Shown: positions 1 through 64,000, counted from the first letter of the stretch. The stretch is DNA of 64,000 nt from Octopus sinensis (GCF_006345805.1 NC_043008.1:26536001-26600000); one strand, 5' to 3'. Numbers and translations are program-made. Notes: generated by a model not told the origin, from the sequence alone.

Positions 1-54
1 CTTATATGTGATGATTTCTCACTACATTGCTATCCACTACCTATTTCTGATGAT

Positions 55-1860
55 TTATTTGCATGACTAAATGGGGGAAATAGTTTTCCAAGATTGACTT
101 AGAAGCATATTTACAAATAGCTGTAGACAATTCAACAAAATAACTATTAGCAATAAATACTCATCATAGAATGTACCAATAAAACAGATTACCATTTGGG
201 ATAAAGTCTGCTCCAGGGACTTTTCAACAGCATATCATACTTGCAGATTTGTCATGCATCTTTGCATACAAGTTGAACATAAAGAATACTCAAAGAATCT
301 CTTTAAATGAATTAAGGAATATGGTTTTCATCTAAAACCAGAAAAATGTCAACTTTTTCATCCTCATGGCCGTTTTGTCATGGACGTTTTCCAGATCCTG
401 CTAAAAAACAGCAATTATCAAGCACAGAGATATCTAAACTACATTTTTTTTTTTACAAATGTTTAGTTATTACAGCTCATTTTTGCCTAAAATGCATCTA
501 ATAAGAATTCACTAAACTCATTACTTGTTAGCAATGTAAAATGGGACTGGTTTCCACAAGGTCAAGAATCATTCAAGAAATTCAAAGAACTACTTTCTTC
601 CAATCTGATATCGACACATTTTAATCCCAGAAAAAGAGCATATTATTGCTGCAGATGCATCAGATTACAGAATAGGAGCAGTATTCTTGCATAAAATGGT
701 TGATGGGTCATATAAGCCAGTTAAGCGCTGCTTCTAAAAGTCTACCAAAAGTTGAAAGGAAATTTTTACAATTAGAAAAGAAAGCATTGGCACTTGTTTA
801 TGCAGTGAAAAATCTTTCTTGCATGATATAGGGTAAAACATTTGCTCTTCATATTGAACATAAACCACTCTTGAAAATATTTGGTTCAAAATCTAGAATA
901 CTCAGCAATGACCGAAAACATCGCAATGGCTCATACAAATTGAAACTGAGATCCACCAAGTGCTAATGGATTTAATCAAATTTTTACCTGTTACTTTAGA
1001 GCTAGTGAAACAAGAAGCATGAAATGAACTAGTTCTACAAGAAGTTTTTAAATACCATAGGTATAGCGGTCCAGAAAAAAATCTGCAATGAAGATATGTA
1101 ACTATTCTACTTGAAACATGATTATCTTTCAGTTGTTGATGATTGTTTAATGATGACTAATCATGTTATTTTAGACAGTCTTAAAAAGTTGCTACTCAAA
1201 CAATTTCCTGCACATCATCCAGGAACTTCAAGAATGAAGACTTTAGCAAGACATGACATTTATTGGTCAGGACTTGGCAAAGATATTGATTCTCTTGTGC
1301 AAGCATGTTCAAAATGTACAAAAGACTCAAAATTATCGATTGAGGTAAGAATTACTTGGTCAGTTCTGAAAATACCATGGTATAGACTACACATAGATTT
1401 TGTGGGACCTAATAATAGTAACTACTTTTTGATCATGGTCAATGCATTTTTTAATGGTCAGAGGTTTTCATTATATATCAAACAACAATTTTTTCCACAA
1501 TACAAAAGCTATACCAAGCTTTTTCAAATATTTTGGTCACCAGAAGTTTTAGTGTTGGATAAGAGGCCACAATTCACAACATTTTCTAAGAAAAATGCCA
1601 TGGATCATTTAAGAACTCTTCCATATCATCCTCAATCCAATGGATTGGATTAGTAGAGAGATCCATGGATATCTTTAAGCATTCATTATCCAAACTGAGG
1701 GGAGTGGCAAGTTAGAAGAAAATTTGCAACTATTTTTAATGAACTACTGAATAATACCAAATTCTGCCGTGCCTGTGAATAAGTCATCTCTAGAAATAAT
1801 GTTTCAAAGACAAATTCTAGTATACGTATTTGATATTAGACCAGATCATCCCAAGTGACA
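55..1860 (+). mobile_element. Decayed Ty3/Gypsy LTR retrotransposon pol (RT, RNase H, integrase)
   Basis: Translated motifs, broken by stops and frameshifts: FSKIDL..AYLQI, RLPFGIKSAPGTFQQ, AADASDYRIGAVF, EKEALALVYAVK, integrase zinc finger HHPGTSRMKTLAR..YWSGL..C..C, RLHIDFVGP, YHPQSNGL (ORF 1111-1653). Confidence 0.85.
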
Positions 1861-2559
1861 AGATGGCCTGGTGATAAAGCAGAGAAGTAACATCATGTAT
1901 AAAGTAACCATATCATGTATAAAGTAACCACTCAGAAACCATATCATCAAAATTAAGAAAATTCAGTCAAAATAGAAAGCTTGCAGAACACATGCAGGTA
2001 AACCCTCAAAATAAAACTTATTCATATACGAACTGTTCATCGTTGAATAAAAGGAGAGATAAGACAACTCCAGTTGTCTTGACACAAAACATTGTTTCTT
2101 AATTGTCTATTTTTGATTATCCAATCATTTGACACAATTCTCTCATGTGTTTTCCTACTCCCACATTCTTTATCATTTAGCTTACACCTGTTCAACCAAC
2201 TGGGTGACATCTTATTGACTCTATCAGGTTATATTTGTTATACATTGACTCATTTTATGGATTTATTCTTTTTTACCTTGGAGCACTTTTCTGTATTGTC
2301 TTATTCATTTACATCGTAGACAATTGAAATTACAGTTTACCATTTTGCATTTTATTTTAGAATTATTGCAGTATTTTTTTTATTCATTAAGAAAATCATT
2401 ATCTGAGCACAACATCATTATTTGTTCCTACATTATAACACTTCTTACCACACAACCAGTGAGACAATGTGTGGGTGAGTACTGAGATATTATTTGCGAG
2501 AAGACTATTTAGGATGATGAAGGCCATTACTATAGAAGACAAAAATATAGTATAGAACT

Positions 2560-3120
2560 GCTATTATGAAATGCTGCTGAACAAGGAGAATATATGGGAT
2601 AAAGGAGATCAAAAACTGAAAGTTACAACAGCATGGTAGATAGCGATATCAAGGGCATGAAAAGAGAGATAGCCACATCAAGGATAGTTGCAGAGATTCT
2701 TAAAATATCTGGTGTGGTAGGACATGCAATCACTTCTTGAATAATTAATCAAGTCATACATGAAGGTTTCAAACCCAATGACTGGCATAGCTATATCATT
2801 GTAAACTTCTACAAAAGGAAAGGTGATGTAGAAGAGAGATAAGACTATAGGGGAAATAATCTACTAGATCAGGTTATGGAGATCATGAAGAGAGTCATAG
2901 CACAATTAATCCATAATAGAGGAGACCTAGATGAGATGCAGTTTGGCTTTGTCTCCAGAAAAGTCACATAAGATGCAATTTTTCTAGTTAAGACTAAACC
3001 ATTATTCATGGCTTTTGTTTATTGGGAGAAAGCATTTAACAGTGCACCACACCCAATAATTTGATGGTCATTGAAGAAATTAGTTGTAGACAAATGGATT
3101 TCAAGGGATGTACATGTAGG
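2560..3120 (+). mobile_element. RTE-clade LINE reverse transcriptase fragment (decayed)
   Basis: Translates to YKRKGD..DYRG..LLDQVMEIMKRVI, DEMQFGF, WEKAFN, ..WSLKKLVVDKW, typical of the RTE RT N-terminal half. Confidence 0.7.
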
Positions 3121-3639
3121 AAGATGCAGTAAGTAAATTTCAAGTGATGGAAAAAAAGGCATTGGACAGGTGATGCATACCTTGCGGGCAGATAAATTAA
3201 AAGATAGCTTTATTTTTCATTTCCAGTGAAGAACCTTGCACATTGAAGAAACTACTTATATTTCAATTGGTTTTTGGGAAAATGTTAACGTATAAGTTGG
3301 GAAAGAAATTTGAATGTTATTTTAGTGGGATTTTGGAAAGTTCAACATATAATTTGCATATGAGTAAATAAATGATTATTCAAATAATAATCCTGATTAT
3401 GAAGAAGAAACTGAACAAAATGAAATACTTGTAGAAATATTGCATAGAATTTGAGTGTTTCCAATGTCTTTCAATGATGGCAAGTGAATCAAACATACTG
3501 TAGTTCGTTATGGGATATAAATAATATGATCATTTGCTTATCAGGAAATTTGTAAGTTTGATTTAAAATTATTATTTTTACCCCAGTGAAATTAAGAAAT
3601 CAACTTGTATATAAACAAATCCCTCAAATCTATCACTGT

Positions 3640-3733
<94 letters not shown>
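3640..3733. repeat. (CA)n microsatellite
   Basis: Direct reading of the sequence. Confidence 0.98.
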
Positions 3734-3737
<4 letters not shown>

Positions 3738-4269
3738 CACCATTTCTATGCATGTATTTATGTATGTCTGAAGATAACCAAATCAAATTTTCACCATTTT
3801 GTGCCACTCACCCAATGAGTATTTCTGCCAAATTTGGTGAAAATCTGTTCAGCTGTTTTCCAGTAATTTTGCAAACACACAGACACAGATGAGTGATTAG
3901 AATACCCTGCTTTCACTTATGTGTTCAGCGTAAAAGGGATTTAAGTTATGAATTTAATGTGAAGTTTGGAGGTCATAAAGGTTCAAGTACTCACACCCCT
4001 CTTATTCATCATAGAGGATTTTAAGACTAGATGCCCATGCAAACTCCTATATACTGATATTGTAGTTCTCATAGATGTGTAAACTAAACATATAAGTGAG
4101 ACATCTTGAGGTAAACCTGGGAAAGACAAAAGTTCTAGTGAGCAGCAAAGAAGAAATGAACCTGGTATCTTCAGGGAAATGATCTTGTTTGACATGCTGA
4201 AAAAATAGGTATAAACTTCATATGTTGTACTCAAAGTAACTTATGTATACAAAGGAAATGTAGTAGAAT

Positions 4270-5092
4270 CACAGGGTGACTATCCTTCCTTCTAAAGACA
4301 AACTCATGACCCATCACTTTCCTAAATGCAACTCTTCTTTTAAACCACTTTGCTTACAGCCCAGAATCATCTTACTTGTTATCAACCTTTTGTCAATTAA
4401 CAATGATTTTTCTACCCACACTTTCATTGTACACTTGATCCTACTAAGCCACTTAGTAGCTCTCCTCCACCTATCATATGTCTCTCACCCTTCTTATGCA
4501 CTACACTTGCCTCTCACTTCCCCCACTCACTCCAACAAGTTACCCAACACCATCCCTTTCTTGTCCTTCTCCTGTCAGCTGCTTTCTCATTACTGTTCTG
4601 CTGCTCCACACTGTCACTCATCTCCTATTCTCCCTCCTGAACCGTGTGCCCTCTGCCCCAATCATTTCTGCCCACTTCTTGCTTTGAATGTCCACCCTGA
4701 CACCTCATCCCCATTATTACTTTATCATTTTCCAACTTCACTCAATCACTCTCACACTCTTTTCTGAAGTATGAGGAGTCATGTAGCTCCTCCATAACAA
4801 AAAAACTTGATCTGTTCTGATCCCTTTTCTCATACTATTAATCCTCACTTCCAAGCTCCCACCCACTGGGAGCTCATAGTTCTTGCCAACAGCACTAGTG
4901 CTGGTGACACACACACACAAACAAAGCAACCATTACACACTGTAAAGTTGTTGGCATTAAGAAGGGCCTTCAGCTGTAGAAACTATGCCAAAGCAGATAT
5001 TGGAACATAATACAGTCCTCAGGCCCATAGGATCTAGTCAAAAGGCCTAAAGCATATCAGCATAGAACATGTATGTTAAATGCTGATAATGA
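4270..5092 (+). mobile_element. 3' UTR (CT-rich) and tail of an RTE-type LINE
   Basis: CT-rich tract similar to the reverse complement of 15216-15900, followed by the shared tail gttggcattaagaaggg...gctgtagaaac...gatAATgat. Confidence 0.55.
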
Positions 5093-5099
5093 TATACAT

Positions 5100-5173
5100 A
5101 CATACATACATATGTGTGTGTATGTATGTGCATGAATGTGTGCACAAGTGTGCGTGCTTGTTTATGTGTGTGC

Positions 5174-5218
<45 letters not shown>

Positions 5219-5330
5219 ATATATATAATATATATATATATATACATACATACATACATACATATATATGTACACATACATATGCACATACACAAAAGTG
5301 CACTCACACACATGCACACATTTATAAAGA
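5100..5330. repeat. (TA)n/(CA)n/(TG)n compound microsatellite
   Basis: Direct reading of the sequence. Confidence 0.95.
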
Positions 5331-6389
5331 TCTCCTTACATTAGCTAATGTCTTTTGTGTTTTTAAGACAGCAGTGTGTGATTTAAGGATGATTTGACTT
5401 CTACAGTTAGCATTTCAAACAACTTTGTAAAATCCTCCTGTTTGGATTGTGGATGATGGTTACTGCTTTCTTTACGCAGAGAAAATTAATTTATCAACTG
5501 TGGAGGTTACTTCGGACTGAATATTTTGATAGATGCAAAAATACAAATTAATTAATATAATTGAAATTAACTGCTCTGTTTTACAATTAATTTGAAATAA
5601 TTGTATTTTAATGTTTGTTTATTCACTTTTACAGCATTTTGATAATTAACTGCATTGATTTAACGGATGTGTGTATCCATTATTCCATGTGTGCATGTAT
5701 ACATTAATCTATCTCCCTAAAGTTTTACTTTATCAGTAAATGTATATGTATGGTAATAGTGACTATCATAGCAAATCTAATTAGTTAAATAGGCAGTAAA
5801 GAAATCTTTGCTTTCATGAAATTTATCAAAGGCAGGCCACCTTTTGATAAATTGTTTCTGTATATTTTTTAACTTTCTTGAATATATTATACAAACCACA
5901 CTTCACCCACACATGACAATCTTCCCAGAGTCTTTCAGGCATGTGACAATGTAGTAAAGGATTGTTCCTTGAGAAGAATAAATGGAAGAGAGAAAGCTGG
6001 CTATAAAACAGGAGTTGGTGAAGCAGTGCTGAATAAGAGAATGGCAAATTTGCTGCAAACTATTTCAAGTGGTCTGCCAGGATTTTATGGGATGCTCACT
6101 CTGCAGATATTTGACTGCACTAGTGCCAAAAATAGAGTGTAGTATATATTCATCAATAAACCTGTGAGAAAGCCACTAGGTGGCCTGAGTAAAAGAGGAC
6201 AGGCTTGTTGCTGCTGTAATGCAGGCTAGAATTCAATCAAACCCAGGTAGGTCAAATGAGTGAAGGCGTCTGATGGGAAAAGACTTGATTGGAAGTTCCC
6301 TTGGTTCCCAGGAACATCAGTGATGATTCATTTCTATCAGTTCATTTCTATTGAAGTTGCTTCTTACACTAGTATCTCTTGACATCTAA

Positions 6390-7049
6390 GTGGACTGAGC
6401 TGTGACCAAAACCTATAGAAATATGCTGAGAAGACCCAGCAAGCCAAGTGAGACCAAAACCCATGGCTTATGCCATTGGGGTAACCAGCCCACTTATGCA
6501 TATCTTTCCTTCATTGGAAACTAAACTCTGCTTGTGAAGACCTGTTGAGGCAAGTGAAATCGAAATCAAATTCGATGACAGTACTGCATGACTGGCATCC
6601 GTGCTAGTGGAGCACTAAGAGCACCATCTGAGCATGATTGTTGCCAAGGCTGCTGACTGGCCCTTATGCTAGTGGCACATAAAAAGCACCATTCGAGTAT
6701 GATCATTACCATCAACACCTTACTAGTACTTGTGCCAGTGGCATGTGAAAAACAACATTAGAGCGAGGTCGTTGCCAGTGCTGCTGGACTGGCTCCTGTG
6801 CAGGTGACATAAAAAACACCATTTGAGCAAGGCCATTGCCAGTACTGCCTGACTCGCCCTCGTGTTGATGGCATGTAAAAGCACCCACTACACTCTCAGA
6901 GTGGTTGGCGTTAGGAAGGACATCCAGCTGTAGAAACTCTGCCAGATCAGATTGGAGCCTGGTGCAGCCATCTGGCTCGCCAGTCCCCAGTCAAACTGTC
7001 CAACCCATGCCAGCATGGAAAACGGATGTTAAACGATGATGATGATGAT
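6390..7049 (+). mobile_element. RTE LINE 3' end with about 65-bp tandem repeats in the 3' UTR and a (GAT)n tail
   Basis: ORF end ..EKTQQAK*, then about 4.5 units starting tgactggc (6590-6890), then tail ggagtggttggcgttaggaag...aacgatgatgatgat shared with about 10 other loci in the window. Confidence 0.75.
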
Positions 7050-7907
7050 ATATTGCTTTCCACAGAAAACTGTGACAGGATAATTTCCCAGTTATTAATC
7101 TTGTATTCTATTAACTTGTTCATCATTATACTTTAAACATCAGCTTAAATTTATATCAATTAGGAAATCTAATTTAGAAAACATAAGCAACACCAGTACA
7201 TAACACTTTTGGCATAACAAACCACTATCTGGCTCCTCAATCTGCCAGAAATAACCATCAAATTTCATTTAAATTACAAACTAATTATTTGCAAAAAGAA
7301 CAGATAAGATAATCTGATCCTGAATAAGTACATAGTAAAAAAAATGGTGACTGCTGGAATGTTTTTAATCAAGCCTCTAATCTAATTGATGAAGATTGAT
7401 TTATGGTTAAACAATAACAATATATTTTATAATGAGCCAGTGGAGGTGTTGTGCGATTGTTCAGTGCTAGAGAAAGTAGCTGAATCTTACTCAGATCACA
7501 TTTTGCTATCTTAAAGAATAAAGTGACACATTGTATAGTGTAAGCAATGTACACAATTGTTGTCGTCATCATAATCATCATCACCATCACTATCATCATC
7601 ATTACTGTTTTCCTTAGCCTTAACGTTTTTGCTTTTCATGCTGGTATGTGTTAGACGCTATATTTTATGGTCAGATGCCAATTTTTTCACTTGTTGCAAC
7701 AAGCATAGATACAGTGTACTTATTCTAAAGTCTGGGATAGACAATATCTAATAAAAATATTATGATGGTCATTGTTAGAAAGGTTTTGATCAAAATTTTC
7801 TCAATAAAGTCTACTTGATTGGAGCTGGACTTAGGTTAAACAACAAAATTTTCTTATAAAAGGTATGGCACTTTACTAAAGCATGTGGGTTTGAAAGCCG
7901 AAACCCA

Positions 7908-9128
7908 AGTGGGTCAACTGAAAAGTTCATAAGCTGAACAAGATACTCTCATGGAATATGACCATTTTTTCAACATAGTCCCCTTTTTAATCCACACAAT
8001 TCTACCATTGGTGTTACAGTGCTTCACTCTCCTTGATGCAGAAGCTTTCATCCTGCTGGTTAAAAAAAAACTCAACAGCAGAAATTATGTCATCATCATT
8101 GTGTTTTTCCATGTTGTGGAACAGATGATTGTCAGATGGGGCCAAATCAGGAGAATAACAGTGGTGATTAACCAGTTCAAAGCTGCAGTCACACACAGCA
8201 ATCAATAAAAGTAAGGACTTGTGTATTGGAACATTGTCCCCATGAAACAAGACACCTTTCATCAGTTTTACTGAGTGTTTGGTCTTGGTAGTCTTTCATA
8301 ACTGTCTCAACAAGTTGACATTGTATTCTCCATTTATGGTGTGTCCCTTTTGAAGATAGTCAATAAGCACAATACCTATTGCATCCCCAAAACTGAGGCT
8401 GTCACCCTCCCTGCCGATGAAAACCTTGGCCTTCTTTGGAGCAGGTGAGGAAGTGTATTTCTACTGCATGGATTGTCTCTTTGTCTCTAGCTCAAAGTGA
8501 TGAACCCAACACTCATCTTGGCTTAGGAAACATATGAGGAAACCAGCTGGATCTGCTTCAAACAATGTCAGATTTTCGGTGATGTGATCAACCTGGTGTG
8601 CTTTTGATTAGGTGTCAGAAAGCTCACCAAGTAGAAAGCTTCATTATGCTAAGTTCATGGTGCAGAATATTCTCAACTCTCTCATGGGATATGCTAATAG
8701 CATTAGCTATTTGATTTATAGTCAATCACCTGACATCCATTGCCGTGGGGTGAACACAATGAATGTTTTCTTCAGTGGTAGCAGTTTCAAGCCATCCAGA
8801 CATTGGGTCATCTTCAAGACTTTCCCTTCCCCTCCTAAATGTTGTAGCCCACTTTTGCACTGTTGATAAAACTGGAGTGTCAGCAAGCATGTAAAAATGA
8901 ATGTTCTTGGGAGTTAAGTCCTTTTTCTGCAGGTATGCCAAATTTTGTCCATTTCCAAAAGATGTCAATATGAGTTACATTTAAATTCTTCTTTGAACAG
9001 TCAGGTGTCAGTTTACCTAAAAAGAAGCAATGCAGTTATTAATAAGAAGGGTTGAAAGTAATGCATGCAAGGTTTCACAACTCTAGCCCCATTCCTTCAT
9101 AATCAGCCTATGAACTTGGGTGATTGAC
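7908..9128 (-). mobile_element. Mariner (DD34D) transposon, decayed near-full-length copy
   Basis: HTH region STVQKWATTFRRGRESLEDDP; catalytic region DNVPIH, YSPDLAPSDNHLF; degenerate TIRs aagttcataagctga (7925) and tcagcctatgaactt (9103). Confidence 0.85.
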
Positions 9129-9860
9129 ATGTTTGAAATAGTTGTCAGATCTTATTTTTATGAACGCTACTGGCTAAAAGAAGGAATTTGAATTTTGTAT
9201 AATGTAGTCCTATGTATTCCTAAAAAGTGAGTATAGTTGCAATTGGAATACATATGATTACTGATCTGCTAGATCAGAATTGTGTTGTTAAACAACTTGC
9301 CAAAGAATCAGTCATCTGATTTTGACAAAGTGTGTGCTGACTAATCTACTTCCAGTCATATTTTTTTACTTAGTAATACTATTACTGGCTATAGATTTAT
9401 GCCAATGAATGCTGAGTCCGTTGGAAATTCTTCTGAGGATGGCATTTCCTCAAAAAAAAAAAAAGGTGCAGGCTAACATGAATAATGCAGTGAGCCAAAT
9501 GGAATTTTTAATCAATTGATTTACAGCTGTAATGATAAGAAAATTGTTGATGGACAACTTGCTTTGAAGAGTGACCAAGGAGAGCACTCTGATTCTTAAA
9601 TTGATTAAATATGAATTGGAAATATGCAGTGGAAAATAAGTGCCTCATTTTTGTAAGTGAGAACCCGTCATTTTAAAATCGTATTCAGCCTCTTTGATAT
9701 GGCATTGTCTAATATCATCACTGTTTAAGATGTTTTACATGTTGGTATGGGTTGGTCAGATTGACAGGAGCTGGCCAGCGAGAGAGCTGACCAGGCTCTA
9801 ATTGCCTGCTTTGGTTTCTATGGCTGGATGCTCTACCTAATGCTAACCTTTTTATAGACT

Positions 9861-9901
9861 ACTAGCATTATGACCCGGCATTGCCGGGTCATACTGCTAG
9901 T
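9861..9901. repeat. 41-bp hairpin (20-bp arms, 1 mismatch, 1-nt loop)
   Basis: actagcattatgacccggca-t-tgccgggtcatactgctagt. Confidence 0.95.
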
Positions 9902-9944
9902 GCATGTATATATGTGTACATATTACATGTACATCTATATATCT

Positions 9945-10153
9945 CTCTTTCTCTCTTTTACTTGTTTCAGTCATTTGACTGCGGCCATGCTGGAGCACCG
10001 CCTTTAGACGAGCAAATCGACCCCGGGACTTACTCTTTGTAAGCCCAGTCCTTATTCTATCGGTCTCTTTTGCCAAACCGCTAAGTGACGGGGACATAAA
10101 CACACCAGCATCGGTTGTCAAGCAATTCTAGGGGGACAAACACAGACACACAA

Positions 10154-10189
<36 letters not shown>

Positions 10190-10375
10190 TTATATATATA
10201 TATATATATATACGACAGGCTTCTTTCAGTTTCCGTCTACCAAATCCACTCACAAGGCATTGGTCGGCCCGGGGCTATAGCAGAAGACACTTGCCCAAGG
10301 TGCCATCCAGTGGGACTGAACCCGCAACCATGTGGTTGGTTAGCAAGCTACTTACCACACAGCCACTCCTGTGCC
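9945..10375 (-). mobile_element. tRNA-derived SINE family A (CORE-like), full-length, CpG-rich copy
   Basis: Homologous to copies at 27085, 48610, 50262, 52888 and 53655; tRNA-like head ggctgtgtggtaag..ggttgcgggttcagtccc; internal TA/CA repeat; (GTAAAAGA)-type tail. Confidence 0.85.
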
Positions 10376-10484
10376 TATATATATATACATCTACACATAA
10401 AATACAAAATACAAAGTTATATCTTGACATCACTAGTGATAACAGTTCTCAAAAAATATATAACAGACTGGAATTGTAGGCCCG

Positions 10485-11310
10485 TCTCTTGCAATTTCGA
10501 TCAATTGTATCTTGTCCTCCCTCTTGTATAGAAGTGTGGCTGCAATCCAGCCTACCTCTACTTCTGGGGGGACATTTTAAATTTTTATCCGGGATGTCCT
10601 ACGTCCCAGATATAAAGGTAAAAGTAAAATATTTCCACTTTGCAAGGTTCGAGTTGAGTACTCCCTTGCATGCTCCGTTGACTTGAACCTTGCTTCTATT
10701 GTGGCGAATTTACCGCCTCTGGTTAGATACTTGATATCTTTCATAGTCACACCAAGACACTTTTCAATGGTGCTTTCCTCCAGGTGTTCAAATCTTTTTT
10801 TTTTCTCTACATTGTATACTTTATAGACAATAGTCTTTACTTTAATTTAATTTTTCATTTCGTTTGGTGGTGTTATCCTAGATTCACCGTCTTTGTTGGT
10901 GATCATTCCGAAATAGGTTTGTATTTCTTCCATTTTAATTTTAATGAGTTCGCACCCGCTGACGGCTGCAGTGAAATTCATTTTTGGACAAAAATGCTTC
11001 TGTATAAACGGTGAAAATATTGTCAATTTCCCCAAGCAGGGACACAATTCAATTTTTAAACAATAACCAAAGCTCCTTCTCCCAAAGGAGGTGGGTTACA
11101 ATTTACAATTATTTAACAAATGCAGCACAACAACGTTTCCCTTACGAGGAACCAACAAACGTGATAACAATAGTTAAACAGTAATCATAATAACAACAAA
11201 CCTTATGGTGATCAAAAAGCAGTACACAGTTGAAGCTGTAGTCCTTTATGTATAAGAAATAAACCAACAGCAGTACTCAGTAGAAGCGGCTGTTCGAGAA
11301 AACAGACATT
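10485..11310 (-). mobile_element. Probable LINE 5' end with ORF1-like relic
   Basis: One frame open for about 170 codons with 2 stops (KTIVYKVYNVE..KCLGVTMKDIKYLTRGGKFATIEARF..LPLYLGRRTSRIKI*NVPPEV). Family assignment is inference. Confidence 0.45.
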
Positions 11311-11599
11311 ACATACAGCCAAACTTCATATAGATACTTAATGCTAGCTAATTAGCAGATAAACTAATGTAAAAGCCGTATTAAATGGTATGTGCACAGC
11401 TCCATCTGGACTATTCCATTTCTGCATACTAATTTTATTTTTAATTTATTCCCATTCATATGAAACCACTTATTCAAGTTCAAGTCATTGATGCAATTTT
11501 ATACCATTTGCTATTTTTACTTTTGTTATGTTACGATTTAATACTTTAGTTTGATTTTAATTATTACTTACTACATATAATTCAATTGTTATTATTATC

Positions 11600-11870
11600 T
11601 CTAATTTTTACTGTTAAAGTGAAAGTATCTGACATAAAATAGAGAAATGTTTTTGTTTCACTTTTAACACGTAATACTGAAATAGTGGAGAAGATATGAT
11701 ATTGCTATGGGCTCACCCTAGGCAAGAATTTGAACATTTTTGTTGCCCATGAAACTACATGGACCCTAAGTAAGGCATGTGTAAAATTTGAATGAAATTG
11801 GTTGTGTAGTTCTCAAGTTTTAGGGAAACACCTAGACAGACACACATTCTCAGTTTTATATATATTAAGA
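11600..11870 (+). mobile_element. Possible non-autonomous Helitron/Helentron-type element 3' part
   Basis: aaatttgaatgaaattggttgtgtagtt...acagacacacattctcagttttatatatattaagat ending; a similar motif occurs at 3780-3900. Classification is from recalled resemblance only. Confidence 0.3.
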
Positions 11871-11959
11871 TACTGGATGATTTTTACATGCTACTAGCAT
11901 GAGTGCTTTTAATGTGCCACCAGCATGAGAACATTTTACATGGTACCAGCACCTATAGA

Positions 11960-12450
11960 ACAATGCCTTCTTCCCTTAGCGAGGAAAGGAAGGTCTGTTT
12001 TCACTGTGTGGTAGCCATTTTAAAAGAAACAGTATGGAAGACACATGTGAAAGGTATTGTTATGGGTACCTTTGTATCCGGCCAAGGGTTGGTCAATTTT
12101 TTTAGTTACCATCTCAGCAGCAAGATCAGGCTGGAAAAGCGGTACTTGTCATGTGAGAAATTCGAAAAGAGATGGAAGCCTGTGCTAAGAAAGCTGGGAG
12201 TGATTGGCACCAAGGAAGTGGAGTCCTGGAAGAAAAGCAAAGGCCCTACCCTGATGTCGGATGCCTTTCCTTTGGTGTCACATTGCATAATGCAGTGTAT
12301 TTTATTTTAATTTATCTTTAAAGTTTTCACTTTTTCCATATTTTGAATCGATTCATAATAACGCTTTAAGCTACTTCCCCATTCTATGTTTGTCTGTCCT
12401 TGTTTGTCCCTCTGTATTATGCCTACATGGCAAATTTATTGAAATAAAGT
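11960..12450 (+). mobile_element. L1/Tx1-like LINE ORF2 C-terminus and 3' UTR
   Basis: ORF 11903-12310 VVAILKETVWKT..SGQGLVNFFSYHL..KRW; T-rich UTR ending in AATAAA near 12443. Confidence 0.5.
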
Positions 12451-13464
12451 AGCTTGCCTACCAATGACATGGTTCCGAGTTCAGTCCCACTGCATGGTGC
12501 CTTGTGAGTGGATTTAGTAGACAGAAACTGAAAGAAGCCCATCATATATATATATATATTATATATATATATATTATCAATTAATCAATTTAGGGTAGCA
12601 AAAAATTCAATAGAAATAATTTTGCCATCAGCGGTCTAGTGAGAAAGAGGAAATAGTCAGAGACTATGAATAAATTCAACAACAATTGAGGAACGGCTAC
12701 AATAGGCCTTTCGACCCACTAGAAATAGCAGCCAGGGCTCCAACCGCAAATAGTAGTAATTCCGAAATCTAAGGAAAAATTAAAAAAACATTTACCCTGT
12801 TCTTCTTTAGACAATGCATTGTTTCGGTGGTTTTTAATGGTAAACCAGCCTGATTAAATTAAATTACCTAGATAGATAGATACAGAGAGAGAGAGAGAAA
12901 GAAAGAGTGAGAAACTGATTAAAGTTGAATGCATTTTTCTATGTTTTTTCTCACTTAATTGTTGTGTTTAAAAATCCCACAGGCATCTGTTTTATTTTCA
13001 GGTTTTGATATCATTGCTGTGGTTGTTGCTGATATCAAGCCAATTTGGTCGTGATGATCTATGATTTATGATCAAAGGCATTTTATGATCAGAAGCAGAT
13101 CTATAATCAAAGTCTCTTATACTATGACCATCCTGCCATTAATTCACGCAGTACACATCTAACTACATAATGTAAGAACATTTTTCCTTGTTTTAAGACA
13201 ACAGTGTGGTTTGACGGAAATTTGACAGCTTTTTCTAGGAGACTGAATGACCACACAGAGGCTCCATCACTGAGTTATGACTTACTGTTTGATAAGCTAT
13301 ACACCAGTAAGATACTGTAGATGACCAAATAAAAAAATTATAACAAAGAGAAAAGGAATATGAAACTGGAAGCCTCTCAAGGGTATCAAACATCCTAATT
13401 CGTCTCAAGACTTAAATTGGGCATTTTGATCTGGTGAATTGTCATGCAAGAAATATTGATTTTA

Positions 13465-13672
13465 AATTTTGGCATAAGGCCAGAAATTTCAGGGTAGGGG
13501 ATAAGTCGATTACATCGACCTCAGTGCTCAACTGGTACTTATTTTGTGGACTCCAAAAGGATGAAATGTAAAGTCAACCTCAGCAGAATTTGAACTCAGA
13601 ACATAAAGGTGGATGAAATGCCATGAAACATTTTGCCCCGTGTGCTTCTGATTCTGCCAGCTCACCACCTTA
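13465..13672 (-). mobile_element. tRNA-derived SINE family B
   Basis: Reverse complement gives aaggtggtgagctggcagaatc..gttctgagttcaaattctgc..cagttgagcactgaggtcgat..; further copies at 20195, 26515, 31690, 44225, 60190-60835 and 62440-62790. Confidence 0.85.
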
Positions 13673-13785
13673 ATGTCATCCAAGAAAAATTAGCCAAAAC
13701 TTTGTAAATTCACATGATACTATCAAATAAATAAAAAAATGAATAAAGGGACTCATTGAATAATGTAATCCTAGATATACTATCC

Positions 13786-14108
13786 AGTGAAGGTGCGTGG
13801 CTTAGTGGTTTGGGAATTTGATTCACGATTGTAAGAATGTGAGTTCAGTTCCTGATGGTGCATTGTAGTTTTGAACAGGATACTTTATTTCATGATGCTC
13901 CAGTCATCTCAGCTGGCAAAAATTATTTGTACCTGTAATTCAAAGGGCTAGCTTTGTTACATTCTGTGCCTTGCTGAATATCCTTGAGAACATTAAGGGT
14001 ACTCATATCTGTGAAGTACTCAACCACTTGCTCGTTAATTTCATGAACAGGCTGTTCCATTGATCAGATCAACTGGAACCCTTGTAATCATAATCGATGG
14101 AGTGCCAA
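13786..14108 (+). mobile_element. tRNA-derived SINE family C
   Basis: A-box-like tggcttagtgg and B-box-like gagttcagttcc; body matches the reverse complement of 29850-30215. Confidence 0.8.
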
Positions 14109-15044
14109 GACTAGATATACTATTTCTGTAAACCAGCTCTGGTAATCACCGCTGCAAAAATATTGAGCATAGGTCTTCTAAGTCAGAACTTATCTGGAGA
14201 TAAGCAATAACAACTGCAACTTTTGAAATCTCTCTCAACAGCCAGTCAAAACAACATTACTGGCTGGTGCAATTGTTTTGGCATGTGAATGACCAAAACA
14301 TTGGGTGGTCATTTTCCTTTAATGCTCAAACAGGACAGGAAAGGATCTCAGTTTCCACACTGACACAAGCACATATGCACATCCATACACACACTTACTC
14401 TCTTTCACATACACAAACACCCACATAAACACACATACACACATATGTGTATGCTCAGAGAATAAGAATTATTGACAGTGTAATTGGTCTTGTTATTTAC
14501 TGAAGAAAATTCTAAAAATCAAAATAGTAAAAATCAGAATATGTAAAAACATTACTGCCTCTCCCTCCATCTCCAAAAAAACCATGGGACTAATCACATG
14601 CATTGTATGTGAACTGCAGGTTTATACTTTAATGGATATTGAAAAAGCACATTCGAATTCAAAGCTCTACCTTTTGAAAGTGATGTGACTTGAAGAAAGC
14701 AAACTTGTTTAAAACATTTACATTAAAAAATAAACAAACTGGAAAATATTTACCAAAACCTGCTTTTGAAATTAAAGCAAAATTTTTGAAATAAGACAAA
14801 ACACATTCCCAAATAATTCTTTTGAGACAAGGATATGGTTTGTTAAAAGTTACAATATGCTATTCACTGATTCTCTGCTTTTGTGGCTTTAATTCTGACG
14901 ACAGTGTGTTGACAAACTATGGATTTCCAATTGTCACATTGATGTAAACATCTCTTGCTAATGTCCAATAGTAAAAAATATACGCAAACATTCACATGTA
15001 CATATGTACACACATATATACAAATCTATATATGTGTATATGTA

Positions 15045-16330
15045 TGTGCATATGGCATGACTTTGATGGTTTGATAGGTGAGGGGGAGCTGGAGAGCTGC
15101 ACTCTGATCCATTGTCTGCTTTGGAATGGTCTCTACAGCTGGATGCCCTTTCTAACGCCAACCACTTTACAGAATGTACTGGATACATTTTATGTGGAAC
15201 CAGCACTGATGATTTTTACATGACACTGACACTAGTGAGGTCACCAAGTAACTTGTGATACAAAGACCTCTCAACTGGTAGAGGGAGGTGAACCACAGGA
15301 AGTGGTTTTGTGCCAATGGAGAGGTTAGTGTATAACAAAGAGACAGAGATAGGTGTCTTGCTATAGAAGAGATATTTATATGAAAAGAGAGGAGAGAAAG
15401 GAGAGATAGAGGGAGGGAGAGAGAGAACTAAAAATAGATGGTGCTGGAGATGCACCAGGACCTACCCACTGGTAGCAGATAGCATGAGCATAAGTGGTAC
15501 TGAGGGGATAGTGAGGTATTTCATAAGAGTGTGAAACAAGATGTTTAGAGATGGGGAAAGAGGTGACTGTAGCATGCAATAGGGAGAGAAATTGGAGTGG
15601 TTGGGAGTGGGAGTATGGTAGATATGTGAGGGCATGTAGAGTGTGTGGATATGCATGTGAGGGGGAGTGGAGGGGCCTACAGCATGTAAGGGATTGTGAT
15701 CATAGGTTTTGAGATGAGGGTATATAAAGAAGACAGGTTATGGGGCAGATTTGGCAGGACAGATTGTGTATGTGTGAGGGGTGGCTTTGCTTAGCTTGAT
15801 ATATCTTCTTGTTGTGGTGAGAGTCACGTCCCTCCCTGTGAGAATAGACTTGACCGAATGAATATAAATAGTAGCAGTCTGAGTGAGAGACAGAGTAGGC
15901 GCTAATCACAGGAAGTCATAAGGTGTCATTTTGGTAGTTTGTCGACATATCGTTTGATGGTTCATCTATAGTTTATGGAGAGTTTGTTGGATTGTAATGT
16001 TATGTTGTTCTTACTCTGCTTCATTATATATTTCATTGTCATTAGTTATAGTGTACACAAGTATGGTCATAAATAGTGGTGATACTACAATAATTGGTGA
16101 TGAGTAACTACATTACAATACTTCTCAAGCATAGTAAGTCATCAGAAATCTCAGTTTTTTGTTATCACCTCTGTGGGAATAAACATCTGGAGATCATTTC
16201 CCACCACTTTGTCCCACATTGTCTTGGTTCTAACTCTTGCAAAGTTTCCCTCCACAATTAGAGATCAGCACATCTTTATGCAGCTGTCCTCATCCTCACA
16301 CATCACATGACCATACTAGCACAATCTTCT
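15045..16330 (-). mobile_element. RTE LINE 3' portion (RT C-terminus, long CT-rich 3' UTR, tail)
   Basis: Minus-strand YGHVM.EDEDSCIK..TMWDKVV near 16330-16150; shared tail at 15050-15215. Confidence 0.65.
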
Positions 16331-16399
16331 CTCTAGAACACTATATCTGATGCTTCTTATAAACAATTTTTCTCTTAAAACACTTACACTCAGTCATAC

Positions 16400-16950
16400 A
16401 TGTCCCTGCTATGTGGGTGCTACGACTTCTGATACCTGATCAAATGTGCACCAGGCTGATCACATCACCAGAAAATTTCACATTGCGTGAGGTAGATGCA
16501 GCTAGTTTTCTTGAATGTTTCCTCAACTGGGATGAGTTTTGAGCTCATCCCTTTGAGTCAGAGACAAAGTGACGATCCGTGCTGTGGAAACACCCTTCCT
16601 CATCTGCTCCAAAGGAGGCTAAGATCATTTTCTCTTTAGGGAAGGTGACGACCTCAGTTTTGTGGAAGCAAAAACCATTGCGCTTATTCAAAAGGGCTAC
16701 ACGATCAATGGAGAGTACAATGCCAACTTGCTGAGGCAGTTACATAAGGCTATCAAGGCCAAATGCCGAGGAAAACTGATGGAAAGGGTCTTGTTTGAAG
16801 AAGACAATGCTTCAGCACACAACTCCTTGTTTTCAATGGCTGCTGTGCATGACTGTGGCTTTGAACTGGTTGATCTTCTTCCCTGTTCTCTTGATTTGGC
16901 CCCATCTGACTATCATCAGTTCTCTAACAGGGAAAAGCACTTGGCTAGGA
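16400..16950 (+). mobile_element. Mariner transposase fragment
   Basis: WVLRLL, W..HPFESETK, DNASAH, SLDLAPSDYH motifs. Confidence 0.85.
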
Positions 16951-17130
16951 ACCATGTAAAAAGCACCCAGTACACTTTGTAAAGTGGCTGGCCTTAAGAA
17001 GGGCATCCAGCCATAGAAACCATGCCAAAATAGACAAATAGAGCCTGGTGTAGCCCTTCAGTTTGCCAGCTCCAGTCAAACTGTCCAATCCATGCCAGTA
17101 TGATAAAGAGACGTTAAGTAATGATGATGA
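16950..17130 (+). mobile_element. RTE-type tail
   Basis: catgtaaaaagcaccc..aagaagggcatccagcc..atgatgatgat. Confidence 0.7.
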
Positions 17131-18330
17131 TAATTTTAAAAAAATCTGTGTTATATTTTCATATATAAGTATGAGTAATAGACCAAATAAAACAAAGAAG
17201 CAATAGTTTTCTATATTTTTAACTGATATGTTTTTTTAACTTTCCATGTGAAGTACACCAGCATATTTTTTCATTTGATCCCCAGTGTGTCATAAAGTCA
17301 AATATACTTGTGAAACAATAAGAAGAGTTATAAAAAAAAAGAAGAAAATTTGTGTTGAATTTTACTTTGATATGGACTCAGAAATATGTTTATAAAAATT
17401 CCATATATTATTCACTGTTGTTCTCAAGTAAACACATTTTATTTATTACCATCTAGTGTATTCTGTCTGAAACAAATTTTAATAAATAATATAGCATGCT
17501 ACTGTGGTGTTACCGCTTTATAGTGATTTGATCCAAGAATTATATATACATTCTGCTAATGGAATTCTTAACAAAATCAATACCTCTTTTAGGCAATTTT
17601 ACATTACCATTTGGATATTAAGATGAGGTCACCTTTAGTATGTCGCTCTCTACTTTATATATATACAAGCCTTTTAGTATAATATTACTCATGAATCAAA
17701 ACACTTTTACATCATTTGTATTAGTAAAACACCACAATTCAACTAATCGGTCGATTGCCTGCTCAAGATATTAGTAGAATGGTATTTACCATTAAATCTT
17801 TAGAATTAAATTCTATTACAAAAGAACCATACTTTCCTGTTATGAGACAGAGAACATTTTACACAAGAACAATATACCTCTTTGTTGAAATGAAACAATT
17901 ACATCTAAGGATTGTTGTCTTCATTCAAGTTTGTGTAATATGTAAATGCCAAATACTGGCATCAATATTAGTAGACACAAGGTACCTGTTTATTGTCTAT
18001 TTTGTGTGCAAACTTATCAAAGATTTTCTTAATGAATCCCTTGATTTCTCTGTCTTGCTAGAAATCTTTAGACAATTGTTACATATTTATATAAACAACA
18101 CAGCTAAAATAAGGAAAGAATACAAAAAGAAAATCGGATATCATTTTAATAAATTAATATCATGAGAAATATAAACATTTATCAGCACAACCCTAAAATA
18201 ATTCCACCCCTACTGTGTATATATACATACATATATATATATTATAATTCGAGACAAAACCACTATTTTAAAACCAAACAAGGAAAGACTTAATCAATAC
18301 ATAAAATTTTAATATAAATTAAATAAACCG

Positions 18331-18374
18331 CCACTACAATTGTTTCATGTCTGCTACCGACAATCTTCAGGTGG
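18331..18374 (-). ncRNA. Minimal type I hammerhead ribozyme (mirror copy)
   Basis: Exact reverse complement of 18429-18472. Confidence 0.75.
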
Positions 18375-18428
18375 ATTTTCGATCTTCTAATCAGTATCAA
18401 ATTTGATACTGATTAGAAGATCGAAAAT

Positions 18429-18472
18429 CCACCTGAAGATTGTCGGTAGCAGACATGAAACAATTGTAGTGG
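18429..18472 (+). ncRNA. Minimal type I hammerhead ribozyme (predicted)
   Basis: CCAC-CUGAAGA-U-UGUC(ggtagca)GACA-U-GAAAC-AAUU-GUA^GUGG: helix I CCAC/GUGG, core CUGANGA, helix II UGUC/GACA, GAAA, palindromic helix III, GUA cleavage triplet. Confidence 0.75.
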
Positions 18473-18644
18473 CGGTTTATTTAATTTATATTAAAATTTT
18501 ATGTATTGATTAAGTCTTTCCTTGTTTGGTTTTAAAATAGTGGTTTTGTCTCGAATTATATTATATAATATTTTACTATAAAATTGGATTTAACCCTAAA
18601 TCTGATTTTTCCCTGTAATTTTGGATTCATTCCCTAATATTTAT

Positions 18645-18678
<34 letters not shown>

Positions 18679-19689
18679 AGATAAAAGTGTGTAGACAAAT
18701 GATTATGTTCAAGGCTTGAATACTCTATAATGGAACAATAAATCAGCTTGTTAAAGTTGTTGAAGGCTTGATCCCTAGCTTAGCTCATGAATATCACTTT
18801 CTAGTAAGCGAATACTGATTAAAACACCATATATATAATACAAAGCAGATATCACTATAAATTTAGCCCAGAAAAAGTACTTACAAACAGTCATCTGCAA
18901 GACGTATTCCTCTGACAATGTAACTCATGCTAGCATCAAAGGGGACAAATGATGAATAAACAAATTTGTTCTAAGTGTAATGTGTTCATTCGTAATTCAC
19001 ATATCTAATAAGTCCAGTTCTAAAGACAGACCTATGGCATAGAAAAACCAGATGAATGAAGCATCCATTAGCATTTCTAACAAATATTCACTCGAAGGAA
19101 TATTAGGGTATGTTGTGTGGAATTTAAGTGTTCCAGTGAGGTGTGGAGCTGATCTTAAGAAGTATGGTGATATGTTTTGTCCGTGATTGACCTCATTATC
19201 TAACATACTTTAAGCATATAGCTGTATACATACATACATACATACATACATACAACAAGAAACCCCACCTCAGGCAAATTTACCTATTTTTTCCATGGAT
19301 TAGAAAATGTGGTACAGCCTTATTTGATTTTCAGCCCTCATTGGACTTGTCATTGTTCTAAATTTGATACAACAAAGCACCAGTTATGTACCAGGGTCAT
19401 TATACTCTCCTGATCCCTTTACCCTAATTTATTGCCCTGTTCATATGTAAGGAATCATTATTGTTGTTGTTGCTATTCTTGCAGTATTCGTTTTTGCAAT
19501 AGTAGTTTATGTGTACAAATTTAATTTACTGGCAAAGCAGATATTGGGTTGGTTGATGAACATGTTTGAGTGTGTGTGTGTGTGTGTGTGTGGTGTGTAT
19601 GTATGTAAATTTAATATATTTTCTGTGTGTGTGAATAGCTGAGTGTGCAAGTGTGTGAATGTTTTATATGTATGTATGTGGTATGTTTA

Positions 19690-20130
19690 TGAATATGCTT
19701 GGCATATATGTTTGTTATTCTCATTATATGACTCTTTGTTTTTCTCTCGTTGAGAGATTGCCAAGTAATGTATTTAGTTTCTATCCTTGTGTTCATTAGT
19801 TCTGTTGCTCATCTTAATGTATAAGTGATAACCCATATACTTGTTAACTCTTTTAGGTATTTTTTATAGAAGTCTTTTTGTATAGAACATTTTATTTTCT
19901 TCTCTGAAAGAAATTTTTGTATCTGAGAGGCATAGCTATTACTGAATATAGTTTTGTCCTCTGGTCCATTCTCAAATATTCTATTTTATGTTTGTTTTCA
20001 GAGTCATGTGCTGTTGTATTTTTAGACTAAGGTTCACTACAACATTTTTCAGGTTTGTACTCAAAGCTTTGCTGAATTGTTTCAATTCTTTAATGCATAA
20101 AGACATTAGCCATTTATAAGTGCTTCTCTC
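19690..20130 (-). pseudogene. Decayed ORF of probable retroelement origin (possibly Penelope-like N-terminal region)
   Basis: One frame of about 140 codons with 3 stops (KWLMSLCIKELKQFSKAL..SLNERKTK); no diagnostic motif. Confidence 0.25.
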
Positions 20131-20194
20131 TGATACAAAATCTCATTTTTTTCCCATCTATTTAATTATAGATTAAAAGCCATCATACAATATT

Positions 20195-20410
20195 AGTTTC
20201 AAATTTTGACATAAGGCCAGCAAGTTTGGCACAGAGTATAAGTCGATTAATTCAACCCCAAGGTTCATCTGGTACTTATTTTATCAACCCCAAAAGGATG
20301 AAAGGTAAAGTCGACTACAGCAGAATTTGAACTCAGACTGTAAAGACAGATGAAATGTTGCTAAACATTTAGCCTGGTATACTAACCATTCTGCAAGCTC
20401 ACCACCTTTA
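20195..20410 (-). mobile_element. SINE family B
   Basis: Homologous to 13465-13672. Confidence 0.85.
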
Positions 20411-21074
20411 TCTATCATGAAATATTACAAATTATTTTCCCCTCTCCTCACAGGTTCCATACAAATTTTTGTGAGTAATGTGCTTGTGTATTTCATGGAA
20501 TGTTTCCTGAATGGACTACTTACTGCCTGGTAGGATTTAGATTTGAAATATACTTTGCATGAAACATGTATAATGTACTGAGTTGGTGCAATAAACAAGG
20601 CTTTTGCAGAGACATTTTCTTTTGAGGAGTTTGAGTTATATAGTAAAATACCTGTCCATTGCACCATCAAAACTTGATTGTAAAAGATTTGCAAGAAATA
20701 TTTAGTACAAATCTTAAATCCATTTTCATGTTCCTGTTGAAGAACTGCCAGTTTGAGGTTAGGCCAAAGTGGTTATCAGTTAAAGAGTGTTGCTATCTTG
20801 TTATGGAATTCATATAAGATAACGTTATTTCTGGTCTTTTTTGTGGAAGATTTTGCAATGTTAACTTATTAAATGATTCTGTTGATTGCTTCTTCATTTG
20901 CCAATACTTATTCTTTTACTTATTCCTTGTGACAGTTACCTTGTGATTCTTAGAGGGTGATTAGATTTTGATTCTTTGTGTAAGATTTGACAGGTTACCT
21001 TAGTGATTCATGGGATTTCACAAAAGTTCTCTTGACTGCAATTTATCTCTGTCATTATCGTTACTTTTTAACAG

Positions 21075-21143
21075 CCTTCAGTGGGAGAAAAGGCAAGGCT
21101 TCTTAAAAAGGAAGAGATGTTATAAACAGTTTGAAGATCTAGT
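21075..21143 (+). CDS. Candidate 69-nt host exon (unidentified protein)
   Basis: Pyrimidine-rich acceptor ..ttactttttaacag, donor GTGAGT, symmetric phase-2 frame LQWEKRQGFLKRKRCYKQFEDLV, in apparently unique DNA. Confidence 0.3.
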
Positions 21144-21479
21144 GTGAGTGTTTGTAAACAAATAGTTTCTGCTAAAATTTCACAACAGCCAGGTGTTAGT
21201 GTTAAACTAATTGACATTCAGTGAACATGAACATAAATATTGATACACTTTGAATATGAATACACTCATGAACATGCGTGTATTTTCTTCTGGGAGATTC
21301 TACAAAGCTTCCATGTACCAAATTTCAAACACAAATTTGTGGTTAACTGAGACACATTATGCTATCGAATCCAAAACCGTGTAGTTTTTAAAACAAATGT
21401 TATAACCACAACCAAATAATTCCACATGATATCAGCTATATGACAACACATATTCATTGAAACCCTGCATCTATTGTCT

Positions 21480-22120
21480 TTACAATTTTATGTTAATGTT
21501 GTTTTCAATACACACACACACAATTTTACTATTTTATCAGCAGCTTATTTATGCCAGCAGTGAAGAATTCTGGAGAGCAAGAGGTGATGAAATCACAAAA
21601 GGCTTTTTTTCATCTTCAGATTTGAAGTTTTTTCCTTGCAAAAAGCTGTCTAATTCCTGGAAAACGTGATAGTCAGTTGGTGCAAGGTCTGGTGAATATG
21701 GTGGATGACAGAGAACTTCCAAGTTCAGTTCCTGTAACTTGAGTAGCGTTCTTTGTGCAACATGTGGTTGAGCATTGGCTTGTATCTATTGACCAATCTT
21801 GGCTGTTTAATTGCAAGGTCACTCATCATTTCATCCAACTGGTTGATGTATACATCCACTTTAATTGACTTACCAGGTCTCATAAAGTGGTAGTGGATGA
21901 CACCAGTGCTGCACCACCAAACGGACACCATTAGCTTTTTTTTTATGAATATTCTTTTTGGAATTGTGTTTCAGCACTTCGTCTCTGTCCAACCACCATG
22001 CAGAATGCTTGCTTTTGTTGAAAAGAAGCCATTTTTATTACAAATAACAATACAATGCAAAAATAGTTTACTTATATGCCATGACTGCAAAGAACAGCAA
22101 GTTTCCTACATCGGTAAGCA
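21480..22120 (-). mobile_element. Mariner transposase fragment (Hsmar1/SETMAR-like)
   Basis: MVSVWWCSTGVIHY, HPPYSPDLAPTDYHVF, PEFFTAGINKL. Confidence 0.85.
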
Positions 22121-22124
22121 TGCT

Positions 22125-22900
22125 CTATAGCCGTGTTGACAAGGAGATTTTTAGAAAAAAGTATAAAAAATAGTTCAGAATTACAGAGAAGACAGAATTC
22201 CTTGCCTTTAATGGAATTAATGTAGGTAACTTTCTCTGTATAACCTGCTTTAAGTAAGGCAGAGTTATAAAATTCAGTCTTCCTACTGATTGCCCTAGAA
22301 TGATTACTGAATTGGCTAATATATATAAGATTGGTCGATGGTTTGTGTCATGGGAAGTACGAATTATTGTGTAAGTTAAGTGTAATCTCTAAAATGTTGA
22401 CCTTCATTACACCATCATCAAAAACTATGCTTAAGCCCATTCTACGGAAAAACTTAACCAAACTATCCTTAACTTTTTGTACTTTTTAGTCAGAAACATT
22501 TTGATGGTAAAGTAAACAATCATCACGATATAAACCTCCATTGATGCTTGGGAACTGTTTTGCCATTTCACAAAGTATATATATGCAGACTAAATCAGCT
22601 ACTTGTGCTGAATCAGAACTTCCCATCGTAACATCAAAACCATTGGGTGTGTCTTCACAGATCCACATCTTATTGTCAAACTTTATGATAGATTTTTTGG
22701 TGGCCAACACAACATTAATTTCTTCCCTGGTGAGACCAGCTCTGTTATGAGCAAACCAAAGTGACTTATTAAGTACTATTGGGTTGATGGAGGAATAAAA
22801 ACTAGAAATGTCAGACTGGATAAACTCCGCGCACCTCTTATTAGTAATAGAATTAACCAGTCGACGACTTGGAATGAATTGGACCATAAACTAAGCTTTA
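22125..22900 (-). mobile_element. Penelope-like retroelement relic (RT with YRDD motif, internally deleted)
   Basis: FIQSDISSFYSSI, FDVTMGSSDSAQVADLV, GLYRDDCL, VNILEITLNL..SYFP.HKP..YISQFSNH, then C.LC-type C-terminus (CLLCNSELFFIL). Confidence 0.8.
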
Positions 22901-22950
22901 ATTTTAAAACTAAGGTAGGAATATATTTATCTAGAATATATTTATCTAGA

Positions 22951-23117
22951 AGGCAAGTGCTGCCTTTGGCAGGCTACGCAAGACTGTCTAGAGCAGGAGG
23001 GGGATCACCATCATGACAGAGATCAAGGTGTAACAGGCTGTTGTTCTCACAATGCTGCTTTACAGCTGCGAGTCCTGGACGGTCTACCAGCATCATGCCA
23101 GGAAGCTGAACCACTTT
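22951..23117 (+). mobile_element. RTE/BovB-like RT C-terminal fragment
   Basis: ASAAFGRLRKTV*..IKV*QAVVLTMLLYSCESWTVY..HARKLNHF in one frame with 2 stops; about 53% GC by count. Confidence 0.8.
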
Positions 23118-23394
23118 ATATATATACATATAAGTATTTAAATATATATATGTATATATATTTGGAGCCTAGTGCATCCGCTGAATCTCCAGACCTCAGT
23201 CAAACCATCCAACCCATGCCAGCTTGGAAAACGGATGTCAAACGATGACGATGATGGTGTTGATGATGATATATATATATATATATATCACAGTTAAATA
23301 GGTATCATTTCTGCAATGTTTATTGCATTCGTCATTTGTATTTTAATAGTGAGTAATTTGTTGTTTTAGAGCAATAGCTCTGTTTATAGCCAGT

Positions 23395-23592
23395 GGTAAT
23401 ACCCTGTGCAGGTGGAACGTAAAAGCACCCACTATACTCTTGGAGTGGTTGGTGTTAGGAAGGGCATCTAGCTGTAGAAACTCTGCCAGATCAGACTGGA
23501 GCCTGGTGAAGCCATCTGGCTAGCCAGTCCTCAGTGAAACTGTCCAACCCATGCCAGCATGGAAAGCGGACGTTAAACGATGATGATGATGA
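23395..23592 (+). mobile_element. RTE-type tail (another partial copy at 23165-23270)
   Basis: Close match to 6880-7049, ending in (GAT)n. Confidence 0.85.
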
Positions 23593-23656
23593 TGGCATAC
23601 ATATATACATGAATGTATGTTTATACATGTATGCATGCATACACACACATACACAA

Positions 23657-24913
23657 CACACGGTGCGGTGAATAAACTGTATCTAAATTATGCAAACATG
23701 AAAAAACACTGACATCTCATTTTATCAGTTATATTTACCAAAATTACGTAAATATATCTTGTAATGCTAATAAGTAATCTTATTTAATAAAATCACAATT
23801 TGTTTCAATCACGGCGTCCAGACAACTTCAGAATTTCCTGCTACTCTTCTGGACAGTCTCCTTCATTAGGTTGGTGAATGCTGGCATAATCCTTGCCTTC
23901 AGTACAAGTCTTTGGTGCTACAAGGAGTTTTGCTGGTCTCCCACTCAGTTGTGTCACACCCATAATAACCAAGGGAGTTGCAGTCAGTGGAGTTAGGCGG
24001 CCAGATGTTAGGGGTAATGTGGTCAGAGATTATCTGGCAGCCATTTCTGGGTTTTCCTGCTTGTGTGGCATGGTCCAGAGTCTGTTGCCAAACATAGGAT
24101 CTTCCATCAGGCAGCTTCTAGACCCAGGGTAACACTACCTCCTCCAGGCACTTGATGTAGGCCTCTGTGTTGAGTGTGAGGCTGTGTGGGAAGATGAATG
24201 GAGACATAACGTTGCCATCACTAGTGATCACTCAAAACACCATGATATTGACTGGATGTCTGATTTTTATCCCTCTTGGTACATGTTTTGGGGACACAGC
24301 AAGCCAACTGTTATTCAGTGTCTACTGTCTCTTCCTGGCAGAAATTTTTCTCGTCTGAGAAAAACCAAAGCATGTTCGGTTGGAGGAGATGCTTGAGTTT
24401 GTTCAAAAGCTTCGTAGCATGGTCTTTCCTCTTGGGATAAAAATTTAACCATTTTCATCTTGTATGAGGAATACCAAATGTCTTCATGTACTACCTTTCT
24501 GATAAGAAACTGCCATGTCCCTGGCGATGGACCTCATTGATTTGGAGGGATCGTTGTCAATCATGGCCTGGAACTCACCAACAATTTCAGGAGTTCTTTT
24601 CCTATCAGAACAATCAGAGTGAGTTTACAGAGCTGCCATACCTTTGTAATTACCATTAGACTCATCCAACTCTCTCTAAATCCTTTGCAGTGTCCTCAGA
24701 TTGACATCCAAACACCCTGAAATGTTTGTATTGGAGCTTCTGGTTTGAATGCCAAGCAGTACAACATGTCATTTCCGAATTTCTGGCAGAGTGAATTGCA
24801 TCATGGTGCTGTTATTCTCAGAGACAGTGTAGTTGACAAAATCAAAAACAAACAATGCACATGCATGAAATTAGAAATATATAATGGCAAGAATTTACCC
24901 ATTGCACCCTGTA
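23657..24913 (-). mobile_element. maT/DD37D-type Tc1-mariner transposon, decayed full-length copy
   Basis: YVWQQ.., ITPNIWPPNS.DCN.L.YY motifs; TIRs cacacggtgcggtgaataaa and tttacccattgcaccctgta. Confidence 0.8.
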
Positions 24914-24924
24914 GAAGCAAAATT

Positions 24925-25515
24925 AAGGTTAGTTAAAATATGTTCAATTGCTAAAAGGCAAATTCACTGCAGTTATGCTGGACAAAATATCTCTCTTATG
25001 GTAAAAAAAAAGTGAAAATGCCTGGCTTGTTAGGTGTCACCATCTGTTAGGAATTCCAGGCATTGATGTTTTGAGTTTTTTGACTCTTGTTAATTGGATG
25101 CACCTAAGAGATGCAACTCTGAACCAACTTATAAAGCAATAGTTTTATGTAAACTTCAATCAGCATTGTTGACTGCTTTGTGCTGCTAGATCACCTGATT
25201 GAGGAAAATAATGGAATTTTTAAGTTACAATATGTTTGTGATATATTTCAACTGCTAAAAGGCAAAATCACTGCAGTTACCACTCTTTCTTATAGTAAAA
25301 AAAAGGTGTGAAAACACCCAGTTTGTTCCGTGTCACTATTATTTTATAAGATTTGCTCAGAGTTGCCCCTCTCAAGTACATTCTATTGACAAGAGTAAAA
25401 AAATTCGAAATATCGATGTCTGGGAGTCCTGATAGATGGTGACACTGAAAAAACCAGGTGTTTTCACATCTTTTTACGATACGAGAAATATTTTCACCAT
25501 GGTTAAAAACATCCT
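24925..25515. repeat. Unclassified repeat of about 300-350 bp in tandem-plus-inverted arrangement
   Basis: Unit 24935-25230 restarts at about 25230; an inverted copy lies at 25345-25510; same family at 62040-62445. Confidence 0.7.
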
Positions 25516-25948
25516 TCAATCGTTGGACAATATGCTATGCTTGAGAAGACTTGTGAAACCGAGTGAAATCGTAGCCATGGCTGATGCCAGTGCTATCTGA
25601 CTGGCATCCATGCTAGTAACACATAAAAAAGCACTGTTTGAGTGTTGGGTTTCATTGAAGCAGTGACAGGTGACCAAGACCTTTGGCAATATACCATGCT
25701 TGTGTAGACCTGTCAAACCAAGTGAGCCAGTAGTCATGGCTGATGCTGGTGTCAGGTCAATAGCACCTGTGCTGGTGGCATGTAAAAAACACCCACTACA
25801 CTCCCTAACTGGTTGGTATTAGGAAGGGCATCCAGCCATAGAAACCTTGCCAAATCAAAAGCTAGTGCAGCACCCTGGCCTACTAGTTTGCAGTTAAACC
25901 ATCCAACCCATGCCATCATGGAAAGTGGACGTTAAATGATGATGATGT
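25515..25948 (+). mobile_element. RTE 3' UTR and tail
   Basis: gagaagacttgtgaaaccgagtgaaatcgtagcc.. internal duplication, shared tail, (GAT)n. Confidence 0.75.
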
Positions 25949-26075
25949 TAACTCCAGTGAATTTGCTTTCAGTAATTGAAACATATTGCAAACATATCTT
26001 AACTAATCTAAATCTTACTTATGCTTAAACAGTGTAAGGTAACGAACATTTTCAAAAATACATGATATACAGTAA

Positions 26076-26133
26076 GTCTAGCTGATGAGCCTTAAGTATA
26101 TTGATACAAAACGTGAAATCAATTGATACCGGA
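26076..26133 (+). ncRNA. Degenerate type I hammerhead ribozyme
   Basis: CUGAUGA (26082-88), GAAA (26115-18), perfectly palindromic helix III AUCAAUUGAU, AUA^CCGGA; helices I and II carry mismatches. Confidence 0.5.
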
Positions 26134-26429
26134 ACATCTGTCTTACTTGCGCCTGTAGTTCATTCACTGGGTGTTTTTTATTAGCGAGAAATGTGTGGTT
26201 TTGGAGTGTTAGCTCTAATTTCTAGCAAGTGGTATTCTGATACCTGACTTAATATATTTGTATATTTTACCTATATAGGTTTAAACTGCTGGCCACTTCT
26301 TCTTCTTAATAATGTAAATAATACCTTATTTAATTTTACACACACACACACACAAATACACAGAGTGGCCCAAAATTCACTCAACTATTTAATACATATG
26401 AGCATTTTAATGGTAGCTTGATCTCCCAG

Positions 26430-26438
26430 TTCATTGCC

Positions 26439-26492
<54 letters not shown>

Positions 26493-26722
26493 GTGATGAT
26501 GATAGCAACTATGGTTTCAAATTTTGGCACAAAGCCAGCAATTTTGAGGGAGGGGTTAGGTCAATTACATCGACCCCAGAGTTCAACTGGTACTGATTTT
26601 ATTGACCCTGAAAGGAGGAAAGGCAGCACTGATGTTGGAATCGAACTCAGAATGTAAAGATGGACAAAATGCTGCCAAGCATTTTGCCCAGCATACTAAT
26701 GATTCTGCCAGCTCATTGCCTT
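26430..26722 (-). mobile_element. SINE family B with (AAT)n tail
   Basis: Homologous to 13465-13672; (AAT)n at 26440-26490. Confidence 0.85.
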
Positions 26723-27084
26723 AATTATACTCTCTAATTATCTTAATATAACTAGCTGAACCTAAATCAATTTTGGGTGACATAATTAACCTGCATTTAG
26801 ATGAGATGTTAGAATTCCATGATCTCTTAATATATTAATGCCATTTTGCATTTCAGCAACTTTCTTTTACAAAGACACATACACACACAGAAAAGGTGAA
26901 CGAGATAGAGTGGGGAAGAGAGAGAAGTATCAATTGCCTGTTGAAGTGTTGTGAACTCTCAATGATTAAATATTTCATAGATGAACTAAAATTGTGCTAA
27001 TATATAATAATGTATTTAAACACCTGAAATTACTATTCATCCTAGTTGAGCACACTAAAGGTACTTCTACTTTTTACCTTTTTA

Positions 27085-27460
27085 CCTTTTATTTGTTTCA
27101 GTCAGTAGACTGTGGCCATGCTGGAGCACCAATATGAAGAATTTTTAGTCAAATGAATCAACCCCAGTACATATTTATTTTTAAGCCTGGTACTTATTCT
27201 ATCGATCACTTTTGCTGAACTGCTGAGTTATGGGAATGTAAACACACCAGTTCTCAAGTGGTGGTTGGGAACAGACACAAGCACACACACATGCACACAC
27301 ATATCAAATGGGCTTCTTTCAGTTTTTGCCTACCAAATCCACTCACAAGGCTTTGGTTGGCCTTTTGCTATAGTAGAAGACTCTTGCCCAAGTTGCCATG
27401 CAATGGGACTGAACCTGGAACCATATGGTCGGAAAGCAAGTTTCTTACCACATAGTCATA
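27085..27460 (-). mobile_element. SINE family A
   Basis: Homologous to 9945-10375. Confidence 0.85.
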
Positions 27461-28439
27461 CTTTCAAAGACAGTTATTATTTCTAGTTGCTATATAAGAT
27501 AATCTCTTCTTTCTTTTGGTCATCCCATTTTGATTTATATAATAATCACTTGTGAGTCTGGCATAACAGTCTTCAGTTAAAACAGTGCCTGATAAGGTAA
27601 GTGGTCAGTAAAATATATTGACGTTCTGCAAAGTAACCAATAGCATATATTCCATATTTCCTTTATGTGGTGTATATCTCATTGATTCTATAGTTTGTAT
27701 AATACACCTAGACAGGAAGTCATAACATTGACTTCCTTCTGAGTCATGATGTAGTCTCAATGCTTCAATATTTTACTTAGATGAACCAAAACTGCACTAA
27801 GTTCATGGACTCCTACAACTACTACAACTACTACTACTACAAATACTAATACTAATACTACAAATGTACATATATCCATGAATGTTCATATAATATGTGT
27901 GTATATGAATTTCAGCAGAAGCAGGAAATTTATGAGAGCTATTATAGTTATTAAAATACTTCTGATAATAAAATTCTTCAATACCTCTCATAGAAACTGC
28001 ATTATTGCAAAATTCAGGAATTTGAAAAACAAAATTGAAACAAAACTTTGAGCATTCTATTCCAAATGTTTATCTATTAGCCTCCAGATCATCGGAAAAA
28101 TTGATCTAGTTATGGAATTTATTCTTTCATTTCTGTTAGTAGTATGCTGTTCAAAATTTGAACTGTTTCTGTAGCGCTTAATCAATAATCTAATTTAAAA
28201 AGAAATGTAATGTACCAAATATTTCTAGAAATTAGGAAAATTATTTCATAAGAGATATTTAGTAAAAGCAACTTATTTAATCTGAGACTATATCGATTTT
28301 TTACTATGATATAAAACTAATTTCTGGCTGGATATTAATGTAAGTGCTTTCTCGTATATTTTGTTGAAAGAGAAAAACAAAAACATCATACTAAGTAAAT
28401 TATTACTTAAATATTTGTAAAAAGCCTACTTCATGCATA

Positions 28440-28587
28440 TGTGTGTGCATGTGTGTGTATGCGAATCTATACATTTGTATACATATGCATAAACACAAAC
28501 AGAAATATATTTATATGTATGTGAGTATATGCATGCATATCTATAAGAAGATAATTGCATATATACAAACATATATGTATGTATATA

Positions 28588-28643
<56 letters not shown>

Positions 28644-28697
28644 CATACACACATATATATATATATGTATCTTCATATAGATATGCATATATATATA

Positions 28698-28783
<86 letters not shown>

Positions 28784-28890
28784 AATGAAGATAGATGCGT
28801 AGATAAATATATATATATATACATAGAGAAGAGAAAGAGATATGCATACACATACTCATGCATATGTCTATCCATATATATATACACACG
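28440..28890. repeat. (TA)n/(CA)n compound microsatellite
   Basis: Direct reading of the sequence. Confidence 0.95.
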
Positions 28891-29574
28891 CATATACAAT
28901 TTTCTTCTTAAAATTACTTCTTACTAGAACTTTACTGCTCCAATGTGTGTATATAAGTATGAAAAGAATTTTGTATGTGTTAATATTGAAGTGAAACCAT
29001 TAGCGCATGATATCTATGTTTCTTGCTTTAATGACTTGCACTGCTGCTACTGGAATTTGTGGCATATTTGTAGAATGTTATTAGTATGATTATCAGCGTG
29101 GTAATGTTTGTTCTGTATATGTGAGGTAACCTGCATTCCCAATGCATAACGGTTATTTCCGTGCAGCTAATCAAAATATTGGATTCATTAAGTATTTGTT
29201 GTAGATGTGAAAGCACTTTAATAATTTCTGATGATGAAGATAAGAAGAATATTTCCTGTTCCTGTGTAGTATTCATAGAACTATGTAGTTTATTCATTTC
29301 AGATTCTTGTAAACTCTCTTATACTGCCATTAAAATTGACCATTCTGTTTGCAGAGTGATGTTAGTTATTATTGTTTGAACTTTTACTGACATTGCCCTT
29401 CTGTGTATAAATAAGATTCAAAAAGTACATTTCACACATGAAGGAAGTCCAGTGCACCATGTGCATTCACCTATTCTCCTACATATCGACAATTTCTAAA
29501 CCGAAATGAGAAATGATCATTTCACTGTTAGTAATTCAGAAATATTTTCTTCACCCTTCTGTCTTTTTTTGTTA

Positions 29575-30215
29575 CTATGTTACCCCGCTATGTAACTTTT
29601 ATATCTTTTATGTGTTCCAGTCATTTGACTGAAGTCATGCTAGGGCACCACCTTGAAGGGTCTAAGTTGAAGAAATTGACCCTAGGACATTTTTTTTTGC
29701 ACCTAATGCTTATTCGAATGGTCTCTTTTGCCAAACTGCAAAGTTATGGGGATGTAAACACACCAGCATCAGGTTGTTAGGGAACAACAAGTGGTGTTAG
29801 GGGACAAACATGGACACTAAGACACATACACAGACATATACATATATATCATGGGACTCTATTGGTTACAATGATGAGGGTTCCAGTTAATCCAATCAAC
29901 GGAACAGCCTGCTTGTGAAATTACTGTGCAAGTGGCTGAGCACTCTACCGACACATGTTCTCAGGGCGATTCAGCATGACACAGTATGTGATAAGGTTGG
30001 CTTTTTGAAATACAGGTACAACAGAAACAGGAAGAAGGAATGAGAAAGTTGTGGAGAAAGAGTACAGCAGGGTTTGCCACCACATCCTGCCAGATCCTCA
30101 TAGAGCTTTAGATGTTTTTGCTCAATAAGCACTCACAACGCCCGGTCTGGGAATTAAAAACATAATCCTATGAACGTGAGTTTGCTGTCCTAACCACTGG
30201 GCCATTGCGCCTCCA
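29575..30215 (-). mobile_element. SINE family C (29850-30215) abutting the 3' half of SINE family A (29575-29850)
   Basis: Homology to 13786-14108 and 9945-10375. Confidence 0.8.
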
Positions 30216-30243
30216 AATATATATATACATATACATATATATA

Positions 30244-31414
30244 CAGAGGTTGGACAAAATAATAGAAACACCTTAAAATTTCAAACAAATATATTTTAAT
30301 ATGGGGTAGGACTGCCTTTGGCAGTAATTACAGCTTGAATTCTATGAGTTATGGACTCGTACAAATGTTTCCAAAGGAATTTTCATCTATTCTTCAGCTA
30401 AAATGTACCATAAATGTTCAGTAATATTGAGATCTGGGGGCTGTGGTGGCTAGATGAGATGTTCAACTTCACAAGAATGTTCCTTATACCATTCAATAAT
30501 AATTTTAGCTGTTTGAATTGGTACATTATCATCCTGAAAGATTGTGCTACCTTCTGGAAATAGTTCTGCAAACATAGGAAGAATTTGATCAGATAAAATG
30601 TTTAAATAGTGTTGACTATTAATTCTGCCATAAAGGGAAATCATTGGGCCAGCAGATTTCCAAGATATAACCTCCCAGATCATGACAGATCCTCCACTAT
30701 GTTTAACAGTTGGAAGAAGGCAGTCTGGATCAAATGCTTCCTTTTGCTGTCTCCACATGTATACTCAGTTAGTGGTTGGAAATAAGGTAAAGATTGGCTT
30801 GTCCAAGAAAATAACATTCTTCCACTGTCCTAGGGACCCAGCCAGTAGGTTTTTATTCCACTCTAAATGCTTTGCAATGTTTGTTTTTGAAAGTTCTGGT
30901 TTTCTGATTGCAGCTCTCCTGTGAAATCTGGCTTTGTGCAGCTCTCAGCGAACAGTTTTCATGGAAACTGTGTTCTTGTGGTGGTCATTAAGCTCTGCAG
31001 TAATTTTGGTAGCTGTACTTTTGTGATCTTTTCTAACAATTTGCATACGAGTCCGACGGTCCCTATCTGAAAGTTTTGGTTTTCTTCCAGAGTTTTGTTT
31101 CGATGAGCAGGTTTTTCCCTCTTTCACAAAGGCTGTCATTACTTTCAAGACAGTACTTCTTGATGCACCAAATATTTCAGCTTTTTCCATTATGCTAGCG
31201 CCTGCCATACAAGCACTAATAATTCGATTTCTTTGAAAGTGCTATAGATCTGTCATTTTAATGAATTTTAATTACCTTTTTAGCAAAACATATTAAGCAA
31301 CACTAATAATAAATCAAAAAACATAAAAATAAACAAGCTTTTGACAGTTTCATTGATATTTCAAAATTATGATGCTATGTTGCTAGGTGTTTCCGTTATT
31401 ATGTCCAACCCCTG
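30244..31414 (-). mobile_element. Tc1 (DD34E) transposon with both TIRs and TA target duplication
   Basis: TIRs cagaggttggacaaaataatagaaacacc and ggtgtttccgttattatgtccaacccctg; TVKHSGGSVMIW, FQDDNVPI, SGRKPKLSDRDRR. Confidence 0.92.
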
Positions 31415-32344
31415 TATGTATACACACACACACACACACACACTTATATGACGGGTTTCTTTCAGCTTTCGTCTACCAAATCCATTCACAAGGATTTGGT
31501 CAGCCCAAAGCTTAAACCAGACCATATGGTTGGAAACAAGCTTCCTTCTACTCAGCAATGCCTGTGAGTGTTTGCTTATGGGCATTTTTAAAACTACCCT
31601 TTTTCATGTCCTTATTAAGAATGTATACAATAAAATTGTAATCAAATTATTTATTGTTGGAGTAGTTGTTGCTATCATCATCATCATCATCATGTTTTGA
31701 GTTTAAATTCCACTCAGGTTGACTTTACCTTTCATTCTTTAGACATTGATTAAACAAGTATCAGTCATGTGCTGGGGTCAATGTAATCAACTAACCCTTT
31801 CCTCCAAAACTTTCAGGCCTTGTGCCTATAGTAGAAAGAGTTATTATTATTATTATTATTGTTGTTGTTGCTGTTTTCATGTTTTACACAACTGCCTATA
31901 TATGAAAAAAGTGCATATAACTCATATGCAGTTTTGTCATGTCTTTTAAGAGTTTTTCTATTAGTATTCTTTAGTCTTTGGATGTTTTATTTGATGACAC
32001 CTGCCTTATCAAGAAAGCATGTGAGTTTTTAATTCCAATAACATTTTTGCTACTCAGGAGGGATTTGTAATATTTCCTTTTCTCTTCTAATATATTTATT
32101 TTTTTGGTGTAGCCTTAATTTTTATTTTTTTATGCTAACCATTTTAAAATCTTCTAAATACACTTACCACTTTCCATTATATTCTCATCTGTGGGAAGCG
32201 CAATTCCTCCAATCCCAGATTATTTATTTCTCTTTGTAGTAAGGATGCCTCACTTATTAGAAGGAAAGGACACAATAATGAACATGAACAAATTTCATAT
32301 AAAATTGAGGTCTTCATTCAAATACACTCAGAAAACTTGAATAA

Positions 32345-32710
32345 TATTTTGGAGCTTCAGTTCACAACTCCATGATTTCAATGGCTGCTGTGCACAACTG
32401 TAGCCTTGAACTGGTTGATCACCCTCCATAATTTGCTGATTTGGCCACATCTGGCTATTATCTGTTCCTCAACATGAAAGATCACTTGGCTGGGAACCAG
32501 TATTACAGTGATAATGATGTCATATCTACTGTTGATGACTTTTCTGACCAACAAGATGAAAGCTTCTCCATCAATGGGTCTGAAGTACTGCAACATTGAT
32601 GGAAGAAGAATATGGACCACAAGGGGGACTACGCTGCAGATTAAACCTCATTTGGTCACATTTCACGAGAGTATCTTGGTCAGCCTGTGAACTTTTCAGT
32701 CAACTCTTAT
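32345..32710 (+). mobile_element. Mariner 3' fragment with right TIR
   Basis: Same family as 7908-9128; TIR tcagcctgtgaacttttcagtcaactc. Confidence 0.8.
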
Positions 32711-32999
32711 ATGAGAAAGTGACAGGAGCAAAGTTTAATCTGAACAAATTAGTGTGCATCCAACTTGATATCTTGTGAGGTAAGTCCATGTCACTTGACA
32801 GTGTGATAGAGCACTGGATGGAAGGTATAATTTCGCTTGAATTTTGATTGGATCTTGTTGGATAAGAAGTGCAATGAAGTTACGGACAGCGAAGTTAGTT
32901 TTCATACACAGAAATAGAAGAAACTATTCCTAGAAAGTTGGGAAAACGTGCAATGCCTACATCACCTCACTTCTATGATACTGCCTGACTATTTTGCCT

Positions 33000-33720
33000 T
33001 GCAGTAGCTCTTGATTTCTATGTTTCTTGTAGAAAGGACATGTTGTTCTAGTCAAGCAGTCAATCTTTGGCCAAACAACCTCTGTGCTGTGGACTTAGTA
33101 TTCTGTAGCTGAAGATATGTGAGCATGTACTGAGGATGTGGAACCTATGATTCTTAGACTGTGAGCAGATGTGATCATTCATTGTCAGGCCAGGGACTTA
33201 TTCTCAAAGTTCCCCTCCCTGATTGGGCTGCAGATCTGCAACAAATGAAGGCCAAGAATAGGTGTTTGGCATTTGGAATGCTTTCTAATATTCAAAGCTC
33301 TCTACAAGTCAGACAATGCAGATGGAAGAACTTCTATGACAGCATTCTATAGATGAATAGTGGTGGTTAAGGGTGTTGACAGTCTCAGATGACTCTAGGT
33401 GTCAATGTTAACTCTCAGGTGTTCTGTTTCAGAAGTTATTTGATTAAGTAGCTCTGGATAATTTCTGAAATAACTTGGCCTGGTATTGCTACTGAAGGAC
33501 CCAGCCATTTCAAAGCAAGCCATACAGTAATGAAAATGTCAGAGGAGCCAGCATGAGATGTGTGCAGAACAATGACACAGTTTTGCAGTCACTCTTTCAA
33601 TGCTCAGGAATTCTTGATTTGTGGAGTTTAGCCAAGCAGTTGATGAACCTAGACAACAACTGAGTTCTTCCTGAAATTGTTTCACCACCAACTTTTGTCT
33701 TGTGTTAGTGGTTATGAAGG
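33000..33720 (+). mobile_element. L1/Tx1-like ORF2 C-terminal relic
   Basis: Zinc-knuckle-like MRCVQNNDTVLQSLFQCSGILDLWSLAKQLM. Confidence 0.5.
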
Positions 33721-35089
33721 CAGTGTAATGGATGAGGTAATGGCTTGATAATATGTTCTATGCTTTCACTAATTGTTTAAAATACCCATATAATCAAGAA
33801 AAGATAAACATCTTTTTGAACTGTCTACAACTGACCAAGTGGAACATCAAGGAAATGACCGTGGGGGAGAGTGAGTGCTGCACCCACACTGGGCTGTTAG
33901 ATTTTTCATTGTCTCTGAAAGGATGACAGGCAAAGCTGACCCTGGTGGAATTTCAGCTTAGAGAATAGGGAGCAGAAACAAATATCACAATGCCCTTTAT
34001 CCAATTCTATAACAATTTCAGCATCTTAATGCATGTAGAAATATATGATTGTTATAATCATCAAACTAATGTATAACAACAGGAAACTATAGTTCATAGT
34101 ACTTAGAACAGTATATGTAATGGTATGATAATATGCAGAATGTCCTTTAGATTGTTAAGTTGTTAGACCAACATAGTAAAATATTTCTGTGTTATTTTCT
34201 CCAGTCCTAGATCTTCAATCTAATGAAACATTTATCAATTGCATTGTGTCCTTATTATCTACAGTTGAAGAACTCTTCTTCCATGTGGTACCTGTTTACA
34301 ATTTTTAGTGTTCATCTTTTGTGAGTTAAGTATCTTTTCTGTGAATAAAGTGCAGTACTGTTCAGGAGATATAAATCATTGCTACTTAAGCTTGTCATCC
34401 AACACACAACTGGCTGTAAATCTGTAAAAGAGGTATAAAATATCCTGCAGATTTTTACATTATTCACGCCAAAACCTTTAAATATTAAGAAATAATATCA
34501 ATAGATACTACTCCATTACTAAAAACAGTAAAAAAATACATTCAACTTTTTGAGTTGTGTTGTAAAACAATAACCAGTAGAATAATTTCATTATGTTCAA
34601 TCTTCAGAGATACTAAGAATTATCTGAAAAAAAATAAAGCTCCCTATACATAAACTTACATATATATATATGTATATATGTATGTATGTATATATATATA
34701 CACAGGCATATACTTGCATAAATATGCATGTGTGTGTGTGTATGTTTATCTTTGTAACTATCTGTCTATATACTTATATATGTGTGTGTATATATATATA
34801 TATATATAAACCTTCTTGTTAACAGTTCTTATTCAAGACAATAACAATGTAAAAGCACAATAAAGTTACTACAGTAAATCCAGGTTCAAGTTCAGATCGT
34901 TTTTACAGTAGCTATACAATTAAGAATTATTTAATTCACTGTAACTTAATGAAATTTCCAAGAGATTCACCTGGCCTAAACACTGTAACAGCAAAATGTT
35001 CTGCTACTGTCATCTTATTGTCTTAAACTAGTGAAGCATGTATTCCTTCCGCTCGATCTGAAAACAAGCTCCTTGACTCAAACTGGATG

Positions 35090-38000
35090 CAGTGGCAAAT
35101 CTACTATAAAACTAATGAAGCTTAAGCTTCAGGGACCCTAATCCCAGAGGGGCCCCTCTGAAGCCACTTTTTCATTTAGTCAATATTTCGTTTTTTTACT
35201 TTGCCATTGAGATTGCTGTTACCAGTCTTAGTGGACAACGTCATTTCATACTCCTATGCATAGTTTAGGCAGGCAGTGTCTAGCCATGGTTGTTCCACCT
35301 GCTGTTTCTGCCGGTGTAGACTAGTATAAAAGATAAAAGTACAAATGGCTCGCAGATAATTCGCTTTCCTTGAATTATTTTGGAAACTTCAGCCCTGCCC
35401 CTCTTACAATCTGTTCAGTAACGAAACATTTTTTCTACTTCAAAAATTACTTGAATATCACTTTGTACAAAATAAACCATTCTTCATTTATGAATATATA
35501 TTAAGTTGTGGACACTTATCTTGATCGATCTCTGTCTTGCTGTGGCTAATGAAAATATTACCCCAACTTTTTTTCAGTGAAGTCTATGACTCAAGAGGAT
35601 TAGCAATGTCTTCAAGAAAGTACTTAAGCAGATACCAGAAATGCCAACTCAAGGAAAAATCTAATTAAATTTCTAAATGTCAAAAAACTATCAATCTATT
35701 TTATAATGTAAAGTAAGAGTATGCCATCACTTGCAATTGAAACAAGTCGTGCAAGCACCTGTGAAGCCAATGACAGTGCACAAACCATGAGTGTTCTGTT
35801 TAACAATAATCAACCAACTGTTGACACTTTTGGAGCAAGTTGACGATCATAGTTGTGAAGAACTTCAAGAAAAGAGAGAACAGAAACAGGAAGCAAATTT
35901 AGTGATTTTAAAGAATACAGTGACCAGGCAAACTAGCCCATACCAAGTGATAATGATTTCATACAAAACTGTTTAATGCAAAACATCACATTTTTTCAAA
36001 ATAAAAAACTATATATATAATGTATATACTGAATCCAACAAGATTTACAAACAGCAAAATTGAAGTTTCTCAAACAAGTACTTTGAAAAAAAGATTGTAA
36101 AATGGTCAGACTGTGATGAGATCCTAGTTAGATTACTCAAAGAGCAAAGGCTGTAATATTATTTTGTTTGCAAACTCTTTTCTAAATGCCAAATATCACT
36201 TACAATGGGTGGGTTTTCTGATTGGATGAATATACTCAGCACTCTACAAAACCATGAAGGCAGCAAGAAACATAACAAAGCGATGTTGCTAATTACTCTT
36301 ATCCTTATAGCTTATTCACAGAAGTCAAATAAAAACACCGTGGATCAGCAACTTGAGGAACAGTTGAGAAAAACATGCCGTACTATTTTAAAATACTAAA
36401 AAGAATTGTAGCAGTTATAAACTTTTAAGTGGAAGAGGTTTAGCATTTAGAGGCCATGTGAGAAAATGGGGCTCCCTAAACAATGGAAATTTCATGGGGG
36501 GCATTGAGCTTATTGCAGAGTTTGACCCATTTTTGCATGAACATTTAGAGAAATGGAAAAGTAAATATTACCAATCCAAATCCGTGTATGAAGAATTCAG
36601 AGAAATCATGGGAAAACATGTGAACAATAAAGTGGTGAATCAGATCAACAGCCTAGACACCAAATACTACTCAATTACAGTTGATTCCACTCCTGACGTG
36701 ACACTTGTTGACCAGCTGATAATTGTGATTCGATACTGTTATAATGGAAGGTCTATGAGAGACTTTTAACATTTTTTTCCAATAGAAAACCATTCATCCA
36801 CGACCTTGTTCAACAAAATAACACAATTCCTGGGGGAGCATAAGCTTTCACTTGAAAATATCCATGGTCAGTCGTACAATAATGCTTCTAGCATGAAGGG
36901 CTCAGAGAAATGGCTGCATTTCTTAAAAACATTAACAGGTATGTAGACTATGTACCATGTGCAAGCTGTTCACTCAACCTTGTTGGGGAAAAAGCAGTTC
37001 AGGCAATTAAAAATGGACATAAGGAAATTTTACAAACTCTCAAACATGTTTGAAGACTCAGAAGAGAAGCCTGAATGTAAGCGAGATGCAAAGAATTTAT
37101 ACCACAAGTTGGTAAAATAAGTATATGCTGTTTTAATAATCATTTAGGAAGAGGTTATGGGGCATTTTAACAAAGCAAGTAAGAAACCTCAAATTCCTAG
37201 TTCTGATGTATTTGAAGGTTACCTTCTGCTAGAATCTTTACTTTCATTTGTTAAAGAACTATGAGAAAATTCAACTGATAGCATTGCACACTATGAATCA
37301 GTAGCAAGATGTTTAGGTGAATATATGACCTCAAATTATTCTGATATTTTCAAACACATTGTTATAAAGAAATTTGCAGATAGAACAAGTGATAGGGCTT
37401 CTTTGAAATAGGCTGAAAAATTTAGGAAAGAAGTTCTAAATCAAGTCTATGATTAAGCAAGAAGATGGACCCATATGAGCAGACTGCCTAAAGGTTCAAG
37501 TTGCTCTCAGAATTGATGAACAATTCAGAATTTGGTGAAGATAGTATTGAACTTATAATATAGATTTTCAACGACAATATTGACCACAAATTAATAAATG
37601 AGTGTTATCAGTTCAAAGAGTATTTACATCTTAAGAACTCCCAGAACACTGAAGAAAACACACCATCTAAAATACAATGCATAGAAGTTCTTTAGCTTAT
37701 TTTTGAGCAACAATTAATTGAAGTATCCCTAATATTACCACTGCACTTAAGCTGTACTTGACAATGTCTATGACGATCTGTGAAGCAGAAAGGAATTTCT
37801 CAAAGCTTTCCTTTATAAAGAATAAATTTCAATCTACCATGACTGAAGAGCGCTTAAATCCCTTATGCATGTTGTTTCTAGAAAATGGCATTGCCAGGAA
37901 GCTCCCATATGACAAAGCTGTAAGGGAATACGTTGCTACAAAAAAAAAAACAGAAAAAAGAGTATTTTGTAATGTTCATATGTATCTTAAATATAAGATT

Positions 38001-38465
38001 AATATTAGATTATATTAACTGTGGTATTTGTTATGTTTTATGTCTTCATTCTATGATGCATCATGCATGTATATAATGCTTCCCTAATTTTCAACCCCCA
38101 TAACTCTAAAAGTATAAGGCATAGCCTGGAAAATATTTGTTCACACCAGTGACTTTGACAATCACAATCTGAAATGTTGTGCTTAAATTTGTAAAGAAAA
38201 TTTGGTGATCTGCCATGGAACAACCACATCAACAAAGATATTGGTGATTGCCCACACCTTGTTTCTCCTGGAAACAGGGCTCACTGTCGGACTCCACATC
38301 ATCACTCCACCATTTGGGCTATCAGGGCCTCAAGGCTGGAGATCCTTGCAAGGGCACGAAAATTCTTTGAATCTTGTTGGATGTTATCCTACTGTTGCTG
38401 GTTGTAAAGCTCCCCTGCCATAACATTTTAAGCTTCAGGGCCCCAATATTGTAGATCCACCACAG
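35090..38465 (+). mobile_element. Complete hAT transposon, transposase pseudogenised
   Basis: 15-bp imperfect TIRs cagtggcaaatctac and gtagatccaccacag; perfect 8-bp TSD ACTGGATG (35082-89, 38466-73); motifs GLAFRGH, NGNFMG, YSITVDSTPDV, CEAERNFSKL..KNKFQSTMTEERL. Confidence 0.93.
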
Positions 38466-40756
38466 ACTGGATGGCTACTGCTTCTTTCAATCAACTACTT
38501 GTAGCGTAAACCAATAAGGTGATCAGGTTACCAGCAATAACATTGATGGCAACATCAAGACAATGAATAAGCCTCAAAATTGTTTGTGTCCCTTCAACAA
38601 ATAGTAACTAAATTTCCCTCAAACCTTATTCTTCTGTCATATTTGATAATTTTGTCCTCAGCGGCGTATTCAAAAATAAAAAAAGTATGGTTTTGATTGG
38701 ATTTAACTTTGATCCTGATTTCATTTACATTAACAAGGGATGACCAAGGAATAATCATACATCCACAATAAAGCACAACTTTTAATGGATTAGTAAAGAT
38801 GATTAATTTCTTACTGTTGTTTAATTGCTTGGTGATCCTATTTTTATTTAGGTATAGTGTATCTTAGATTACATTTATCCAGTGTGTCCGTTCCTTTTTA
38901 AGATGGTGTGATGTAATTCAAGGAAATTTGACTGTTATTTCTAGAAGTTTGAGTGACTATGTAGAGATTTCCTTGTTAACTTGAGGATTAACTGGTTTTA
39001 TTGAGAGCCAAAGAGGAGGAGTTTTGTGGCACCTTAGATCAGAAGGATAGCAGGGAATGTGTGAAGACAGTGAAATTTAGTAATTCATTGGGGATAGTAA
39101 AATATCCTTTTATCTGAATAATAACATTACAGCTGAGGAAGTTCCTAAAGAATAGTGTGATTTCAAGTAGCTCGAAGTAAACTGACCATAAAGCTGTTAA
39201 ATGTGCTGGTGCATTAGTGCATGTGATTAGCTCTCGTTTAACAGAGTGCTGTGACGATTGCAGGAAGTTGGCAATAATCTATTGACAAGACTACCTTATT
39301 ATTACTGAAGCAGCTTTCAAACATAATATTTCTACACTGTAGTTTAAATAACAGCTTTCTTTACTGAATTATCTCTGCAATGAAAAGCAATGTGTTATAA
39401 CATATGTACCATTTGTGTGTACATGTGTGTTACTGAGAGACAGGAGAAGCTGCAAATGGGAAGTGAAATAAACTTTCACTAATGCCATGTATGTGAAATA
39501 TATGCCTAGAGAAGACTGCTGCACTGAGAAAATAGCTGGGTATTTTGGAAGAAATAGTTACAGCATGAAAAGAGACAGCAAAGTTAATAGAGTATGGAAA
39601 AAAAATAACTGTAAAGTTAGCACAATGTATTTTGTATTGTGTCTGAAACCAGTACACATAATTATTAAATGGCTCAGTCTACCTGCTTGAAATTCATTTT
39701 ATATTTTTATTTTACATCACACTTTGTGAACAATAATGCCATTGATTATATGTTTCCAATGGCCAATCCCCAGTTCACTGCATTTATGATGGCATGAATG
39801 ACAAGGGAGCATCCGTTCAATTTGGGTAGAACAAATACCATGCAAGATTATATTTTTAATTCAAAAATACTAGTTTATACTTTTGCTTGGGGATTTTTAC
39901 ATTTTTTGTTAATGTACATGCACATACAACAACACTAACAGATTTTCAGACTGTAATAGATATTACTAGAAAAACAGTAAAAAGTTTGTGGAAAGTGTCA
40001 GTTACTTCAAAGTTCCCTCAAGTACTAGTTTGCACACTGTAGAAGAATAATGAACACAGAAGTTACAGTGAGAGAAGATAACCATTCTGAAATGTTTACA
40101 ACTCACAGTCTGGGCAGGTGGTGCTGCAAGCTGATTCTGGTGCATTTATACCATTTGTTTACAATGAGAAATGGTTTCTCCATGACAAAACACAGTGAAT
40201 AGCTTTCTGATGGGTCCAAATATGCCTCAAGCATATTTGATCAGTTAATAACTAAATATTTATAGAAGTTGTTTCAATGGATGGGGTGGAATTATCAATA
40301 GCATTAATAATAAAAAAGCAGCAAGATTGACCAGTATGGGTTGTGTTCAATATTGAATGGTTTATGGTAAGCTATATCAGGAATGATCATATATGGGGTG
40401 AAAGATGGATGAAAATTGTGTACGTGTGTCTTGAGAACATTAAATATATACATGTAATTTCAGGGATTATGCAAACAGCCAATGAAATAATGAAACAAAT
40501 AATGAAATAATGAAACAAAACCGGTAAATTTTGAGATGAACATTTTCATTTGTGACAAATATTTTTAGAAAAAATTTCTAAGACATTGTCATGGTCATTT
40601 TATCATATGCCTGCAGCACATTTATGATACTACAACAAAAATCTTCCAGATTAAGCACAAGTTCTCCAGCTGTCTTACCATTCTTATCCAACCAGTTCGT
40701 GATATTGTTTTACAAAATTACTGTTTGAGAAAGCTATTTTTGCATTACATCTATTG

Positions 40757-42450
40757 CATTGGGGAACACTGTTCTTGTTGTCTGGTGTTGGAGACATGTT
40801 TCCTAGTAATTTTGTAGTGCTGATTTCAAAACTGAAAACCATTTGGCTCTATCATGTCAAGCACAAACTCAAAAGTCAATTTTTCAATATTTTGGAATTG
40901 TTACCATTTCTAAGGATAGAGTTGGTTTCCTCCAATGCAGACCCATTTATTGAGCTTAAGATAATTTTGAAAATATAGTTTTACAATATCATTTAATGTC
41001 AATGCAGCCACAAAAGAGAAAACGAAAGTCATCATTTCAGTATTTTTAGCAAACAAAAAGCATCAAACTTGAGCAACTTGCACTATTTTCAATCTAACTA
41101 GTTTTAAGTATCATGATGATGACAGAATTGTCCTTTATACAATTAGATGTTAATAAACAACACATTTCTGTTATTCTTGACATCATACATATCTCATATT
41201 TGTGAAATTTACCTGCAGATATGCCTACATTGTACTTGATTTAGTGTAACCATCTTTGCAAACCAGGTGAGAAAATGTCTACTGCACCTTCAACTGTTTC
41301 TTTTGAAAAGTTTTTCTTGTGCCCTTAATGTTTGAATTTTGTGAGGTCATGAGCATGGTCAAAGAACTGTTGGAAGAACTTCATAGTATGTATGGAACTT
41401 TGCCATTGCAAATCTGCATTTGCTTACTTTATTACTGCTGACAATTCCAAAAATGCTTTTTGACTTGAATATATGTTGTGTTTCAGAAATATGGCCAATT
41501 GTGAGAGAAAAAAATGCAAAAACACTTCTGATGTTTTTGTGCGAATGTTACACTTTACCTAGGCTGCAAAGCAAAATCACAGATTTTGTGATGAGGGATT
41601 ACTTTACTTACTTCGGTATGAAACTGGGGGATCAAGACAAAGCAGAGGCACCCCACTGTGTAAAACATGTGTTGAAACACTGAGACAGTGACTATTTCAA
41701 ATACTTAATCAGAAAGCTTCCAGCTTTGTCTTGAGAGAAAATTGAGGTTGGTGTGTTTGATAAGCCATTGTAGGATGAGCAGTTTTTGGAGACCGTGTCT
41801 GGTGTTGGAAAACAAGCATGGACTGTGTTTTTTGCAATTATGACTGATTTTCTGGGAAACAGGAATCACCAAATTAGGAAGAATTTGTACAGACCATGGT
41901 AACCAGTTTTTGAGCACTGGGCTGCAACATGAGTGTAAAAATGCATTTCCTGTGCATTGATCTGGATTACTTCACTGAAAAATCATAGTGCAATAAGTGA
42001 TGAGAAAGGAGAAAGATTCCATCAAGACCATGGAGATTAGGTATCAAGGCAGGTGGAACACAGGCATGATGGCTGACTACTGCTCGTCTCTGCAAAGAGA
42101 CTGTCATGGTGCAAGTTATTCATGTAAAGCAGCAAAGAGAAAGTTCACTCCTTGAGTTACTGAAACTCCAGTTTGACACAAATATCTATCCAAGATATGT
42201 AATTAAACATTTTGCACGATTATTTATTAAACAATAAAATGTACAATTTGGTATGTGTTATTTTCTGATTTCAGAATTGCATTTAATGGCAAAATTGACA
42301 TTTTTCTTGTAAAAAATGAATTCCTATTTAGTAAAAGACTTGATGTGACAGAAAATTTCTTAGAGCATTTCTGAACCTAGAATCAGATAGGACTAATTGA
42401 AAAAAGTAAGACAACTAAAAGTTTTTCCAAAATATTCTGTATTCTTTATT
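40757..42450 (+). mobile_element. Chapaev3-like (CMC) DNA transposon, internally deleted
   Basis: YFGMKLGDQDKAEAPH..CKTC zinc domain joined to LGCNMSVKMHFL, SDEKGERFHQD, RYQGRW..MMADYC; left end cattggggaac; GT-AG intron-like segment upstream of the ATG. Superfamily name is from recalled motifs. Confidence 0.7.
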
Positions 42451-42659
42451 CAAAATAAATGATAAAAGCAGATGACCAGACCTATAAATTATAGACAAAC
42501 AATACAATTGTGCTTATTCAGAGAGGAAACTGTAGAAAAAAACTTAATGTTATACAAAATGGACTGTAAGGTTGAAATTAGCATGCCAATTTTAGTCTAA
42601 ACCAAGTGAAAAAGCAAGCTCAACAGAAATTATGTTCAAAATTGTTCCCTTGAGTTATC

Positions 42660-44225
42660 ATCATCATCATTAGTTTTATTATTATTATATGTTTGACTTT
42701 TGCTTTGTATTTGTACAAGCTGACTCCAAGTCTCATCCAGAGACCTCAAGAGACAACAAGTTATAAGTTTCTGTTGGTGTTATGCCTAGGGTGTCATATA
42801 TTTCATTTTGCACATAATATTGTTCTAGAGAATGTTTAAGAAAACATAAGAATGCGTAGGATATGGGCAGTTCCCATGAGGAATACATTTTGAATTTCTG
42901 ACTTTTGGGGTTTCCTAGTATCTGAACTAGATAGGAATCATCCCCCTTTGCTATCATTCCTAGCATGTCTATGACAATAGGTATTGTTTTAGTCTTGAGG
43001 TTCCACATTTTGCCAATTTCTATTTCAACATCTTTATACTTGCTCAGTTTTTGGTAGGTCTTGAGAAATACATTTTTGTCGATTGGACAGTCATATCAAT
43101 GAGGAGGCATGATTTTTGTCTGAAGTCCCTCAATATAATGTCTGGCCTATTTGCATCTATCTTTCTGTCAGTTTGAACGGTGAAGTTCCAGAAGAGTGAG
43201 CTGTGATCATCTTCAAGCAATGGAGGTGGTTTGTGTTCCCACCAGTTTTTATCATGGGGCAGGTCCAGGTCTTTTCAAATTTCCCAGTGAATATACTGTG
43301 CTGCTCTATCATGCCTGACGAGATACTCTGCAGGGACAAGACTGCACATGGAGACAAGATGATCAATGGTTTCATTTCGTGAGTTACATACACGACATGT
43401 TAGGCTACTGCTGTTCTTTAATATGTTGGCCGGGTAGCTCCTTGTAGGTAGGCATTGATCTTGAGCTGCTATGATAAACCCTTCTGTTTCTGATTTTAAG
43501 CCAGAAAACACTAATCATTGATGGATAAGGGCTTTGTCAACAATGGTATTATCAGCTCTCTTTGGGTATTTGTCATTGAGATGTTTTTCTTGCCATTTAT
43601 CAGTGAGAATATCCAAGGCAGCAGTTTTAGCATGGGTTTTCATATGTTTAACTTTTTCTGTGCTTGTATCCAGTATGTTTAATTCTGGGATTTGTTGCAT
43701 TTGGAATTCACTTTGATATTCCTTTGCCTGTTTTGTTACAGATTATGATGCTTTCTTGTTTTCATGCTTTAAGGCAAGTTTTGATATCCACTCATTAGAG
43801 CTCTTCAGGTAGGTGTTTAAGCCAATTGTGGCAATTGCAGCTCTCTGCTGGTTCTAACTCTTTTATGTCATTCTCCTGGTCAAGATTAATGTTGGGTGTT
43901 TCTGTCATTTCCCGTTTGATAAACGTAGCTTTTGCACATTTATCGAGGTCAAATTGCATCCTGATGTTATCACTGAATTGTTTAACAATTGCTAGTAAGC
44001 CCTGTAGCAAGAGCTTTAAATCATCCATGTAAAAGATATGATTTATATTTTTATCAAACATTTTATAGCCATATTGTACATCATTGAGCAATTTCGAGAG
44101 AGGTATTAAGGCTAGACAAAAGAGGAGTGGTGATAGAGAGTCACCCTGGAAAATGCCACATGAAATTCTTACATCTCCAGCATTGAGAGATTCATTGTCA
44201 CTGTTCAAAGTTAGTGTGGTTCATC
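42660..44225 (-). mobile_element. 5'-truncated R4/Dong-clade LINE (RT, CCHC, REL endonuclease)
   Basis: GIFQGDSLSPLLFCLAL, FYMDDLKL, IAAQDQ, CRVC..ETIDHLVSMC, DANRPDI; ends in (TAA)n. Confidence 0.9.
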
Positions 44226-44420
44226 CATCTTTACATTCTGAGTTCAAATTCCACTGAGCTCAACTTTGCCTTTTATTCTTTCAGGGTCAGTGAAATAAAT
44301 ACCAGTTAAACACAGTAGTTGATGTAACCAACTAGGCCTCTCCCCACAAAATCTCAGGATCTGTACCTATAACAGAAGATATCATTATTTATTATTATTA
44401 TTATTATCATCATCATTATC
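44225..44420 (+). mobile_element. SINE family B with (ATT)n tail
   Basis: ttctgagttcaaattccactgag..cctttcagggtc..ataccagtt. Confidence 0.75.
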
Positions 44421-47400
44421 ATTATTAATATATTAATGCACTAAAATTGAAATTCATTACACTGTCACATGATTGGTTGAAGGTGAAGAATGAGAGAGAA
44501 GGTGTATGCAAAGAGTTCTGGTGAATGTAATAGAGTAATCAACTCAACCTTGACAGTAAATATATAAGTTACATGTTGCTTTGACTGTGTGTTTTATTGT
44601 ACTTTCAAATTCATTCCAATGCAAATATGTGTTTATATATGAATGTGCATGTGTACAGCTATGTGTGTGTGTATAAATGTGTACATCTGTATGCACATGT
44701 GTATGTACTTTTAAAATTCTTAATATATCCTTCCATATAACATCTTTTACTGCCTCCTTCCATAATTTGTAAACACTTTCTTTTTATCTTTTCAAAACTC
44801 CACTTTATAGTTTAGTCTTCATAATCCGAAAAGAAAATTTCATTTTTTTTTTTTTGTATTTCTTTGAGCTTCTTCAGCTAATAAAGAAAAGGTTATCATC
44901 ATTTATTGTGCTTCTCGAAGTTCCTAAAAATCTAGCTTGATTTTTTTTTAAGGCCTCTCCATCAGGTCTGAGACTTCAGAGAGAATCTTTCACAGGGTAT
45001 GAATAGTGCCTTATGAGGCAGTCTTTTGTATAGTGTCAATATCATATTGGCTTTTATGTTGTTTGAATAATTGTAGCAGTTTCTTTGTGATGAGCCCCTG
45101 GGATCCTACCACTGAGTTCAAATCTCACTGAGATCAGCTTTGTTTTACATCCTTCTGGGCTCAATGGTATTGACTAACTTCCTCTCTTTAAATGGCCTTG
45201 TTCTTAAATCATCCTCATTATTCTCCTTCTCCTCATCATCATTGCCACCACCTTCTTTACTATTATCTATTATTATTGATGAGGATATCAGTGGATTACC
45301 AAGAATTGGTAAAGCCTTAGACCTTCTTTAGCTTTGTATCGTGTGAGTTTCAATACCATTGATCTCCACTTTACATTTCTTGCCTCCCCAGGTTCACAAA
45401 ATAAATGTACCACCCAAATTTTGGCATCAATATCAATGACTGTTCTCTTCTCCTTAAAATTATGGTCTTGGGCTCAAAGTAGAATCATTTCAGGGTGGAT
45501 TGCTAAAATAAATAGCAAGTTGAAAATGATCATTACACTCTGAGTTCAAATCTTGCTGAAGTCAACTTTACCTTACACCATTTTGGTGTTGATAAAATAA
45601 AATAGTTCTTAATTACCCTTCCATACCTGAACCTAGACACTACAGAGTAAGAACAGCTTGTACCGGCATCTATTAACACCATTGTAAGATTTGCATTTTC
45701 TTCTTGACCTTAGCTTCCTCTGTGGATGCAGCCAGGAGATGAGTTTGAATCTGCTAGTCTCATCTCCATACAAAAATGCTGATCAGTCAATGTTTGGCCA
45801 TAGAACTTGAAATAATTTACAGCATTGCCTAACAACAAATAAGTAATCTAAAAAAGACAATCATACAAGGAGAGATATATTTTCAGAAAATAGGAAGGTA
45901 AGGAATATTTTGATGATTATGTCATAATGATCTGTTCAAAAACAGTAATTTAGACTAATGCTGTTCTAGGAATATTCAAAATATGTACCAAATTGATATA
46001 TTCCCCATAGATAAGGAACAGTGATAAGATGTTCCATTAAATAAGATTCACCATTCTATTGATAAAAAAAGGTCAAACTTTCATAGTCACCACCTGTCTC
46101 CCTGTGGCTATTGCTACTGAATCAAAGCACTGCATACATTTGCGTTTTACTAATCAAGTAATATGTTATCGATTGATGTTTTTGTTTTACTAGCATCAAT
46201 ATTGCCAAGGACTAATGTATAGAGAATGTCAAGCAAAAGGTCAGGTTTATTTTCTATCATAAATTGATTATGAAGTGATCTCGTTGTACTTTGATGTACT
46301 TGACAGACAAAATATCAATTATCCCTAGCCAATCATTAATTTCACCAACGAATCAGTGTTAGGCTTTCTTTATACTACCTTGTATTCATAACAAGGAAAG
46401 AGCTACTCCAGGAGGGGATTATTCTACACTCATAAGTTACTCTGTGTAAAGAAGACACATTACAGTGAACTATTACTTAGCATCTTCAGTATTTTGTTAT
46501 TCTTTGAAATGAATAGAATTAATTTATTGGGATTACATATACACATACAAGTGCACATGTATAAATACACAAAAATACATAAACATGTAGTTAAATGCAC
46601 ACTCATGTGTGTGTGTTTATGTGTACATAAGTGTGTGTGTGTGTTTTAATCTTACATACTTTATTTTATTTACTTTACACTTGGGTCAGTTACATTTGTA
46701 TAAACAGAGTTCATAAAATGCCAACAACATATGCAAAAAACATTAATTTATTCCTTCATACAATGCTTAATTAATTAAAGCTATTATGCTTTAATGCTGG
46801 GATAGACATTTCTTTGTCCACACAAAGTATTTGTATCATTCAGACTAAACTTTATTTACTACTGATTGCAAGAAGATAAATTGTTTAAATTACATATTTT
46901 ATTGATACATAAACACAACACAAGGTAGCAGAAATACGGGAATGCTATCAAATACTTAGATTTCTTATTCCATATTCTAACTTCAAATACTTGGCATTCT
47001 AAACATTCCTTGTCAGTAAAATAAGTTTCACCAATATACAGGGACTAAATGTAACTAATACATCCATTCTTTCAAAAGTTGGTATCATGCCTAATCAAAA
47101 GAATTCAAAAACTCCATACTATTCTTTACAACAAATGAAACAATAATGTTATTATTAATGGTAGAAAGGCATACAAAATACCTTGCTATTTATAATTATG
47201 TCACTTTATTTCTGACTTCTATCCCCATCACAGAGTGGGTGTTGTGTTAATAAAATAAGTATATTTAAATTACCATTCATATATTCAATAATGCACCCCA
47301 GCTATAGTCTGTAGTCTTGTGCTAAATACTGTTATCTGTTTCAGGTTAGCAATAAGTGGACTCTGGTGAACTAATTTTTCGAATTCACTTCCTAACATAA

Positions 47401-47479
47401 TTAAGGTTCTTGAAAGTTATACAATATTCTTCTTTATTCTTGTACATATTTTTGATTTTCTGTTTCAGTCAAGAATATT

Positions 47480-48300
47480 CTTTTCTTTTATTCTTTTATC
47501 TGTTTCAGTCTGTGTATGCCTGAAATGTTTCCATTCAATGTGTTAGCACCATCAAATGAAAAGTAGCATAATTTTATACCAAGCAAAATGTTTAAGTGGC
47601 AAAAAACATCCAGAATAACCTTAGTGTCTCTGATTATAAAATTGAGAAAATCTTTGTGTTTATCCAGGTCTTCAGAAATGTAATGGATAATGATTGTTTC
47701 TTGTTCCATACCAGACCAATCACATTTAATACCAATAATCATGGAATCTTCAACCTTTTTTTCTGATCTCATGCAGGATGTTATGAACATATGACAGTTG
47801 GATTTCATTTTGTATGGTATCAGATAGGAAATTATCTCAACATTTAAGCCACTGACTTACTTCTGCACTGCATTCTTCAGCAATGTCTTTTACAAGATAT
47901 ATGAAGTTTCCTGTATCATAAGACAAGGAGTTTCCTTAGGTGTTGTAATTCTGTTATACCAAACTCCTTCAGCATATAAACAGATAACAGCATTATGCTA
48001 AATATCATAATGAAGACACAGGAGTTCTTTGAACCAAACTGACAGTATGTACATTTCTTTGCCTCCTTGAAGAAGTTGAATGTCTTTCCAGACATGCTTT
48101 TGAGACGTACAAAATTCCAATGACACTCCTTGACATGTTGGAAGTGCTTTATCATTAAATTTTTCCACTGAATTGGATCTTTGCAATCTTCAAAAGTCTT
48201 GCATTCTCTTGACAAGATGCAGTACCGAAGAGCTGATAAAGTACACAGAGCTGATAAGAAAGGAAACTTTTCAAAAAGTGCAAGCAGATCAACAATTTCA
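47480..48300 (-). mobile_element. hAT transposase relic
   Basis: FSFDGANTLNGNISG motif; upstream W.FVRLK..CTYCQFG zinc-finger-like segment. Confidence 0.6.
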
Positions 48301-48609
48301 TGTTAGAAAAGTAGGGTTTCTCTTAATTGTTTTTGATTTATTTATTTCATGAAGATGTTTGATGGATTTGATTGGTCTGATCTGGTTTAACATGGATTGG
48401 ACTGGTCTGATCCAGTTTGGACCAATTTAAACCAGTTTGGACTGTGATGATTCACTTTTGACCAGTCTGGACTGGTCTGAACTGGTTTGGACCAGTTGAG
48501 CTTAGAGTTAGGGTGAGAGTTAAGGTTTGATGTTTGATGAAAATATTTATAATAATATGATGCTTCATGAAGATTTTTGATGAAAATGTCTGAAAGAATA
48601 TATATTGCT

Positions 48610-48935
48610 GCAGTAGCAGCTGTGTGGTAAGGAGCTTGCTTACCAACCACATGTTTCCAGGTTCAGTTCCACTGTGTAGCACTTTTGTGCAAGTGTCTTC
48701 TACTATAGACTTGGGCCAACCAAAGCCTTGTGAGTGGATTCGGTAGACAGAAACTGAAAGAAGCCTGTCTAATATATCTGTATTTATATGTGTGTATGTA
48801 TGTGTGTGTGTGTGTGCTTTAGTGTGTGTGTCTGTGCATGTACCTCCTAAATTGCTTGACAACTGATGCTGGTGTGTTTACATCCCTGTAACTTAGCAGT
48901 TCAGCAAAAGAGACCAATAGAATAAGTACTAGGTG
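48610..48935 (+). mobile_element. SINE family A, 3' truncated
   Basis: Homologous to 52888-53285. Confidence 0.85.
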
Positions 48936-48983
48936 AAACTCAGAGTAACAGGCTTTGTTGAATTTCTGCTGCTTTTAAATAAA

Positions 48984-49024
<41 letters not shown>

Positions 49025-49033
<9 letters not shown>

Positions 49034-50246
49034 TATAAAACTGTCAAAAACTTGTTTATTTTTATGTTTTTTGATTTATTATTAGTGTTGCTTAATATGT
49101 TTTGCTAAGATTGCCGTTTCTTTTCAGATATAACCAGAAAAAGGTAATTAAAATTCATTAAAATGACAGATCTATAGCACTTTCAAAGAGATCAAATTAT
49201 TAGTGCTTGTATGGCAGGCGCTAGCATAATGGAAAAAGCTGAAATATTTGGTGTATCAAGAAGTACTGTCTCAAAAGTAATGACAGCCTTTGAGAAAGAG
49301 GGAAAAACCTCCTCATCAAAACAACACTCTGGAAGAAAACCAAAACTTTCAGATAGGGACCGTTGGACTCGTATGTGAATTGTTAGAAAGGATCACATAA
49401 GTAGAGCTCCCAAAATTACTGCAGAGCTTAATGACCACCTCAAGAACCCAGTTTCCACAAAAACTGTTCACCAGGAGCTGCACAAAGTCAGATATTTTGG
49501 GAGGACTGCAATTAGAAAAACACTACTTTCAAAAACAAACATTGCAAAGCGTTTAGAGTGAAATAAAATCCTACAGAATTGGTCCCTAGAGCAGTGGAAG
49601 AATGTTATTTTCTTTGACGAGTCATCCTTTACCTTATTTCCGACCACCAGCTGAGTATATGTGTGGGGACAGCCAAAAGAAGCATTTGACCAAGACTGCC
49701 TTCTTCCAACTGTTAAACAAGGAAGAGGATCTGTGATGATCTGGGGTAGCTATTTATTGGAAATTTGCTGGCCCAGTGGTTTCCCTTCATGGCAGAATTA
49801 ATAGTCAAGACTATCTAAGCATTTTATCTGATCAAATTGATCCTGTGGTTGCAGAACTATTTCGAGAGGAAAACACAATCTTTCAGAATGATAATGCACC
49901 AATTCACACAGCTAAAGATGTTAATGAATGGCACGAGAAACATTCTTGTGAAGTCAAACATCTTCTCTGGCCTCCACAGTCTCCAGATCTCAATATTATT
50001 GAACATTTATAATGCATTTTAGAAAAACAAGTAAGGAGACGATATAATCCACCATCATCATACAAGAACTGGAGACTGTTTTAGCTGAAGAATGGATAAA
50101 AATTCCTTTAGAAACAATTCAACCTTTGTATGAGTCCACACCTCATACAATTTAAGTTGCAATTAATGACATAGGCAGTCCTAATCCATATTAAAATAAA
50201 TTTGTTTGAAATTTTAAGGTGTTTCCATTATTTTGTCCAACCCCTG
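49025..50246 (+). mobile_element. Tc1 transposon, same family as 30244-31414, left TIR lost
   Basis: FQNDNAPIHTAK, WPPQSPDLNIIEHL; right TIR ggtgtttccattattttgtccaacccctg followed by TA. Confidence 0.9.
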
Positions 50247-50261
50247 TATATATGTATATAG

Positions 50262-50460
50262 GTGCAGGCATGGCTGTGTGGTAAAAAGTTTGCTTTCCAA
50301 CTTCATGGTTCTGGGTTCAATCCCACTGCATGGCACCTTGTGCAGTTATGTTCTGCTGTGGCCTCTGGCCAACCAAAGCCTGCTGAATATATTTGGTGGA
50401 CGGAAACTGAAAGATGCCTGTCATATATATATTTATGTACATGTAAACACACACACACAC
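50262..50460 (+). mobile_element. SINE family A 5' half (a 3' half lies at 51075-51300)
   Basis: gcaggcatggctgtgtggtaaaaag.. head. Confidence 0.85.
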
Positions 50461-50480
50461 GTATGTATATATATATAATA

Positions 50481-50920
50481 CAAATGAAAAATAGAGAGAA
50501 ACACAAGATGTTATTTAAATCATTTATATTGCTGATATATCTTTCGATCAATACAGTAAAATTAATCCAGGAAGAATAATAATGTGGAGTAATGTATCAA
50601 TCTTATCAGGGAGGAGATTATAAATAATAGTGTTCATTAATAAGCCATTTTACAGATGTAAGAAATTATAATATATATTATAATTTCTTGCATGTGTAAA
50701 AATGGCTTATTTATTAACACTGTATATATATAATTTCTTACATCTGTAAAAATGGTTTCTTAATAAACACTGTTATTTATAAACTTCTCCCTGGTGAGAC
50801 TAATACGTTATTCCACATTATCTTTCTCCCTGCATTAATTTTAATGTATCCATTGAAACATATGTCGGTGATATAAATGATTTAAATAACATCTTGTGCT
50901 TTTGTCTCCATTTTCTATTA
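50481..50920. repeat. Diverged palindrome (arms about 190 bp, roughly 80% identical) with a degenerate hammerhead in each arm
   Basis: Arms 50481-50670 and 50730-50920; + strand CUGGUGA..GAAAC-AUAU-GUC^GGUGA (50791-50871); - strand CUGAUAA..GAAAG (50609-50541). Confidence 0.85.
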
Positions 50921-51879
50921 CTCATATGTTCTCCAAAACATGTCTCACTTCTCTTTGGAATTATTACCTATGTATGTGTGGTTACTAATATCTTAAAGTG
51001 CTTATGTAATATTTGGCTACCCTGGTAGCTATTTCTCTGGATTTTTTCCTTGTAAATTAAACATATGTGTGTGTATTTATATATTCATGTGTGTCTTTGT
51101 GTCTGTGCTTGTCATCCCATCACCACTTGACAACTGGTATTGGTGTGTTCACACTCCCCCATAACTTAGCAGTTCAGCAAAAAGAGATCGATAGAATAAG
51201 TACCAGGCTTTAAAACAAATAAGTAGTGGGGTCAATTCATTTGACTAATGCATGGCTGGAGTAAAACGACTGAAACAAGTAAAAGAATACAAGATTAAAG
51301 AATAAATACACACAGAGTGAGACAGACAGACAGATGAAAAATTGCACCGAAAGATGACAAAGAAGCAATTGGAAAGAATCACACAGAAGTTGTGTTGGTG
51401 GCAGTGGCAGCATAAGATGTATGCTTTGGCATTGGATGGTGTTGCTTCTATGAATTGTGTGTCTTGTCCCAAGTAAGTGAGTGAAATTACTGTTACTGCA
51501 TATGCTTGGTCACTTGCATTGAGTAAACTAGCGTAGTTTAGGGTTTCATGCATTCATAAACTCTACTATATTGACAGTTAGCTGATTCGTCATGGAGCAG
51601 TGAGGTGTACATTCAGATTGAGGTGGACAGTGGGTGGGGGAAGAAAGGCATGATTCTTCACTAATTAGAATTAGTAGTAGTGATTATGGTAGTAGCATGG
51701 TAATAATGATGATGATGATGGGTTAGTTGTAGTATTCAGAGAAGATGAAAAATGTGGATAGCTGGACAGTGACTGGCTTTCCATTATGGCATTTAAGAAG
51801 TCATCAACTGTGCTAGTTTTGAGGATGGCTTGTCTGCTGGATATGTTGTTTTTGCTGATATATATATATCATCGTCGTT

Positions 51880-52870
51880 GTTTAATATCCGTTTTCCATA
51901 CTTGCATGGGTTGGATGGTTCAACTGGGGTCTGGGAAACCAGGAGGCTGCCCCAGGCTGCAGTCTGATCTATTTGTGTTTCTACAGCTGGATGCCCTTCC
52001 TAACACCAACCACTCCGAGAGTGTAGTGGGTGCTTTTTTATGTGCCACCAGCCCAGGGGCCAGAAGGGGCTGGCATTGACTATGATTCAATGGTGCTTTT
52101 TACGTGCCACTAGCATGGGAGCTAGTCTAGGCATCGCTGGCATCAGCCACGTTCAGATGGTGCCTTTTACATGCCACCAGCACAGGGACCACAACTACAA
52201 TTTCCATTTGATTGTGATTTGATTTGATTTTGATTTTGATGTACTTGACTCAATAGGTCTCCTCAAGCATGGCATGTTGCCCTACGATCCAAGGTAATTT
52301 TTGAGTAGGATGGTTATGTGACACTGGTGTAGGTTACAGCTGTGAACTCATTTTATTTGCCAGGTCTTCTCAGTCACAGCATATCTCCAGAGGTCTCGGT
52401 CTTTCATTATCTGTGAGGCCCAACGTTCGAAGGTCACACTTCACCACGTCATCCCAGGTCTTCCTGGATCTCCCTCTACCCTGGATTCCTCCCATTGTTT
52501 GGGAGTGGCACTTCATACAGCTCTCCTCATCCATCACTCTGAGCAAGAGACCCTTTGTCACCAGTAGGAGTAGAAGCTTTCTGACCTTTGTCTAGGCTAT
52601 TCTTATTCTAGTGGTAACACTCTATGAGCATCCACCACCCCCACTACAGACTAGGTAGTGGAAGCTATCAACTACTTCTAGTTTCTCCCCCAGGAGTGTA
52701 ATGGAATCTGTTTTCTGAGTATCAATGGTGTCTATTGCCCCTGTGAATCTGCCGCACACGAAAGCTATCTTCTCGCTTAATTTTCCTTTGATGATGCTGC
52801 ACCTCTTATGTGTCCATAGCTTACACTGGGTACATCTTATGGAGTTTCTACCTACACCATTTCTACTGAT
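51880..52870 (-). mobile_element. RTE LINE 3' part (RT C-terminus, UTR, tail)
   Basis: GVGRNSIRCTQCKLWTHKRC, LEVVDSFHYL, GRGRSRKTWDDVV..DL, shared tail. Confidence 0.9.
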
Positions 52871-52887
52871 CGAGCAGGGCCACATGC

Positions 52888-53285
52888 AGGCATGGCTGTG
52901 TGGTAAGAAGCTTGCTCCCCAACCACATGGTTCTCGTTCAGCCTCACTGCATGACACCTTAGGAAAGTGTCTTCTACTAAAACCTCAGACTGACCAAAGC
53001 CTTGTGAGGGAATTTGGTAGAAAGAAGCCCGTCGTATATAATATATATATATATATGTGTGTGTGTGCGTGTTCGTGTTGTCACCCCCCCCCCGCCAATC
53101 GCTTGACAACTGATGTTAATGTGTTTATGTCCTCATAGCTTAATGGTTCAGTAAAAGAGACTGATAGAATAAGTACCAGGTTTACAAAGACTAAGTCAAC
53201 GGGTCAATTTCTTTGACTAAAAGACAGTGCTCTAGCATGGCCACAGTCAAATGACTGAAACAAGTAAAAGAATAAAAGAAAAGAA
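52888..53285 (+). mobile_element. SINE family A, full length
   Basis: tRNA-like head through (GTAAAAGAA) tail. Confidence 0.88.
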
Positions 53286-53654
53286 TACAATAATACTTTA
53301 AATTTTGACATTGATTTTATTTATTAATTTATTTTTGTCCATTGTTCTTGTTTTGAGAAGAAGCCCGACTTCAAGCAACTTCTAACAGATCAATTTTTAG
53401 ACACTATCTTTTAAACCAGGTGTTATGCGAGTCTGGTGTAGGTTACAGGAGATGCATATTTTGATTTTGCACCCACCAAAAGTTTTAGGGAGTGCTAGTG
53501 CACCACCTGCACCCCTGTTCCTGTAGCTTAAAATACCAAAACATGAACGACATTGTAATGTTGAAAACATGAAAAAATATACATAAAATATTTAATGGTA
53601 TTATAAGCAATAATAGTGTAAAATACCATACAGTAACATTGGTAAATCAAGTAT

Positions 53655-53688
53655 ATTGAAATACACAGAAACTGAAAGAAGCCTGTTG

Positions 53689-53773
<85 letters not shown>

Positions 53774-53775
53774 GC

Positions 53776-53807
<32 letters not shown>

Positions 53808-53809
53808 GC

Positions 53810-53869
<60 letters not shown>

Positions 53870-54075
53870 TGTGTATCTGTGTTTGTTCCTCCACCATTGT
53901 TTGACAACCGATGTTGGTGTGTTTACATCCCTGTAATGTAGCAGTTCAGCAAAAGACTAATAGAATAGGTACTAGGCTTACAAAGAATAAGTCCTAGGGT
54001 TGATTTGTTTGAGCAAAGGTTATACTCCAGCATGGTCACACTCAAATGATTGAAACAAGTAAAAGAAAAAAGAAA
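53655..54075 (+). mobile_element. SINE family A 3' part with expanded internal (TA)n-CACATGCA minisatellite
   Basis: Homology to 52888-53285. Confidence 0.85.
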
Positions 54076-54129
54076 ATATGAATCAATCCCTAAAAAATGC
54101 TGATTGTATAATATTTCATGTGGTGAGTG

Positions 54130-54900
54130 TTCCAACATAGTCATCTGCCATCATATGTTTGTCCCTTTTGCATTGATACCTGTACTCCAGTACTCTTAAA
54201 GCCTAATGAAACTTCTTTGCTCTTCAGTGAAATCTCTGGAAATCTGTCCAGTGGCCAGACTGGAAAACTAGAATCTATGATGAGTTTATAAGTATGAAAT
54301 CTTAGAAAATATTCTTCTTTTTAGTTTTTCAATTCTCAAGTCCAGAAATGATCTGCAAATGTACTTGAGGCCATCACGGTCATCATTCAAAACTTAATCT
54401 TTTGCATCATCAGTTTAAATTTGATATGAAGTGGAAGGAGAAAGATGTTTTCTCTTTGCACTAATGGTTTGTTAATGATGTTCACTGTTCCTACAACAAA
54501 TGTCTCCTTCAAGGCCATGTCACAGTTTGACAATGATTTCACTTTGCTTTGCTGCTCCATGAAACAAGGGTATTTTGTGTAACCACTTTGCTATCCAAGC
54601 AAGAGATTCACTATCCTTTGATCAAAGCAAGCAGAATTTTGATACTCATGATAGTAGAATTTCAGCAAGACAGTTTTGATATTTTTATATTAAGTTGAAT
54701 TGAATGAGCAATGGCAAAAATAGCAAGTTGTCCCCATTAAGTAATAAAATACATTTCAAGATTCTAGTAGAGCTGTCTATAAAATGCCAGCAATCTTGTG
54801 GTGAATAGTCTGGTAGTCCCATTTAGAGAAAATGTCCTTGGTTGTTATTGCAGTAGACAAGGAAGAAAGTTATATAATTCTTACAGGGAGTTTATAGATT
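54130..54900 (-). mobile_element. Chapaev3-like transposase relic
   Basis: LLG*QSGYTKYPCF, NKPLV..LPLHIK, RYQ..DKHMMAD motifs. Confidence 0.65.
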
Positions 54901-55985
54901 AAAAGGCATTCTTGTTTTTTCATTTATTTTTTTATATCATTATAGATCGTTAATTGATCTATGCTTCATATGTCAGAAAATATGTTAGTAAAATTCATTG
55001 CTTCTGTGATATTATCAAATATGGCATATCCAGCTGTGCATCCCTAACTTGTGGAGTTACAGAGTTTGATAGTATTATGACCTCAGAACTAACTTAATTC
55101 CAAACTCGAATTTTAATCTGATTTGCAAAAGTCTGTGTGTGTCATGTTGAGCAATATGATATATTTTGAGAAGAATCTATTACTTCCAAAACTAGAGCCA
55201 ATTTGGTAAGACCTATGTCGTTTTTAGAGTCAGCAACTTCAAATTACCATGAATTAATTGGAATATTTCTGACAATATTCCTATTTTTTAATTTTCTATT
55301 TATTTATTTATTTTTCTAACCTGTGTAATTTGCAGAGCTATTAAAATTGTACTCTGTTAGTTTGATATTGCTTAAAGGCAAATTGATAAGTTAATCTGTC
55401 CAATACATATTCTGCAAATTATAAATCTATTGATTAATTGCTAATTGTCTTATGTTCATGACTTTTAGAGTTAATATTTCAATCAAGTAGACATTCTTGT
55501 ATTAGATTATGTTAACTGATTCTGATCCACAGTTCTTAATGAAATCCTCATTAATTATATTCATGCTAAATAATTATTCTTATGCCATGCCTACATAGAT
55601 AAAGCTACTTGCTTACATGCAAAACCCTTCTTTAATTTGCTTTAATTTATTGCTTTATTTTCAATTCCTCTATCTATTTTCACTTTAGTCTTTACTCTTC
55701 CTTCCCTTTTCTACCACATTTTGATTTGAAGTATATCTTCACTATATTGTTATTCTTGGGTATAGTCATATTTTGCTAATTAAACACACACATACTATAT
55801 ATTTAGTCTTTTTTCACCTTTATTATGGTTATTTTAGTTTCTTTGTCAAAGTTCTTTTGTCATACATCCTGTGACCTCATCAGCAACTCTCTATCTTTCG
55901 GGTTTCCTCTTGTTCTGCTTATTCTATTTTGTCTTTCTGTGATATGTATTTTCTTTCTCATTCTGCACATGAATTTGTGCTTGTA

Positions 55986-56089
<104 letters not shown>

Positions 56090-56419
56090 GGGCTTGCTTA
56101 CTACACTGTTTGTACTTGTTTTATTTATTTATTAATTTTCTTTTCCAATTATTCCCATGTATAAGACTATACAATTTACTCTCAAATCCTCTTTTCTCAG
56201 TTGCTGCTTCTCTTCACAATACTTATACCACAAACGGCACCCAACTGACATTCAATCCCTACTTCATTAACTCACTAACACTTTTTCCTTTCAAGTTAAA
56301 TCTATCTTCATTTTTGTATTTGGTTTGCAAGATTCTTGATGAGAATTCATGTATTGAAACAAATTTTGTTCTGTCTTGGGTGAGTTGTTATGCCAATAGT
56401 AATAACACATGCATTGGTT

Positions 56420-57975
56420 TAATTCCACTCCTTTATTATTAGTCAATTGAATAAATATCCATTCAACTAGCTAATCGATCGACTGCTTAGCCTGTTGGTT
56501 AAGCAATCAATTGGTTTGCTTATCCATCAAAATTCTTTTGTTGTTTGCACCCTTCTCAGTGACTTGTGATCTCATAACTCATTTCGAAGGTTGCTTTCAT
56601 CTGTTTGAGAGCCAGTCCTATGTCTGTGTGCGTATGGATGCATGTATGTATAAGTGTGTGTAGTTCAGAAGAGTAGGTGAGGTGAAGAAGACATACACAA
56701 AAATAAGATGTAAGTTAGGACATTGCAACACCAGCAACAACACAAGCCTACAAAGCCAAAACAACCACAACACCTTCAACAGGAGCAGCAAATACAACGA
56801 CAGTGATAATGATGACACCAACGACAGCAGTAATAACAACAGTAAACATAACATACCCCCGCAGCAGCAATGATACCAATAACAATAGCAATGACTACAA
56901 CAACATCGTCCACACCATCAACAACAACAATATATGGATACCCAAAACCTCCACAACCACAATACCCACAACAAAACAATAGCAACAACAGTAACCACAA
57001 CAACAATACCCCTAACAGCAAACATATCACCAGTAACTACAGCAATAATTACGATAATTACACCAAGGGCACCCTGGAAACTGCCTTCCATAACCTCAAA
57101 GACAAGTCCTATGACATGACACAGATTTACCTTTTAACATAAGAGTAAGCATGCCACCACACACGGACAATGATACAGAGGCTAAATTTTCTTTTGCTAG
57201 ACGTAGACTTAAAGCCACTAGGAAGCATATTAAGATGGAGGTCTACCATCTTGGCCCAAAGGTTGCCAAAGGCCTACGAAAATTAAAACAGTGTGTTAGG
57301 AACTTGGAAATAGTGTGCCTCCCTACAGACATGTTAGGCAAAATATCACCAGAACTATCTCCAGATCATGCAACAACACATCAGTAATATGTGAGAGAAT
57401 ATGGAAAAATAGAGAAATTTCTTAATGCACACATGGGAAGGTAGGGTAACACAGATATTCACACTTAAACCTACCCTCTCCCCCTACTCCTTGCTCCCCA
57501 CAGGAAAGAACTACACCCTAAACACACCCCACACCTCACACCATAAACTCAAAGACAAAAGCGTGAACCCTGAAAGAGGTTACGGATGGCTAGTGCACAC
57601 ACACACACAAACACACATACAAGTAGTCACAAGGGAGTACACACAACCATATACACACATGCACACACACACATATGTACGTACACAAACAAAACTGTCG
57701 TCTATCTTCACCTTCACCCATCTTCTAAACTACACACACATACAAGCATCCGTATGCACACACATAGACACAGGACTGGGTCTCAGACAGACGAAAACAG
57801 CCTTCAAAGTGAGTTGGAAGATCAGAAGTCAGTGAAAAGGTTGCAAACAGCAATGAAAGAACTTTGATAAACAAACGAACCCATTGACGTTTTAACCAAC
57901 ATGTTAAACAAACAATCGATTAGGTAGTTGCATAGATACTCAACCAATTGACTAATAATAAAGAAGTGGAGTTTG
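56420..57975. repeat. Inverted repeat pair (56420-56700 and 57700-57975) enclosing a CAA-rich, ORF1-like relic
   Basis: Arms align by eye at roughly 70-75% (ctccact..ttattattagtcaattg..gtgtgtagtt.agaaga..ggtgaag). Confidence 0.75.
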
Positions 57976-58233
57976 CTTCTTAGTTGCAGGCAAAACGTTA
58001 AAAAATATTGAGTAGTATCCAAAGATTGGTGTATTTGTATTAATATACACTTCTTATTAGGTTGGCACCAAGTCAGTCAAAATCTTGTGAGAGGATATAG
58101 CAGGGAGAAATTGTTTACCAAATACGTTAATAGATATCTATGTATGTATAGGTGTGTGGTGTGTTTAGAGAGAGAGAGAGAGAGAGTGAGTGAGTGCTGT
58201 ATATGCTGTATAAATATGTGGATAAATATATAT

Positions 58234-58637
58234 AAGTAATATTCAGAGCCACTTCTACATGGCTGTCTGTTTGAAGAGACGTTACTGCTATTTTTTAACC
58301 ACAAGAGGACATCTCCTCTTGCTGGTTAATGATGCACAGCAGCAACCAATAAATTATGAGCAGAGGAGTGAACTCCTATCACTTTCTAGTGATGGGACCA
58401 GCAAACCAGTCCTGGTTTCAAGCTATTTCTGCCATTCTTCAGTACTGGACACCTAGTCTGCTAGAGACATTTTAACTGCACTTTTTTGGTGGTAGGGGTT
58501 CACCCCCAGCTCACAATTTATTGGATGCAACTCTGCGTCATTAACCAGCAAGAGAAGATATCCACTTGGGGTTAAAAAAATCACAATAGAGTCTGTTTGA
58601 ACAGACAGCCATGTTGAAGTGGCTACGAATATTACTT
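58234..58637. mobile_element. MITE/fold-back element with about 150-bp TIRs
   Basis: aagtaatattcagagccacttctacatggctgtctg.. versus ..cagacagccatgttgaagtggctacgaatattactt; spacer about 105 bp; no TSD found. Confidence 0.85.
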
Positions 58638-60169
58638 GCCAGCATGGGAGACAGACATTAAAGGATGATGATGATATACAGACACGTATGTGTGTATGTG
58701 TTTATATCTTCTCTTAATATGGCATAAGGAAAGTAGTTAACAAACATCACCAACATACAAGCATTATCATTCGTCTGCAATCTTCCAGAAAGCATTTCGG
58801 GTCATTGTGCTATTCATATCTAAATGATTTGTGAGAAATCTCATCTAGCTTGGAAACAGTGTAGGGTGGTGACAGGATGAGCATCCAGTTGCAGAAAATC
58901 TGCATCAATAAAATTCATCTGATCGATTCAAGCATGAGAAAGTAAATGTTAGCAGCTGATGACCATGATGTGATGATGCTGATGATGAAGATTATGATGA
59001 CAGTCATGGTAAACTTCTCATTAATATGCATATGTTATGAACAACCTAAACATGTCTAAAAGGAAATTTTTATGGATATCCAGTGTTACAAACAATTTCC
59101 TTTTGAAGCAAGTGAGGAAAACTGCAACACAAATATGAATGCATTTGTGCACGAGTATTAAGCTATCTTCATCCCTATAAATGTATGACCATGAGTCTAA
59201 ATAGCTATATCATAATAATTTTATTGTTATTTTTCTTCTCCATGGTTCAATGTCAAATTATTACCTGAGTAGCTAGAACTGTCAGGATTATAAACAATTT
59301 CTTTTGTATCATATTTTATATAGATTCTTTCAATATTTTTAACTGATGTTTCAAACCTCTTCTTTCCATTTCTTGTCTATTTCTTAAATAATGATTGATT
59401 AAAACAGTTCACAACTCTCACTTGAAAAAAAAACATATTCTGTTATTAGAGAAGTGTCTTTACCACATGAGTGTTGACTGCAATTAGAAATGGTGCAGAG
59501 GAAAATAATTCACTGGCAAAGAAAGAAGCATAAGTAAAGTGAGAAATCAATTTTCAGTGATATTGTAACACTAATAACTGTCTGCTGTAACAGCATGAGG
59601 AAAATGTTATAGGGACAGAGTTAATCAATTCAATCAACCCCACGTACTTAACTTTGCATTAGATAATAATTGAATTCAATTTCTTCGTGATTTGAACTCA
59701 GTACTTTCAGGCAATTTATCATTCTGCTGTTTCTGCCTACCACTATTCTGACAAGACAAGAGTGACAGATTGAAAGAATTGTTAGTGTGTGAGATAAAAT
59801 GCTTGTGGTATTTATTCTTTGCATTTTGAGTTCAAATTATACTTAAGTCATTTGTTCCTAAATTGAGTTAATAAAATATCAGTCAAATATGGAGGAAAAC
59901 TTAATTTATAATCGTATGTATAAGGCTTACAAGGTTCACTGAAGCGCAAATCTTCACTCAACCATAGGGCACCATGAACAAATAAAATGACACATCATTT
60001 GGAATACACTGACGTCACACCAAAAGTATTTATCTCTGTATTTCACACACAAGACAAATGTATTCTATCACTCACTCATGCATAAGGCACATATACTCTC
60101 TAAAAGTATGTCTCATGCAAAGGGATGATGTTAAAATGTAAAAAAAGGGTCATATCAATAGTAATGATA

Positions 60170-60348
60170 GTAATTTCTAATATAGGCAAAAAAAACCAAA
60201 TTTTAGGGATGGAATGAGATGATTAAACCAGTCTCAGTTCTTGATTGTTACATTATTTTTATCAGCTCTAAAAGGATGAAATAGCAATGGTGATTTCAGT
60301 ATGGTTTGAACTCAGGATGTGGAGAGCTAGAATTCTGTTGATATACCC

Positions 60349-60404
<56 letters not shown>

Positions 60405-60840
60405 TAATCGGCTCTTCCATTAAAGGTGACATATGAGTGTTCATCTTTTTGCCAAACAACCTGCACAAAAGATTTGTTTATAGTGACCAAACGTATGTGC
60501 TGTACATTAGCTCACTCCCTCCATAAAATTAACATTGCTTGAATGGGTGTTTGGCATACCACACATCAATAAGTGTTGATCTTGGCGGAATTTGGATTCA
60601 GCATGTAAAGATAGATGAAATACCGCTAAGCCTTTCGCCCAGCATGCTAATATAATAATAAGTTTGGCACAAAGCCAGCAATTTTGAGAGCAGAGTGAAA
60701 ACTGAGTTCATTGACTACAGCACTAGATTGGTACATTTTTATGAACCTCAAAAGAATGAGGGACAAAATTTGTCCGACATGGAGTTTGTAGTCAATGTCT
60801 TGTATGTTAACAATTCTGCCAGTTCACCACCCTAATAATA
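60170..60840 (-). mobile_element. Cluster of SINE family B copies embedded in (AAT)n
   Basis: Three partial or full copies; (AAT)n at 60349-60405. Confidence 0.75.
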
Positions 60841-61575
60841 ATGATAATAATGATGAGGAGGAGGATAAGATTGTGCTGACAAGTTCTACCCACATCCTTA
60901 GAAAAACCCTACCAATTTAAATGTCTGTGTTGTATTACATAAAGATATATTGCTACTGACTCTCCTCCCCAAGCTTTCACTCATACTGTAACCTCTCTCA
61001 TCTGTCACTTGCCCAGGGATGCTGGCTGTGTCTCAGCAAGTGATTGTAATAAACATACAGGTTAAAAGTAAATAACAACAATAAAAATAATTATAAATAT
61101 TTTCTGTAGGTATAAATGATGGGCTACAATCAAATATTCTGCTTAACACCACAGATTTGCTTAATTAGTTGCTTGACCTTAACAAGTTGAGCGTGTCCCT
61201 TAGCAGCTGACAATATGTGCATCTCTGATCATGAGCAGAAGTAGTGGGAGGGCATCATAGCCATGTGTTGAGAGGAATTCTTTGGGGTTTGAATTATTCA
61301 TCTCTGGAAACATGGGTGTTTTGTTTCAACATTCTTAAACAACCTTTATTTAGGGACCTTTTGAGTGGGATGGGCTACTCAATCTGATAAAAATAATAAC
61401 TGGGACCACACCTGCAAAGTCAATCTCTGTTTACCTTGATATGAGATCACTATGTTGCACAGATATGGTTGTGATGCATGTGCCTGGTGTACCCTTATTA
61501 GACGGGTAGTCATGATGTGTATATTGGGCTTCGTATATTTGTATCCCAGTATCACTTTGATGGCATGCACTGCTC

Positions 61576-61583
61576 TCTCATTC

Positions 61584-61632
<49 letters not shown>

Positions 61633-61652
61633 TTAATAATAATAATAATAAT

Positions 61653-61695
<43 letters not shown>

Positions 61696-61710
61696 GTAAT
61701 AATATTAATA
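61576..61710. repeat. (AAT)n microsatellite
   Basis: Direct reading of the sequence. Confidence 0.98.
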
Positions 61711-62039
61711 ATTTATGAAAATTGGCACAATTCTTCACCATGGTAAATGAAAAGAGCATAACTGACTTTGTTTATTGATTAACTTCTTTATTGAAGTGAA
61801 CAATGTTTCAACAGTACCTCTCTTTTCTTCATATTCAAAATAGACAAGAACAAGGAAAAATACAAAATATGCAGAAAAGAAGAAATTCAAAATGTTCCTT
61901 CGTAGACAAACAAAATATCATCACATTCCCTTCATTTATACCTGATTAAAAGAAGAAAATGAGTTAGAAAAAGATTTTTGTTTTACATTGCTTTGTAAAT
62001 CTAATAACGAAATATTAGCACCAAGCAGTGTTTAGGCTT

Positions 62040-62445
62040 AATCAAAGTTTAGGTAAGTTAAAATATGTTTGTGACATATTTCAACAGGTAAAATTCACTG
62101 CAGTTACCATAGAGAAAATATTTCTCTTATGGTAAAAAGGTGTGAAAGCAACCTATTTGTTCAGTGTCACCATCTGTCAGGATTCCCAGACATAGATGTT
62201 TCAAGCTAGTTGGTTTTCATCAATTGGAAGTACCTAAGAGAGGCAACTCTGAACAAATCTTATAAAGCAGTAGCCTTATGTAAAATACAATGTTGACTGA
62301 CTTGCACTGGTAGAGTGTCCAATCATGAAAAATAACAAAATATTAACATCAAGCAATGTTAATATATAAGCAAAGTTTATGCTAGTTTGAATAAGTTTTT
62401 GACATATTTCAACTGCTAAAAGGCAATTTCACTGCAGTTATTTTG
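62040..62445 (+). repeat. Unclassified repeat with partial tandem restart (family of 24925-25515)
   Basis: gacatatttcaac..aaattcactgcagtta occurs at about 62070 and again at about 62400. Confidence 0.7.
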
Positions 62446-62784
62446 GGGGGTGGGGGAAGTTAATTACTTCAACCCTAGTGCTTAACTGGTACTTATTTCA
62501 TCGACCTAAAAAAGGATGAAAGACAAAGTTACCCCAGCAGAATTTGAACTCAGAACATAAAGACAGATGAAATGCTGCTAAACATTTTGTCTAGGATACT
62601 TATGATTCTGCCAGCTCCCTGTATAAATAATAATAATAGTTACAAATTTTGCAACAGGTGCAAAATTATAACCCCAGAGTTCAGCTGGTACATCAACCTC
62701 AGTGTTCAGCTGGTACTTATTTTATCGACCATGCTAAAAATTTCATTGAACTCAACTGAGATCTGTCAATGCAATGCTGTAGGC

Positions 62785-63008
62785 TTCTTGATCCAGTACC
62801 ATTGAACTTCGTCATATCCAGGAGCCTTCCAATTAGGAATCTTGCAGCACGGCATCTTGACCATCTTTTCTGTGATACTAACTTTGTCTTGGAACCTACC
62901 TGTTGACTCTTGTTTCAGTTCACTAAGCTAATCTGCATCGAGTTTATGTGCCTATCCACAAGTCACTCCAAAATCTCTTATTTTCCTCTGCATTGAAGAG
63001 ACTAATTA
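62785..63008 (-). mobile_element. R4/Dong LINE fragment (pre-RT region), inverted
   Basis: EENKRFWSDLW, KIPNWKAPGYDEVQWYWIK. Confidence 0.75.
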
Positions 63009-63010
63009 TT

Positions 63011-64000
63011 AGTATCTTGGCATCCTGGAAACTGGCAGAATAAAAGGAAATGAGATGGAAAGGTTACACAAGAAAGAATAAATAAGACAATTGTCTTTAA
63101 TTCTCAAATCAAAATTAACTGCCATCAATATTTGGGCTGTATCAGTACTACAATAGGGAGAAAACAAGAGATAAACCAGATGGACCAAAAAACGAGGAAG
63201 AAAATGACAATGTATGGAGATTTACACCCTAAAAGTGATGTTCACAGGAAGGATATACTTACCATGAAAAGTTGGAGGAAGAGGTACAAAAGGCAGAAAA
63301 GATTGCTTGAAAAGTGAAGAAAATAGTCTTGGTTGGTATATTTGGAGCAACACAAAACCATTACTTAGGGGAGTTAAATTGGCTGGGATCACAGAAACAG
63401 AGTCATGCACTAACAAAGAGGAGTTAAAAAAAAATGAAATTGCAAAGACAAGATGATGCATGGACAGTTCCTAAGAGATATGGATAAAGACTCTAATTTT
63501 GGAAAGACGAAGGGGTGGAAGCTCTTAATTGTGCTGCTCAAGAACAAGCATTAAGAACTAGCTACATAAAATTCCAAATTGACAAAATAATTGAAAAACC
63601 TTTGTGCAAAATGTATGTGAAGTTCAGGGAAACCACAAACCACACTCTATATGAATGTAGCAGTTTGGCACAGTGAGAGTACAGGAGATGGCATGACAAT
63701 GTTGCTTGAATTGTACATTGAACTTTATGAAGGAAATACAACCTGGAATGAGCTGATAAGTGGTATGAACACCAGCCACTCACTGTAATGGAAAATGATA
63801 TGGTGAAAATGCTATGGAATTTCAATGCACAATGTGACAAGGTGATTGAGGTAAATTGACCTGATTTGATCCTGATTGACAAGGAAGAAAGACATTGCTG
63901 GATTATTGATATCGCTATCCCAGGAGGTATCCACGTAGTAGAGAAAGAGGACAAGGTAGATAGGTGCCAAGATTTGAAACATGAAAAAAGTGGTGGTTAT
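63011..64000 (+). mobile_element. R4/Dong LINE 3' region (runs off window)
   Basis: YLGILE, DQKTRKKMTMYGDLHPKSDV, CAAQEQAL, YEHQP, PDLILIDK..WIIDIAIPG. Confidence 0.88.

Follow-up and report, generated by a model that had tools for sequence, protein, structure and literature searches.

How does a long DNA palindrome with identical arms and no spacer come to lie in an animal genome, and is it a young arrival, an error of copying or a product of assembly? The locus that raises this question lies in a 64-kb stretch of DNA, here called the window, in which positions 18243-18560 (318 bp) equal their own reverse complement. The perfect, spacer-less palindrome with 159-bp arms claimed in an initial annotation is thus confirmed. 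It looks like a known kind of structure, not a new system. We tentatively favour, at somewhat below even chances, a young, non-coding MITE of the foldback type that consists of two long TIRs only and was inserted at the edge of a TA microsatellite. A transposable-element origin was absent from the initial annotation and is now the leading explanation.

Structure and uniqueness of the palindrome

The left arm (18243-18401, plus strand, 159 nt, 29% GC) is the exact reverse complement of the right arm (18402-18560, plus strand), and the spacer is 0 nt. The symmetry centre falls between 18401 and 18402, where the sequence reads ..ATCAAA|TTTGAT.. or, at greater length, ..CAGTATCAAA|TTTGATACTG.. Moving outward, the first unpaired position is at offset 160, where 18242 and 18561 are both T; pairing comes back at offsets 161-166 and is then lost. 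A repeat search returned arms of 166 nt that are 99% complementary with 0 nt between them. The palindrome is 71% AT in a window that is 65% AT, and the GC content of 40-nt arm segments ranges from 12 to 42%, the inner half of the palindrome being the G+C-richer part.

The palindrome is far beyond chance. Its predicted single-stranded DNA fold reaches -199 kcal/mol, compared with -35 +/- 4 kcal/mol in dinucleotide shuffles (z = -39), and the corresponding RNA fold reaches -265 kcal/mol (z = -51). If (TA)n-dominated tracts and another one of 30 bp at 50660-50689 are left aside, it is the sole perfect spacer-less palindrome of at least 20 bp in the window, and a blastn search with word size 7 found no further copy of the arm within the 64 kb. 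The other large repeats had been described as decayed, and this holds: across the 69 other pairs of at least 100 bp, the median identity is 74% and none exceeds 91.7%. Spacer-less, near-perfect palindromes of more than 200 bp are rare but not exceptional; the count for the human genome is about 718 (PMC7999016).

Flanks and genomic setting

The two sides of the palindrome differ. A (TA/CATA)n run at 18214-18242 directly adjoins the left arm, which does stop at (TA)n as first described. Beyond the right edge, which is TA-rich, come 84 nt of unique sequence before (TA)14 at 18649-18676; the asymmetry noted in the initial annotation is therefore real, and the approximately 90 bp that it gave for the right side are in fact 84 nt. 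This AT-rich unique tail (18561-18644, plus strand, hereafter B) fills the interval from the right arm to the right TA run and holds an imperfect 13-bp hairpin at 18580-18609. B could be either a pre-existing target flank, if the palindrome is a foldback MITE, or the 3' part of a 243-nt unit formed with the right arm (hereafter A), if the insert was retroposed. Joining the flanks without the palindrome yields one uninterrupted TA-rich tract, and no significant continuity links either arm to either flank.

The window is eukaryotic and transposon-rich, with remnants of a gypsy-type integrase, a LINE reverse transcriptase and mariner-type transposases (16427-16982, 8101-8620 and 21552-21970). The best relative of the LINE reverse transcriptase remnant is an annotated Octopus vulgaris protein (76% identity, chromosome record OX597814.1). 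A motif that we take to be that of SINEs in octopus genomes occurs four times in the window, where 0.02 occurrences are expected. These two findings make an octopod host very probable. Microsatellites are numerous, and the TA runs are commonly parts or tails of SINEs. The palindrome itself sits in a 3-kb stretch (17135-20188) that contains no interspersed-repeat copy found elsewhere in the window.

Several searches of the surroundings were negative. No tRNA was found in the window and no Rfam model matched at gathering thresholds. No ORF within about 1 kb of the palindrome has a recognisable domain, and exact look-ups of the flanking ORFs (17755-18165, plus strand, and 18997-19206, minus strand) returned no record. 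Searching for homologues of the nearest mariner ORF gave three distant matches only, and a composite query of 11 stop-free segments (10-26 kb) did not retrieve a near-identical protein. The 64 kb contain no N, and this gap-free state suggests a long-read assembly.

Age of the arm sequence

The arms differ at 0 of 159 positions, which limits their divergence to at most 1.9% (95%). Their CpG content proved the most informative feature. The window as a whole has a CpG o/e of 0.22, compared with 1.05 for GpC, and the unique sequence of about 2.7 kb around the palindrome has a CpG o/e of 0.20 (12 CpGs). Each arm carries four CpGs in its 159 nt, an o/e of 1.32, at 18250, 18329, 18358 and 18380 on the left and at 18422, 18444, 18473 and 18552 on the right. 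At the local rate, the Poisson probability of at least four CpGs per arm is 0.0057, and just 3 of 539 comparable tiles outside the palindrome contain that many. TG, the decay product of CpG, is threefold rarer in the arm (0.025) than outside it (0.075). B has no CpG, and as only about 1.1 would be expected there without depletion (hand count), it is uninformative about age.

Because its CpGs are undepleted in a CpG-depleted locus, the arm sequence most likely arrived recently rather than being long-resident DNA that was folded back, an argument that is statistical, not absolute. The contrast thus counts against a fold-back copy of resident DNA and equally against an artefact that mirrors local sequence. 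The very recent origin proposed earlier fits these data, given 0 differences in 159 nt against a median identity of 74% in the other repeats, and undecayed CpGs at a locus with an o/e of about 0.2. Ongoing arm-to-arm conversion may contribute but is not required.

Candidate target-site duplications

Two direct repeats flank the palindrome and delimit two different inserts. The first is the 9-bp repeat TATATTATA, with a left copy at 18238-18246, whose final 4 nt (TATA) already belong to the perfect palindrome, and a right copy at 18557-18565 (both plus strand). Identified in a symmetric-boundary scan for target-site duplications (TSDs; k = 4, L = 9), it bounds a palindromic core at 18247-18556 (310 bp, two 155-nt arms) that is the candidate foldback element. 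The core begins and ends with ATTCGAGACAAAACC...GGTTTTGTCTCGAAT, and the terminus of the candidate element reads ATTCGAGAC... This repeat accounts for the lone mismatch at offset 160 and for the renewed pairing at 161-164. A TA dinucleotide TSD can be read at symmetric positions of TATAATT...AATTATA regardless, because TA is self-complementary.

The second is the 15-bp repeat TACATATATATATAT, the longest flanking direct repeat over all candidate boundaries tried. Its left copy (18228-18242, plus strand) lies within the (TA/CATA)n run and ends exactly at the left edge of the palindrome, and its right copy (18645-18659, plus strand) is at the start of the (TA)14 run that reaches 18676. It bounds a 402-bp unit (18243-18644) composed of an inverted A, A and the 84-nt tail, the removal of which restores a single compound TA microsatellite.

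Null distributions for both duplications were built on TA-rich, clustered flanks or on the ends of other TA runs. Among simulated pairs of TA-rich flanks, 13-27% gave a 9-bp repeat by chance, and so did 16 of 35 trials in which the real right flank was combined with other TA-run ends. Direct repeats of at least 15 bp at comparable spacing were found at 5 of the 35 other TA-run ends (~14%). Since both duplications arise by chance in TA-rich flanks, neither decides between the two anatomies.

A proposed young foldback MITE

A foldback MITE inserted at a TA microsatellite would account for much of this locus. The palindrome consists of two long inverted repeats of 155-159 nt that are 100% complementary and enclose no internal region; its 318 bp are within the usual size range of MITEs, it is AT-rich and its hairpin potential is extreme. 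Its left edge abuts the (TA/CATA)n run, its right edge is TA-rich and (TA)14 lies 84 nt beyond. The undecayed CpGs of the arms fit a mobile sequence that arrived lately, and the octopod-type window also holds remnants of DNA transposons.

The TIRs of such an element would measure 155 nt apiece, extending to 159 nt when the terminal TATA on either side, which is self-complementary, is included. An autonomous element at another genomic site may have provided, in trans, the DNA transposase that moved it by cut-and-paste into the degenerate edge of the TA microsatellite, duplicating a 9-bp target (TATATTATA). The features would point to an enzyme of the Mutator-like/Foldback type or of the Merlin type. 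The identity of the arms could reflect the youth of this copy and possibly also arm-against-arm mismatch correction in a snapped-back hairpin. We infer the transposition itself, the type of transposase and the status of the 9-bp repeat as a true TSD. No host function of the palindrome is implied.

In architecture, the closest known counterpart is MuTAnT from Medicago truncatula, a foldback MITE of the Mutator-like kind with a length of 292 bp, 'almost identical' 144-bp TIRs, insertion into (TA)n microsatellites and a 9-nt TSD (PMC4486113). Foldback/FARE-type MULEs are related to it, and TSDs of 9 bp (8-11 bp) are characteristic of such elements. The octopod-type locus resembles it in being nearly all inverted repeat, in total length (310-318 bp versus 292 bp), in arm length (155-159 nt versus 144 nt) and in its marked tendency to fold into a hairpin. 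The setting in a TA microsatellite and the flanking 9-nt duplication are also alike, the latter being statistically undistinctive here. Unlike in the plant element, there is no GGGG/CCCC at the termini, TA repeats directly flank the left side only, and the two show no sequence similarity.

Some observations count against a foldback MITE. Even among such elements, arms without a single difference over 155-159 nt are unusual, and they would need either a very young copy or arm-to-arm correction. The competing 15-bp duplication defines another insert. A Mutator-like or Merlin transposase was not seen in the window, and no MULE domain was found among the ORFs tested. The presence of a single copy in 64 kb is weak counter-evidence, as a family of a few thousand copies is not expected twice in a stretch of this length. 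Exact-pattern scans with three arm segments found nothing in collections of viral contigs and metagenome contigs (each scanned twice) or of prokaryote genomes (scanned once), all of them collections without animal genomes.

Possible retroposition with a folded-back end

A second, unlikely origin is target-primed retroposition. A short RNA, or the 3' end of a non-LTR element truncated at its 5' side, would have been copied by TPRT as unit A+B (243 nt, 18402-18644) into the TA microsatellite. The cDNA end then would have folded back, or a second primer would have been used, such that 159 nt were recopied in inverted orientation and the end was joined to the upstream target within TA microhomology. 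The copied RNA would have had its 5' end at the centre of the palindrome, and the event would have left an insert of 402 bp with a 15-bp TSD. Such a history would explain together why left and right differ, why the centre has no spacer and why the arms are not CpG-depleted. The repeat TACATATATATATAT, the longest one, is placed as expected, with one copy at the palindrome edge and the other after the 84-nt tail, and its 15 bp lie within the approximately 5-25 bp expected of TPRT insertions and within the spread of L1 TSDs, for which the median is 13 bp and the quartiles are 10-15 (PMC12016303). There is also precedent in TPRT break ends that self-anneal via tiny hairpins and give rise to inverted duplications, and in foldback junctions with TPRT insertions inside them (bioRxiv 10.1101/2024.12.14.628481). 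As in LINE-1 foldback and twin-priming events, the inverted segment would be on the 5' side and the target duplication would fall within 10-15 bp (bioRxiv 10.1101/2024.12.14.628481; PMC12016303). The frequent association of TA runs with SINEs in this window is compatible with such an event.

The details of the insert fit less well. It ends in ...CCCTAATATTTAT with neither poly(A) nor another clear tail of its own, no LINE or SINE is recognisable in it, and the many T4 runs in A+B speak against a Pol III SINE transcript. The cDNA overlap is complete (159 nt), far from typical twin priming, in which the median overlap is 12 bp and which occurs in short Alu elements at a rate of 0.02% (PMC12016303). 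The LINE-1 TPRT foldback cases, moreover, come from human cells and tumours. The window has no second copy of A+B, and A+B matches no Rfam family. A single open frame starts out from the centre; it is 36 codons long, a length with a chance expectation of about 1 in 7 (our own estimate from base composition), and it had 0 matches among 1.84 billion representatives. Repeats of at least 15 bp at 5 of 35 other TA-run ends, finally, make the TSD undistinctive.

Possible assembly artefact or rearrangement of resident DNA

It is unlikely that the palindrome was produced by sequencing or assembly, either as an inverted copy from a chimeric read or as a reassembly or polishing error at a poorly covered microsatellite. 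A computational mirror copy would give just such perfect identity and a zero spacer, and the location at a TA microsatellite is suspicious: coverage and alignment are typically poor in these tracts. Against this, the palindrome is small and internal, it is flanked left and right by unique sequence, the 64 kb contain no N, and fold-back chimeric reads mirror the whole end of a molecule, not 159 nt. An out-and-back assembly path would mirror the CpG-depleted local DNA, and the arm is not depleted. The TA run and the tail join the arm through different bases (T against A at offset 160), which means that the left junction is not readable from the right-hand sequence alone. There is also no similarity to spike-in phage or vector DNA.

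A replication or repair error is quite unlikely. One arm would then be resident and the other would derive from a strand switch at a stalled fork or break, rejoined within TA microhomology. Inverted duplications are a known and common class of human variants. Across 1,019 long-read human genomes they outnumbered every other inversion-type variant, with 277 events of median length 284 bp, 1-15 bp of microhomology in most of them and an inferred replicative origin (PMC12350158). The palindrome shares their size class, the adjacent inverted copy and the microhomology at the junction. Fold-back priming and hairpin-capped ends are, furthermore, established routes to palindromes (PMC7999016); the outer junction here falls within TA microhomology and the arm is single-copy in the window. 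The human events are copies of resident sequence, whereas the CpG content of the arm (o/e 1.32, compared with 0.20 in the surrounding 2.7 kb; P ~0.006) argues against an old resident source. No sequence continuity between arm and flank exists on either side, and the short asymmetric spacer that is usual after fold-back is missing.

Further origins were considered. A laboratory source was dismissed because A+B matches no phage, spike-in or plasmid/vector sequence. A Tc1/mariner-derived (Stowaway-like) MITE is not supported, as the arm has no similarity to the mariner remnants in the window (blastn, word size 7), a weak test given that the ends of the remnants may be missing. Kinship with other large inverted repeats, namely I2 (50483-50919) and I7 (25004-25475), was likewise discarded, as neither has significant similarity to the arm; I2 lacks a TSD, has no terminus in common with the palindrome and shows partial CpG depletion. 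A nuclear mitochondrial insert was rejected by a test on tRNAs and ORFs, which found no mitochondrial tRNA and no long ORF in the mitochondrial code and whose scope leaves out rRNA and the control region. The ORF lists contain no viral ORFs nearby, in disagreement with a parvovirus-type terminal hairpin or other viral end, and a coding remnant was rejected since the 36-codon frame has no homologue.

Possible RNA products and fragility

A transcript of either strand would be predicted to form a perfect duplex of 159 bp. A selected hairpin-RNA locus, in which perfection is kept because this transcript functions as a miRNA-like or long-hairpin precursor or as an ADAR substrate, is very improbable. 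The RNA hairpin is predicted to be very stable (-265 kcal/mol), and a permissive Rfam scan gave E-values down to 3e-14 for plant miRNA models with long hairpins. All of these matches, however, are under the gathering score (MIR7504, 74.8 bits versus 83; MIR5185, 72.2 versus 101.7). Most recur in mirrored form on the other strand, and the families concerned are unrelated hairpins of plants and animals, a pattern that points to matches on structure alone. Selection acting on RNA pairing would be satisfied with G-U pairs or compensatory substitutions and needs no identity at the DNA level. The endo-siRNA pathway also appears to be lacking in molluscs: a survey of 32 species including Octopus bimaculoides reported no siRNA-type Dicer/Ago and no endo-siRNAs (PMC12479628). 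The suggestion in the initial annotation of a Dicer substrate with 21-22 nt small RNAs is unlikely in light of this survey.

ADAR editing is possible and would depend entirely on transcription. The ORF domains within about 1 kb and the Rfam scan gave no sign of a gene or transcription unit at the locus. It is very improbable that the palindrome is a domesticated foldback element tied to coleoid RNA editing, that is, a stably inherited locus whose arms would be kept identical by correction within the palindrome and which would be transcribed into the 159-bp duplex as a dedicated ADAR substrate or decoy.

In its physical behaviour, the palindrome may be closest to the human PATRRs. PATRR11, PATRR22, PATRR17 and PATRR8 are near-perfect spacer-less palindromes of several hundred bp and of unique sequence; hairpin or cruciform extrusion and fragility are expected of them, and they are polymorphic in size (PMC4940405, PMC1851657). 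Central deletions underlie this size polymorphism, and recurrent translocations have their breakpoints in PATRRs. Like them, the 318-bp palindrome is perfect, has a 0-nt spacer and is unique in the window. Unlike them, it is 71% AT, compared with more than 90% in PATRRs. Palindromes with longer and more identical arms and with shorter spacers are more recombinogenic (PMC7999016), and fragility of the present one, including the cruciform instability named in the initial annotation, is a reasonable expectation. The two comparisons, a MuTAnT-type foldback MITE in architecture and a PATRR-like fragile palindrome in behaviour, are analogies in which membership of either class is unproven.

Implications

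If it is real, the palindrome is a natural example of a long, perfect and spacer-less palindrome in an animal germline genome. Sequences of this class are expected to stall replication and to cause chromosome breaks, and they are usually lost or missed in assemblies. As no host function is evident, the importance of the locus is modest. The contrast in CpG decay between the arms and their surroundings is a simple and reusable test of whether a palindrome is a young insert or resident DNA folded back, for which a single assembly suffices. To our knowledge, the preference of foldback MITEs for TA-microsatellite targets is otherwise documented in plants. Membership in a family of foldback MITEs with TA microsatellites as targets, if true of this palindrome, would point to recent activity of DNA transposons in an octopod and would offer a ready marker of insertion polymorphism.

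Inverted repeats in the window

A second palindrome-like structure, older than the perfect palindrome (18243-18560), lies at 50483-50919, with arms that are about 80% complementary over approximately 437 bp. Its core is a perfect 30-bp stretch, AAGAAATTATAATATATATTATAATTTCTT (50660-50689), and it contains a tandem duplication of about 60 bp. The structure is immediately adjoined by a (CA)n(TA)n run (50449-50478) and occurs once within the window, with no clear target duplication found. Three CpGs are observed in it versus seven expected, and it shares no sequence similarity with the perfect palindrome.

A third inverted repeat has 124-nt arms (25004-25127 and 25352-25475) that are 77% complementary and separated by a 224-nt spacer. 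The sequence adjacent to it is a direct repeat, with copies starting near 24945 and 25249. This inverted repeat likewise has no relation to the perfect palindrome.

To the right of the palindrome, the AT-rich 84-nt tail (18561-18644) contains an imperfect 13-bp hairpin (18580-18609) with the arms AAAATTGGATTTA and TAAATCTGATTTT around an ACCC loop. Beyond the hairpin comes a loosely repeated unit with CCCTAA at its end.

Transposon remnants, SINEs and simple repeats

Decayed mariner-type transposase remnants occur at 16427-16982 (forward strand), which has a weak match to Pfam Transposase_1, at 8101-8620 (reverse strand), a 76% DNA copy of the former, and at 21552-21970 (reverse strand). The palindrome lies between two such remnants, one on each side, whose 3' ends point toward each other, and no sequence link connects the mariner-type remnants with the palindrome.

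The longest repeat pair of the window (30398-31363 and 49025-50022) spans 998 bp in inverted orientation at 85.6% identity, with the copies about 18 kb apart. Octopus-type SINE copies are found, for example, at 9900-10400, 12480-12580, 23160-23290, 23413-23593 and 53000-53250. These copies contain a (TA)n(TG)n microsatellite in their interior or have (GAT)n tails with TA/CATA runs after them, and many of the TA microsatellites in the window are therefore parts of SINEs. At 53700-53866, units of the form CACATGCA(TA)n are repeated in tandem about every 38 bp, giving rise to several long TA runs. An ORF on the reverse strand (61379-61759) encodes almost nothing but poly-leucine because it covers a long trinucleotide repeat tract.

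CpG depletion

CpG is very strongly depleted across the window, with an observed/expected ratio of 0.22 versus 1.05 for GpC. Only a few 159-nt tiles hold at least four CpGs, namely those around 15848, 22791 and 23215 as well as the palindrome. These CpG-retaining tiles may represent the youngest sequences of the window.
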